Shown here piece by piece: positions 1 to 64,000 of a stretch of 64,000 nucleotides of DNA. Numbering within the stretch: position 1 is the stretch's first letter; each line of letters begins with the position of its first letter. Source of the stretch: Squalus acanthias (taxonomy: Eukaryota); assembly GCA_030390025.1 (NCBI GenBank), contig CM059431.1:113772001-113836000 (forward strand), read 5' to 3'. The notes beneath the pieces were generated by a model, which searched no databases, was not told where the DNA came from, and saw only the letters and a program-made list of their open reading frames with translations. The position numbers were made by a program, and so were the translations under genes.

Positions 1-335
1 TTCCACTTGTGGGAGAATCTAGAACTAGGGGTCACTGTTTAAAAATAAGGGGTCGCCCATTTAAGACAGAGATGAGGAGAAATTGTTTTCTCAGAGGGTC
101 GTGAGTCTTTGGAACTCTCTTCCTCAGAGGGCGGTGGAAGCAGAGTCTTTGAATATTTTTAAGGCAGAGGTAGATAGATTCTTGATAAGCAAGGGGGTGA
201 AAGGTTATCGGGGGTAGGCGGGAATGTGGAATAATCGGATCAGCCATGATCTTATTGAATGGCGGAGCAGGCTCGAGGGGCCGAGTGGCCTACTCCTGCT
301 CCTAATTCGTATGTTCATATGTATGTATGTTCGTA
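1..335 (+). mobile_element. CR1-type LINE 3' end (truncated by window edge)
   Basis: C-terminal ORF2 motif (FKTEMRRN.FSQRVVSLWNSLP), 3'UTR 'ggctcgaggggccgagtggcctactcctgctcc' and a short tandem-repeat tail; same as 47350-48270. Confidence 0.9.
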
Positions 336-1438
336 TCTCTTGTGAACGCCTCCCCATCGAGGTCCTCATCTGAGTCCTGTGCAGCAGAACTCACACGTGA
401 ACTCACCCTCTGGGGAGCTGGCTCCCGAGTTTCCCTTTCCCCCTGGCCTTGCTGCAGCCCACTCATTCCCGGTGCATCATCCAGTGCAGACCCCTCTACT
501 AAACTTGCCTCTAAAGATCGCGTTGTCCCAGTATCTGAGGTGGTGCCTGCGGGTGAGATATGCAGTGATGCGGTGCTTTCTTCCTCCTCCTCTTCTCCTT
601 CCTCACTCTCAGTGGGGGGTTCAGGGACAAGCTGGTCAGCTGGTTGCTGATTACCTGATAGCATAAAGACAAAAGACTCGTGTTAAAGTGAGAGCAGTGG
701 GGCAGGAAGGGAGCAAGGAATGCAGACAGTATAATGAGCTGGAAAGTGGGAAAGGCTGTGGTGTGAGGGAGAAGTGAGATGAGAGAAGGGGAGGGGATGA
801 ACATACTGTTGTTGCCCCCAAGGGGGTCGACATCACCGATGGCCACGGTGTCCACCACCTGGCGCCCAATGACTCTCGGCACTCGCTCCTCCAGGTCTGT
901 AAGCTGTTGGATGTCTGCTTCACCCCCGCCTGTTCGTTCCTGCTCCCTCCTATTGTGGCCCAGCTTGGCCTGCAAGAGAAAGAAAAGTGTGTGCGTGAGT
1001 GTGCAGCTATGTGTTTGGGAGATGTGGCTGCCATAGTTGAATAACTGTGATTGTAGGCAAGGCGTGAGATGTGGATATGAGTTTTAGTAGGTGGAGAAGC
1101 TTGGTGGGTGAGTGGTAGGGGTGTGGTGGTTTGTACAGTGTGTACAGACTGAGGATCAGCTGGTGGTATGTAGGACTTGTTGAAACATGTACTCACCCTG
1201 ACCACCTGAGTGAGGTCGTTGAATTTTTAAGGCACTGTGTGAGAGTCCTGAGGACCACACTGCTGGCCGAGACGTCCTGAACCACTTCCCTCCACATTGC
1301 CCTGAAGACCTGGTGCAATGGCCTCCTGCCAGTGGCCGGGAACAGCGCTGCCCTCCTTATTTCGACTGCCGCGACCAATGCCTCCAATGCCTGGTCACTG
1401 AAATGGCGAGCTCTCTCCCTGGGACTGGGATCAGCCAT
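336..1438 (-). pseudogene. Harbinger Myb/SANT-like DNA-binding protein; exons 1438-1197, 969-807, 654-336(truncated)
   Basis: RHFSDQALEALV...W.EV...RTLTQCLK-FNDL (1-nt frameshift near 1225); exon 2 HNRREQERTGGG; acidic exon 3; GT/AG junctions visible. Confidence 0.8.
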
Positions 1439-1778
1439 AAGGATAAGAGGTGTAGCTGTTGAGTTGCTTGGAGGTCACCTTCAGAGCCAGCAATGTTGAG
1501 AAAGAGGTTGTGCAGAATGATTGAACCTCCCCTTTAAGAGCTGGAAGGAGCCAATGTGAATGATGAGTCCCGATTGGAGTGCACCTGAAATTGGTTATCG
1601 CCCTGCGGGTAGTGCCCCGCTCTCTATGTGTAGCGCCCTAAGTTAGGTGATTAGCGCTTGATTTAGCGCTACAGTTCTTACAATTTAGCGGGAGGTCAGA
1701 AGGATTAGCTCCTGGCGCTAATTCTCCAACATTTTAAAATTTAGCGCCCCAACTGGGGTGATACCGAAGTTTTAGCCC
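336..1778 (-). mobile_element. Harbinger transposon remnant (Myb-gene end), cut by the CR1 insertion
   Basis: Terminus 'ataccgaagttttagccc' at 1778, repeated TAGCGC subterminal motifs, spliced Myb/SANT-like gene inside. Confidence 0.85.
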
Positions 1779-2571
1779 ATTGAAACTGTTTTTTCGAAAA
1801 GCTATTCATCACAGAGTGATGGATTACCTTCAGGAAATCAGCCTACATTAAACTGCCAGGGGGAAAAATTCGGTTGCTTTGCGCCTCCCGTTAGCGAGGG
1901 CGCTAATGGGGCGCAAAGCAACTTGCGCCCGGGCGCGGCAATCTTTGCGGCACTCACGAAATTGACCAGACATTTTGCGGTGGCGCTAAACACTACCACC
2001 ACGATCTCCTGCGCCCGCAGATTGTGACGTCAGTCGAGCATGCAATGCCCCTGTAGCGCCCTAGACCAGATATTGAGTGGCGCCCCCTGCCTTACCGCCT
2101 GCCGCTAGCAATGACAGGTTGAGGGGAATGTTTTGCAGTCGGGAAGGGACTGGGGGTGCGCTATTTAAAGGCGGACGCTTCTGACTTTTTTTGTCGGCGA
2201 CATTTTTGCACTATGCATTCTGAGAGAGATAGAGAGAAACTTCTGGAGAGATTTAACGCTGTGTGAAGGAGTTTTGGGTACTGAGCAGCACTTTGCAGGT
2301 TCATTTTGATTTGACCTTCCTTGCATCGATTTAGAAGAGACTTAAGGGGGCTGCACTCTGAGCTCTTTCCCTGGGCCTCTCCATTGTTCTTTCATGCAGA
2401 ATTGATGTGCAGATCTCTGCAGGCTGAGATTCAAGGCTGCAATGAGCAGGGTGTGGATGGAGAGCAAGATCGACCCTCCCCTTTAAGAACTGGCTGGTGC
2501 CTGTGTGTCTGTGTTCCATTGCTGTGAGAAGTCGCACAACACCAGGTTATAGTCCAACAGTTTTATTTGAA

Positions 2572-2610
2572 ATCACAAGCTTTCGGAGCGCTGCTCCTTC
2601 GTCAGGTGAA
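2572..2610 (-). ncRNA. Minimal type I hammerhead ribozyme motif of the Penelope 3' region
   Basis: Minus strand UCAC-CUGACGA-A-GGAGC-agc-GCUCC-GAA-AGCU-U-GUGA: core boxes, 5-bp stem II, 4-bp stem I, palindromic AGCU in place of stem III. Confidence 0.8.
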
Positions 2611-2897
2611 GTGAAGAGATGCATATAGGTACAGCATATATAGTCAGAGAATACTGCCAGATGATTACAGTTAATCTTTCTAACTGCCCTTTATCACACC
2701 TCGGCAGAGAGATAATCATGGCAATCAAAGGTGTGGATGGTGTCCAAACAGGTCAGTCAGGAAAACATTACATCAAAGACAATGAGGTGGGGTCACAAGG
2801 GGTCAAATGTGGCAGATGCTGGGGTCTGTATGGAAAACAAAAAACTTTTTTTGCTGGAAATCACAGCAGGTCCGGCCGCATCTGTGTAGAGAGAACA

Positions 2898-2940
2898 AGC
2901 TAACGATGACTCGAGTCTGGATGACTCTACGTCAGGTGGG
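2898..2940 (-). ncRNA. Second, decayed hammerhead motif just after the Penelope stop codon
   Basis: CUGACGU-A-GAGUC-aucca-GACUC-GA(gtcatc): stem II intact, GAAA box disrupted. Confidence 0.55.
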
Positions 2941-2941
2941 G

Positions 2942-4920
2942 TTACATGTAGCGTGACATGAACCCGAGATCCCGGTTGAGGCCGTCCTCATGGGTGTGGA
3001 ACTTGGCTATCAGTTTCTGCTCGACAATTTTGCGTTGTCGTGTGTCTCGAAGGCCGCCTTGGAGAACGCTTACCCGAAGATCGGAGGCTGAATGTCCTTG
3101 ACTGCTGAAGTGTTCCCCAACTGGGAGGGAACACTCCTGCCTGGTGATTGTTGCACGGTGTCCGTTCATACATTGTCGCAGTGTCTGCATGGTCTCGCCG
3201 ATGTACCATACTCCGGGGCATCCTTTCCTGCAACGTATGAGATAGACAACGTTGGCCGAGTCACATGAGTATGTACCATGTACCTGGTGGGTGGTGTCCT
3301 CACGTGTGATGATGGTATCTGTGTTGATGATCTGTCATGTCTTGCAGAGGTTGCCGTGGCAGGGTTGTGTGGTGTCGTGGTCGCTGTTCTCCTGAAAGCT
3401 GGGTAATTTGCTACGAACGATGGTCTGTTTGAGGTTAGGCGGCTGTTTGAAGGTGAGTAGTGGAGGCATGGGGATGGCCTTAGCGAGGTGTTCGTCGTCA
3501 TCGATGACATGTTGAAGGCTGTGAAGAACATGGCGTAGTTTCTCCGCTCCGGGGATGTACTGGACGACGTAGGGTACTCTGTTGGTTATGTCTCGTGTTT
3601 GTCTTCTGAGGAGGTCTATGCGATTTTTCGCTGTGGCCCGTCGGAACTGTCGATCGACGAGTCGAGCGTCATATCCTGTTCTTACGAGGGCATCTTTCAG
3701 CGTCTGTAGGTGTCCATCGCGTTCCTCCTCGTCTAAGCAGATCTTGTGTATTCGCAGGGTTTGTCCATAGGGGATGGCTTCTTTAACGTGGTTAGGGTGG
3801 AAGCTGGAGAAGTGGAGCATCATGAGGTTGTCCGTGGGCTTGCGGTAGAGTGAAGTGCTGAGGTGTCCGTCTTTGATGGAGATTCGTGTGTCCAAGAATG
3901 AAACCGATTCTGAGGAGTAATCCATGGTGAGTTTGATGGTGGGATGGAACTTGTTGATGTTATCGTGTAGTCTTTTCAGTGATTCTTCGCCGTGGGTCCA
4001 TAGGAAGAAAATGTCGTCGATGTATCTGGTGTATAGCGTTGGTTGGAGGTCCTGTGCAGCAAAGAAGTTTTGCTCGAACTTGTGCATGAAGATGTTGGCG
4101 TATTGGGGTGCGAATTTGGTCCCCATGGCTGTTCCGTGTGTTTGGGTAAAAAACTGGTTGTCGAAGGTGAAGACATTGTGGTCAAGGATGAAGCGGATGA
4201 GTTGTAGGATGGCGTCTGGAGATTGGCTGTTGTTGGTATTGAGTACTGAGGCTGTCGCAGCGATGCCGTCATCGTGGGGGATACTGGTGTAGAGTGCCAA
4301 GACATCCATCGTGGCGAGGAGTGTTCCTGGTTCAACTGGTCCGTGGGTGCTGAGTTTCTGTAAGAAGTCTGTAGTGTCGCGACAGAAGCTGGGGGTTCCC
4401 TGTACGATGGGTTTCAGGATGCCCTTGACGCATCCAGAGAGGTTCTCACACAGGGTTCCATTGCCTGATACAATAGGACGTCCGGGTGTGTTGGCTTTGT
4501 GTATCTTTGGGAGGCAGTAGAAGTCTCCCACGCGGGGAGTACGTGGGATGAGAGCGCGTAGGATGCTTTGAAGGTCTGGATCGAAGGTCTTGATCAGTCT
4601 ATTGAGTTGGCGGGTGTTTTCTTTGGTCAGATCTGCGGGTAACTGTCTGTAGTGTTCCTGGTTGTCCAGTTGTCGGTATGCTTCTTTGCAATAGTCCATT
4701 CTGTTCTGTATGACGATGGCTCCTCCTTTGTCCGCTGGTTTGATGACGATGTTGCGGTTGGTCTTGAGAGCGTGGATGGCGTTGCGTTGTGCTCGGGTGA
4801 CATTCTGGACTGTCTTGTGAGTGCGGCTGATGAATCTGGTGTTGATGCATCTCCTGACAGCTTAAGCATACATGTCAAGCTTAGGGCAGCGACCCTCCGA
4901 AGGGGTCCAATTTGACTCCA
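2942..4920 (-). pseudogene. Penelope RT + GIY-YIG endonuclease, single frame with two premature stops (4864-4862, 3337-3335)
   Basis: KPADKGG, LPKIHK, GRPIVS, DVLALYTSI, GTAMG, RYIDD, YRKPT; then CKT*Q, VVY...YIGET, R.CMNGH, EQKLI, GLN; the ORF segments share one frame. Confidence 0.95.
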
Positions 4921-6684
4921 TTGTTCCATTGCTGACTGACATCACATGAGCTTCGCCAGCGCTCTGAGGTAGAGTCTTGATCCTCGGCATTAGCGCCTTA
5001 AGAGAGGTGTGTAGCGCCTGATTTAGCGCTCCAATCACCTCCAGGGGCGATAGAAGCCAAGTTTGCAGTCGGAGGCAATAAATAGCGCCAGGCGCCAAAC
5101 TTTGCGCCCGACCGATAATTGCGCCCCAAACGGGGCGATACCGAATTTCTCCCCCAACTGTTTGGGGCTTTTTGGGGTGGTAATGCTAATTCACTTACAC
5201 TGCAAATGGACCCTGCTACCCATTCCCTCTCCCTCCCACCTGAGGCGGGGTCCACAGTTGTGTTGTAAATGACCAACAGTATGCAAATACTCTGACCACA
5301 GAATGTGGGACAGAGTCATGGGGCACATCTGTGTGGTAACAGAAGTTCCGACACACCCCAGATCCACTCCCAAAAAACCTCCCCCAGATATTCGTCCTTA
5401 ATGTTTTTAAACCATAATGAAGTTATTCCTTTCAGTCGATCTTGGATTACAAAGAACCCTGAACCCCTGCTCTGGTGACACAACCAAAACGCACTAGGTA
5501 CTGATACAACAGGCAAGCATGACAGCATACATTAACACCAACAGCGCTCCCTGCAACCAGCCTGCAGGTCCATAATGCAAGCCTTTCAGTAAATCTATTC
5601 ACTACCACAAAGTACTGCGCATACCATACTATGAATATTACGGGAAGGACAGGGTGTAGAATGGAAATATTCAGTGAAGAATGGATTTGTCCTTGAGATA
5701 CAGCTTAGTTGACAATCCACTAAACATATCAATTCAGGTAACTAGGTTTGATTGTCAGTTAAGGCTGCCACTCAAATCTCACCCTCTAAACGAGACCCAA
5801 ATTTTTTCATTATGAGAGTTGCAGGGCTTTGACTGATTGATATTTCCTCATAGAGCAGTGACATACTACACCTTCATAGGAAAGAAACAAGTCATTTTAT
5901 GAAAATACCATGAAAGATTGCCACGTCCCTACATGCATCACCTCATGCTCATGTCAAATTCAAACCTATTTCACATTTAATTCAAGTGAAAAGTAATATG
6001 ACGGAGCCAAGGATTAAGAGGACTGCACTGGAAAGTGAAGGCAAAGTAAGAGAATGAAAGAAAAATAAAGAAAAGAGAAAATGAAGGCTTTTACGAATAA
6101 ATAAAAATCTGGCAATACCATGATATATCAAAAATAACTTTACCTAATCTATAATGGTTGCAAAGGAAAAAAAACATAGCAATTGCACAAGACATTGTAA
6201 ATGTAACCCATTAAAAGCTTGGTACAGGAGATAGACTTTATTAATACTTACACTTTTCTAATTTCCCCTACACTTCAGAGGGAAAGCACACTCTGTGCAC
6301 GCAGTATAGTGTGTAAAAATACACCAGGCATTTTCTCTATAATATAATTTTTTGTGAACTGCATGAGGAAAGATTCAAGCATTACCAATAATATAAGCTT
6401 GGAATAAGAGACACAGATTTCTTGTAGGATTGCAATGACTATATTGTTTGCTTATTACTGCAGAGAGCTGTTCATAGTATAGTTAGGTATTGAGTGGAAG
6501 ACCATTTTAATCTGAATATACTCAGAGGGTTCCAATGTTTCAGCTCTTAAGCAACCCTAAAAAACCTCCAATAATCAGAAATTCTATATATGATTCCACG
6601 TTGCATCCTCATTTTATGTGACGTTTTGTTTACAAGATAAGAGCACTGAAGATGAAGTGATTTAGCCTATGGAAATTTCTCCAT

Positions 6685-7030
6685 GCAGGGTAGATAGAGA
6701 GAAACTATTTCCGCTGGTTGGGGAGTCTGGGACAAGGAGTCATAGTTTAAAAATTAGAGCCAGGCCTTTCAGAAGTGAAGCTAGGAAATACTTCTACACA
6801 CAAAGGGTGGTAGAAGTTTGGAACTCTCTTCTGTAAACGACAGTTGATGTTAGGTCGATTGTTAATTTTAAATCTGAGATTGACAGATTTTTGTTAACCA
6901 AAGGTATTAAGGGATGTAGAGTAAAGGTGGGTATATGGAGTTAGGTCATAGATTAGCCTTGATCTCATTGAATGGCGGAACAGGCTCGAGGGGCTAAATG
7001 GCCTACTCCTGTTCCTATGTTCCTACATTC
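6685..7030 (+). mobile_element. CR1-type LINE 3' end
   Basis: RVVEVWNSL motif and the CR1 3'UTR hairpin/tail. Confidence 0.9.
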
Positions 7031-7426
7031 TCTTTCTCATCATGGCATGCATAGTTGCCAACATCCTGCTTTTTGAAAGGACCTCAGTATTTCCAGGCTT
7101 GATTCATACTGCTCCCACATGGGCTGGAAATGTGGTAGCTACAAAGAGGCAGCAATAAAATATTGAAGTAATGTAGCAGTAATAAATCAAGAAAAATAGT
7201 ACTAACAAGAAAATAAAGGGCATGAGGAAAGACTGATTGAAATATGGCAGCAAATCTTGTAATTGACAGGGCAAGATTCTGATCAAGATATCAGTGCCAA
7301 AAAGATAAGATCAACATGTTTGTGAGTCATCTGCTTTTCACTTGTCCATCAGCTTTTCCAGCAGTAGACTCAATCTATTGTGAAGACCACAGAAGAAGGC
7401 AGTCCTGGCTTCTTGGAAATTTTCCG

Positions 7427-8135
7427 ATGGGCAGAAACCTGATTGGAGGGATTCAAACATGGAGTTCCGGGAAAGATGGGCATGGATTTGGGAGGCGACA
7501 ACACATTCAAGGACTTTGGAGAGGAACGGGAGGTTGGAGATGGGGCAATAGTTTGCAAGGACGGAGGGGTCAAGGGTTGTTTTTTGAGGAGAGGGGTGAT
7601 GACGGCAGATTTAAAGGAGAGGTGGACAGTACCTGAGGAGAGAGAACCACTAACAATATCAGCTAACATGGGAGCCAGGAGGGAAGTTGGGTGGTCAGCA
7701 GTTTAGTGGGAATAGGTTCCAGGGAGCAGGAAGTGGGTCTCATGGACAAGATGAGCTCAGAGAGGGCATGAGGGGAGATAGGAGAGAAACTGGAGAAAGA
7801 TGCGAGTTCAGGGTTAGGGCGGGAGGAACCAGAGGAAGTTTGGCCCGGTGGGCTATGGGAAGGGAGGGAAGTGGCAGAGGCAGCTGATCGAATGGTCTCA
7901 ACCTTAGTGACAAAGAAGTCCATGAGCTTCTTGTTGTTGGAGATGAGGGTGGAGGAGACAGGGGAGAGGGGTTTAAGAAGACGGTTTGCAGTAGAGAAAA
8001 GAAGCCGGGCGTTATCTTTGTATTCCAGGATAATCCTGGAATAGTGAGCAGTTTTGGCAGACGAGAGCAGGACCCAATAGTGCTTTATGTGGTCCAGCCA
8101 GATCTGGTGGTAAATGGCTAACCAGTTGTCTGCCA
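7427..8135 (-). mobile_element. L2 LINE ORF2 internal segment (inverted)
   Basis: PTSCSLEPIPTKLL, FKSAVITPLLKK, NY.PISNLPFLSKVLE, QSGF motifs with frameshifts. Confidence 0.85.
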
Positions 8136-8981
8136 TGTCCGTTGCAATTAAATATTGGGAAGACCGAAGCCATTGTCTTCGGTCCCCGTTTCGTAGCCAC
8201 TGACTCCATCTCTCTCCCTGGCAACTATCTGAGGCTAAACCACACTGTTCGCAACCTTGGTGTCATGTTTGACCCCAAGATGAGCTTCTGACCACATATC
8301 TGCACCATCACCAAGACCGCCTATTTCCACCTCTGGAACATCGCCCGACTCTGTCTCTACCTCTGCACATCTGCTGCTGAAACCCTCATCCATGCCTTTG
8401 TTACCTCTCGACTTGACTATTCCAATGCGCTCCTGGCCGGCCTCCCACATTCTACCCTCCATAAACTTGAGGTCATCCAAAACTCTCGTGCACGTGTCCT
8501 AACTCGCAACAAGTCCCGTTCACCCATCACCCCTGTGCTCACTGACCTACATTGCCTCCTGGTTAAGCAACGCCTCAATTTTAAAAGTCTCATCCTTGTT
8601 TTCAATCCCTCCATGGCCTTGCCCCTCCCTATCTCTCTAATCTACTACAGCCCCACAACCCTCCGAGATAGCTGCACTCCTCTAATTCTGGCCAGTTGAT
8701 CATCCCTGATTTCAATCACTCAACCATTGGTGGCCGTGCCTTCTGTTGCCAAGGCCTTCAGCTCTGGAATTCCCTGCCTAAACCTGTCCGCCTCACTACC
8801 TCTCTTTCCTCCTTTAAGACGCTCCTTAAAACCTACTTCTTTGACCAAGCTTTTGGTCATCTGCCCTAATTTCTCCTTAGCTGGCTCGGTATCAAATTTT
8901 GTTTTATAACGCTCCTGTGAAACGACTTGGGGCGTTTTGCTACTTTAAAGGCGCTATATAAATACGAGTTGTTGTTGTTGT
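8136..8981 (+). mobile_element. L2 LINE 3' end
   Basis: QLNIGKTE, VRNLGV.FD, LIHAFVTSRLDYSNALLAGLP; tail ggcgctatataaatacga(gtt)n. Confidence 0.9.
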
Positions 8982-9068
8982 ATTCCACTTATAAGTAACT
9001 AGACGTGTGTAAACTGCTACTGCTTAATTTAATAAAGTCTTGTAGAAATTCACTTTAGTCTCGGAACC

Positions 9069-9259
9069 TTATTTGGGATTCCACATTCCAACAAGGGTAT
9101 CATCACAGGTTTGTTGCCCGGGACACCGAAAAAACAGGCCCCGCGAATTTAGCATTGGGACCAATGCCTGTGCAGATTGGTCGCAGGCCACCCCACTGCT
9201 AAACTTTGTGCCCGTTTTATGCCTGAAACGCAGACACAATGCATAACCATTTCCACCCC
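9069..9259. mobile_element. Harbinger-type MITE fragment
   Basis: Shares 'ctttgtgcccgttttatgcc.gaaa' and the terminus with 48765-49255. Confidence 0.55.
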
Positions 9260-9583
9260 ACACAATCCAACCTGGCTTTTTCTTCAGTAGAAAATTCCAA
9301 CACCTCAGTTGAGTTTCCAGAGGAACACATTACATCCCTCCCTTTACATTAGACTAATAAAATATCTTTTGTTAATTTTGCGGTCAGCTGCGAACGAACG
9401 GCATTGCCGTTCACCTCGCTGACAGCTGCCCACAGAGTTTTCGCAGGCTTTAGAGCGGAGACTTGCTCTAATTCGGGGTCTTTTACAGTGCCCTCTACAG
9501 GGGATCTGTGGCGTCTGTGATCAGGACAAGTAACAGCGAGGCTCTTCAACCAATCAGATTGAAGAATCCTCACTGAGACACGC

Positions 9584-10457
9584 GGGGCTGAATTTTTAAT
9601 GGGGAAGGTGGGTTGAGGGCGGGGGGCCTCTGAGGCAGTCGGGAAACCCAGGAGAACGAGTTTCCCGCAGGCCCTGCCAAATGCATGGGAAGCCTCTGTT
9701 TCCCACCCGCAGCCAGCCAGATTGAGAGACTGGCTGGCTCCGGGTGGGTAGGCCTACGGCACTAGACTGCTCAGAGGAGGGAGGGAGGGAGGGATTGTGT
9801 GGAGGCTGGGGGGGTGACTAGAGGAGTTGGGGGAGTGTATAAGCGATCGCGGGCCAGGACCAGCATGGTGGGGTGGCTGGCAAAGGATCGGGGGTGGGTG
9901 TGGGTGTGAAGAGGATCGGGAGCCGGGAGGAGAATGGAGAGGATGATCGCTGAAGGATGGGGGGCTGGGTGCAGCACAGGGAGGCTGCGAAGAGGATCGG
10001 GTGTGGCGGGGGTGGTTGCGAAGAGGATCAGGGTCCGGGAGCAGCACGTGGGGAAGTGGCCTTGTGGGGGTTCGTAGGCCTGGCGGGCGGAGTGGGAGGC
10101 CTCATGGGGGGTCGCAGATCGTGGGGGTGGGTTAGGTAGAGACCCTGGATCCAGGAGGTAAGTGTAAAGGCACTTAGCTCCTGGATCCAGCAGTCCCCAC
10201 CTTGCATCAGCTGGCGGGTTTCATGAGGCCTGCAAAACCCAACCAACTAAAGTTACATACAAATTGGAGATTAAAGCATATAAACAAGTATTTAAATAAA
10301 CGATCCACCTCCTGGCAGTAGGGATTGGCTGACAACTCCCCTGTCCCACCAGAAGTGGGTGGGTTGGGGTGGTTTCAGGTTGGGATTCAGATTTTTAACA
10401 CTTTAACCACCCACACGCCCCCAACCACCTGTTTTTTAGCTTAAAATTCCCCCCCCC
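9584..10457. mobile_element. Harbinger-type MITE, nested
   Basis: Ends ggggctgaattttt / aaaattcccc; G-rich internal repeats; related to 46484-47060 and 56429-58300. Confidence 0.7.
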
Positions 10458-10535
10458 CACTCCACCGAGTCTAAACCAGAAAGTATAAAGCAGTAAATAT
10501 AAATTAGATTTAAATGATGTACAGAAAGCAAAATA

Positions 10536-12253
10536 GGGTCCGCGATTTCCCCTATCTCGGTGGGTCCAGTGCAGCCGGAGTCGATGGCAGGTCACGAACT
10601 TGCTGCTGGCTCCAGCCCGCTGTCCAAAGTGATTTTACATTGATTGGGCTTGTTAAGCCCGCCCAGCGCGTTTGCCGGCCAATTGAAGGAAGCGGCTCTG
10701 ATGATGTCAATTGATGACACGTCATCAGCCGGTTTCCTTAAAGGGATCATGCGCAAATTGATTTTGACATTTGTGCTGTCAGTGTTCTACAGCACTGAAG
10801 TGCTGCTAACACTGAGGAGCACTGCACAGAGGTGCACGGCTGCACCCAGGCTCTCACATGACTCCCTCTATATGCTTATGGAGGGAGTCACAGCATGTAG
10901 GGAGGTTCTCATTCCTTCCAATGGGTGGAAGAGACCTCCCCAGGACACCAACGCAGTCTGGTTGCACATTGCACAGGAGGACACAAGCAGGGATGTCGTC
11001 AGGAGGACAAAATGCAATGGTGCAAACCTTCCAATAATCTCAGTAGATCACAAAATGTTACTGCAAAGCCACACTCAACCTTACCCTGCTGTGCCACTCA
11101 TCACATCCCCAACACTCTGCCTTCCCTACCCTATTCCTGCACATCCTTACTCACACCAACTTACCTTGTACCTCCACCCAGCCCTTTCTATCTGCATTAT
11201 CACTTCCCTATCTCAATAGCCAACTCTCACACTCACCCTCATCCTAGTCTAATCATACCTACTAACAACACACAAGGGTAGGCACTTGGGTGTTTTAGCC
11301 AATGTTCATGTGAAGTTTCTGTTAATGTGCTGTCAAACATTGAAATCTTTATTTTCAACACTTTGTATTCTTAGACAGATATGTGTGCCCCTTTGGAAGT
11401 GGCTTAGTGAGTTGCAGTGACTGGTGAGACATAACGGTATCCCCTGCAATGGTCATGAGTGTAAAAGAAATGGCTTGGGCATTGTAAGGATTCTTTATGG
11501 TGTTGGTGTGAGGTGGTGCCAATCTGGCACATCATGTGACAGCCAGGGTGTACAGTATCAAGTGAAGTAAATCTGGCTAGGGTGAGGCCATCCCTGGTCT
11601 CCCGGGCAGCAATGTGCTCAGGTGCTGATGCCGTGTCCTGTGCATCATCAGTTGATTGCGGAGAAGGTTGGTGTTGTTGGTGCTGCTGATGTGCCTGGTG
11701 CTGCTGGTGTTGGGGCTGATTGTGGTGGGATTCTGATGGAATAGATGGCAGATGAACTTGAGATGACAGAAGTGGTCTGTCAATGGTGAGAGAGGTTGTT
11801 CCAATAAGGTGACACTGGATAGAGAGTTTACTCCAAACACTTGCAACCTGCATAAAGCTCAATCTGTCTTCCAAATGCAATAAGCAATAGCTTCTGAGTG
11901 TGGAAAGTGAACAGCTATGAGATGGGAGCTTTTTAGCACATTTACAGCTATCAAGTAAAGAGATGATTTCATGGTAACACAACTCCTGACCTCCTTACCT
12001 GACATGATCCCCGAGCAGCGTGGACTCCGTGGGCGACCTCATAAAATTTAAAGGCGAGCTCAAAATACTTTTTAAGTGGCTCTTAACAAGGTCATAATGA
12101 CCTAAATTGCCTCCCCTGTTGCTGCGTGTCGGGTCTGTTCAGCATTGACAGACCCAACATCTGGGAAAGTCGCGTGGCAGCGGGTCAACAAAAAAAAATT
12201 CCCAACCGACCCGCCACCAAACGCGCTCGCCGACTCCCCGAAAAATTCCCCCC
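10536..12253 (+). mobile_element. 1.7-kb Harbinger internal-deletion derivative, copy A
   Basis: Myb exon-1 remnant on + (APRLSHDSL..LMEGV...W..IAQE), fused transposase N/C termini on -; colinear with 50501-52271. Confidence 0.85.
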
Positions 12254-15083
12254 AAAGATTGGGAAATACAAATGGGATTAAGGGAGAGTGACAAAAGAGA
12301 CAGACAGAAAAAGGGAATAAAAAATAATGTTACTTTTTAAAAAAAACTTCAACACTAATTTTCTCCTGAGGGAATGAGACTCCACACTTGTAAGATTAAA
12401 TTTTCAGGGCCAGAGAGGTTGTTCAGCAGTAATCATCACCTGTCATGCCATTAAAAACTCACTTACTCCTGAATGCACCAGCCCTAACTTTTTCTGCTAT
12501 CTTTAGTGGGGAACTAGTGAGCAAGTGCAGCAAGTTCGCGCCGTTGCATTCATTTCCATGCCGAGTCTATCGGCGAGGACTAAAACAGTGCACCCTGTGA
12601 AGGAGCGGGGTATCTCTGACAGAAACTTCCGGATTTACGCGTTTAACTGTGTATCCGTGGACGCGAGAAGTTGCTGTCAGTTTTATCCTGTTATAACGGT
12701 GAGCGCTGTTGTCCTCACCGTTATTATGTACACAAAAAATCCGGCCCATTATGAAAACTCTTGAACAAAATAATCCTTTAGGCATGACGGTGACAGGGTG
12801 GCAGTGAATTTTTGTTTCATAAAGGGAGATTGCAAATAGGCGGACACTGGCTGCTGATGGCTGCATTATTTGGTTCAGAACCACGAAAATCAATTTTGTG
12901 CTCATTCTGCATGATATGCTGGATTCTGTCAATGCTATTGCTTTCTTGAAGAAAGATACATTTCTGATCTCTTAATGGCAAAATTCTTTGAACACTTATA
13001 GTAGAATCAAGCCTAATATTCACAGTGTAGACATGTATTATGTATGGATGTATTAGTTTTCCTCGTTCATTGTATTTCACTAGGAAATGGTCATCAACTT
13101 TATTTCACTAGGTTGGGTGTGACATGCATATACCCCTTCATTTTTGCCGTTGCATCTAAATCTATCTTCTGTTTATTGTTCCGTCTGGAAGTGATAATGT
13201 GAGGCAGTATGATTCCCAAGTTGCAGGTGCTTCATACAGGAATGCTCAAAGTTGTTGCTGCCAAGATTAACCGTCCAATTGAGCAGTTTGGACACACTTC
13301 CTGATAGTTCCCACCCAGGAATCATTAAGCCTTCTGGTTTGGGGTGCACCATCCATTTTAATACAGCGGTAATTCCTGGGTTAATCATTGCAGTTTCTGT
13401 CATAGTTTTCTGTGCTGTTGGATTGCTTCAGTTTTTAAATTAATTTCTTTGGTGCCTAATCACTGTGTTATTACTCAACAGATATATTTTTGCAAATAAT
13501 CTAAAAGATCTTCGCTTTGTAAATTCAAAAATGTATTTATGCTACAAAAAGGGTCCAGGTGTGGAAAACAAGGTCCCTTTGGCTGCTGTTTTCTTCTCGC
13601 TGGTAGGTGGCACTGCAGCTATAGCAAGATCTTGCCGAATCCTTATACAAATGCTCTAAGAAGTTTTTAAATCCTTGTTAACACAGCAAATAAATGGGTA
13701 ATGTAGTGTAAATATACCCTTTACTTGAATGAAAAGATGCAAGTATGCATTAATAAGTGTATTGTAAAATATCCTTTCATATAACACATGGGGCCCATTT
13801 TTTCTCTCTCTCTCTCTCGTGATGGTGGAAAGCCTGTTACTGGAACAAATTCAGCTAAAATCTCGCACTGTGTTGCACTGAGGTGGTACTTTGACAACTG
13901 AAGTGCGATTTAATCACCACAGACGTGTTCTCACAATTCATAGCAAAGACCCAACAATGTGCCACCAAAGTGATGTTTTTACTTCTCACCCTTTTGAAAG
14001 AAAGAAGATCTGATCTTGAGGGATAAGTGTCTTACTATTATACTATGTTAATTTAAATATAATTACTTCGGGTTGAGAATCAGTAGGTTAAACCCTTTGC
14101 ACAGCTGCACAATGTTCCTCTGCAGTATTGATGTAAAAGCAAATATGTATTTACAAAATGCTCTGGTGAAAAGTAATATCAAATAATTTTCTCCAGGTAC
14201 AAAGTAACAAATTCAGTAGTGACTTTATGGCAGAGAAGAATGTGCATCTAATGTGTTAGCCACTTCATGTTTTTCAAATTCTGATCTTTCATTTTCTCTG
14301 CTGTACTTCATCATTTTATTTCATTCCATTTTGTTTCATTTGATTCACTATTACTCTACTTAACTTTCAACTTCAATGAGCAGAAATCTGTTTAAGGACT
14401 GTTTCCATTAAAATACAGAGCTTGGAGCAATGTCTTAAACAGCAGGACTTAGGACTTTTAGGGAAGGGAAATAGCAATTTGAATGGCAGGATTATTTATT
14501 CGTATTAATTTGAATGTTTGAAAACATTGACTGTAGTTTCCCCTACCACTACCTGCATCTTCCGACAGGTCCAGAGCATTAATTATCCTTCCGTAACTCC
14601 TAATACACCACATTAATCCTTCTAATAGGTCCTAGTGCCACTAAATACTCTTATCTCTACAAACCCCAAGGCTATCTTCCACCAGCTTTTCTTGCACTAT
14701 CCTCAACCACTTAAGCTGTTCCTCATCCTCTGTTCTCCCTTGCAGCCTATTAACATAATTTTCGGCTTCTTTATTGCTTCTGGCCTCTTGACCTGAACTT
14801 ACAGCACCTCTTGGTCCTCCTGATATTCTTCACTGTTCTCTTGGCTAGCTGTGCTCTTTAACACTCTTTAACAGCCCACTCAAGCTCCAGCCTCTAGTTT
14901 GATCCATTTTAGCAAGACAAAAGGTTACCCCCCAACCTATGTGATGGTAGTTCAGTGACAATGGCATTTTTTACATGCTGGTGTCATCCTCTGTGAAGAC
15001 AGCAGAATGATAGAACTGTGCCAAGGTACTTTTAAAATGAATTTGTACATTTATTTGTCTGCGTAGAAATCCTTATCAAGCCT

Positions 15084-15550
15084 TGTCAGCTATTGCTCAG
15101 TGGGTAGCACACTCACCTCTGAGTCAGAAGGTTGTGGGTTCAAGTCCCCCTCCAGAGACTTGAGCACATAAATCTAGGCTGACACTCCAGTGCAGTGCTG
15201 AGGGAGTGCTGCACTGCCGGAAGGTGCCGTCTTTCGGATGAAATATTAAACCGAAGCCCCGTCTGCTCTCTCAGGTGGACATAAAAGATCCCATGGCACT
15301 ATTTCGAAGAAGAGCAGGGGAGTTATCCTCGGTGTCCTGGCCAATATTTATCCCTCAATCAACATAACAAAAACAGATTAACTGGTCATTATCACATTGC
15401 TGTTTGTGGAAGCTTGCTGTCTGCAAATTGGCTGCCGCATTTCCCACATTAGAACAGTGACTACACTCCAAAAGTACTTCATTGGCTGTAAAGTGCTTTG
15501 AGACGTCCTGTGGTTGTGAAAGGTGCTATATAAATGCAAGTCTTTCTTTT
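15084..15550 (+). mobile_element. tRNA-headed DeuSINE-type SINE (SacSINE1-like), full length
   Basis: A box gctcagtgg, B box ggttcaagtcc, central 'aaaagatcccatggcactatt...gaagagcagggg', L2-like tail gctatataaatgcaag. Confidence 0.85.
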
Positions 15551-16043
15551 ATTAAACCTTTATCCACTTCATACCCAGTCGTTCTGGTATGGCCTTTTCA
15601 GGTCAGATAATGCTTAATCTGAGCCCTAGCCTCTGAAATCACTAATGTACCCACATGTCACTTCAATTTCCCACCATTCTTAGCTTTCTGATTGTGATTG
15701 TCAAATTTTAATCAATTGTCGGTTAATTGCAAATGAGCTTAATACAATGACCTCCCTTCTACAGAGACAAACAGGATCAGCAGTGTCCTCCTGCTGAATT
15801 TTGAGACGCTATAGTTGATGGTCATTGTGTGAAACTGAAAACCTACCCGAATAGTGCAAGACTTTTAGACAACAAGGGAGCAGGGGTAATTACCTCGCAC
15901 CAGACGGCAAAGAAATCGGAACATACTCATTGGGTCCATACTCATTCTTAGATGGCCAAATATCGGGCCACTAGGTAGAAAAATAAAACAGCAAAGAGGA
16001 AACATTTTACAGGCAAACTGATCCTGTAAAGCAAAGGGACATT

Positions 16044-16893
16044 GGGGGTTTACTTCAACTGCCGGCCACCTGTTTCTCACCTGCTGATCGGGGGCAGGGC
16101 ACCTGATCATCCCCCCATTGGCGTCCAAGGCCCACCTGATACAATTTTCAGACATGCCTGCAAATGGGCAAGCAGCTACGACTGCACGTTTGTGGCGGGA
16201 CACTGCTTAAATATGCAAATGAGTGTCCTACACCATTTGTAGGATCTCGATTGCAATTTTCGGGTGCAAATGGGCGGAGTCTGCGTGCCGCACAATCCAC
16301 CCATTCGTACCAGGCATTGAGCAGCCTAACCAGCGGCCCTTATAGGGGACTGCTGGAGGCCGCTCAAAAAAGGCTGAAGAATTTTTAATGTTGCATTTTC
16401 ATGGGTCCAGGAGGAGCAGGAGTGCCCACAAAAAAACTGTCCTGTTAGAACATAAGAACATAAGAATTAGGAGCAGGAGTAGGCCATACGGCCCCTCGAG
16501 CCTGCTCCGCCATTCAATAAGATCATGGCTGATCATCGACCTCAACTCCACTTTCCCGCCCGATCTCCATATCCCTTGATTCCCCCAGAGTCCAAAAATC
16601 TATCTATTTAGCAGCCAGTGCTTAACCACCGCACCACCCCCCCCCCCCCCCACCGCCCCCACTGCCTCTGGAATCGTTTCCCCCCCTCCACTCCCCCGGC
16701 CCGACCTACAGGTTGGTTCAGGATAGGTGCCAGTTTGTTTCCTGACCTCTCGCAACCATCGAGCTGCCTGCTTGGCATCTGCAGCTTGTTCGCGGCATTC
16801 ACATGAGGCCTGAGCCAAAATGGTTCAGATATCCTGATGCCAGCTTTGGGCGGGTGGTGCAGCCGTTTCAGGCAGTAGTTGAACATCGCCCCC
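16044..16893. mobile_element. Harbinger-type MITE containing a CR1 tail
   Basis: Imperfect TIRs gggggtttacttcaact / agttgaacatcgccccc; ATT TSD. Confidence 0.65.
16447..16607 (-). mobile_element. CR1 3' tail
   Basis: agaacataagaacataagaattaggagcaggagtaggcc, the reverse complement of the CR1 tail. Confidence 0.85.
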
Positions 16894-18034
16894 ATTGTAA
16901 CTCCCTATCCATGTTAATGATGCATGTAAACTGCCATTACACATGTAAGGAGGGATTGTTTGTTTCCCTGTGCATACATGCCAGCTTTTTATTAAAGGGA
17001 GGGTGAATCCAACCTGAAATAGCCACTATTACCCAGATGGTACAAGACTCCTGAAAGTTATTGATTTAGTTTTATATTATTTTAAGTAATCAAAAGGCAA
17101 ATTATGTGTAGGATGACACTTGTGCAGTAATACATTATCTAAACTCCAATTGTTCGCCTTCCTGTTTATCTGCTAAAATTATCCAGGGAAAAGCATTGCT
17201 CGAGACATCAGATTTATTGCACAGCCTACTATTTTGCTCTCTCTTTTACTTGCATTTAATCTTTTCTTGGTGAATAACATATTGTTATGTTTCTGTTATA
17301 TCATTCTTTAAAAGAACAGGCCAACCTGAAATGATCCCAACTGGGAAAAGTTTGGGTATTTGTCTCGTTTGTGTCACTCTACATTTGGAATTCAGCTCTG
17401 CTCAGATCCTTAATATCAAGATTATTATAGCCAGTTTGTTTGTTGGAGACAGGGCATCTCCACCAGTTGATATTAGCCTAATGCAAGTACTTGGAACAGT
17501 TCATTCTGGCAACCAAGTTACATATATGACACCGTCAGAGATCAGCATTAACAGAGACAATGACACATGTTGGATCTCAGCGGAGACATGCAGTCTGTCT
17601 CTGCCTTTCTTTCTTTGGATGTATTCCTGGCTTTTCCTCTCCTACCCTAGCAATAACATATTTTTACATCATTTCCAGACATTTCTTTTTACAAAATTTT
17701 GAAAGGAGTAATATTTGTGCTGCTTCCTTGTTGCCACTGTCAGTGATTCTGAGCCACGGTCCCGACAACATATCAAGCAATGAAAAACTGGTGCCACTTG
17801 GCAGACTGAATGAAAGGGGCCTTGACTTTGTACAGTTCTCCCAACCATATCAGTGGGGTTCAGAAGTCCTGCTGTATTGTTAATGGGAGGAATACAATCA
17901 ATTGCTATGGTTGAACACCACTCAACAACATTGGTGGCATTTGTCTGCCCAATATGTGCCCCATATTAAATTAATATTATTCTGCAAATCAACTTGGAAG
18001 CAAAAAAAAATCAAACGTGGTTCAACCGAGTCAT

Positions 18035-18205
18035 TCTTATTGCACAAATTGGCCGCTGTGTTTGCCTACAAAACAGCAGTGACTACACTTCATGAGTAAT
18101 TAATTGACTGTGAAGCACATTGGGACATCCTGAGGATGTGAAATGCTACATAAATGCAAGTTCCTTTCTTTCTTTCCTTCTTCCTTCATTCTTTCCTTCC
18201 TTCCT
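18035..18205 (+). mobile_element. DeuSINE-type 3' fragment followed by a (ttcc/tttc)n microsatellite
   Basis: caaattggccgctg...cagtgactacactt...ataaatgcaag. Confidence 0.65.
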
Positions 18206-19973
18206 ATTGTAGCAACTATTATATTTGTAACATAATGTAAACAGAACTCTTCGCCTTACATCATGAAGTCCATTATTTTGGTTTTAGAGGTGTGTGGATG
18301 TCAACTTACATAATGTCATCATGGCTGAGTCTAATGACACAGGCCCCACTGAGAAAAGACAAATTTATGAATTGTTAATGAATTAGTGCTGAGCTATGCT
18401 AAACAGAATTTTTCTTTTGCATTTTTTAAAAATTAAGTGCACATATTCATTCAAGGTCCTACTCTGAGCCCTGCTAAGTGGGAAGCATCATGCAGGATTT
18501 ATTGATTTTTGTGTATGTTTGGTGTTGCAATAAGAAATGTTCCTGTAATGAAGATATACATAACAAGTTGAATATATTTGGCGTATTCAACACTAATTAT
18601 ATCTCTGTTGTGTTGACAGATTGTTCAGTATTAATATTGCTCAGGTAGATTTACTAAATTTAATTTGACAATACAACAACGAAAGTCATAAATTAAATCT
18701 GTCTAAGTAGCCATTGATATAGTTTTCTACAAATCTCATGCCAATTATAGTTCTAAAGACAACCCACTCTTTCTTAGTAAAACTGCAAAACATGAACAAG
18801 TTGAACCAATGTGATTATCCCTCTGTTTTATGACAGACAAGATCTAATCAGTCTCTGAGGGAGTTTTCATCATGGGGAATTGTGGGTATACTTCACATTT
18901 CTTATCAAAGATATACTCTGCAACGTGTTCTTTTCTATTAAATTAGTTAAAAACCAGCACAGGTTATGTCAAAAAGCATTTAAAATGATGGAATCCTTTC
19001 TTGCTGTCCAGCTTAGGCAGCAGTTCAAATCCATCATGAATCAAATATAAATTTTCGCCATGTCCAGCTTTTGCCAAATAATCTATCTACTCTCTTTACA
19101 CATGCAATGTTCAAACAGTACAAGCTAATTTTTAATGCACTAAAGCAAACATGACAGCAGCTGAATTCTGCCATCCCTTTTATTGCATTGAGCAACAATA
19201 ATCTGAACTTTCTTAGAAAAGAGCAATATATTATAATTTTTAAAAATTCTATTTTTTGCTGTGATGCTTTTCTTGGCCAATAAAATCTGCGATACGCTGT
19301 CTTCCTAAATGAAGAAAACATGCTCAAGTTCACTGGTTTCAAAAACAATAGCTCTTGAGAATCAAATCGTAAAGGGGTTGAAAGCTACTTACTGGCTGTA
19401 ATCCTGAATTAAAAGGATTAGAATCAAGTCCTGAAGAAATCATAGTGAACCTAATTGAAGCTCTTCCCTTTAATCCTATGAGCAGAATTGCTTTGGTTAT
19501 CTAGATCTGTCAATTTGTTGAGCACCTTGGGAATGCAGTAGCACATCTGCATTCTATTGTACACTTCTTCCAAAGGACTCAATGAAATTTTTTTAACTCA
19601 TTTTGTAAAAAAAAATAATTTGGGAGCACTTTACTTGTATAATACTGTAGCAATTAAATTGAAATTTCGGGAAACACTGGGGATCTTGGACAATAGCACA
19701 AAATGGGCGATAGAAATTTTGGGCGGGGTGTAAAATGGGCTGCCGATTCACTATTGTCCATTTTGCACAACCATCCACGACTAATTTCACCCCACATAAT
19801 ATTTCATTTCCAACTCCTTTTATTCCATGGTGTTAAAATTTGTAGTAAAATTTCACAATCATGAATACAAATTGTTAATTTTAAAAGAGCATTTATTCAT
19901 CTGCATTTATGGCTGGAAGTCTCCATTAATTACAGCACAGGCATTACTTTATCTTAGGTGACAAGAAGAGTTA

Positions 19974-20842
19974 GGCCGTGATTTTCTCGGCACTGAGAGG
20001 GCGGGTTTGAAGGCGGGTCAAAGGTTAAAATCGTTTTGATTGACAGCGGGGTCCGATCCTGCCGTCAACCCGCCTCCAAACAATTTTCCCAAGTGGCGGG
20101 TCCCTGATTTGCGCATGGACCCAACACCTAGCAGTGGGAAGAGGATTAAAGCCACTTACCTGCCTGTTAACAGGTAGTTGAGAGTAGCTAACAGGCTCTT
20201 TTTAAATTTTGCCGCTTCTGCTTGGGTTCCCCGATGCCTGGACACCACACCAGGTAAGTGTGACGTGTTGTGAGTCTGGTGCAATGTTACTGCATTGATG
20301 ACAGCTGCAGAAGTGGGGTGAAGGATCCAATGGTGCACTGGTGAGTCTCAGAAGTAAGAAAATGTTGGGAAGATCATTTTTTATTAATTTACATATTTCT
20401 TTAGGTAACAAGTTTTGAAAACGATGTCTAGTGCCACCTCATTGACCTCTCTCACCAGTGACAGATCGCTCCTGTCACCTCACCTGCAGCTGTCATCTGT
20501 TCCAGCCTGTGGAAGGAGTTACTGGAGAGCCTGGGTGCAAGAGCTCACCTTTGTACAGTGATTGTCAGTGTTTGCAGTACCTCAATGCTGTCAAACACTG
20601 AGAAATGAGCTGTCAAAAAAAAATTGTGCATGGTCTCTTTAAGAAAGCCAGCAGATGACACGGCATCAAATGACATAATCTGACCGGCTTCCTGTTAATT
20701 GGCCCGCAAGCCCACAGGGTGGGCTTAACAAAGTCAATCAACGTAAAATCACATCCGTGGGCTGAGTACAGTTGGGGCTGGGGCTGGAAGCCGGAAACCA
20801 CCTGAACCGCTCCCAACCCGCATCCAATGACAAAATCTGGCC
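19974..20842 (-). mobile_element. Non-autonomous Harbinger element
   Basis: TIRs ggccgtgatttt / aaaatctggcc, TTA TSD; right part is the reverse complement of the left end of 10536/50501. Confidence 0.8.
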
Positions 20843-21554
20843 TTAGTCTGGTGGAATCTTTAAGCTTGAATCTCTATGAAAAGCCCAGAGATTTTCACAA
20901 TTACATCCATTATGTTCTTTCCCAACCTTTCCCTGCAAAGACTCAATTCCCTGCTTTCAGTTTCTTTGCCTCTTTTGTACCCATTATGATAATTCCTCTT
21001 CCTACATCAGTCCTTCAGAAATGTTTTTCCCTTTGCCTCTGTAGATCAAGAAAGTCCTTGATTGCATCCAACCTATTTCCCATGCCTCTGCATGCACTCA
21101 TTTTCCCTACCCTCACAACGATGACATGTTTCCTCTTGTTCTCACCTTTCATTCTACTCACCTTCCTCTCTGACAGACCACCATTGTTGGCATCTATAAG
21201 TTGATCCAGTACCCAAACCATTTTCTTTTTCCCACCCCTCTCTGCTTTCTGAAGGATTGTTGTCTCTGCCAAACTCTGCTTAATCTCCCATCATGCCCTC
21301 CACTGGCTACTCTTCCCAATGCATTTCCCCATGTAACCATAGTAGATGCAACACCTGTCCATTTGTTTCTGACCACATCATTTTCCAGGTCCCAAATACT
21401 CTTTTCATGCGATACAGCAATTTACAATTGCTTCATACTCTCTAGTATACTGTTTAGAGTGCAGCTTCCTCTAAATTGGGGGTACCATATACAGATTTGT
21501 TTAAAACATCTCTGTTTTGTCCACAAAAAGAAAATTGATTTATTGTAAAGTGCA

Positions 21555-21903
21555 ATGCCTGTTGTTATGTAGATAAACACAAGTCATTTTGCACACAGCA
21601 AGATAAAAAACAATGAGATGAACAAAGAGATAACCTGTCTTTTGGCGGTGTTGGTTCAGAGAGAAAGGTTGACCTGGACACCAGATGAACTCTCCATTAT
21701 TCTTCTAGCCATGGGATCTTAATACCTTCCCCCAAGCAGAAATACAGAACTTTGGTTTAATATTTTACCTGTGGATATACCAGCTTTTGTTACCACTGTA
21801 ATGGAGCACTACCCTAGATTAAGAAGTCACATCCCGGAGTGGGATTTATACCGATAACCTTTTGACTCAGGAGTGAGACTGCTACCAGGTGAGCCAAGAT
21901 GAC
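21555..21903 (-). mobile_element. Diverged DeuSINE-type SINE
   Basis: gccatgggatctt, tgactcag, gctacc..tgagcca in reverse orientation. Confidence 0.6.
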
Positions 21904-22009
21904 TCAAAAATGATCCCAATCTCCCTCTGGTTCACAACTTCAAGTCCTCCTCCCACATTCACTCTGATCTTTCTGTCTGTGGCCGCCTATTCAACTCCAA
22001 TGAAGCTCA

Positions 22010-22485
22010 AAACAACAACAACTTGTATTTATATAGCGCCTTTAATGTAGTAAAACGTCCCAAGGCTCTTCACAGGAGCGTTATCAAACACAATTTGACG
22101 TAAAGCCACATGAGGAAGTATTAGGGCAGATGTCCAAAAGCTTGGTCAAAGAGGTAGGTTTGAAGGAGCATCTTAAAGGAGGAAAGAGAGGGAGAGAGGT
22201 GGAGAGGTTTGGTGAGGGAATTCCAGAGCTTCGGGCCTTGGCAACTGAAGGCACGGCCACCAATGGTGGAGCGATTAAAATCGGGGTTGCTCAAGAGCCC
22301 AGAATTGGAGGAGCGCAGATATCTCAGAGGGTTGTAGGGCTGGCGGAGATTACAGAGATAGGGAGGGGTGAGGCCATGGAAGGATTTGAGAACAAGGATG
22401 AGAATTTTAAAATCGAGGCATTGCTTAACCAAGACCCAATGTAGGTCAGCGAGCAAAGGGGTGATGAGCGAATGGGACTTGAACA
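22010..22485 (-). mobile_element. L2 LINE 3' end
   Basis: (aac)n-ttgtatttatatagcgcc tail; ITPLLADLHW, GGRAFS..GPKLWNSL. Confidence 0.9.
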
Positions 22486-25400
22486 TTACTTCATGTTCCT
22501 CTTGTGCACCATGCAGCCCACTGGACCAAAAATTGAGTTAGAAACTTCATAACATAAATTATACATTTATTTCCCTGTTATATTCTCCAATTTATGCTCC
22601 ATAATGAAACATTATGGAACTATTTCACTCACCTTTTGTCTTTCTAATGCAGTATAAGTTTTCTATATGATCCAGTACTTTTCACCTCTTTCCAGATTAA
22701 AAAAAAGACAGGCTATTAGATTTGCCTTTTTGTAATAGCAAATAGAATATCTATACTTTTAACCTTTACCTATTGTTCTTCCCTTCCCTCTATATTTTGG
22801 TCAGTCTTAAAAAATGGCTCTCTTATTTTCTTATATCAATTTTGATTAAGAGTCTTTAATCAAAATTTTACGTGTCTTTTCTTTTTCCAAATGTTGACAG
22901 ACTGTTGTGTATTTCTAGTATTTCCTGTTTTAAACCATATTTAAAATGTCAAGATGACAGAGAGGGAATTTGAACAGAAATTTAGTAATAAATCAAATTA
23001 TATAAATAAATAAAACAATCCTTCTTAACCCGAGTTATCAAAACACTGAGGGAGAAATATATTTCCATGTAGATTGAGTGCAATATTTCCACATTTAATA
23101 CTTGAAGAGATATCACAAAGACAGAAAGTCCATCTTAAAAGCTCCCATTCATGTACAATTCTCATGTGGGCCAATCAAAATCTCTCACACTCTATTCTGA
23201 TCAGGCCACCAATACCAAGATATTCTTCTTCACGAAGAAACTATTGTAAATTTCTACGTGATTTCTGCGTAAGTGCGACCCAGGAAATTCTGGGCCACTG
23301 ATTTGGTTTTAAGTGGCAATCACTCCAATATCCACCTGCAGCGGTTAAATATTTGGAGGGATTTAAGTTTATTGTCCTGGTCCTCAGTATTTGTTATTGA
23401 TATACTGCTGATTTTAGCCAATGCAGTAACACTGTCTTCTCAGTCCGACTAATTCACTCAGAAAATCCATTATCTCAGATTATAGTCATCAGAGTACAAA
23501 ATAAACCCTGCTCTTTAGGTCACATCAAATTTGCAAATGAGATGTGATTTTGAAAGGCCTCAAAGAAATGGCCACTAACATTGTAGGTCGTTTTTGGCGT
23601 TGTTTTCCCCAATGTATTAATTCTCCAAAGAAAAATAAATTTATACTTGAAAGCTTAATTATTAGTTATCGTTTGTAAAACTACCTATCAACAAGCTGTA
23701 TTTGAAACAGAATATCAAAGAATGATTTCTCAACCAAGGATACAGCAAATATGATCATTTTTTAAAAGCTGGAATCCAAAATTACAACTAAGAAGTTATC
23801 ACAGATACATTTCAAAACCTAACTCCTGTATTCTCAGATATACTTGAACTATAAACTGGTTATAGAGTGGCAGTGAAAGGAAATGTATGTGTCTCCTTTC
23901 CCTGCGCTCGTCTGTTTACTGTGTACTCATTGCAACTCTCACACATTTCTAATCCAATCTAATCCCGGAGCTTGTCAAAATGCTTCGAACATTGACAGCA
24001 ATACCATCTGAAATGTAGTTTGAAGGTACACTGGAATGTCAAACCAGTACAGTTACAGATCTAACTTACACTATTCCATCCTGACTACTTTATCCTATCA
24101 AATGTGTCAAAAAACTCAAAAATAAAAGGTTCAGGCGGCCCAATAACTATAACACTAGAGCATTGGACTCTCAGCTAAGGGACCAGATTCTAATCTGTCT
24201 CATTTTACATGTTCACTCATGGTCTCCCTTTGGTGCAAGTTTACAAGGTCTATCCAGGTCATCTGGGGAGAAAGTGGAAATTGGCTGGGAAGGGATTCTT
24301 TCCGATGTCGCTCAAGTTTGCCCCCTGCTAGGTCAGAGAAGGAGCACTGTCAGTGTCTTGCAAAAAGGGAGACAGAATTGGCCTCTACTAACTCTTTCTT
24401 CAAAGGCAACTATGCCCAGTTATTTGGTCTCCTTGCTAAGCCAATTAAATAGGAATTGAGGCAGCTGGCTCTGGTGACAGATTGTATATTGGGAAAGTGT
24501 CTCTGTCTTGTCCCAATTTATTTTGTAACCTGAAAGCTTGCTGGAGGTGTCTATCTGTATTAGATGAGGAATTGGTTCCTTCAGGTTTATTTATTAGAGG
24601 GGCAACATTGTCAGCAAACATTGCAATTTTACGATGCCTGTCCCAAGTACTTCCCCCTTAGATGACAGAGGTAATTGGCATCACCAGCAGTTCCATGCCA
24701 GCAGAAAGAAGATTTAGGATATTGGACAACCTTGCAAAATCCCTCTGGCTACCTGGATAGAACAGGGAGCAGTCTGCTCATTAGTATGCAGGTCTGCAGT
24801 TTATGATAGAGTGTTTAGACTTGACATGGGAACAATGGTCTGAATCCCATCCTTCCACTGTGACATGCAGAAATCAACTCTATATTCATTTCCAGAAGTA
24901 CATTTTGTTTGCAACTTTCCACAATAGACAGGGCTGTAATAACATTATCCAATGTATTTCTGACTTTCAGAAAACCCACCTGGTTTCTATGGAATAGCTT
25001 GGGAAATACTTACTCTGACTATTTTGCCAGCCTTGTACATCTTGCACACCACATTTCCAAGAAGGTGGACCTTTACCTGGTACATAACAGCAGGTCCTAC
25101 CCATTCTTATGGTTAGACAATTATTCCCCAGAGACAACTATAGTGGGTATATGCTTTACCCATAGGATATTGTAATGGTTGGAGGAATTTCTAAACGTTA
25201 GAGAGTACAAAGATGAGGATAAGATTTATTTTATCCAATAACTTGTATGTAAACCAAGCCTCTTTGAAATCTTTCAGTATCAGTCAGGCTGATTGAGAGC
25301 AAACTAAAGGCAGAACTTTGTTAAAGGATTGTCTAGTTCTGGGTATCCCAATTGCTATGTATCTACACACTCTCTCACACTCCTTCTTAGGTCATTAGAC

Positions 25401-28129
25401 ACATGTCTGGAGGAAAGTCATCCTAGATATGCAAACTTTTGACACATTTTTGCCAATCTATTGATTCACACACACTCCAGGTGGACATTTTAAAATTACT
25501 TTTAACTTGCACAGGCATGATGGGCCGAATGGCCTCCTTCTGTGCTGTATCAATCTATGATTCTACTACTGCTGCCCAATGTACATCAAAAAAAATCTAT
25601 CCACCATGATTCACGTTTATATCCTGGGGATCTCATTACAGACCTATTCACTTTGAAGATTTGCTTCAGTTTAAATTAAAATTTTTGTATTGACAGTGTA
25701 CAACATTGTTGCTAACTCCATCTCCTTTTGTCACCTCCTTCCTTCCTCTCCCAGATGAGCTCCTAAAATAAAACACAGCTCTGGCAAAACAACCAAAATG
25801 AGCAGAAGATTATCCAACTCCATCTTCTCTCCCCCTCGCCTGGGTTCAGAAGGGGCTGCTGAACCTATCTGTCCTGCATATGTTATTCAACCCTCTGTAT
25901 CAGACCTTTCTGTGGAATTAGTACCTCAACTATTGGTGTAGTCTATGAGGCAGAACATCAGGGTCACAAAGAGCCCCTACTGCCATTGTTAATAGGCGTT
26001 CCATATGAGAATGAAGGTAGCATACAATGGTTTCCTGAAAAATATATTGATATTTTTATAAAGATAGAACCAGAGGCAAAAAGCTCTACTGTATGTTATT
26101 GGCATATGCCTTGCCTTCTTTCCCAAATGACTCCCCAGTGGATTTAGATCTGTCTAGACCCATCTTTTATAGCTGCCATTGTCTTGCCTTTGCCTGAATT
26201 TCCTTTCCACGTTGAATATTCCTGTTCAGGTAGTTACAGGACACTGTTCACTCCTCATTAGTTTTCTAAATCTGTCAAGTATTGGATAGCATACTCAACA
26301 AGATCAGACACTCCTTCTTATCAGTGTAGTTTGAGTGAGAAACGTATGTTAAGCCAAATTCTCACTCCCAAAAAAATGAATGGGCATTTGAAGGCTGTCT
26401 CTAATAATCTACTATCTCAATTTAGAAGTTTAATACTTAATAGAAAAGTTATTTTCAGTTATCATATTTACTGAGGTAATTGAAATTTTGTTCAAGGTTT
26501 TCTATCCTCAAGGTGAGAAGGTGCTTGTGTTCTACAATACAACAAAGTTACACCAAGCGAGAAGCTTCTCTTCCTACAGTGATCCTATACTCTGACGCCA
26601 TTTCAAGTCTTCCATTAACTTTCATTTCTCGTGGTCCTATGGACTTGCAAATGCCTGAAATGTTGTGGAATTCCACTCACAAAGTTGTTATGGTTCTGCA
26701 GGGATGTTCCAATGGAAGTTAAATTGCATTTTGGATAAAAACATTGAGAATTTTAGAGCTCAGCCTGGGTCCATGGTCACACTTTACGTAAAAATCAGGA
26801 CACATAACTATTGTTAAGTGAGCTTCAGGACAAAGATATCAAGTCATACACTATGTTGTTTAAACAAATGTCTGAGCTATCAGCTTGCTCTTCTTTTTCC
26901 TACAGCAATTCCCAAGACTTCATTTTGATCTCAGCTGAAAACACATTTACAAATGTCTAAGATTTTGATCCTGGTTGCCTTAGAGAGACCAAGAAAATGC
27001 ATAACTGAGAGCGTGCGCTGGGTGACAAAAGACAGCTGAAGTCTTTGCAGGAGCTGTCAGAAAATCCTCCTGCGATTTGGAAAGGTTTTATGTAAGAAGA
27101 ACCCTCTATTGAGAATGCATAGAGTGTACCATTGCTTTCCAACTTGATTGCATCATTAATTTTATCACAACACTATCATTTTATTTACAGAACATTTCTT
27201 TTGGTGAAGTGAAGTTTTGTTATAATGTTAAATACCTTTTGATATAAGAAGATTTTGGTCTCTTCTGAAACAGAAGAGTTTTATTTAGCTATAATTGCAC
27301 AATATTTTCTGAAGTTTGTGAATTCAAGAAAATAATAATTAAAGATTTATCAAATGTATTTTTCCCCAGATTCTTCATACAATTTTTAAACTCGCTGAAT
27401 GATTCCACTGTATATTGCAAATTTTGGAAATAAATTTATGTATTTGGAGCACGAGATTTAAACAAAATTACTGATTCAACATTAACAAAAAAGGTTTTAT
27501 TTATGGGCATTGACTCAACAGCGAAAAAAAAAAAGTGTTGTGCACAATTTTCTTAACACAGAAGCATATGGGATACGCAATAGCCAATAATACACACATG
27601 CTTTGCTCTTTTTTCTCTCTCTCTCTGCTGTGTGCTGAAAGAAATATGAATCATTCATGTCCTCCCAGCTGAAAGAGGCTTCAAAGGGGATGATGCTGAT
27701 TGTGAGTCCTGTGTGATTTGCTGTGCTTCACAATCCCCCAGACTCCCAGCGCCAGAGTGAAGAGGAAGCACTTTCATGTGGGCCTCCAAAGCAGTACGTG
27801 TCAGAGTTCACCAGGAGATAATGATGTAGATGTACACTCAGAATTAGCTACAGAGGTACCTGGATAGCGATACTGGGAGATGTGAACTGGTTAGAGCCCC
27901 CGGTGAACACTGGGATTTAATTACAATGAAGTACAGAATTGGCTGCAGGGGATAAGCTATTGTCAGAGAAAGCTTTCCTAATGAGGTCGCTTAGTACCAA
28001 AAGAGTACTGAAACCTATTGCCTATTTTTATTTAGTGTAAAGCTTTGTATAACTTTAGCTGCTAATTTTTTTGAAAAACAGCAATAGTTATGTCAAAGTA
28101 CTGAATGGAGCCAAATGCAAACATAATTT

Positions 28130-29170
28130 GTAGGAGTCAGGGGACAGATCAGAGAATAGATAGCAAGCTGGCTAAAATACAGAAAACAGAGAGAAGGGGT
28201 TAAGGGTAGCTACTGAGACTGGCAAAAGGTGGGAAGTGGTGTTCCACAGGAATCGGTGCGAGGACCACTGTTGTTTACAATTTACATTAACGATTTGGAC
28301 TCAGGAATTGGAAATACAGTTTCAAAATTTGCAGACGACACCAAATTGGCAGAGGTAGTTAACACAAAGGAAGAATGCGACAAAATACAAGAGGACATTA
28401 ATAGACATGCAGAATGGGCGTGCAATTGGCAAATGAATTTCAATATAGGTGTGAGGTAGTGCATTTTGGTAGGATGAATAAAGAGGCCACATACTGCTTG
28501 GATAATAAGTCTAAATGGGGTAGAGGAGTAAAGGGTTCTTGGGGTACAAATTCACAAATCACTAAAAGTAGTGATGCAGGTTAATAAGACTAGGGTTCAT
28601 TTCTAGAGGGATAGAATTGAAAAGCAGAAGTTATGTTAAACTTGTCTTGAACCTTGGTTAGACCACTGTGCACAGTTCTGGTCTCCATATTATAAAAGGG
28701 ATATAGAGGCACGGCAGAAGGTGCAATAAAGATTCACAAGGATGATACCAGAACTGAGATGATATACTTAGCAGGAGAGGCTGAACAAGCCGGGCTTTTT
28801 TCTATAGAAAAGGGAAGGCTGAGGGGTGACCTGGTAGAGGTCTTTAAGATCATGAAATAGTTTGATAGGGTAGACGTAGAGAAAATGTTTCCACTTGCGG
28901 GTGAGACCAGAACTAGGCTATAAATATAAGACAGTCACTAATAAATCCAATAGCGACTTCCAGAAAAACTTCTTTACCCAGAGAGTGGTGAGAATGTGGA
29001 ACTCGCTACCACGAGGAGTGGTTGAGGCGAATAGCAGAGATGCATTTAAGGGGAAGCTAGATAAATACATGAGGGAGAAAGGAAGAGAAGGATATGTCGA
29101 TGGGGTTGATGAAGAGGGGTGGGAGGAGGCTCGTGTGGAGCAGAAACACCTACCTGTTTCTGTGCTGTAA
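28130..29170 (+). mobile_element. CR1 LINE RT/3' fragment, decayed
   Basis: SGVPQ.SV.GPLLF.IYINDLD, KFADDTKL, FFTQRVV.MWNSLP. Confidence 0.92.
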
Positions 29171-29689
29171 AAACTTTGTAAATAAATTGCCTATACATAT
29201 GTAAAGCTTCTGCCCTGCTCTGTCATAATCTGGTGTCCATGGTAGTGTGTGAGTAAGTGACAATGATTGAGGAAATAAATCAGAGGATATGGTAAGTGGT
29301 GTTAGATCTCTAGAACTCTTAAGGTTTTTTCTCAAAAATCATAATTTGCATTTTTACATATCTTCCTGATTCTACACAGTGTGTAAATATACAGCCCATG
29401 CAACAGTTTTTCATTTTACTGTCATACATGAGAACATATAAATGAAGGAATGGGAAGAGACCATTCAGCCTATTCAGGTCTCTGTTTCCAAGTCCCAATT
29501 TTTCGCATTCTCTTATATCCCACTATACAAAGCTCAGGGAAAATACTATACTTCTCATGTGGGGATATGAGCTTTTAAAGACAAATTTGTTTATCAATAG
29601 TTTCTTATTTGGATGATTTATTGAGGTGTAGAAGTTGAGTCTAATGTAAATGTTTCAAAATAATATTTATCCCACTTCTAGGTTAAGCT

Positions 29690-30085
29690 GCTATCCTCAC
29701 CATTTCTCTCCTACTCCCCTGCTCTCCTTAAGGTATCCTTGCTGTGATACAGTTCTACATAAACCTAGTGCCCTGTGGCATCTTGCCTGAGTGGCCATTA
29801 TTCACCTGTGAGCATTCACAGACTATTTGACTGTGGGGTCATCATAGGTCAGATTGCTCCCATCTCACCTGATGCTTTTCAGCAGGGGTTGCTGGATAAT
29901 GAAGAGGAGTTTGAACCCTGGCCAATTTTCCCAGCTTTAACCACGGGCGCTGAGTTGAACAGGTGCTGCTTCCACCTCAGGTCAGTTAACGCACCATAGA
30001 CCAGGGGTAATACAAAAGCACCTCGCTGGTTTCTATAACCTCAGATATTCACTGGATAAACTTGCTGAACTATCGCGGGAGCTGT
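29690..30085 (-). repeat. Probable old SINE-like interspersed repeat
   Basis: Weak tRNA-like head near 30085; loose similarity to 52480-52830. Confidence 0.3.
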
Positions 30086-31544
30086 CCTTGGAACTGTTAA
30101 TATAAATATATTTTAAAATTGTCAGTTCGGGAATGAAAGAAATGAAGTAGGAAATGTAACCCAGTTACTGGCAATGAAGTCGAGGGACTCATGCCAACAC
30201 AGTAAACTTGATTTATTTTCTCATTAAAAAGTCAGAACGCTGGAATCTTGAACTATCTCTGTGACAAGTTATTAAACTATATGGTTGTTGAGGTGTTACT
30301 TGACCATAATTTCTGATTTAGTTCATGTTAATGGAATTTTCAAAAGAACAGACCAAATTTTCAAGAAAGAGGTTAAAAACTGCTTTATATAAAGACATAG
30401 GGAGTATTAAAACTCATTCAATGATTGCAACAGCCCCAACTAAAATAAAATAGATATAGTAATAAAGTAATATATATATATTCTTGTGATAATCTATCTG
30501 ATGTCACACACGTGGTATATTCAAGGGTAAGTTCTGGAATGCAGAATTTATTGAACTAGGAAGTCCTTCAATAAAGTGAGTGCTACAGAATTCAATCACG
30601 GTTGAATTCATGCAGTCATAAGTTATTAACTCCCCATCACCTGTGAGATGAATCTCGTAGTCAACATTTTGTGTGCATAAAGATAGGCAAAGTTAGAACT
30701 AAGAATTAAACACTTTCAATTTTGGACACTTAATCATACATTCCAAGATCAGTTAGAACAATTAAATGTAGAGTAAAGCTCTCCATACTCTGCATCAACA
30801 ATGTGCCTTAGTCCCAACTGCAAAAAACATCCTTTGCCGTACCATTGCGATATTTCTCCATTCTTCACACCAGCTATTCTGCGATATCTGTTGTCAATTT
30901 ATGCTGCATTTATACTTTGGCTATCAATAGCAGACCAAAAGTTGCAGTATATTTTCCAGCTACGCAGGATCCTAATTACACTGGCTCATGCCTGGCTAGC
31001 ATATTAATTCTCCTACCCAGGAGGGAGCTGTGCCCATGTTTAGAACCTATGAGAAGCAGTGTCCATATTCTGTAAGATCCAATGGACCCCTAAGCACCTT
31101 TCAAACCTTGCAGGGTGTTTTAAACCTTGCCGTGTCAAACCCAAGTGGTGTAAGGCTATCTCCTCACAGGAGTCTTATATTGCTACACTCTAGAAGCAGT
31201 ATAAAGCTGCCCTGAATTCAGCACCGATTGCTTTGCAATGCTCCCACTTTTTCATTGTTAAAGTTAATCACCAGAAAATTGGGAACGTAACCAGCTGAGA
31301 TCACTGACATCTGTACCCAATTCTCAAATCCGTGTTCCCGTCAAGCAAGGCTCATACCAGGAGCCACACCTTGCAAGATTTATTCCGAAGTTTAAAGTCA
31401 CCCTTTGTGCCAGTTATTGCTGAATTATTTCCAATTTTGTCGATAAAAGAGTATTTTCAACTTTGGTTCTCCTGGCACATGGGAGCACATATTGGGAAAC
31501 TGCAACCCTAGCCCATTATTTTCCACCCATTAATTCTTTTAAAA

Positions 31545-31775
31545 CAAATAACTTACATTTATATAGCATCTTTCATGTCCTAAAGACATCCCAAAATATG
31601 TCACAGGCAATTAACTGCTTTGGAAGTACAGTCACATGTAGTCAAGCACAGCAGCCAATTTGCACACAGCATAGTTACACATACTGTAATGAGATGTATG
31701 ACAGGTTCGTCTGTTGATGGTGCTGGTTGAGGAGTGAATGTTGACCAGGACTTCCAGAAGAATTCCCTGCTCTTA
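31545..31775 (-). mobile_element. Diverged DeuSINE-type 3' half
   Basis: acttacatttatatagc tail and gcagccaatttgcacacagc. Confidence 0.6.
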
Positions 31776-31779
31776 CCTC

Positions 31780-31912
31780 CTAACTAATTCCCTATCCAAG
31801 CCAATAGCTTGCCTCCAATTCCACGGGCTCTCATTTTTGTTAACAGTCTCTTATGTAGAACCTTGTCAAATGTCTTCTGGATGTCCATACAAATAACACC
31901 CATAGACACTCC
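31780..31912 (-). mobile_element. CR1 RT fragment, downstream half (split by Harbinger)
   Basis: GVSMGVICMDIQKTFDKVLHKRLL..M...GIGG.LL.WI.N. Confidence 0.85.
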
Positions 31913-32442
31913 GGGCTCGATTTTGCCAGGCCCGAGGGGGCGGGATTGGAGGTGTGTGAGGTGGTAAAATCGCAAAAAGAGGTGGGCGGGCCCGATCCCG
32001 CCTCCATCCCGCCTCCGAGCAATTTTCCCACATGCGTGTTTTCTGACCCCGTTTCCATCCCGCCTCCAAGAGGCGGGATAGGCCCTTAAGGTCCTTAACA
32101 ACCACTTAATTGCCTCTATAATCCCATTGTGAGAGGCCTTTCTGATTTTAACACTTTTCCCACGTGCTGCACGTCTCCTCTGGAACACGCCAGTGATACC
32201 TGGCGGCATCACAAGTGGATTGCTTACTAACATCTGCAGCTCCACCATTAAAAAGGAGTTTTCAGCAATCATCATTTGCAGGTGGCAGAACCTTGTTATC
32301 TCAGGTCTGAGGGATCTTTTAGCAGGCCTACTCATTGTGCTGGAAGTTTGGAGCCTGACACCCATCTCCAGTGTGACCTCCTGGGAAACCCCTCTCCCCA
32401 CCTTGAATGAGCGCTTCCTCAACTGAGGTATATACCAGAAGA

Positions 32443-33681
32443 ATGGGAATCATTTATTTCCTTTCCTCCTGGACATCAGATTCGGACGAAGACCAGCCAT
32501 GGCAGCAGCAGAACCCTGAACAACAGCAGCACCAACTGCAGGAGCAACAGCAGGAGCGCCAAGCTGCTGCTCACCCACCTGAAGCTGCACAGGCCAGAAG
32601 GCGCCAACGCATGGAAGCACATCGGCGCAGGAGATACCCCTAAAACAGGGTCTACAGACAGAGGATAAGCTACCTCAACATGACTGAGCAGCAGTGCCAA
32701 AGGAGGCTCAGACTTTCGCGAGAGGTAGTGGGTGACATCTGCGCAATGCTGCAGCAGGAGCTGGAGCCCAGAGGAGTGGGTGGGCACCCCTTACCAGTGG
32801 CCGTCAAAGTCACCACCGCACTCAACTTTTTTGCTTCAGGCTCATTCCAGGGATCAGCAGCAGACATCAGCGGCATCTCCCAGGCGGCCGCACACACTTG
32901 CATCACGCAGGTAACTGATGCCCTCTTTGCCATCGCTCATAATTACATCAATTTCTCCAAGGATCAAGCAAGTGGAACTGCGCGTGCGGTTGCGTTTGAC
33001 AATCTGGCAGGCTTTCCGAGGGTGCAGGGCGTTGTTGACTGCACACATGTGGCCCTTAAGGCACCCCAGCACAATCAAGGTATTTTTGTCAACTGCAAGG
33101 GCTTCCACTCCCTCAACGTACAGCTGGTGTGTGACCACAAGAAGGAAATTTTGCATGTTTGCACCAAGTACCCTGGCAGTTGCCATGACTCCTTCATCCT
33201 GTGGCAGTCTAGTGTGCCTCCGCTCTTCAGTCCGCCAGACCAACTTTTCGGATCGCTACTTGGAGACAAGGGCTATCCCCTGAAGACGTGGCTAATGACG
33301 CCGTTGAGGAGCCCATCCAATGAAGCTGAGGAGCGCTACAACTCCAGCCACATTTCCACCAGATCCATAATCGAACAAACCATCGGCTTGCTGAAGATGC
33401 GCTTTAGATGCCTGGATAGATCAGGTGGAGCCCTGCAGTACTCAGCAGCCAGGGTCTCCAGAATCGTCGTGGTCTGCTGTGCACTTCACAACATGGCACA
33501 GCATCGTGGCTTGCAGATGCCTGAGGAACAAGTGGCTCATCACATAGCCTCCTCAGATGATGAGGAGGAGGAGAGCGACAACAAACAGCTTGCGGAGGCG
33601 CATCAACCAGCGGCAGCAGCATGCAAGCACATTGCTGCCCGGAATGCAAGGCACGCACTCATCTTGGCTAGATTTGCTTAG
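32443..33681 (+). pseudogene. Harbinger (HARBI1-like) DDE transposase with one in-frame stop at 32641-32643; 333-aa downstream ORF 32680-33681 is open
   Basis: [69 protein letters not shown]-rich N-terminus in the same frame. Confidence 0.93.
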
Positions 33682-34020
33682 CCTAGACAATCAAGCACTT
33701 TTGCCTCGCAGCTTCTTACCAGACCATCGACAATGGCCAAGAACCTACGGATTCCTATCACTATGACCACCATACTGACAATTGCAAGTCACACTAAGCT
33801 CTCAATGTGGAAGTCCCATTTGCGAAATGACACACGCCACAACTTCAACTGTTTGACATCAGCATTTTTTATCACAACAAGCAACTGATGGCATTTCAAA
33901 AATAAACACAACATGACACCCAAGTGACTACCCTTGTGATACTTGTGCATTATCTTCCACTTACGCGTGTTCCTACGTGGTGCTTCCCCTGTGGCTTCAG
34001 CAGATGTGGAGGCCCCTTGC

Positions 34021-35889
34021 TCACTTTCTTCCTGCTCCTGCCTCGACACCTTTGGGGTTGCGAGCCTGTGAGGGCTCGGCAACAGTCTGCTGCTCCTGTG
34101 GCTGTGCAGGGGTTGAGACGCTGATCTCAATTGGGTGGGGACTCTGGTGGGGCTCTGACCGAGGGCTTTGCAGTGGCTTGGTCGTGTGAGCGCTTGGAGA
34201 GGAGCCCCCGCTTCCTTGTCGTCTGCCACCAACCTCCCTCTCATGGGTCAGCCCCACTTCAGAGCTAGCAAGTGGCTTGACAGCACCTTGCTGCACTTCA
34301 GGGGGGCCATGAGGACCCGTTTCTGCGCTGGAAGTCCTACTCCAGAGGACTTCCATGAAGGTCTGGTTTCTCTGCTCAATAGCTGACCATCGCTCCTCAA
34401 GAGATGTCAGTCTATTCTGAACAATGACCATGTTTTCACGACCCTGGCAACAAGCTCCTCCATGGCCATAGCTATCCTCTCCTCTACGGTAGCCATCCTT
34501 TCCACGGAGGTTGCCATCCTTTCCGTGGTGATGCGTTCATGCGCCAACGCCTCCACAAAGGCTCTGCTCATGTTAGCGATGGACTCCTCCATTCACTCCA
34601 CACTCGCAGCGACCCTGGAGACAAAACCTGCAAGAGACCCCTGCACCTGTTCCTGGAGTTCCAGCACCGCTCTTCTTGTGGATGGACCCGGAGGTACAGG
34701 GTCGACATGCAGCCGAGCCGAGCTGGCAGAGTCCTGCGCCCTCCGACGAGGACTCTCCACTGCTGTCCCTGTCTCCACCATCTGCTGATGCTCACTTGTG
34801 AGCTGTGATACACCAAGTGACAACACTACACTATCTCGCGCAGTTCCCTCCGAGGTGTGAGTGTCTGCGCTGGTGCTGGGTGCGCTGAATTCTGCTGACG
34901 CTACGCCTTCAAAGGTTGCAGCTTCCTCTGAGGAGTCCTGAAGCTCAGGCTCTTCCTCTTGGACAGTGGGGATGGGGGCTGTCGATGGTCCTGTGGGGGA
35001 GTAAAGGAAAGAGTTGGAGATGTGAGGTAAAGTTTGCATGCACATTGAATTGTACAGATGATCATAAGTCAATCTGTTAGACCTTCAGAATCATTATCAG
35101 TTACTCATACAATGTCAATGAGAGAGATGCAAAACTATTCTGTCACCAGCTTGCTGTGATGCACCCGTCTGTCTGTCCCCCACTTGCACATCCTCCTCCA
35201 CTCCCACAATCTCCAGGGCCGCCTCCTCTGCAATGGTGAGCTGGGCTACTGAGGGTGGCCCTCCTCCTGTCCTCGCCCTCTCCCTCTTATTGTGGGCTCT
35301 CTTTTCCTGCAATGAAGGACACAAGTGGAGTTTGAGTGAAAATGAAGGAGTGAGTGTAGAGATTCCATAGCATAGCTGCTTAGAAGGAGACAAAGATGGA
35401 GTGAGGTGCCAAGACCAAGGGCCCTCCCTGTGTGTTGTAAGTTGTTGTCATAGCATCACAGTGATAGGGAGTGTGAGGGCTGCATAGTCGAATAGTTAAG
35501 TGAATGTGAACATACAGAGAGAGGGAATGGGTAAGGGTGCAGGGATGTCAGTGTCAAGTGGGATGTGGAGGAAGAGGTTGGCAAAGCAGAGTGCTGGTGA
35601 GGAGAGGCGATGGGGATCAGATTGAGGATGATGGGAAAGTCATACTCACTTTTCCTGTGCAGAGAAGGTCATGAAACCTCTTCCTGCACTGCAGCCAGAT
35701 TCTGCGGCACATAGACATTGAGTTGACTTCCTGGGCCACTTGCATCCACACAGCTTTAGTCTGCTGTGGAGGCTTTTTCCTCCCGGAGGAAGGGAAGAGC
35801 ACCTCCTTATTTGATCTTGCTCCCTCCACCAGAGCTTGGAGGGCGGCCTCATCGAACCTTGGCACACACTTTGGCCTACTGCTGGACAT
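34021..35889 (-). pseudogene. Harbinger Myb/SANT-like protein; exons 35889-35650, 35306-35147, 34990-~34021
   Basis: PRFDEAALQALV..W..VA.EVN...R.W.QCRKRFHDL; HNKRERARTGGG; acidic then coiled-coil exon 3 with TGA at 34595-34593 and a frameshift near 34435; canonical GT-AG, phases 0 and 1. Confidence 0.88.
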
Positions 35890-35959
35890 AGTTGCTGAAT
35901 GAAGCGATCACAACAATGGCCATTAAAGTTTGCAGTCTCCAGAAGAAGCAAGGCTGCTT

Positions 35960-35995
35960 GCAGGCCTTAAATCCAGCAGCACTGATGACGTCATC
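35960..35995 (-). promoter_or_regulatory. Putative Myb-gene promoter: CRE palindrome gaTGACGTCAtc plus TTTAA box
   Basis: TGACGTCA at 35986-35993, about 100 bp upstream of the ATG; recurs at 50666-50673. Confidence 0.4.
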
Positions 35996-36171
35996 GGAGG
36001 CAACTTTCAGGATGGCAAGACTCATTGGGCCAGGGGTTCGCACACGCTGGAAATCAAGTGCCCAATTAGGGGAAAATCGCACTTTTTTCCCACTTCACAT
36101 CGGAGTCGGGTTCCTGACACGAAAACCACCTGACACGCCCCCCAGCCTGCCCCAATGGCAAAATCCAGCCC

Positions 36172-36272
36172 TCCCTTATCTACCCCGTTTGATATCTCCT
36201 CAAAAAATTCAACTAGGTTCTTTAGACATGACTTACCCTTTACAAATCCATGCTGGATCTCTCTGATCAGCT
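36172..36272 (-). mobile_element. CR1 RT fragment, upstream half
   Basis: QHGFVKGKSCLKNLVEFFEEIS..VDKG continues in frame into 31909 once the Harbinger and one TSD are removed. Confidence 0.85.
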
Positions 36273-36299
36273 CAAAAAAAGTGACATTGCATCCATCAG

Positions 36300-36465
36300 G
36301 CGCAGACTGGATCTCAGTTTAATGTCTCGCCTGAAAGGCAGCACCTTAAGAACTCCCTAATACTGCATTGAAGTGTCAGCCTGGATTCCAGACTCACATT
36401 CTGGAGAGGAACGTAAACCTACAACCTTTTGACTCAGAGGCAAGAGTGCTACTATTGAGCTAAGG
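36300..36465 (-). mobile_element. DeuSINE-type 5' fragment
   Basis: gtgtcagcct, tgactcagaggcaagagtgctac..tgagc. Confidence 0.65.
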
Positions 36466-36489
36466 TGGCACTGGCTGATGGACACACCG

Positions 36490-36705
36490 TTTGGCGAGCT
36501 GCCTGTCAGTGCTTGATGGCCGTCAGCGCTCGCCCCCCTGTCAGTGCTCGCTGCCCGTCGGTTCTTGCCACCTGTCAGCGCTCACCGCTTGTCCGTGCTC
36601 GCCGCCTGTCAGTGATTGCCACCTGTCTCTGATTGCTGTCTGTGCTCGACGCCTATCTGTACTCGATGCCTGTCTGTGCTCGCCATCTGTCAGCGCTCGC
36701 TGAAT
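36490..36705. repeat. Degenerate short tandem repeat (ctgtcagygctcgc-like)
   Basis: Repeated ctgtc/gctcg units. Confidence 0.6.
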
Positions 36706-36881
36706 TGAGGCCCAACAAGGAAAATGGTTCGGCCCTCTCGCTACTTCTTTTGGACAAGCAGTGCGATTGACTCGCCCACTCGGTGCGCGCTATGAATGAA
36801 AATCAACCCCATTATGTCCAGCCAGATGTCCGAGGAAAAGGCAAATCCATTCAATTCAAATACAAGCATCTTGTATCTCTC

Positions 36882-36942
36882 ACGAGAACATAAGAATTAG
36901 GAGCAGGAGTAGGCCATACGGCCCTGCGAGCCTGCTCTGCCA
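36882..36942 (-). mobile_element. CR1 3' tail
   Basis: agaacataagaattaggagcaggagtaggcc. Confidence 0.8.
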
Positions 36943-37399
36943 AACTGCTTCCTTCCCTATTGCATCTTCATATACCTCTGAAGATATATCAGGAGAAACA
37001 GAACTCAGATTCCGATGGGAGGATGCTGCTGCTAGTTTTCCACTATATGAATCCACTAAAGGAATGGCTAATACAGCTTGAAATCTGCAATGCTTCAGAA
37101 AACGCCTATGCATGTTTCAGAATCTCATTTTTTCCCCTCAAGTGCGTAACTTTTCAAAATGTGCACATATAGTTGCAGTTGTTGCTCCGAAAAAAATCCC
37201 ATGAAAATAATCAGCGAGTTATTTTCTACTTTTATCGTCACTTCTTCTCTCTGAGGTCTCCCAGTTAACGCTCGACACTCCGCAGCTGGCAAACAACTTG
37301 ATACCATGTCGGTGCCAGTGCTCCTCTCAGACCCAGCACTAGGTGAGTAAAAGCAGCCACGAGTGACTGGCCTACTGACTTTCACTGCTTCCCCATGAT

Positions 37400-37645
37400 A
37401 AAGAGTCTGACTTGAAAAGCCCCACTTCAGAGACTTGAACACAAAAATCTGGGCTGACACCCCAGTGCAGTACTGAGGGAGTGCTGCACTGTAGGAGGTG
37501 CCGTTTTTCAGATGAGACGTTAAACCGAGGCCCCATCTGCTCTCTCAGGTGGATGTAAAAGATCCCATGGCACTATTTTGAAGAAGAGCAGGGGAGTTAT
37601 CCCCAGTGTCCTGGCCAATATTTATCCCTCAATCAACAGCACTAA
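37400..37645 (+). mobile_element. DeuSINE-type SINE, partial
   Basis: Central domain nearly identical to the 15084 and 41529 copies. Confidence 0.85.
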
Positions 37646-37751
37646 AAAAAAAGGATTATTTTTTATTCGTTCCTGGGATGTGGGCGTCGCTGAATCTCAG
37701 TCCTGTATTACTCCAACATTGTGTTTTCGACACTACCTTACTTGACACATT

Positions 37752-38589
37752 GGGTGAGATCTTGCCAGCCCTGGGGAGGTGGGTTTGGAGGCGGAACTGC
37801 TGGGAAAATGGCAGAATCTGGGTGCGGATGCCCATCCCGCCCCCAACCTGCCTCCGTGCCATCTTCCCAGGAGGTGGGTAACCGACCCGCGCCGGGTCCC
37901 ATCTCCTGGAGGCGGGAAGGGGATTACAGCCACTTAACTGCCTGTTAACAGATAGTTAACAGGCAGATAAGAGGATTATCCCCATTTTACCCACACAAGT
38001 GCAGGCTTCCCAGAGGCTGCGAACCCCGCCAGGGTCACCGAGGCGAGCAGTGGGTCTGCGGGGGTCGGAGGGGTGCAAAAGTGCGCTGTGAAGGTAAGTG
38101 ATGGGTGCAAGTGTGAAGAGGTGAGCATGTGAGGTAAGTGGAAAGTGTTAGAAAAAGTTTACTTACCTTTGTTTCTTCCTGCAGGCTTCAATCATTGGGT
38201 ATGCGGAGAGTCTCGCATCTCACCGGCAGAGATGACAGATGGCTGTTGCATTCTCCAATGCAACAACCATCTAATTTCTGCTAAAGAAAGAGTTTTGATG
38301 AGTCTTGAATTCAAGAACTCATCAAACTATAGAGAATGTCAGTGTCTGACTGCTTCACAGAGCTGTCAAACGATGACAATTCATCTGTCAAAAAAAGATG
38401 AAACGTCATACGTTGACGTTCTCTGTAACCGGCTTCCCCTTAATTGGCATGCTAAGCCCGCTGGGCAGGCTTAACAAGGTCAATCAAGGGAAAATAGCGT
38501 GGGTTGGCCAGAAGTCGATGGAGGCGGGACTAAAACCCGTCAAGTGGGATTCCCGCCTCCAAAAGCTCCCCATTGGCAAAATCCAGCCC
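37752..38589. mobile_element. Non-autonomous Harbinger element
   Basis: ATT TSD; right terminus tggcaaaatccagccc identical to that of 31913-36171. Confidence 0.85.
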
Positions 38590-39099
38590 ATTATTTCAAA
38601 CATTTATCACCTTTTAAATAAAGATTGTTTTTCTAATATCTGTTTTAAATGTATTTTTTAGTTACTTAAATTTATGTCTCTGGTCCCACTAACCTAATTT
38701 ACCTTGAAATTATATTCTGAAAGAAAGAAACAAAATAAAGAAAGAACTTGCATATATATATATATATATAGCAGAGGCAAGATGTAATCTGTTTGAGGTC
38801 AAGGCGGCTCCAAGGTGACAGATCTGACAAAGGGAGCTCAGAACCAAGTCAACTCTCCATGGTAGATTCAATAATCCGATACATGAATCAGGCAGCATTG
38901 CACCACTCTGGATATGTTAATGATTGACAAGCCAAAATGGCTCACTAATGAAGCCTGGAAGCATAGACATGTCATTGGGGGATTGGATTTCTCCCACCTA
39001 ACTCCAGGTAACCCTACAAATCAATACTTCAATGGGTAGGATGGTCCTAGCTGGACAAGCAGTGGGAAACTTACCAGTTTCTGTACAAGGATACAAAAC

Positions 39100-39690
39100 T
39101 TTGGGTTACTGCTTGATCCTGAACAACCAATCCATTACCAAGATCACCTTCTTTCATCTCTGACACAGAATCTATCTCCAGCCCTACCTCTACTCTACTG
39201 CAGTTGAAACCCTCATCTATATTTCTAGCACCTTGAGACTTGATTTCTTCAATGCTCAACCTAACATAAAAAAAGTTCCAAAGTGCTTCAGAACAGAATT
39301 AGATAGGGTAATTGATGCCATGCCATGGAGTGAGAAATTAGGAGGTGCAACTGAAAGCTTGGTCAAAAAGATGAGTTTTCAGTAGGTTTTTAAAGGTGGA
39401 GAAAGAAGTGGAGAGGCAGAGAGATTTAGGCAGGGAGTTCCAGACAGTAAGGATGAGGCAACTGAAAGTTCTGCCACCAATACTGGGGTAAAGGGGAGGG
39501 GGGTGCACAAAGATCCAGAATCAAAGACTGAAGGGTACGGGAAGGGATGCTAGAGGAGATTACAGAAATAGAATGGGGCAATTTGAAGAGGAGGACAAGA
39601 ATTTTAAATGTAATATGTTGGGAAAGAGGGAGCTAATGTATTTTAGTGAGGACAGAGTGATGGGTGAGTTGGACTTGTGTGGGTTAGAAC
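39100..39690. mobile_element. Old L2 fragments (+ 39100-39260, - 39270-39690)
   Basis: gaaaccctcatc..., aaagcttggtcaaa, ggagttccaga; similar to 22010-22485. Confidence 0.6.
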
Positions 39691-40306
39691 ACAAGATTGC
39701 CCAATCTGAAATATCTCATTTATTTCAGTAGTTCCTCCAACCTTCCCCCTCCTCTGCAACTTCCATGCTGGAGAGACTGTCCATGGTCATCTCCATGGAC
39801 ACAGCATTTAATATATTTGTCAGCCCTTGGTCAGTTGATACCATGTCATCTTTGTGATCTTTCAATGGTGCAATTCTTTACTTCTTGCTGCCAATGTATT
39901 GATAGAAATGCTTGATATTTCTTTTAATATTCCCAACTGCCCTAACTTAATTTTCTACTTTGAGGGCTAGAGGCATAAACTTCGCTTTCATCAAGTGTTC
40001 AACCTTGTCATCTTCAGAGTTGCTTTGCCTGTCCTCTGTGCTGGCGGCCCACGCCAGTGGAAGCTACGAAATATAAAATATGAATATACAAAATATCTTT
40101 TCATCGGTGGAGAATCAATGGCACCTTATTACGATTCATGCTTTTCCCCAATATTTTCTATTTGTGCTTAACATAAAAGTCAGCTTCCATAGTTAAGCCA
40201 ATAGTCCCTTTGATCAGAACTTGACCTTATGCAAAACATACCTTAGATGTAGCAGGTACAGGGTAAACAAACTTTTTCTATGGGTTAGTAAACTGGAAAC
40301 AGTACG

Positions 40307-40685
40307 TTTTTTTTTATTTGTTCACGGGATGTGGGTGTCGCTGGAAAGGCCAGCATTTATTGCCCATCCCTAATTGCCCTTGAGAAAGTGGTGAGCTGCC
40401 TTCTTGAACCGCAGAGGGCAGTTAAGAGTCAATCACATTGCTGTGGGTCTGGAGTCACATATAGGCCAGACCAGGTAAGGATGGCAGATTTCCTTCCTTA
40501 AAGGACCAGATGGGTTTTTATTACAATCTGGTAGTTTCATGGTCACCATTACTAGATTTTTATTCCAGATTTATTTAACTAACTGTATTTAAATTCCCCA
40601 ACTGCCATGGTGTGATTTGGACTCTTGGCTCGTTAGTCTGGGTCTCTGGATTACTAGTCCAGTAACATAACCACTATGCTACTGT
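40307..40685 (-). mobile_element. tRNA-headed SINE sharing head and tail with 56649-57814
   Basis: Head gtagcatagtggttatg, central ggaaggaaatctgccatccttacctggtctggcct, tail caagggcaattagggatgggcaataaatgctggcc plus poly(A). Confidence 0.85.
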
Positions 40686-41124
40686 TATCCCCTTAACTCC
40701 TGATCTCTCTGAAACTGGTAGCTAAATAACATGCTGATAGATCATATGGTTCAGGCTCAAACTAATTATTGTTTATTAAGCAATCAAATAACACAGGAGC
40801 AAACTGGATCAATCAGCAGAATGAATACAGTCTCAGAATATTTTATTTCACGCAAGTACTTTAAGACAAGTTCAAACCAGTAAAAGTCCCAAAAGTCACA
40901 GTACTCTTCAGTAACTTTTGTAACCTGGACCACATGTCCTTGACGATCTTTACGAGAAAGATCTTTACCTCGACGAGAAAGAAAATTCATGGAGTTCCTT
41001 TAGCCTATGGATCATGTGGCAATGTGATGTGAAGGGGACTGCCAGCCTGATCATGTGACTCTCTTTCCTTTGAAAATAAACTGGGAGAAAAGAAGATGAA
41101 CAAATATCATCTTTTGTTTCTTAA

Positions 41125-41415
41125 CTTGTCCCATTACCATCTCCTTTTGCCTTCCACCATCATCCCTTTTGTCATTTAATCTCTCCTGCCTTCCACCCTA
41201 TCACAGACCTTCCCCTTTGTTCTTTCCTCCCCTCCCCCTTTCCCTGCCCCTACACTTGCTTAAAAACCTGTTCCATCTCCAACTTTTTCCAGTTCTGACA
41301 AAGGGTCATCGTTAACTCTGTTTCTCTCTCCACAGATGCTGCCTGACCTGCTGAGTATTTCCAGAATTTTCTGTTTTTATTTCAGATTTCCAGCATCCGC
41401 AGTATTTTGCTTTAA
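41125..41415 (+). mobile_element. Solo Penelope-type terminal repeat (hammerhead core partly deleted)
   Basis: gttaactctgtttctctctccacagatgctgcctgacctgctg, homologous to 2850-2905(-). Confidence 0.7.
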
Positions 41416-41528
41416 TATCATTCATAATTGGTTAAAGCTGGCAATCGAAATCGATCTCAAAGCCACCAGGAATAGCCAGAGGAATAAGCCATTGACCACC
41501 TGGTAACCAATACTAAATAGCTCTGTTG

Positions 41529-41969
41529 TGTCAGCTGTGGCTCAGTGGGTAGCACCCTTGCCTCTGAGTCAGTATAAGTCGTGAGTTCAAGCCCCACTTC
41601 CAGAGACTAGGCTGACACTTCAGTGCAGTACTGAGGGAGTGGTACACTGTTGGAGGTGCTGCCTTTTGGATGAGACGTTAAACCGAGGCCCCGTCTGCTC
41701 TCTCAGGTGGATGTAAAAGATCCCATGGCACTATTTCAAAGAAGAGCAGGGGAATTATCCCCGGTGTCCAGGCCAATATTTATCCCTCAATCAACATCAC
41801 TAAAACAGATTATCTGGTCAGTATCACATTGCTGTTTGTGGGAGCTGTCTGTGCATTTCCTACATTAAAGCAGTGACTATACTTCAAAAAGTACTTAATT
41901 AGCTGTAAAGCGCTTTGGGACATCCGGTGGTCATGAAAGGTGCCATATAAATGCAAGTCTTTCTTTCTT
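41529..41969 (+). mobile_element. DeuSINE-type SINE, near full length
   Basis: A/B boxes, central domain, L2-like tail. Confidence 0.88.
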
Positions 41970-42641
41970 GCTATTTGGATGAGCTTTGCATCTTGTAACA
42001 CTTGTTGAGCAATACAGATAGCATGTTCCTAAATGACCATATTCATCTGCTATAACCAGGAGACGCTAATTCTGAAACAATGCACACTCAGTTTGCTTTT
42101 GAAAAGCAAAGCCTATTGTGATAGTTCAGGCATTAAGATTAATCATTGCAGCTCCTCTCGAAGTGCCAGCCATACATACTTTATCATATCATAATCTTGA
42201 GGTGTTTGTTCCACAAACTGGACTTGATGAGGACTCTTTCCAGTCAAAGGCCTAAATAAAAAGTAAACCAGACCTTCTCAATTAGATCAATTGTACATCC
42301 TCTCACAGAAAACAGTCTCAGAAAACAATTTAAAATTGTTTCCAATGTCTATTTAATTTTTAAATTTTGTGCACATAAAAACAATGCAGAGGAACTGCAG
42401 AAGTGATACAAAAAGATACTCATGTTAAAAAGAAAAATGAGCTTGCTATTAACTGTTGCTGCTGAGATCTGCCATCATAATACCACAGACCTTGGTGGGG
42501 GGGAAATATCTACAAATCAGAATGACTGCGCACTATATGAAAGCACCATAGTATCACAGGGTGGTGATTCCACTCATCACCCATCATGACTCCAGTGGGA
42601 GACTGGCAGAACCCTCAGGTTGTTTCCTCAGTGCCTAGTAA

Positions 42642-43181
42642 GGGTCGGAAATTCTGTCTGCCTCTTACAAGGCAAATGACGGGCCGCTGGGCAAGGTGTT
42701 GGGCCTTCGTAAGCCTGAAATTCCCAGCCCCGCTCTTCAGTTGGGGCCGGTGTTGTAGTAGCAGCCGATTTGTAAAGTGAATGGAACCTTACCGGCCTCC
42801 ACAAGCATGGATTTGGGTCCCAGCAGGGGTGGTTCCAAGTTAACTAAGCAGCTTTGACCCCCTGAAGGCCCCACCCAAAAATTATTTAAGATGTTTCAAG
42901 CTCAGTTCGTTTCTTCAGCGGGATGACGATATAATGGCCAAAGTCGGGGGGGGGGGGGGGGTGGTGGGGGTGGAGGGGTGAGGAGGGGGATAAGAGACTG
43001 GGCAAATCCCTTCTGGCAATGGGTGGATGTGCCCGGAGTTTGCACGGGAGATGCACCAAAAGTGGCACTTATGCCCACCTGGCCAATGCAAATGAAGGGC
43101 CCTCACGCTAATCGCAGCAGGGCCAGCTCTGACGGGCAGCAGCGTAACAGCCAGGATTGTATCCTGAGGAATTTCAGGGCC
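42642..43181. mobile_element. Harbinger-type MITE
   Basis: Ends gggtcggaaattc / gaatttcagggcc; GC-rich island. Confidence 0.55.
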
Positions 43182-43805
43182 ATAGTGCCTTTAAAATCTT
43201 AAAGCCATTAATTAGAAACATGCTGCACTTCATCAAATATTGGCAAACGTATGGAACATAATAGAGTAAAGAAACAATCAATTTCCATACTAAAGTGTGA
43301 TAGGATCATAAATAATAAATGGCAGCACTTTTATAAAAATATTCTACTTCAAATGCAAGTCTGTTTTGTTATAAAAATAAATCTCAGGAGGGGGGGTGAT
43401 AGTGCAATACTTCACAGTGAATGAAATATTTTACAAATTGAATTAGAAGAAGTTTAAAAGGTCATCTCTCAGCTGGGTTATCCCCTCCCTTTTATCAGTA
43501 AAGCTACTGGAGGTGTCTGTGTCAGGCATTTACTGCCCCCTGCAAGGATTCCAGGCAGCTACTTCCTGAGCAATTTACCTAAAGGCTTAGAAGGACGGGC
43601 AATTTGTTATACTCTCAGCTGTGTGAAAGGAAGAATATTGTCTTGCATTAACAATGCTATAAGCCTCTGATCAGTCTCTTGGTGCACCATTTTCAATTCA
43701 AAAATAAGTGTATGATATCTTGGCTTACAAGGATAAAAAATTCAAGTACGGGTTATTAAACTAGATAAACAACAGAGTTAAACCTATAACAAATGAAAAT
43801 ATATC

Positions 43806-44583
43806 GGGCCAAATCTTGCTGGAAAAATAACAGTGTGCTAACGACGTACCCCATTATTAATGCGGAAAATTGGCCACCAAGTTCAGGGGATGAAGAGATA
43901 CGCGTGAGTTGCGAAGCTCCAGAACTTGCTGGTTGATTTACATCGCTCCGCCGTTTGCTTCGCACAGACTGCTTCTCATCCCTAACCTTTCCCTTATTTT
44001 TAAGAACTTGCTGGATTTGCACATTAAATGCCCACATTTGCCACAAAAAGTTAGAGTTCATCATTAATAGCGCAAGTACCAGTTTAATGACATGATAATT
44101 GTTAATGCAATGCCAGTCAATCCCTCTGGCCCAGAAAGTGAACAATTTAAACTTTTGAGTCTCGTTCCAGCATGTAGTCAATTGTTGTGAGAGATTTTAT
44201 AAATGTCAAATTTAAAATTTTAATTTTTTTCTTACTTTTCCTTTCTGTCCCTTTTTTCTCTCTATTTTAATCCAAGCTTCTGTTCCTTCTCTTTATTTTT
44301 CTTTCTGTACCTGATTTGACATTGAATTCACCAAGTCTAATTTGCCCTCCAGCTCGGTCCTTCCTCTGTTTATTTCTCAATCCTTAAATCTCATTGGTTA
44401 AGGAGATAGACTGTTGGTCCTGTCATTCACTAACGTCCCAGATGCCCCGTTGCCCTCACCACACTGTTATCAGCTCACACTTCCAGCAAGTTGCAGCGCA
44501 AAACATTCGAGCTCAAGGGTGCAGGAAAAAGTTTAACTAACGGTGCATGCCGCGAGATGTCCTGCTCCAGCAAGATTTGGCCC
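43806..44583 (-). mobile_element. Harbinger-type MITE
   Basis: Perfect 18-bp TIR gggccaaatcttgctgga; interior related (reverse) to 60199-60920; TSD not clean. Confidence 0.85.
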
Positions 44584-44703
44584 AATGCATTATTTTGAAA
44601 TGTCTTGTGTTCTTAATAGACTTTCATCAAACCATGAAGAAATTAGACTGTATTAAGGCCTACTTGCCAGGGAGGGCAGAAATGCAGCACGATCCTGGTG
44701 ACA

Positions 44704-45045
44704 GGGGCCCATAATTTGGGATGGAACCGTGATCCTCAGAGTTTCTGCCCCATTTGCCTGACATCAGAAACCCAGATACCGAGCGACGGGGGAGGTGGCC
44801 ATGTCTTGCGCGCGCACCTCTACATCTCAGCAGCAGTTTGGGGGATGTATCTGGGGCCATTCCTGGCTAGCCCATGGATCCCTCCCAACTCGTTCTTGTT
44901 GTGCCCAGTGGATCCAATTCCTACTGAGCAGGCTTGGGTTCTGTTGTGGGTCGACTAAAAGGTCCAAAGAAGGTAAGGACCAACGGTAATCAATTCCCGA
45001 GCCATACTTTCAACCCCTCGCACGGGTCTGCAAAATTTTGGGCCC
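44704..45045. mobile_element. Harbinger-type MITE
   Basis: Ends ggggcccataattt / aaaattttgggccc. Confidence 0.6.
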
Positions 45046-46483
45046 TACATTTATAAATAAATCTCTCAGTTGCACATCCAGGATGCAGGAAATCCCAAAG
45101 TACGGAGAACCTGCCCTTGCCCCCGTCTCTTCTGATGCCAGGGTAAGAGTGAGGGGTTTCCCAGGTCAGTAGGCACAGTTAATTTTATACAGGTAGCAGC
45201 GGCTGTGGGCACGGCAAGTATCTTCTGGGGGGTTAACCCCACCTAAGAAGAGGCAAGTTGCACCAGACTTTCTGGCCGGCAGGGCAAGGTAGGTGCCTGA
45301 AAGCACCAATAGTGGCATGGATGCCCCCTTAGCCTCATATCAAATAGGGGCCCTGCCCCCAGACCCCACATATTCTCTGGGCCATTTTCTCACTGATAGC
45401 TGAATATGACTATAAATTAAGTGAATTCGGCAAGATTCAGTCGATTTCCTAGCGGACACGAGGCCAGAAAACAAAATTGACCTCCAATTCAGCACAATTG
45501 ATGCCAATTTGATGACTTCTTTTACAAGATGCAACGAGGATCAATGGGAAATGTAAAAAAAAAGCACTGATGCTACGGAGAAGAGGTCCTATGAGGTTGG
45601 GGCTGAGCACATTCAAAACGCTGCATTTAACCTATGCTGTACCTAACGTGGGAATATTTAATCCTTTCTCTCAGCACAAATGGAAAACTGTTTCATTCAT
45701 CAGTCCTGGTGTGTTTCAGTATAAACACACACAGAAGGACTAATTAAAAATACATGAGAAAACTGTTTTAAGAAGTATGATTTAAAAATGACATCTGGAG
45801 AAGCTCACACTGGTATCATGTTGTGACAGTGATACATCAAGTCATAAGCTTTAAGTTATCAAACATGATGAACAGTCTAGTCAGAAACCTTAGGCTTTTC
45901 CTTCACAATCTAACCTCGGATTATTTTTTTAAAAGGCCTTAGTTTTATAAATATTGCATTGTTACAACTTTTTCAGACCATACAACTCTCAAACATCTCA
46001 CACTTTTACCCACAATCTCATTAGACCATTGAATTTTTGCCCTAAATCTGTTGTCACACATATCTTCTCTCAGTTTACCAGCTCTTATTTTTTCCACTCA
46101 AACATTACAACAGTGGGAAAAATACTCTGTTTCCTTACATTAATCACACTCTAAAGTTTCATTCTTTTTTCCTCTAAAGACACATAACAAATACGTTTAA
46201 TGAACTTTAAGTGCAACCTGATCGAACAGCAGTTAATTTGTTATAGCTCTGGTCTAATTTTATGCCAGGAAACAAAAAACAACTCGCATTTATATAGCGC
46301 CTTTAACATAGAAAGATGTTCCAAAGTGCTTCACAGAGACATAGGGGTAATTCTGTATCTCACCCACACGGCGGGTGAGAGAGATCCGGGGGGGGGCGGG
46401 GGTAAAATCTGTAAAAATGTGTAACCTGACCCCAACCCTCCGTGAAATTCTGAAAGATAATTCTGTTCACTTATGGAAATGTT

Positions 46484-47060
46484 GGGGGGAATTTTAACCC
46501 CCCCAAAAATGGGTGGGTTGGGGTCGGGTGGGAGGTTAAAGTGTTAAAAATGTGAATCACGACCCCAACCTGCCCACTTCCAGGTTTAACGGAGGCGAGG
46601 CAGGGGGCACGCCCAGGAGGCGGGTTGGCACTTTAAATATTATACTGAGGCTGGAAGCCTCTGATGTAACCTGCTTTGCAGGTTTATCCATTGCCGGCCG
46701 GGGTTCCTGGGCCTCGGGATTCCCGGCAGCTGCAGCGAGGTGAAGACAGCCTCGGGGGACCAATCCTTGTGGGGCGGGAGGAGCAGGAGTGCTTACCCTC
46801 GGCCTCCAAGCTCCCCCACCATCAGAAACCCCCCATCCCCCCCACCACCCCAGGTTCGAGGATCAGACCCCTCCAGTATCTGGGATCGGACCCCCCACCA
46901 CCAAGGATCGGGCCACTCCCCAAGGTTGGAGATCAGAACTGCAGCCCACCCCCCACCGGGGTCGGGGCTCGCACCTACCTGTGGTTGCAGCTTCCTGTCC
47001 AGCGTTCCCCGCCCGACTGGAAGCCAGCCTGTCAATCAGGCTGACTTCCGGTGGGGAACC
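46484..47060. mobile_element. Harbinger-type MITE, one end missing
   Basis: gggggaattttaa terminus; reverse-related to 9584-10457. Confidence 0.6.
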
Positions 47061-47349
47061 TGTCCGTCACATCACAAGCGCACTGTGGAGTCAGCATGTG
47101 GTCAAATACAGTGGTGAGCCCACATCCTATCATTTTGTATTACCAAGTGCTTACAAAACAAGGTGCTACACCTTCAAATTGTTGCCATACATCTGCAGCT
47201 CTAGCCAAGATGGAAGTAAAGAAACAGTTAACTTGATAGGGGAGACCAGGAGAGCGCATGGTCCAATGTTCTTATTCTGACATCCAAATGCAAACTCTCC
47301 GAATTGGACCAAATACAGACATTCTTTTAAAATTACTCACTATAGATTG

Positions 47350-48270
47350 GGAGTGGGAGTGTGTGCAGCGAGGAGGATACCGAGAAACTCCAGGATGATC
47401 TGGACAGGTTGGGTGAGTGGGCAGAAGCGTGGCAGATGCAATATAACGTGGATAAGTGCGAGGTTATCCACTTTGGTGTCAAAAACAGAAAGGCAGACTA
47501 TTATCTGAATGGCAATAAATTGGGAGAAGGGGAAGTGCAACGAGACCTGGGTGTCCTTGTGCACCAGTCGCTGAAAGTAAGCATGCAGGTGCAGCAGGCG
47601 GTGAAGAAGGCAAATGGTATGTTGGCCTTCATAGCGAAAGGGTTTGAGTATAGGAACAGGGATGTCCTGCTGCAGTTGTACAGGGCCTTGGTGAGACCAC
47701 ACCTTGAGTACTGTGTGTAGTTTTGGTCGCCTTATCTGAGGAAGGATGTTCTTGCCATGGAAGGAGTTCAGCGAAGATTCACAAGGCTGATACCTGGGAT
47801 GGCAGGAATGACATATGAGGAGAGATTGGGTTGATTGGGCTTATACTCACTGGAGTATAGAAGAATGAGAGGGAATCTCATCGAAACATATAAAATTCTG
47901 ACAGGTCTGGACAAACTAGATGCAGGAAGAATGTTCCCGATGGTCGGAGAGTCCAGAACCAGGGGTCATAATCTACGGATAACGGGTAAACCATTTAGGA
48001 CAGAAATGAGGAAGAATTTCTTCACCCAGAGAGTGGTGAACCTGTGGAATTCTCTACCACAGAAGGTAGTTGAGGCGAAGTCATTAAATATATTCAAGGA
48101 TGAGTTAGATATATTTCTTAAAGCTAAAGGTATCAAGGGATATGGGGAGAAGGCAGGTACAGGGTACTGAGTTTAGATGATCAGCCATGATCTCATCGAA
48201 TGGTGGAGCAGGCTCGAGGGGCCGAATGGCCTACTCCTGCTCCTATCTTCTATGTTTCTATGTTTCTATG
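47350..48270 (+). mobile_element. CR1 LINE 3' ~0.9 kb, relatively young
   Basis: LQDDLDRL..WA..WQM.YN..KC, RDLGV, LYRALVRPHLEYCV*, WNSLP; (tatgtttc)n tail. Confidence 0.95.
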
Positions 48271-48764
48271 AAATATGACTTGCTACTTACTATTATGTGA
48301 GTCAATCACTTTAGACTTTACAGATTCTTTTTTTCAGACTAGAATCACACATTGTCAGATGAGACAGCAATTTGGAGATAGCTCCATTATAATAGGAGGC
48401 TGCCCATTTACCTTTCAAATAGGCTGCTGGAATGTACCAACGAGTTTTTGTATATTAGGTATGATGAGGACACAGAGCACAAGCCTGGTGAGAATTATGT
48501 TAGAGTATGGAGGAGGCAAAACCAGAACCGTCCCACAGCCTAATGCACACTTCAGCAATCTTGATTCAGCTTAGTGGGGAAAAATGAGAGACAGACACAT
48601 TGGTGGAGTTAGTTGCAGACTAACTGGGTAATTCAGAGGCAGGCACAATGAGTGAATCACAGACAGTCATAATGGCTGACTTGGATGTACACATAGATAG
48701 AAAGAGGCTAGTTAGAACCGGGAAGCAGAGATAGGAGCTGACATATGACTCAGACTAAGTTCAT

Positions 48765-49255
48765 GGGGTAGAAATTAATCTGGGACCAAACAAGACACCC
48801 GAGCATCCATAGTAATTGGTCCTCAGGCCTCAGCTACATAGTCGGGGTGAGCTGGCAGTGTTGGTCGCGGGCTATGTGGGTTGGTGGGGCGAGGGGGGGG
48901 GCGCGATCGCAACTCCTGTGGACTTGGGAGAGCACTCCTGCTCCTCATGGCTCTATAGGAAAGTGTTATTCAAGATAAAATTTCAAAAACTTATCTTTGG
49001 TTGGCAGCCTCATGAGGTGACCAATTTATCAAAGGGGTCCTTTAACAGGCTTTAGGCCCCTAGTTTACATATTCAAGAGGCCTAATGCCTATTTTAGACG
49101 TCTGCCCGGGATACCTAAAAAATGGGCCCCACAAATTTGGCAATGGGTCCAACGCCTGTGTAGATTGGGAGCAGGCCGTCCCACTGCCAAATTGATATAC
49201 TTTGTGCCCGTTTTATGCCCGAAAAATGGGCGCAACCCTTACCAATTTCCTCCCC
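48765..49255. mobile_element. Harbinger-type MITE
   Basis: Ends ggggtagaaatt / aatttcctcccc. Confidence 0.65.
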
Positions 49256-50500
49256 AATTATTTGCATTTTTTCAATAAATTAAATCCAGGTTCAAGTAAA
49301 ACCCCCTGCTGCAATGCCATCTAGGGGTACATACATGGCAGTCCAACAAAATGTCCTTTCTGAGGTTTGATTCTAATTTCTTACTGTAAGTGATGGAATA
49401 CTTTCACAGGTACCTGGTTTGAATCTTGAAGTAGTCATTTGTGTGGGCCTGCTGTTTCTCTATGCCTTCGGAAAGCTACAGTTGAAAGCAGCAGTCTAAC
49501 TCATCAAAAAAAGCATGGGGATGACACCCATCAAGTTGAGCAGCTGAGGCAGGGATTCAGATGCATAAACATGTTTGAATACTTGAAGCAATTGGTAGGA
49601 AGGATTCTCTTTAGATTAGCTTTCTTACTATAACACAAGCTTACATGAACTGAGACCAAAGGTACACTGTTTATTTTAAGATAAGTTAACACTATTCATC
49701 AGAATTTTTAAACTTAGTAATATCTAAATGTCAAATGAAATGTCAACGTGTGTAGGGAGGAGCATTTATAATGTCTTTACTTACCCGGTTATGTAGTCTG
49801 CAGTGTTCGTGTAGTAACATGACACTACTTGTAGAGAATTATTATCTTCTAAAAGTTTTGCCCATAGCTGGTCACCATCTCACAGCAGCAGATGCACAGC
49901 GAACGTGCTCCATGGCCACAGGCAAGGGATTCTCATGGAGCCTATACCCTAGCCACCACTGAGTGCAACATCTGTTGTCTTATTTACAGAGCAATTGTGA
50001 GCCATCATTTTTTTAATAAAAGCAGTCCCTGCCAAGTTTTACTGTCAAACAGAAAAATTCAGCAGGGATTGCTTTAAAAAAAAAAATGAAAATTATGCCA
50101 GTTTTCAATGGGCCTGTAAACAGATCAGCCATAAAGCACTCAAGTGCGGCACATGGACTTGCTGGGGAGAATGGCCCTGCCTGTCTTCAGCCAAGGCTGT
50201 GGGCATCAAATCTGTTTCCATGAAGCGTTGGTCTTTCATGGAGGAGCATTTCAGAACAAGATTTATTCCTCATTAGCAATTCAGAAAGATTATCCACAAG
50301 CAATTGAGAGCTAGATTAGTGCCCGATATTTTAAAACTTTAGGCCCGACAAGTTGGGCTGCAATGGGCCTGTATATTCTTATGTATTAGTGTATTTCATA
50401 ACTATCTTTACATATATTTTCTAGTTAAATTAATGCACAAACAACCGGCATTCTCATTTAAAACTAATGTTCTAATGAAAATTCATCGACCTGAAACATT

Positions 50501-52271
50501 GGGCTGGATTTTACCAACCTCGGCGGGTTCGTGGCGGGTGACGTCGGTGGCAGGTCCCGCCCTCGCTGCTGGCTCCAGCCCGCTGTCCAAAATGATTGTC
50601 TGATGATTGGGCTTGTTAAGCCCCGCCCAGCGCGTTTCCCGGTCAATTGAAGGAAGTGGGTCTGATGACGTCAATTGATGACGTGTCATCAGCCAGTTTC
50701 CTTAAAGGGACCATGCGCAAATTGATTTTGACATTTGTGCTGTCAGTGTTCTACAGCATTGAGGTGCTGCAAATACTGACAAGCACTGCACAGATGTGCA
50801 CGGCTGCACCCAGGCTCTCCCATGATTCCCTCCATATGTTTATGGAGGGAGTCGCAGCACGCAGGGAGGTCCTCTTCCTTTCCAATGGGCGGAAGAGAAC
50901 CTCCCCAGGAGATCAAAGCAGCCTGGTTGCACATTGCACAGGAGGGCACAAGCAGGGATGTCATCAGGAGGACCAGGCTGCAGTGGTGTAAACCTTTCAA
51001 TGATCTCAGTAGATCGCGAAATGTTAGTACAAAGCCACACTCACCTTCACCCTGCTGTGCCTCTCATCACATCCCTATCACTCTGCCTTCCCTACCCTAC
51101 TCCTGCACATCCTTACTCACACCAACTTACCTTGTACCTCCACCCATCCCTCTCTATCTACATTATCACTTCCCCCTCTCACTAGCCACCCCTCACACTC
51201 ACCCTCATCCTTGTCCAACCATTCAAACTAACAACACACAAGGTTAGGCAATATTCATGTAAAGGTTCTGTTCATGTGGTGTCAAACATTGAAATCTTTA
51301 TTTTGAACACTTTGCGTTCTTGGACAGATTTGTGTGCACCTTTGGAAGTGGCTTAGTGAGTTGCACTGAATGGTGAGACATAACGGTACACCCCGCAACG
51401 GTGATGAGTGTGAAAGGAATGGCTTGGGCATTGTAGCGATGCTTTATGGTGTTGGTGTGGGGTGGTGCCAACTTGGGACATTATGTGGCAGCCAGGGTGT
51501 ACAGCATCAAGTGAATTAAATCTGGCCATGGTGAGGCCATCCCTGGTCTCCCGGGCAGCAATGTGGTTGGGTACTGATGTCCTGTGTCCTGTGCAGATTC
51601 AGTTGATTGCGGAGAAGGTTGGTGTTGTTGTTGGTGCTGCTGGTGTGCCTGGTGCTGCTGGTGTTGGGGCTGATCGTGGTGGGATTCTGAGGACCAAGTT
51701 GAGATAGTTTCAAGGGCACCGATGCTGATGGAATAGATGGCAGGTGAGGTTGAGATGACAGAAGCAATCTGTCAATGGTGAGAGAGGTTGTTTCAATGAG
51801 GTGACACTGGATAGAGAGTTTGCTCCAAACACTTGCAACCTGCATAAAGCTCAATCTGTCTTCCAAATACAGTAAGCAACAGCTTCTGAGCTTGGAAAGT
51901 GAACAGCTCTGAGATGGGAGCTTTTATAGCACATTTGCAGCTGTCAAGTAATGAGATGATTTCATGGTCATACAACTCCCGCCCTGCTTACCTTATGTGA
52001 TCCCCGAGCAGCGTGGACCCTGTGGGCGACCTGGTAAACACTGAAGGTGAGCTGAAAATAGTTCTTAATGCTCTGCTAACAAGGTCATAATGACCTTAAT
52101 TGCTGCCCTCGCCGCTGCATGTCGGGTCTGCTTAACGCTGACCGGTCCGACATTTGGGAAGGTGCGTGGTGGCGGGTTGACAGTGGGGTTCTGCCCCAGT
52201 GTCAAAAAAATGCACTTTGCCACCCGACCCACCACTGATCGTGCCTGCTGACCCCCCGGAAAATTCCCCCC
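50501..52271 (+). mobile_element. 1.7-kb Harbinger internal-deletion derivative, copy B, inserted in a Penelope-type terminal repeat
   Basis: Colinear with 10536-12253; flanks 50468-50500 and 52272-52343 rejoin as ...gacctgaaac[a/g]ttaactctgtttctc; TSD att/gtt. Confidence 0.88.
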
Positions 52272-52838
52272 GTTAACTCTGTTTCTCTCACCACAGATGC
52301 TGCCTAACCTGCTGAGGATTTCTAGCATTTTCAGTTTTTATTTCTTCATGTTACCTTTTTGATCATTGTGGCAAGAAGTAAAACTTAAAAGTGTGATTAT
52401 TGTATTGTCCTACGATCAGCTTCCCCAATGTCTCAATTGATAACTATACTGTCCAGTTTCGAAATGTGGCATAAAAACTACAAAAGACCCAGGTTCACGC
52501 CCTATTCTGTAATGAACTAGCTGATCTCAGCTAGGACAACCCCTGGGTTAGAGAGGAAAAGAATCACCCTGGACTCCCTCTCCAAATCTCCATCTCTATG
52601 GTGCGACGCCATCCAATTTCGAGCCAACTATCTATACTCACACATGAAGAACCGTCACTTGGAACAGGTATTGGTGGTGGCTTCTGCCCTTGGTCTCTAC
52701 ACCAGCAAGAACTCAACACCCTCAGGAGAGTGACTCTTGCTGGATAATATGGAAATGCCAAAGTTGAGTAATGCATTTGCAAATATTGGGTAAAGGCAGA
52801 ATTGAACTTGGCTGTAATACCCTTCAAAAACCATCACT

Positions 52839-53788
52839 GGCCTAGAAATTGGTTCACAGCGGCCTTCTGGCGCAAACTGGGCCCTTGGGACGATCCTTGC
52901 TCAGGAACAGGTAGGCCCCAGGCTCATCCAATATTGGGCCTTCGACCTCATTTACAGAAGACTGGCGAGCTGTAGACACCTGCTGGGCATCCCCAGGCAG
53001 CTCAGCAGCAAGGCGGTTTCAATATTGCAGCGGCCCTCAGGTAGGTGCTTGGAAGCGAGAGGAATCAGTAGAGAGAGGGACAATCAGGAGAGGGTGGGGG
53101 GGGGGTGATCCACAGTGAGGGATGCAATCGGGAAAGGGAGGGTGGGGTGGCGATCTGGAGAGAGAGGGGCTGGTTGGGAGAGAAAGGGGCGATTGGAAGA
53201 GAGGAGAATGATTGGGAGTGTGAAGGGGGTGTTTGGGAGAGGACGGGGTAGCGATCGGAAGAGGAAGGGAGCAATTCGGAGAGAGGGGGGCGATCGGAAG
53301 AGAAGGGGGCGATTGGAAGAGAGGAGAACGATTGGGAGAGAAGGGGTAATTAGGAGGGAGAGGTAACGATCAGGAGAGAGGGGGACGATCAGGAGAGGGC
53401 CGAGTAAGGGGTCGGCAATGGTCTTCAGCACTGCGGTGGAGCTGGGTGGAGCACGCCTGCTCCTCCCAGCTCCACACTCAGCTAAGTATTTTTTGTATTG
53501 GCGGCCTCCAGCGGTTCCATTAAGGACGGACGCTGGTTAGGTCGCATGTTTACCACGTTTTTCAGGGCAGCCCAATTTTGCAAAGGAGCCTCAAACAAGC
53601 ATTAGGCAAAGGGCCTAACGTCTGTTTCAAGCACGAGCCATTGACGTCTCTTTTCCTGCCTTTACCAATATGGCCGGCAGAGCACTTCCAGGCTGTAATG
53701 GGCACGCATTCTTCCCGCCATATGGGATGCTTAGGCAGCCGATTTTGCGCCTGAAAAAAGGGTGCAATGCCATCGAATGTCTAGGGCA
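52839..53788. mobile_element. Harbinger-type MITE with an internal purine-rich tandem repeat (53065-53400)
   Basis: Ends ggcctagaaatt / aatgtctagggc; gcgatcggaagagaagggg-like units. Confidence 0.6.
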
Positions 53789-54189
53789 CTGGCTTTACTC
53801 ACACATGAAGAACAGTCACTTGGAAGAGGTATTGGCGATGGCTTGTGCCCTTGGCCTCTACACCAGCAAGGAGTCAACACCTTCAGCAGAGGAAGCATGA
53901 AAAAAATCAATAATCAGCAAAATTAAAATGTTTTTAAACTAAGGAGGATTTGAAAATTTCCTTATTAAAATATAATTGATAAAATTTAATGCATTGCATT
54001 TTCATTTAAATGGGAACTTATTAAATATAATTTGTCGTACACCAAGTTATGAAGGATAAATTGAAATACAGTTGTTACTTTCTCATTCATTTATCTACTT
54101 AAAGTACAGTACCAACAGATTAGTGGACAGTAACCAATGGAGTTTATGGGAAAAAAAGCATTCTGTTGAATTGTTTACGGCTATTTTTT

Positions 54190-54845
54190 TCTAGGCTTAC
54201 TGTAGAAGTAGCCCATTCCTGTTACTGGAGGCTGATTTGCAGTAAGGTTTCTACAGTAATGGTCCTGTATCTATTACTGGAAACTGATTTACTGTGGGGT
54301 TGCTATAGGCAGAGTTTGATATTGATTACAGGAGGCTGATTTACCATTCGGTTACTACAGGAATAATACTTTACCTACTACTGGAGACTGACTTACTATA
54401 AATTTATTACAGCAGTAATCCTCTACCTATTACTGGCAACAAAAGTTACTGTAAGATTACAACAATAGACCTTTACTCCTTTAAAGTTTTAGTGGGGACA
54501 CACAGGAGTAGTCCTATATGTCATATTGTAAATGGAATTACTCCAAGATTACTATAGGAATAGGCCTGTGTCTATTGCTAGGGACAGATGTATTAGCATT
54601 ACTATAACAGTAGCTTTGTTTACATGACTGCATATATTACTTGGAGTTGATCATAGTAGTGTTGCTAGAGGAGTAGGCTCATATCTATTCTTGGAGATAG
54701 TTCTACTGTAAGGTTACCACAGAAGTAGTCTTGTATCTGGTACTGTTGGCTGGGTTACTCAAAGGATGCTCACAGGTACTGTCGTGTATCTATTATACTC
54801 TTATATACTGTTACTACTGGAATAGTCTTATATCTATCACTGGAG
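54190..54845. repeat. Degenerate 52-bp minisatellite
   Basis: attactgg-type anchors at 54221, 54273, 54325, 54377, 54429. Confidence 0.8.
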
Positions 54846-54894
54846 TTTAATTTCTTTTCATTTGTTCTCGGGCTGTAGTTCTTCTGTTGATGGT

Positions 54895-56185
54895 CCTTCA
54901 ATGATGATGTTACATAAGGCATTCCAAGATATTGACCCAGTAACGATAAAGGAAAGGTAATATATATGTCTAATTCAGGATGGTGTGTAACTTGGAGGGG
55001 AACTTGGAGGTGGTGGTGTTCCCACAACATTGCTTCTCTTATCCTTCTTGATGGTAGAGGTCACAGAGGAGGGAGGTGCTGTCAAAGTAATCTTGATGAG
55101 TTAATGCAGTACATCTTATAGCTAATACATATTGCAGCCACAGAGTTCCATTGATGCAGGAGGTGGATAATTCCAATTGCACAGGTATCAATCAAACAAA
55201 CAGGCCTATCCTGGATGGTGTTGTGCTTCTCCAGTGTTGTAATTGCACCCATCCAGGAAAGTAGTGGGTATTTCACTATACTCCTTATTTGAACTTTATA
55301 GATGGTGGAGATGCTTGAGGGGTCAGGAGGTGGGCCACTCATTCGAGTACCCAGCCTCCACTCTGCTCTTGTAGCCACAGTGCTGATACGCAAGGATTAG
55401 CATCCCCAAGGAAGTCCTGCAGCAATATACTGGGACTGTGATGATTGGCCTCCAACAACCATGACCATCTTTTTGGGGAAAGGCGGGGGAATGGGACTAC
55501 CTGGATTGCTCTACGAAAGAGCCAGTGCAGACTCAATGGGCTGAATGGCCTCCTTCTGTGCTGTATTATTCTATGATTCTAGTTACGTTTCTAGTCAATT
55601 GTGATTTCCTAAGAGGTTGATGATGGAAGATACAGTGATGGTGGTGCTATTCAGTTTCAGGGGGTAATGGCCATGCTTTCTGCTGTTCAAAATGGTAATT
55701 ATCTGGCACTTAAATGGCATAAATGTTACCTACCACTTCTCAGCCCAAGCCTAGATGTTGTCCAAGTCCTGCTTTGTTTTCCGAGTAGTTGTCAATGGAG
55801 CTGAACACTGGAATCATCAGCGAACACCCCCACACTTGACCTTGTGATAGAGGTAAGGTCATTGATGGGCCGAGGAGGCATCCCCAAGGAACTCCTACAG
55901 CAATATACTGGGGCTGTGATGATTGGCCTCCAACAACCATGACCATCTTCCAGTATGTCAGGTTTAACTCAAGCCACTGGAGTAGGTGTCACTTGATAGC
56001 TCTATTAATGACTCCATCCATCACTTTACACACGATGGGGAGGATGCTGATAGGGCAGTAATTGGTCGGATTAGATTTATTCTGTTTTTTTGTGGATAAG
56101 ACATATGTGCACACATTATTGGGTAGATGCCAGCATCATAGCTGTACTGGAACAGCTTGGCTAGTGGAGCAGTGAGCACTGGTGA
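54895..56185 (-). mobile_element. Decayed LINE RT/3' fragments of the family at 56649-57814
   Basis: PLAKLFQYSY..GIYP, VVVGGQSSQ....GVP.G.LLGP; 54950-55020 is the reverse complement of 57575-57645. Confidence 0.75.
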
Positions 56186-56428
56186 AAGGGAGCAGCACTT
56201 TATTGTGGCAGGGAACATTTTTGCAGCACCTACAGCAGCAAGGAGATCAAACATTAGAAGCCTTTAAGCTTCAAAACACATAAACGACTGCAGTAAAAAT
56301 TATTTGTCAAACCTGCTTTCAGCTTTCAAACAAAAGCAAAATACTGTGGTAGCTTGAAATCTGAACTAAAAAAGAGAATGCTGGAAATGTTCAGCTGATC
56401 AGGCAGCATCTGTGGAAAGAGAAACAGA

Positions 56429-58300
56429 GGCCCCAATATTTACGGGGAGGCGGAGAGGGTGCAAGAGAGCGCTGGGAAAACCCAGCAAGGCAGGGGACAT
56501 GGAGGTCCTGCTGAATTTAACGGCAGGACCTCATTATAAGTTTTTGTTTCCATTTCCTGCCCGGCAGCCGGCCAAATTGACAGGCTGGCTGGCTGCCGGG
56601 CAGGGAAACCAATGGCAGGAGGCAATCTGAAAGAAGGGAGGGAGGGGTACGGTAGCATAGTGGTTATGTCACTGGACTAGGAATCCAGCGGCCTGGTACT
56701 AATGATCTAGAGATGTGAGTTCAAATCCCACCCCAACAGCTGGGGAATTTAAATTGAGTTAATTAAATAAATCTGGAATAAAAAGCTAGTAACAGTGACC
56801 ATGAAACTACCGGATTGTCGTAAAAACCCATCTGGTTCACTAATGTGCTTTAGGGAAGGAAATCTACTATCCTCACCTGGTCTAGCCTATTTGTGACTCC
56901 AGACATACAGCAATGTGGCTGACTCTTAACTGCCCTCTGAAATGACCTAGCAAGTCACTCCTTTGTATCGAACTGCTACGAAAAACAATAATAAGAATAA
57001 AACCAGACGGACCACCCGGCATCGACCTCGGCACCAGATTCAGACACGACAAAGGCCCAGTCGGCCCTGCAAAGTCCTCCTCATTTAAAATCTTGTGCCA
57101 AAATTGGGAGAGCTGTCCCACAGACTAGTCGAGCAACAGCCTGACATAAGTCAGACTCGCAGAATCATACCTTTCAGCCAAAGTCCTAGACTACTCCATC
57201 ACTATCCCACTGGCAGGACAGACCCACCAGAGATGGCAGCACAGTGGTATACAGTCAGGAGGGAGTGGCCCTGGGAATCCTCAACATTGGTTCTGGTCAA
57301 ACATGGTCAAGGAAACCTACTGCTGATTACCACTTACCGCCCTCCCTCAGCTGATGAACCAGTACTCCTCCATGATTAACACCACTTGGAAGAAGCACTG
57401 AGGGTAGCAAGGACAGAGAATGTACTCTGGGTGGGGGACTTCAATCACCATCACCGAGTGGCTCGGTGGCACCAATGCTGGCCGAGTCCTGAAGGACATG
57501 CTGCCTGAACTGGGCCTGCAGCAGGTGGTGAGAGAACCAACATGAGGGGAAAAACCTATTTGACCTCATTCTCACCACCACCACCTCTAAGTTCGCCTGC
57601 AAGTTACACACCATCCTGACTTGGAAATATATCACCGTTCCTTCATTGTCGCTGTGTCAAAATCCTGGAACTCCCCCCCTAACAGCACTGTGGGAGTACC
57701 TTCACTGCACGGACTGCAGCGGTTCAAGAAGGTGTCTCAAGGGCAATTAGGGATGGGCAATAAATGCTGGCCTTGCCAGCGATGCCCACATCTTGTGAAT
57801 GAATAAAAAAAAAACAGGGCTTTCTAGTGGGTGGGGAGAATAGAATGGCAATCGGAAGGAAGGGAGCGAGAGATTGGGGCATGGTCGGAGGGAGGTTGGC
57901 GATTGCGGTCAGGGGGAGAAAGTGCCATGATCAGGAGAGGGGAGGCCAAAGACTTCTTTAAGGGGCTGGGGGGGGAGCAGTCCTGCTCGTCCTGGCCTAC
58001 AGGGAGTGCTGCAAAAGGCACTTACCTTGTGGAGTCGGCTGCTCCTGCCTCCCCTTCACTGCTGGGTTTCTCAACCCTGGGAAACCCGGCCGACAACTGC
58101 TAAATTTAAATCAGTCTCCCAATTGCACTTTGGGAGCCTGATTTAAATATGTTAATGAAGTGTCCCGCCTCACTCGCACGCTGTAAAAATGGCGACAGGC
58201 GTGCACGTGTTGGGGACGTAATCCCTGTTTTAACATTTTTAACCCACCCACAACCCTCTCCTGCCATTCTTGGGGGTGGGGCAGGTTTAATATCGAGGCC
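56429..58300. mobile_element. Harbinger-type MITE hosting the tRNA-headed retroelement, itself inserted in a Penelope-type repeat
   Basis: TIRs ggccccaatattta / ttaatatcgaggcc. Confidence 0.7.
56649..57814 (+). mobile_element. tRNA/SINE-headed, internally deleted LINE with AP-endonuclease remnant
   Basis: A box tagcatagtgg, B box gagttcaaatcc; LVPKLGELSHRL..QQPDI, YRPPS, WVGDFN, V.EPT.G.N..DLILT; LINE C-terminus (WNS.P), 3'UTR, poly(A). Confidence 0.8.
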
Positions 58301-58425
58301 AGCGTTAACTTTCCAGGTTAATGAGGGTTCTAATGAAAAGTCATCAACCTGATAGGTTAACTCTGTTTCTCTCTCACAGATGCTGCCTGACCTGTTGAGT
58401 GTTCCCAGCATTTTCTGTTTTGATT
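58301..58425 (+). mobile_element. Penelope-type terminal repeat with decayed hammerhead; inverted partner at 56335-56428
   Basis: ctaatgaaaagtcatcaacctgata-ggttaactctgtttctctctcacagatgctgcc. Confidence 0.7.
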
Positions 58426-59243
58426 GCTACTTTCAGCATTCCGTGACTGCTGCTAAGGACGTCTTCAAAGTATGCTCAAAATGGCAGCCACCCGACTTCT
58501 CCTGGCCATGGTTGGTAGGAGCAGGAACTAGCGATAGTAATGTTCCTCCTTCTTTCCGGTGGGACCTCTGGCTGCCAGGAGGTCCACCCAAAAAAACAGA
58601 AAAGGCGGCGGTTCAGTTTCTCACATGACTTTGGTTCCCTACTGCCCCGTTTCTAGGTACCAATGGGGCAGTAAGGAAGTGAAAAAGTGAAAATCACCCC
58701 TTTTGTCTTCACAAGGACTGTGCTGTGGTCACTTCTACTGCTACTATCATGGATAGACATGTCTGTGACAGGTAAAGAAAGAACTTGCATTTATATAGAG
58801 CTTTTCACGACCTCAGGACATCCCAAAGTGCTATACAGCCAATGAAGTAATTTGGAGGTGTAGTCATTGTTGTAATGTAGGTAGATTACTTCCTCATGTT
58901 CTCTCATCACCTGATCCAGATGCCATTCTGGCAGTTATGACCTTCTGGGAAATAGCTCAGTCAGTGGAGGCACTACCAAGCCACTCTTGGTACTAGCCCA
59001 TAAATTACCAAATTTATTAAACCCACTTTCACAAATTGAGGGATTTGAAACCATGACCTCTGGTTTGCCAATACCATGACCACTAGGTTACCGCACTCTA
59101 TCCATGCTATAGTACTACTACAGCACTGGTCCTGTACCCTTTACCGGAGGCTTGTACCATAGGGTGGTTGTAAAAGAATTCTCATATGAAGGCTTGACAT
59201 TTCTCTTTTTTGATGGAAACAGGAGCTAACTTTGCTTTCCTCC

Positions 59244-59590
59244 AACATAAGAAGTAAGGTATAGGAGCAGGAGTAGGCCATATGGCCCCTCGAGCCTGCT
59301 CTGCCATTCAATAAGATCTACCTCAACACATGCCCGCCCCATCCCTATATCCCTTTATTCCCTTAGTGTCCAAAAATCTATGATCTCTGTATTGAATATA
59401 CTCAACAACTGAGCATCCATAGCCCTCTGGGGTACAGAATTCCAAAGATTCACCACACTCTGAGTGAAGAAATTTCTCCTCATCTCAGTCCTAAATCCCT
59501 TATCCTGAGACTGTGACCCCAGTTCTAGACTCTCCAGCCAGGGGAAACAGCCTCTCAGCATCTACCCTGTCAATCCCTCTCAGAATCTTG
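59244..59590 (-). mobile_element. CR1 LINE 3' end
   Basis: FRTEMRRNFFTQSVVNLWNS; CR1 tail. Confidence 0.9.
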
Positions 59591-60198
59591 CGGCCTAGAA
59601 ATTGGTTTTCCCCCGATTAATTAGCAATGGATTAATTAACATTAATCCATTGCTAATAAAACCATGTTCTGCTTTCAAATGTATGATTCATGACAGTACC
59701 ATTTTGTTAGCCTCAATGAGAGAGTAGTAGCGAATCACAGCACAGCTGTAATAATGATCCTTTAATGCTCCTCAAGCAGCTAATGAGCCTGTTAACCAGT
59801 ATAAATGTCAAAAAGTTCGATAATCCAGCTGTGGAGTGCACAATTGTTGTCTGAACACCAACAGAGACAAAGTTGATTTAGCAGTGAGGCCCTGGAAGTG
59901 CAGTAATAGGCCGCCATAAAAGCATCTTTGGTGGGGGGAGCAGTATGCAAAAAAGGTAGGAAGTGTGGCAGTGCATTAGAGACAGGGTCAATGTTGTCTC
60001 CAACAGGCAGGCAAGGAGACACATAACATAAAGGAAAGCACTAAGGTAAAGCAGCAATATTATTGTAAGTAAGAGCACAGTACATAAATGGATGCAAAGG
60101 TAATTAGTTGTTGTTAATATATATGCAAAAAAAGCGTCATTGAGCAAAGAAAGATGTAGCAAGTAAGATATTACAAGTGAAAATAGCAGTGTTATAAT

Positions 60199-60920
60199 GG
60201 GCCAGAATTTACTGTAACCGGTGAACGAACAGCAACTGTCGTTAGTTAGACTTGCCCGTTTAATTTCCAGGAACCTTTTCACGGCAAGTTGCTGTAAGTG
60301 GGAGAGCAAAATGGCGCAGCGCCCTCTACAGGGCACCTGGGATCTGAGTGAACAAGACAAACAAATGTGTATCTCCTTAACCAATCAGATTGAAGAATTG
60401 TTAACGAGCACCCGCAGAATCTGAACCAGGAAGTTTAAGTTAGAATATTGAATTCAATGTCAAATCAGGTGCAGAAAGTAAAATAAAGAGAAAAAAAGAA
60501 AGATGGGATTAAGAGAGAGATAAAAGAGAGGAAGAAAAAGTTAAAAAAGAAATTTACATTTAAAAAGAAATCTCCAACAACAATTAAAACCTGAAGGAAT
60601 GAGACTTTACTAGTTAATTTTCAGTGCCAGTGAGGTTGTTTGGCAGTAATTAAGCCCTAACTTTTTGTGGTGAGTTTAGTTCGTATCTACAGTGCAAGTA
60701 CAGGAACTACACGCCATTCAATGCATTTCAATGGGGAACCAGATGGTGAGATTCTATTTTCGAGAAACTAATGGTGGAATGGCGTGTCTCAGACAGCAGC
60801 TTCCAGATTTTCACGTTTAACTGCACATTTGCCCTCGCTTTGAAGTTGCTGTGTGACTTGCGCATAGATAATGATGAACGCCGTTCGCCTCACCATTATT
60901 TTGAAAGTAAATTCTGGCCC
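60199..60920 (+). mobile_element. Harbinger-type MITE, intact ends
   Basis: Perfect 15-bp TIR gggccagaatttact; AAT TSD. Confidence 0.88.
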
Positions 60921-62364
60921 AATATAAATGTTATAATTCTAGAGAGAATATAGCGCAGGGAAGAATTTCTACAGGCCAATCACCAAATTGTCTCGGATTT
61001 CTGTCACTGTGCAACTGAAACTTTGCCAGAAGTGCAAGTGGAGTTCCCATCGCTCTTTCGGCAAAGTTCTGGCAGTACAGCAGCAGAAAGTTGAAAGAAA
61101 TTCAGGGCCAATATCTCAATCCTACTGGTCTTATGTTTAAAGACAAAACTGATGTCTAATCGGACAATGCAGCATGCAACAAATGGCGGAACACCAAACT
61201 TTGAAGAACTCACTCCAAAGAGGTGATGCAACATTGTAGCCTTGATTCTCCAACTTGCGCTCCCCGAGATTGTGGCTCCATGTTGGGATGCGCAGGACTG
61301 TGTAATTACCCCTCATATCAGGAAGCTACGGATGAATTTGTTCAGGAGAGAGAATCTAGAGATTGTAGGAGAGCGAGACCTACTGGTTTATATATTAATC
61401 ATACATTATATGAAATGTTCAATGTGTCCACAAACTAATTGTGCACAAGTGCATAACAATGCATACAATGACAATACAATACCCAAATGGAGATGTATGT
61501 ATATGTACTCACAATGTGCTCTCTTCACAGAGCATGGCGATGTCAATAGACCGCCAGCCACACCCCCAAGCATCACCACACCACTCAAAACATGCACCAA
61601 CATTGATGCATACATGACAGGGAAGTAGATCTGATGTTAAAGAGGAAGCATAAAGTGAGACACCCAGCACTGCTAAGGAAGGGTTAGTGGCATTCCTATT
61701 TCATACGGGGCCAGCAGGTATGGGTCAGAGTCCCATCATGCGAAGTGGCTCGACTGAATTGTATGGAGTAAATACCTTAAGAAATCTTCTTTGAAATGGA
61801 GAATGACACAGCTATGGCAAAGTACTGAGCAATCATTACCTTTTTGCACACATTGGAAAGTAGGAAAACAGAAATTGCTACATGAAAAAGACCAGGGTTC
61901 ATCTAGTTCACCTTCTACCATCCTGATAGTCACATGATACAATGATAATGGAGTTGTTGACTAATCGTAGCAATCAATCTCTTATCAATTAGTCTACAAC
62001 AAACTTCGGCATGAGGTGAAGAAAACTCCCAATGGTAGAAAGCTTTGGAAACCTTGGCCTAGAAATTCAGGCGCGTAAGCATCCAATATGGCGGGCAGAA
62101 AGCACACGTCATATTGGATCGGGCATCTCCATAGGCATCCAAAACGCACACCAGAACTGTGCAAAATGCAACAATATCCTCAAATTAGCGTGCAGTGCTT
62201 GTTGAAAGATCCTTTTCTGATTTTGGGCAGCTCCAACACTTGACTCACCTCGTGCTAAACTCACCCATCAATGCAGGAAGGACCCCCCACCAGTGCTATT
62301 TAACATGATCATCCAGTACTTGCAGGTTAGTTGGTGGTTTGTCATTTCAGGCTGCTGGTTAACT

Positions 62365-62955
62365 TGTGGGAGCACTTCTCCGACATTAACTTTACTCAGG
62401 AGCAATGTATGAGGCATCTTCACTTCACCCAAGAGCCTTTCACTGAGCTATGTCACCCGCTGCAGCCACAACTCCAGCCTTGCACCAGTTCATCGACAGC
62501 ACTGCCTGTGGCTGTCAAAGTCACCGTGGCCCTTAACTTTTATGCCACAGGCTCCTTTCAGGCTGCAGCAGTTGTTATCAGCTACATATCATAGTTTGCA
62601 GTCCAGCACTGTATCAGGAATGTCACTGAGGCTCTCAACAGCTATATTACTTTCCCTATGGATAGAGTGAAGCATGACAAGAGAGCAGGCTTCCCCAGGG
62701 TGCAAGGTGCCATAGACTGCACCCACATTTCCTTGCCATCACCAGCCTGGCATCTTTATCAATCACAAGGGATTCCATTACCTCAAGCTACAACTGGTTT
62801 GCAAACACAGGCAGCACATCATGTGGGTCTGTGCCCATTTTCCTGGCAGTATTCATGACTCATTCATCATGTGCCAGTCCTCTGTGCCACCTTGATTCCA
62901 GCCAGGCTGTCACATTACAGGCTAGCTACTGGGAGACAAGGGCTATCCCATCCAG
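62365..62955 (+). pseudogene. Harbinger transposase remnant
   Basis: [47 protein letters not shown] with stops and frameshifts. Confidence 0.88.
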
Positions 62956-62959
62956 ACAT

Positions 62960-63692
62960 GGGCATTCTGACTCAGCTGGCTGTGTGGCACAAACAAGGGC
63001 ACTGTCGGAGTCTCTGGCGAGGGAGCAAGCATGCTGTCATCCTGACAGAGGACAGGACATGCCTCACCCATGGCGCCAAGGCCACTCACCTGGGGCTGTG
63101 CCTCAGCACTCCTGTGGCTCTGTGTGAGAACAGAGTGCAGGAGTAATGCAACGTTCTGGAAGCCCCTGTTAAAAGTGGCCCCCAGAGCCAAGATGGCAGC
63201 TGTGAGAGCTGTCAGGAGAGGTTCCATGAAGGTGGGCGCTACTGTCATATTGATAGAGCTGACCGGTCCATATTAGGCAGAATGGCCTCCATGCTTTGCA
63301 CACAGCTTTGACACAAGTTGGAGCTGGACTCGGCTATGCTCTGTGACATTGCGCACAAGCTCCCTGGCAGGCTGCCCAGTGCACCTGGGATATGTCCGTC
63401 AGCCTTCTTCAGTTGAATGGAACTTCGAAGTCAGCATTTTTGTCCTCTGCAACAGAGCTAATATGTGATCTCGCCCTACGGCGAGTTGGCATCTGTGGTG
63501 TCCAATCCCTCTGCCCTAGCTCCTGCACACTTGTGCCTGGTGAAGAACCATCCTCTAGCCTAGCCTCTAAAATCCGCATGATACCAGTATCTGAGCTGGT
63601 GCTTGCAAGGGTAAAATCGAGTAACGCTGACTCATTAGGAAGGCTGGCCTCCTCTTCCTGAAGTGGCAGATGTGTCTCCGCATCTTCAGCAC
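62960..63692 (-). pseudogene. Harbinger Myb-gene exon 3 remnant
   Basis: ASTSSDTG.MR.LEARLE.GS matches GTTSDTGTTRSLEASLVEGS at 654-336; acceptor tttcatttcag at 63693. Confidence 0.7.
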
Positions 63693-64000
63693 CTGAAATG
63701 AAAGAGAGGGACAAGGGTTAGCTTTCAGTGTGAAGGGAGAGCAGAGAGAGAAGTGAAAGCATCTGTAGTTTGTCATGCAGTGTGTGTAGATTGTGATAGA
63801 AGTAATAAGGGAAAAGGAGGATAATGTGTGAAGAAACCCTGCCTGATGTCTCCAACAGCATTGCCAGTTGCCACGATATTGACTGTACCCCTGCCGAGAT
63901 GCCCAATACACTTTATTCGAGGGGAAGAGAGTTGTGGCCGACCTTCTTCTACAAGAAAGAATGATGCGGAGATGCCGGCGTTGGACTGGGGTGGACAAAA

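Follow-up and report, generated by a model that had tools for sequence, protein, structure and literature searches.

The 4,259 bp between positions 31913 and 36171 of a window of Squalus acanthias DNA (the window being the whole 64-kb stretch that was analysed) very probably represent a copy, complete in length but likely dead, of a high-copy shark Harbinger (PHIS) family, lodged in a LINE reverse transcriptase (RT) fragment with a TCC duplication, at a target read by its flanks. The kind is already known: the element is an ordinary Harbinger, a decayed full-length copy of an abundant shark family. Its odd TCC mark likely arises because these elements choose their sites by the neighbouring letters.

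Anatomy and boundaries of the element

The terminal inverted repeat (TIR) arms, at 31913-31928 and 36156-36171, agree in 15 of their 16 bases, and TCC flanks both ends as a target site duplication (TSD), at 31910-31912 and 36172-36174. An arm pair of equal quality is weak evidence by itself (36/200 shuffles of the 8-kb region), but the pair together with an exact 3-bp flank recurred in only 2/200 of those shuffles. Both ends are break points in the RT frame of a CR1-type LINE, and the left end is also a step in contig depth. Ends placed further outward were ruled out, the adjoining bases being unpaired. Pfam matches on opposite strands identify a transposase gene (+) and a convergent Myb/SANT gene (-), and the original prediction of both TIRs, an exact TSD and two convergent genes is thereby borne out. 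The features are as follows.

31787..31912, minus strand: host CR1-type LINE RT fragment, downstream part (RVT_1 E 0.0054, below the Pfam cut-off)
31910..31912: left TSD copy, TCC (sequence)
31913..31928, plus strand: left TIR, 16 bp, begins GGG (15/16 arm match)
31937..32078: five copies of the subterminal motif TCCCGCCYC, lying in both orientations; predicted sites for the Myb protein (from motif count; function inferred)
32443..33681, plus strand: Harbinger transposase gene, 412 codons (start placed by the Met-Gly N-termini of several homologues)
32641..32643, plus strand: premature TAA upstream of the catalytic domain (sequence)
33037..33375, plus strand: catalytic triad D199 (33037), D275 (33265) and E311 (33373), DD35E, intact (homologue alignment)
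33940 (about)..34990, minus strand: Myb/SANT exon 3, with acidic region, heptad repeat, and AT-hook-like and basic tail (homologue frames, contigs)
34991..35146, minus strand: predicted intron 2, 156 nt, GT..AG, phase 1, weak donor (splice signals)
35147..35306, minus strand: Myb/SANT exon 2, 160 nt (homologue comparison)
35307..35649, minus strand: predicted intron 1, 343 nt, GT..AG, phase 0 (exon joins fit XP_067827223.1)
35650..35889, minus strand: Myb/SANT exon 1, 80 codons, DNA-binding domain (Pfam, homologues)
36156..36171, minus strand: right TIR (15/16 arm match; TCCCGCCYC absent beside it even at one mismatch)
36172..36174: right TSD copy, TCC (sequence)
36172..36267, minus strand: host LINE RT fragment, upstream part, sharing its frame with the downstream part (without a Pfam match of its own)

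TCCCGCCYC is found at 11 places in the window, where 0.37 would be expected; five of them lie at the left end of the element and four at the ends of an 838-bp element at 37752-38589. We predict it to be the site that the Myb protein binds. The observed/expected ratio of CpG is 0.42 in the element and 0.39 in the window, near-equal and uninformative.

We take the host LINE to be CR1 from its RT motif. The original prediction held that the empty site can be recovered from CR1 read-through, and the frame is indeed open across the insertion; this cannot, however, prove the TSD, because a 3-bp duplication preserves the frame, and versions of the empty site with one TCC or with two are both open. 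A single Gly at the empty site would presumably give the CR1 spacing; on this question of one Gly or two, Pfam did not place the upstream LINE piece. An uninterrupted copy of the host stretch was found neither elsewhere in the window nor among the fetched proteins. One run holds a contig that links 31835 to 36224, its middle undefined, and none of the aligned contigs crosses the whole element or the exact empty site.

Two genes and their lesions

The transposase matches DDE_Tnp_4 (E 1.6e-37) and Plant_tran (E 2.2e-11) in Pfam. Of 3,199 candidates, 437 proteins matched it at E<=1e-20, led by shark sequences that bear the name 'putative nuclease HARBI1' and are 54-64% identical. A quick tree of 60 rows was built from the window protein and 59 of the 120 listed proteins. 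In this tree the transposase falls within a 41-row clade (SH-aLRT 100) in which the named rows are all sharks or rays and two rows are nameless, a placement that points to an elasmobranch host; it sits on a long end branch (0.32) without a close cross-species partner. The D/D/E residues are kept, as was originally noted, and the single stop reported for this gene is present at 32641-32643, although it is a TAA and so no CpG product. Between the catalytic residues, Cys218 replaces Arg and Ser271 replaces a conserved Trp that 55 of 60 homologues keep, four residues ahead of the second Asp. The reported NCKG for NRKG also agrees with the alignment, where at least 29 of the 60 homologues have NRKG. 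By count, the departures from the homologue consensus (4 of 98 conserved columns) are not unusual, because the homologues themselves depart at 2-29 conserved columns, many being decayed copies too. Trp271, Ala241 and Arg254 are present in family contigs, and five of the ten near-fixed family differences examined in the transposase alter a residue.

The second gene carries a Myb_DNA-bind_5 match (E 7.9e-11) on the minus strand, and a protein of Heptranchias perlo (XP_067827223.1) is colinear with the entire model. Word-based searches with exon 1 and exon 3 returned no relatives; an exhaustive search with exon 1 found 38, and all ten that were looked up are shark or ray proteins. The splicing is predicted from sequence; no intron-skipping joint was found among 15 listed joints (455 further), and no RNA run is on record among those listed as containing the element, results that carry no weight as evidence on expression. 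In exon 3, frames 2, 1 and 2 match XP_067827223.1 in turn, with local scores of 194, 143 and 81 against at most 45 for the others, and two frameshifts are therefore needed. They lie near 34451 (1 nt missing) and near 34055 (14 nt missing). An extra base behind 34451 is present in the contigs of all four runs at 66-85% of depth, and 52 contigs of one run have a loose end at 34055 with 14 extra bases, at the PRGRPPK motif of the homologue. The stop codon near 33940 probably lacks one base; an extra base behind 33939 that would complete it occurs in 4/4 runs, at only 18-71% of depth. Also in exon 3, a TGA at 34593-34595 fits the CGA>TGA decay that had been suggested, with the ancestral codon presumed.

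The stop proposed for the Myb gene thus stands, but the one frameshift is two, probably joined by a lost stop codon. The original description of the damage as limited was an understatement in that it missed the second frameshift, the probable loss of the stop codon and the lost conserved Trp; in addition, the subterminal motif is present five times at the left end and, with one mismatch allowed, was not found at the right. The copy is full-length but likely dead, and likely unable to supply either protein. It had been called reconstructable, and this is true of the family, routinely, from its many copies, but not of this copy; reconstruction must draw on the family copies.

Target site choice

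A vertebrate Harbinger was revived in 2008 (Sinzelle et al.), when Harbinger3_DR/Harbinger3N_DR of zebrafish were rebuilt from the consensus of decayed copies (PMC3016246, PMC2836001, PMC9392472). As described there, Harbinger3_DR inserts with a 3-bp duplication into an extended palindromic target, which in vertebrates spans 15 bp, AAACACCWGGTCTTT (PMC3016246); it needs both of its proteins, the Myb-like one attaching to the ends and carrying the transposase into the nucleus (PMC2836001, PMC9392472). The present element is similar in its DDE transposase and Myb-like protein, its 3-bp duplication and a probable extended palindromic target, and its left flank matches the AAACAC half at 5/6 positions; it differs in that the Harbinger3_DR centre is CWG, whereas the centre here is TCC and varied in the neighbours, and the right flank here matches at 2/6. 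By analogy with Harbinger3_DR, both proteins would be needed for transposition and the Myb protein would bind the ends. We envisage that, when the family was active, the spliced Myb/SANT protein would have bound the element ends, with the TCCCGCCYC repeats as predicted sites, and would have taken the DD35E transposase to the nucleus and onto the inverted repeats; the transposase would then have excised the element and inserted it via a 3-nt staggered cut, as may be expected from Harbinger3_DR. The target was likely recognised by its palindromic flanks, with A-N-N-Y to the left and R-N-N-T to the right, the duplicated triplet being little constrained.

The case for flank reading comes from seven end-bounded elements in the window, hand-picked from a relaxed scan that yielded 30 left-like ends and 54 right-like ones; those lacking a clear partner, at 9585, 10454, 12253, 12747, 36810 and 46484, were left out. 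The seven belong to different families, with only one TSD from the family of this element, and one of them, at 56429-58300, has no coding remnant linking it to Harbinger. Their flanks read TTA/TTA, TCC/TCC, ATT/ATT, ATC/AAT, ATT/GTT, AGA/AGC and AAT/AAT. Two of the seven are inserted in a SINE, the other copies of which show the original triplet. The original prediction listed ATT, AAT, TTA and GTT as the other TSDs: ATT and AAT are exact, but TTA/TTA needs a right arm one base shorter, GTT is one side of an imperfect ATT/GTT pair, and the elements are of different families. AGA/AGC is likewise imperfect, and ATC/AAT is a mismatch. The flank pattern A-N-N-Y[NNN]R-N-N-T, drawn from the same genome ahead of scoring, is matched at 22 of 28 positions at the seven sites, and at 20 of 24 when this element is left out, where chance would give 10.9 of 28 (simulated P about 5e-6). 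At these seven sites the centre triplet is loose and the flanks are constrained.

The TCC site itself agrees with the pattern at two of four positions, its left half fitting and its right flank missing both. Of its left six bases, five agree with the Harbinger3_DR half-site, which is also true of 1,300 of 63,970 window sites (~2%), and the right flank matches at two of six. We propose that TCC was duplicated here because this site offers one good half-site and the centre is little constrained. Flanks of other family copies were sought, and none was found among 24 listed loose ends (7,074 further).

The original prediction inferred relaxed target choice, and of this the part that concerns the central three bases holds. 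A truly relaxed transposase, inserting at nearly any sequence, is in our view unlikely: one 64-kb window does contain TCC, ATT, AAT and TTA centres, as well as GTT and AGA if these are inferred correctly, and the right flank of the TCC site fails both pattern positions, but flanks as strongly non-random as those at the seven sites would not be expected of it, and the available text of PMC2836001 attributes extended target preferences to all characterised Harbingers.

Family abundance, relatives and classification

Among 24 listed runs, 12 contain more than half of the sampled words of the element, and these come from four coded organisms. With contigs aligned at 85% likeness in three DNA-type runs, summed depth rises from 1.3-10.6 thousand in the left flank bin to between 93 thousand and 3.4 million in the inner bins, over the full length, which is a qualitative sign and no copy number, with the right depth edge blurred by neighbouring repeats. 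The element belongs to a large family in which full-length members occur. A joint from ~32606 to 33628, present in 4/4 runs, marks a common derivative without the transposase core. Between this copy and long aligned pieces the divergence is roughly 7-16%; three organisms have the same differences in common, and the amplification is therefore likely older than their split. Harbinger fossils of like kind occur several times in the window, where Myb-like remnants lie at 1414-320 and about 63700-62961, the remnant of a second transposase lies at 62370-62961, and two Myb-bearing derivatives of 1.7-1.8 kb share 84% identity. When metagenomes were scanned for the arm, the single locus recovered matched over 23 nt and resembled the element no further, and it was set aside as chance; viral contigs gave 51 pattern matches and no transposase relatives.

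Could the family still be active, with this copy mobile in trans through intact relatives? Both arms and the TSD are intact, and the element is covered by contigs of a run guessed to be RNA, but that label is a guess and shows no transcription, the divergence of ~7-16% comprises differences that recur in three organisms, and the right subterminal motifs are missing; we regard continued activity as improbable, slightly more so than a truly relaxed target choice.

The element fits the broad PHIS/Harbinger definition, with an IS5-related DDE transposase (DDE_Tnp_4, Plant_tran; D199, D275, E311), short TIRs and a 3-bp duplication (16 bp at 15/16; TCC/TCC), and a second gene with a Myb/SANT domain (Myb_DNA-bind_5; colinear homologue), and it falls in none of the four TSD-defined groups. 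These groups, as given in the available text of Han et al. 2015, are PIF/Harbinger (TWA), NuwaI (CWG), NuwaII (C|TNA|G) and Pangu (ANT), so that the non-TAA duplications CWG, ANT and TNA are already known in the superfamily (PMC4482050). The single copy here has TCC in place of TWA; CWG is found at none of the seven window sites; C|TCC|C stands where NuwaII has C|TNA|G; and in place of the ANT and motif-less second gene of Pangu there are TCC/GGA and a Myb/SANT domain. NuwaI is described from animal hosts with GGG-starting arms of 12-61 bp, about 4.5 kb in size and with DDE and Myb/SANT genes (PMC4482050); the arms and both genes found here agree with this, but its CWG duplications are lacking in this copy and its six neighbours. 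The text of that paper gives no shark family among NuwaI, and a search of its supplement found cartilaginous fish in the genome list only (PMC4482050). By description, the element most resembles NuwaI in arm start and size; the fetched proteins included none labelled Nuwa or Harbinger3_DR. PIF/Harbinger sensu stricto is also similar in having two genes, short G-starting arms and a size of about 4.1 kb, but its TWA fits only one of the seven window sites, the TTA of uncertain boundary (PMC4482050).

A family with its own defined TSD, TCC/GGA, forming a new group beside PIF/Harbinger, NuwaI, NuwaII and Pangu, would accommodate a TCC that is exact on both sides and outside TWA, CWG, TNA and ANT. 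The 838-bp element at 37752-38589 speaks against this, with ATT/ATT despite a near-identical right arm, the same subterminal motif and the same GACAC left flank; closely related ends therefore use another triplet. We rejected TCC as a family signature on the ground that this relative duplicates ATT, and consider such a group very unlikely.

A domesticated HARBI1/NAIF1-like gene pair is scarcely credible, and was rejected as contradicted by the lesions, for although the best matches are named 'putative nuclease HARBI1' and 'NAIF1-like' and candidate domesticated relatives lie within the same transposase clade, an intact, single-copy pair without inverted repeats is not what we found, but TIRs, a TSD, insertion in a LINE, nonsense and frameshift lesions across the two genes, high family depth and an end branch of 0.32 without a close cross-species partner.

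The reading we prefer is accordingly that of a dead copy of a high-copy shark family with flank-read targets. Its nearest sequences are the elasmobranch 'putative nuclease HARBI1' and 'myb-related / NAIF1-like' proteins (e.g. XP_067827223.1), the Myb protein being colinear end to end, but these entries are automatically named as host genes and come without ends or target sites; with transposase identity of at most 64%, the elasmobranch matches are different families. Harbinger-Snek of sea kraits, likened here by description, similarly comprises full-length, solo-ORF and short non-coding derivatives, but is reported to have been transferred horizontally, whereas the kin here are a broad elasmobranch clade (PMC8437027). 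As regards cartilaginous fishes, the available text of a 2022 survey records no Harbingers in elephant shark and urges checks of others (PMC9179366). Genome papers name them for whale shark (PMC8455134) and, as the most frequent DNA transposons, for grey reef shark (PMC12498223), in neither case with a description of families in the text available to us; PMC13343379 makes no mention of Harbinger. In titles and abstract openings we found no description of an elasmobranch Harbinger family with its target site, a scope that lies outside subscription papers, shark-genome supplements, Repbase and Dfam.

The present work provides a full anatomy for one shark Harbinger family, with its ends, exons, likely binding motif and a common derivative without transposase. 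It is tempting to speculate further that shark Harbingers are a radiation of their own that finds its sites by the flanking palindrome alone, with almost any central triplet, so that the TSD-based split (TWA, CWG, TNA, ANT) fails for them and a rebuilt consensus would integrate even at half-sites; we put this forward tentatively, judging it a little more apt to fail than to hold. Should flank-only target reading be true genome-wide, the TSD would serve poorly for classification within this clade, and the family would become a candidate for a second vertebrate Harbinger tool, with a target looser than that of Harbinger3_DR.

Variation among copies of the focal family

Contigs of the high-copy shark Harbinger family to which the full-length but decayed copy at 31913..36171 belongs skip about 1,020 bases between 32604 and 33629, and do so in all four sequencing runs aligned to this copy at 85% likeness. 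The joint is that of a widespread derivative of the family that lacks the transposase core and keeps the Myb gene. A junction in almost this position is also present in two elements more distant from the focal family, at 50501-52271 and about 10540-12253. The copies also differ within exon 3 of the Myb gene, where a 21-nt (7-residue) repeat lies at 34460-34545: in one run, 25 contigs have a loose end at this repeat, reflecting an extra 21-nt unit in other copies. Such variation in unit number suggests a variable coiled-coil.

Other Harbinger-type remnants and nested insertions

Further remnants lie elsewhere in the window:

62370-63700, second decayed Harbinger, with the convergent gene layout of the focal element
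62370-62961, + strand, its transposase piece, adjoining Myb-gene pieces on the - strand
320-1430, - strand, further spliced Myb/SANT remnant, running toward the window start
36485-36810, 17-nt tandem array, then a Harbinger-like right end at 36810 with an ATT flank

No left end partner was found for the right end at 36810. Copies of one SINE have each been hit by a different end-bounded element (50470-52310 and 56380-58340), at insertion points only three bases apart and in both cases adjoining a GTTAAC palindrome; a third copy of this SINE is nested near 58354. At 9370-12747 lies a nested pile of elements, in which two insertions, one of 870 bp (9585-10454) and one of 1.7 kb that bears Myb sequence, appear to interrupt a copy of the 60199-60920 MITE family.

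Candidate domesticated genes in elasmobranchs

In a quick tree of 59 transposase homologues and the window protein, P0017, P0025, P0027, P0029, P0032 and P0034 form a short-branch group (66-84% identity), with one transposase-like protein each in Heptranchias, Carcharodon, Chiloscyllium, Scyliorhinus, Narcine and Mobula. Galeomorph sharks and rays separate from each other within it, and five of the six proteins lack one or both catalytic aspartates. Judged from sequence, the group is a candidate for an elasmobranch gene domesticated from a Harbinger transposase; HARBI1 is the sole transposase-derived gene named in the available part of PMC9392472. Five further groups (P0022/P0026/P0051, P0037/P0039, P0003/P0004, P0018/P0023 and P0007/P0009), one of which covers a ray and two shark orders, share 76-90% identity across species, and are additional candidates for domestication or horizontal transfer. 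A Myb-like protein (P0124, P0126, P0136 and their clusters) is conserved in Hypanus, Mobula, Hemitrygon, Heptranchias, Rhincodon and Stegostoma, and seems to be the product of a Harbinger Myb gene that was domesticated.

Follow-up and report, generated by a model that had tools for sequence, protein, structure and literature searches.

Does a coding LINE of the spiny dogfish carry a tRNA-derived promoter of its own and, if so, was that promoter captured from a SINE? The question is raised by an element at positions 56645–57814 of the window (the whole stretch of 64 000 nucleotides analysed here), which an initial annotation described as a LINE headed by a tRNA/SINE module. The proposed layout is borne out: along the forward strand, a tRNA-like head with A and B boxes is followed by a body, a spacer, a broken endonuclease, a deletion jump, the end of the ORF, a 3'UTR and ten adenines (A10). 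The alignments described below identify the locus as a dead copy, lacking its central part, of the elasmobranch Zenon LINE, which is common in sharks and rays. Our overall reading, to which we assign a probability of about 0.5, is that this dead copy lacks about 2.1 kb of a single endonuclease (EN)–reverse transcriptase (RT) frame, and that the full-length family opens with the tRNA-derived head, probably serving as an internal RNA polymerase III (Pol III) promoter. The features concerned are the following.

56645–56739, forward strand: tRNA-derived head with a long variable region (Rfam; box scan; same start in seven published Zenon consensuses, first 400 bases)
56740–56960, forward strand: body of the 5' region, matching the SINE at 40412–40685 at 81%, without the Deu, UCON3 and Meta motifs tested
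56942–57088, forward strand: mini-frame ATG-ACC-TAG and, behind it, a basic leader without AUG that stays open in the endonuclease frame (translation; contigs of three organisms; the first 400 bases of the consensuses)
57089–57576, forward strand: degraded AP-endonuclease code interrupted by stops, frameshifts and small deletions (intact single-ORF relatives as tblastn queries)
57134–57148, forward strand: motif QQPDI (translation)
57335–57346, forward strand: motif YRPP (translation)
57434–57445, forward strand: motif GDFN (translation)
57562–57576, forward strand: motif DLILT (translation)
57573–57585, forward strand: out-of-frame deletion junction in a CAC run, with residues ~190 to 885 of the relative P0017 absent (frames differ; alignment)
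57576–57750, forward strand: C-terminal ORF code with a small deletion near 57735 (64% identity to protein P0002; loose contig ends at 57735)
57751–57814, forward strand: 3'UTR, for which a stem-loop is predicted, and the A10 tail (fold; contig ends)
40307–40686, reverse strand: SINE consisting of the first 295 bases of the LINE joined directly to its last 95 (alignment)
54890–56236, reverse strand: distinct copy of this LINE type, truncated at its 5' end, with RT and thumb code and no 3'UTR (alignment; protein match)

The 5' end of the element lies at about 56645, four bases ahead of the 56649 first given, as judged by eye against the published consensuses in their first 400 bases. Both strands of the window were scanned with what we take to be the A- and B-box consensus patterns. 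The A box was found at 56653–56663 and the B box at 56719–56727, and this pair is one of only two in the 64 kb that are spaced by 30–100 bp. Rfam matches a tRNA at 56646–56739 (E 0.0054; 26.8 bits, below the gathering score of 29 bits). ARAGORN calls no tRNA gene there, and the 5' region folds no better than shuffled sequences (z −0.8). The body is 220 bases long and the spacer, LINE-specific from about 56960, 130 bases.

Ahead of the leader of the endonuclease domain, the sole in-frame AUG meets a stop two codons on (56942–56950). Past this stop the frame stays open for 45 codons, and in translations of this element no frame opened by an AUG extends to the beginning of the endonuclease. The distance from mini-frame to endonuclease, measured by eye in the consensus rows available, is equal in CarCar, ScyCan and HypSab (two sharks and one ray); RhiTyp and the three SquAca rows have other distances. 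The AUG-less leader points to a non-AUG start or to read-through of the stop. A 3-base deletion at 56987, which keeps the frame of the leader, is common among the contigs.

The endonuclease code begins about 445 bases from the 5' end, likewise in the HypSab and SquAca-3 consensuses, which reach the endonuclease start within the compared bases. All four endonuclease motifs previously reported are present. Pfam recognizes the scraps weakly (Exo_endo_phos_2, E 0.061, one of nine peptides); the EN piece, the tail code and the RT fragment all match intact single-ORF EN–RT proteins (EN piece, E 3.6e-13 with P0031). As a ruler we used P0017, the single 939-aa EN–RT frame of an intact LINE at 446–3720 of a metagenome contig (L001), in which Pfam identifies both EN and RT. 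The EN piece corresponds to its residues 104–182, the tail to 898–935 and the RT fragment (56236–54890, reverse strand) to 446–934; the same three-part map was obtained with other intact proteins (the best 14 of 112). All pieces fit one 939-aa frame, as in Zenon, whose single ORF codes for AP endonuclease and RT without an ORF1. The element also has the poly(A) tail of Zenon, seen as A10 at 57805–57814 and as A-rich loose contig ends; in the published account, this tail is unique to Zenon among CR1-group elements (PMC13343379).

At the junction the linker, RT and thumb are gone, about 700 codons (2.1 kb). The jump previously placed at about 57575 is real, since 57576–57670 aligns with the end of the RT fragment at 82%, but the five bases of 'cacca' microhomology assigned to it are not assured. 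The junction lies inside a (CAC)4 run. The right-hand donor contains just 10 bases of this kind, and the window does not include the left-hand continuation, so the microhomology amounts to 2–5 bases. None of the 32 contigs listed, out of more than 318 000 aligned pieces, bridges 57575, and the deletion probably stems from a single template jump or repair event. Behind it come the last 60 codons of the ORF, the 3'UTR and the poly(A), in agreement with the initial annotation. The stem-loop predicted in the 3'UTR is modest (fold z −2.1; 6 of 200 shuffles equally good). Hundreds of contigs pass into unrelated DNA behind 57812–57814. One contig of organism D crosses the border between poly(A) and flank (window 57783–57950) with three differences in 168 bases, so the insertion is likely shared with organism D. 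No target-site duplication was found around 56645–57814; a 24-bp flank repeat (56621–56644 and 57847–57870) was rejected as such because it does not adjoin the tail, and looks like a host tandem repeat.

The Zenon family is already published (Stuart et al. 2026, PMC13343379), with elasmobranch consensuses of 2.9–3.3 kb and no ORF1; their tRNA head is deposited yet undescribed in the searched text, and the searched main text has no mention of tRNA, Pol III or polymerase III. From the supplement of that paper, the first 400 bases of seven elasmobranch, two hagfish and one coelacanth Zenon consensuses were compared by eye. The seven elasmobranch rows (CarCar, HypSab, RhiTyp and ScyCan Zenon-1; SquAca Zenon-1, -2 and -3) represent five species, sharks and a ray. 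All seven open with the tRNA head, body and spacer, start 7–12 bases ahead of the A box and retain the two boxes, with a deletion in the stretch between them in SquAca-2. Over the same bases the head occurs in none of the three hagfish and coelacanth consensuses, and among the table text listed the body motif is confined to the seven elasmobranch rows. The window copy resembles these consensuses in its first 400 bases, its lack of ORF1, its poly(A) and its EN plus RT code, and differs in being internally deleted and dead; in those bases, a count by eye gives about 40 differences from SquAca_Zenon-1 plus a single 6-base gap (about 90% alike).

With contigs from four runs, no bin of the element is left uncovered. 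Among the 32 matches listed, three (from organisms A, C and D) bridge the body–spacer border at 56960, one bridges the endonuclease start at 57089 and none spans the whole element. The bridging contigs, with 20–37 differences each, therefore represent copies other than this locus. The join of head and endonuclease is thus consistent, within the compared bases, across the consensuses (7/7) and the contigs of three organisms, and is not peculiar to this locus; as judged from these comparisons, a family-wide head–endonuclease architecture is solid.

The tRNA head is likely to be a Pol III promoter. This reading draws on the retention of both boxes, with 5' ends just ahead of the A box, in the sharks and ray compared, on the scarcity of runs of four T (T4) and on the want of an AUG-started frame into the endonuclease. 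The search of the sense strand for TTTT gave a divided result. There is one T4 run in 2396 sense-strand bases; base shuffles predict 6.5 (P 0.006), but a dinucleotide model predicts 3.4 (P 0.16), and neither L001 (7 in 2820; P 0.057) nor the other retro-ORFs of the window (10 in 5064; P 0.09) differs significantly. Tests for each piece were not significant; the element itself has no T4 run in 1160 bases, and visual inspection of the starts (400 bases) of the seven elasmobranch consensuses revealed none. The depletion of T-runs is therefore only suggestive (P 0.006 to 0.16).

Under the Pol III reading, a template switch during reverse transcription would have placed a tRNA sequence in front of a Zenon at an early stage of elasmobranch evolution. 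TFIIIC and Pol III would initiate at the first base of the element, so that every full-length copy would carry its promoter. The coding strand would have been purged of T-run terminators, and translation of the RNA, which would lack a cap, would not begin at a normal AUG. Whenever a deletion spared the two ends, a Pol III SINE would result immediately, recognized by the LINE protein through the 3' stem-loop. In the usual view, LINEs are Pol II transcripts and SINEs arise from a small RNA fused to a LINE tail. A coding LINE with its own tRNA promoter would, if confirmed, blur the divide between LINEs and SINEs, provide a one-step route from one to the other and offer a natural test of translation from a 3.3-kb Pol III RNA; the locus itself adds just one further dead copy.

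The head might instead be a fixed passenger: Pol II would make the LINE RNA, with either the body or host sequences acting as promoter, and only in the SINE derivatives would the boxes matter. LINEs are as a rule transcribed by Pol II (PMC5786205), crocodilian Tx1-Mar LINEs carry U1/U2 heads without an internal promoter (PMC4494074), and the T-run test is not decisive against three of its four controls. We nevertheless regard a passenger head as rather unlikely, given the conservation of boxes and start in the compared consensuses of sharks and ray, the lack of the in-frame AUG expected of a capped mRNA, and the element's freedom from T4 runs.

LINEs headed by small RNAs have precedents, namely Tx1-Mar and RTE-1_DAn. 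The Tx1-Mar LINEs and their SINEU (Kojima 2015, PMC4494074) are likewise coding families sharing a small-RNA head with SINEs, but belong to a clade other than Zenon, their U1/U2 heads lack internal promoters and those SINEs contain oligo-T. RTE-1_DAn (Kojima 2018, PMC5786205) is mentioned in one sentence as a LINE with tRNA-like sequence. In the same paper LINEs count as Pol II transcripts, and bipartite SINEs such as Bov-tA and SINE2-1_ACar likewise combine a tRNA with the 5' and 3' parts of a LINE; in those the head was gained after the deletion and the LINE lacks it, whereas the elasmobranch Zenon LINE itself carries the head. The reverse case, SINEs with LINE promoters, is on record (PMC4758252), and Zenon tails are used by bivalve SINEs (PMC11481361). 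Searches of the literature turned up neither a tRNA-headed shark LINE nor a LINE transcribed by Pol III; a full-text search with four window motifs yielded no matching paper.

The SINE at 40307–40686 on the reverse strand bears on how head and LINE came together. Previously described as a head plus a tail (40307–40685), it does consist of the 5' and 3' ends of the LINE: its head matches at 81% over 291 bp and its tail at 82–91%, with zero foreign bases in between. The tail reads RFKKAAHHFLKGN*, and its start still codes for the C-terminus of the ORF. At 380 bases it is short and non-coding, with a tRNA head and a LINE-derived tail, as in the SINEBase definition; the A box is intact and the B box damaged, and no target-site duplication was found around it. 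Many different head-to-tail joints occur in the contigs (15 of 1920 listed), some retaining spacer-like letters and a longer tail. This variety fits repeated internal deletion, as reported for lepidopteran Zenon and its Persaeus derivatives (PMC6740152), and the proposal that SINEs are built from the two LINE ends is supported. The matching SINEs of the genome are likely Zenon LINEs minus the coding middle. In the lepidopteran SIDEs, too, a 5' and a 3' part are combined repeatedly by deletion at short direct repeats; Persaeus and the 5' piece of lepidopteran Zenon have no tRNA homology and Persaeus no Pol III promoter, whereas the shark derivative is a tRNA-headed SINE.

The initial annotation held the 5'UTR to be a captured SINE. 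A tRNA head does stand at the 5' end of a full-length, single-ORF LINE family that gives rise to SINEs from its two ends, but descent from an older SINE is unsupported. A template switch could have transferred the head and body of an older partner SINE to Zenon, which would use the Pol III promoter so gained, both ends now being common to LINE and SINE. A LINE protein binds the RNA of its partner SINE, which makes such switches plausible, and exchange of modules among SINEs is documented (PMC5499810). The body is also unlike the 5' region of L001 and so either came from elsewhere or diverged. Against capture, the body gave no match to the UCON3 and Meta core motifs with up to three mismatches (a single motif for each domain). 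The two Deu motifs (PMC7245038, figure S4) are absent from it as well, matching instead at 15284, 37558 and 41716, and at 15225 and 37499. No known older SINE is thus identified as donor by the motifs tested, and the window's SINE holds nothing beyond the LINE ends. Zenon-masked DNA amounts to 28–290 Mb, or 0.7–6.8%, in four elasmobranch genomes (162 Mb in spiny dogfish, 290 Mb in white shark) and to 179 kb, or 0.018%, in a chimaera, so that no abundant older SINE with this head is visible there, provided that the masking used one pooled repeat library, as we infer. Capture from a SINE is accordingly a doubtful, distinctly unlikely origin; a tRNA joined to a LINE, with SINEs derived from that LINE, appears the simpler reading. 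Very improbable is a chance adjacency or one-off SINE–LINE chimera at this locus, with which the lack of a spanning contig among the matches listed and of a target-site duplication would agree, since the same head–spacer–endonuclease order in the compared part of seven consensuses and in contigs of three organisms already refutes it, unless all seven are assembly chimeras.

A second type of tRNA SINE, about 440–470 bases long and with Deu motifs, lies at 15084–15549, 37417–37658, 41529–41966 and 58774–58881. It is likely SacSINE1-like, and a repeat separate from the head-plus-tail SINE. A reading of the element's head as SacSINE1/Deu was rejected because the Deu domain matches this other repeat and not the body. 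Aligned to it, the body scores as shuffles do (P 0.37), and the tails are likewise unrelated (P 0.32); the sharing of a tail between SacSINE1 and an L2 partner was not found here. The SacSINE1/Deu-SINEs of cartilaginous fishes (PMC5499810) also have a tRNA head with A and B boxes and a shark host, but differ in body and tail.

In the 5' region of L001 there is no Rfam match, no tRNA and no A/B pair, and no similarity of body, spacer or tail to its ends exceeds that of shuffles. L001 has many metagenome relatives at 54–86% identity and represents a headless outgroup for elasmobranch Zenon; a short out-of-frame AUG frame lies just ahead of its start. Pattern scans of viral and metagenome contigs gave no matches; profile scans gave none in viral or prokaryote contigs and nine distant metagenome loci, none similar to the window in DNA. 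No intact shark protein of the Zenon family was found, the shark matches being short or repeat pieces inside predicted genes. The horn shark gene models P0011–P0013 (jmjC8, prostacyclin receptor and cationic amino acid transporter 4 isoforms) contain LINE C-terminal code, likely as exonized repeats or annotation artefacts. Intact frames are rare in elasmobranch Zenon (0/2313, 1/1419 and 3/612 among the entries of Table S3 of PMC13343379). The corresponding cell for SquAca_Zenon-1 there holds the value 675852; as a spreadsheet date this number is June 3750, so that 6/3750 was likely meant.

The RT fragments previously noted at 54895–56185 were confirmed, with a slightly wider span (54890–56236, reverse strand). 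About 60 codons are missing, 72 bp are duplicated (55400–55471 and 55878–55949, 96%) and, adjoining the duplication, a CR1-like 3' end is inserted on the opposite strand at about 55484–55582. The fragment was rejected as a 5' inversion of the same insertion, since other repeats intervene and the head of the element is intact. The element is nested in repeats (56333–56644 and 57815–58439) that look like a MITE-type host, with 47-bp inverted arms at 56368–56414 and 58375–58421; hairpins at 56553–56607 and 58104–58148 flank it, and a 19-bp tandem unit resembles 53149–53397. The CR1 and L2 labels on neighbouring repeats are our assumption. Further off, a 508-aa RT frame followed by a GIY-YIG-like frame (2942–4861, reverse strand) is presumably Penelope-like, and a 345-aa transposase frame (32644–33681, reverse strand), which we take to be Harbinger-like, has two related 1.7-kb copies (84%) at 10544–12185 and 50507–52177.
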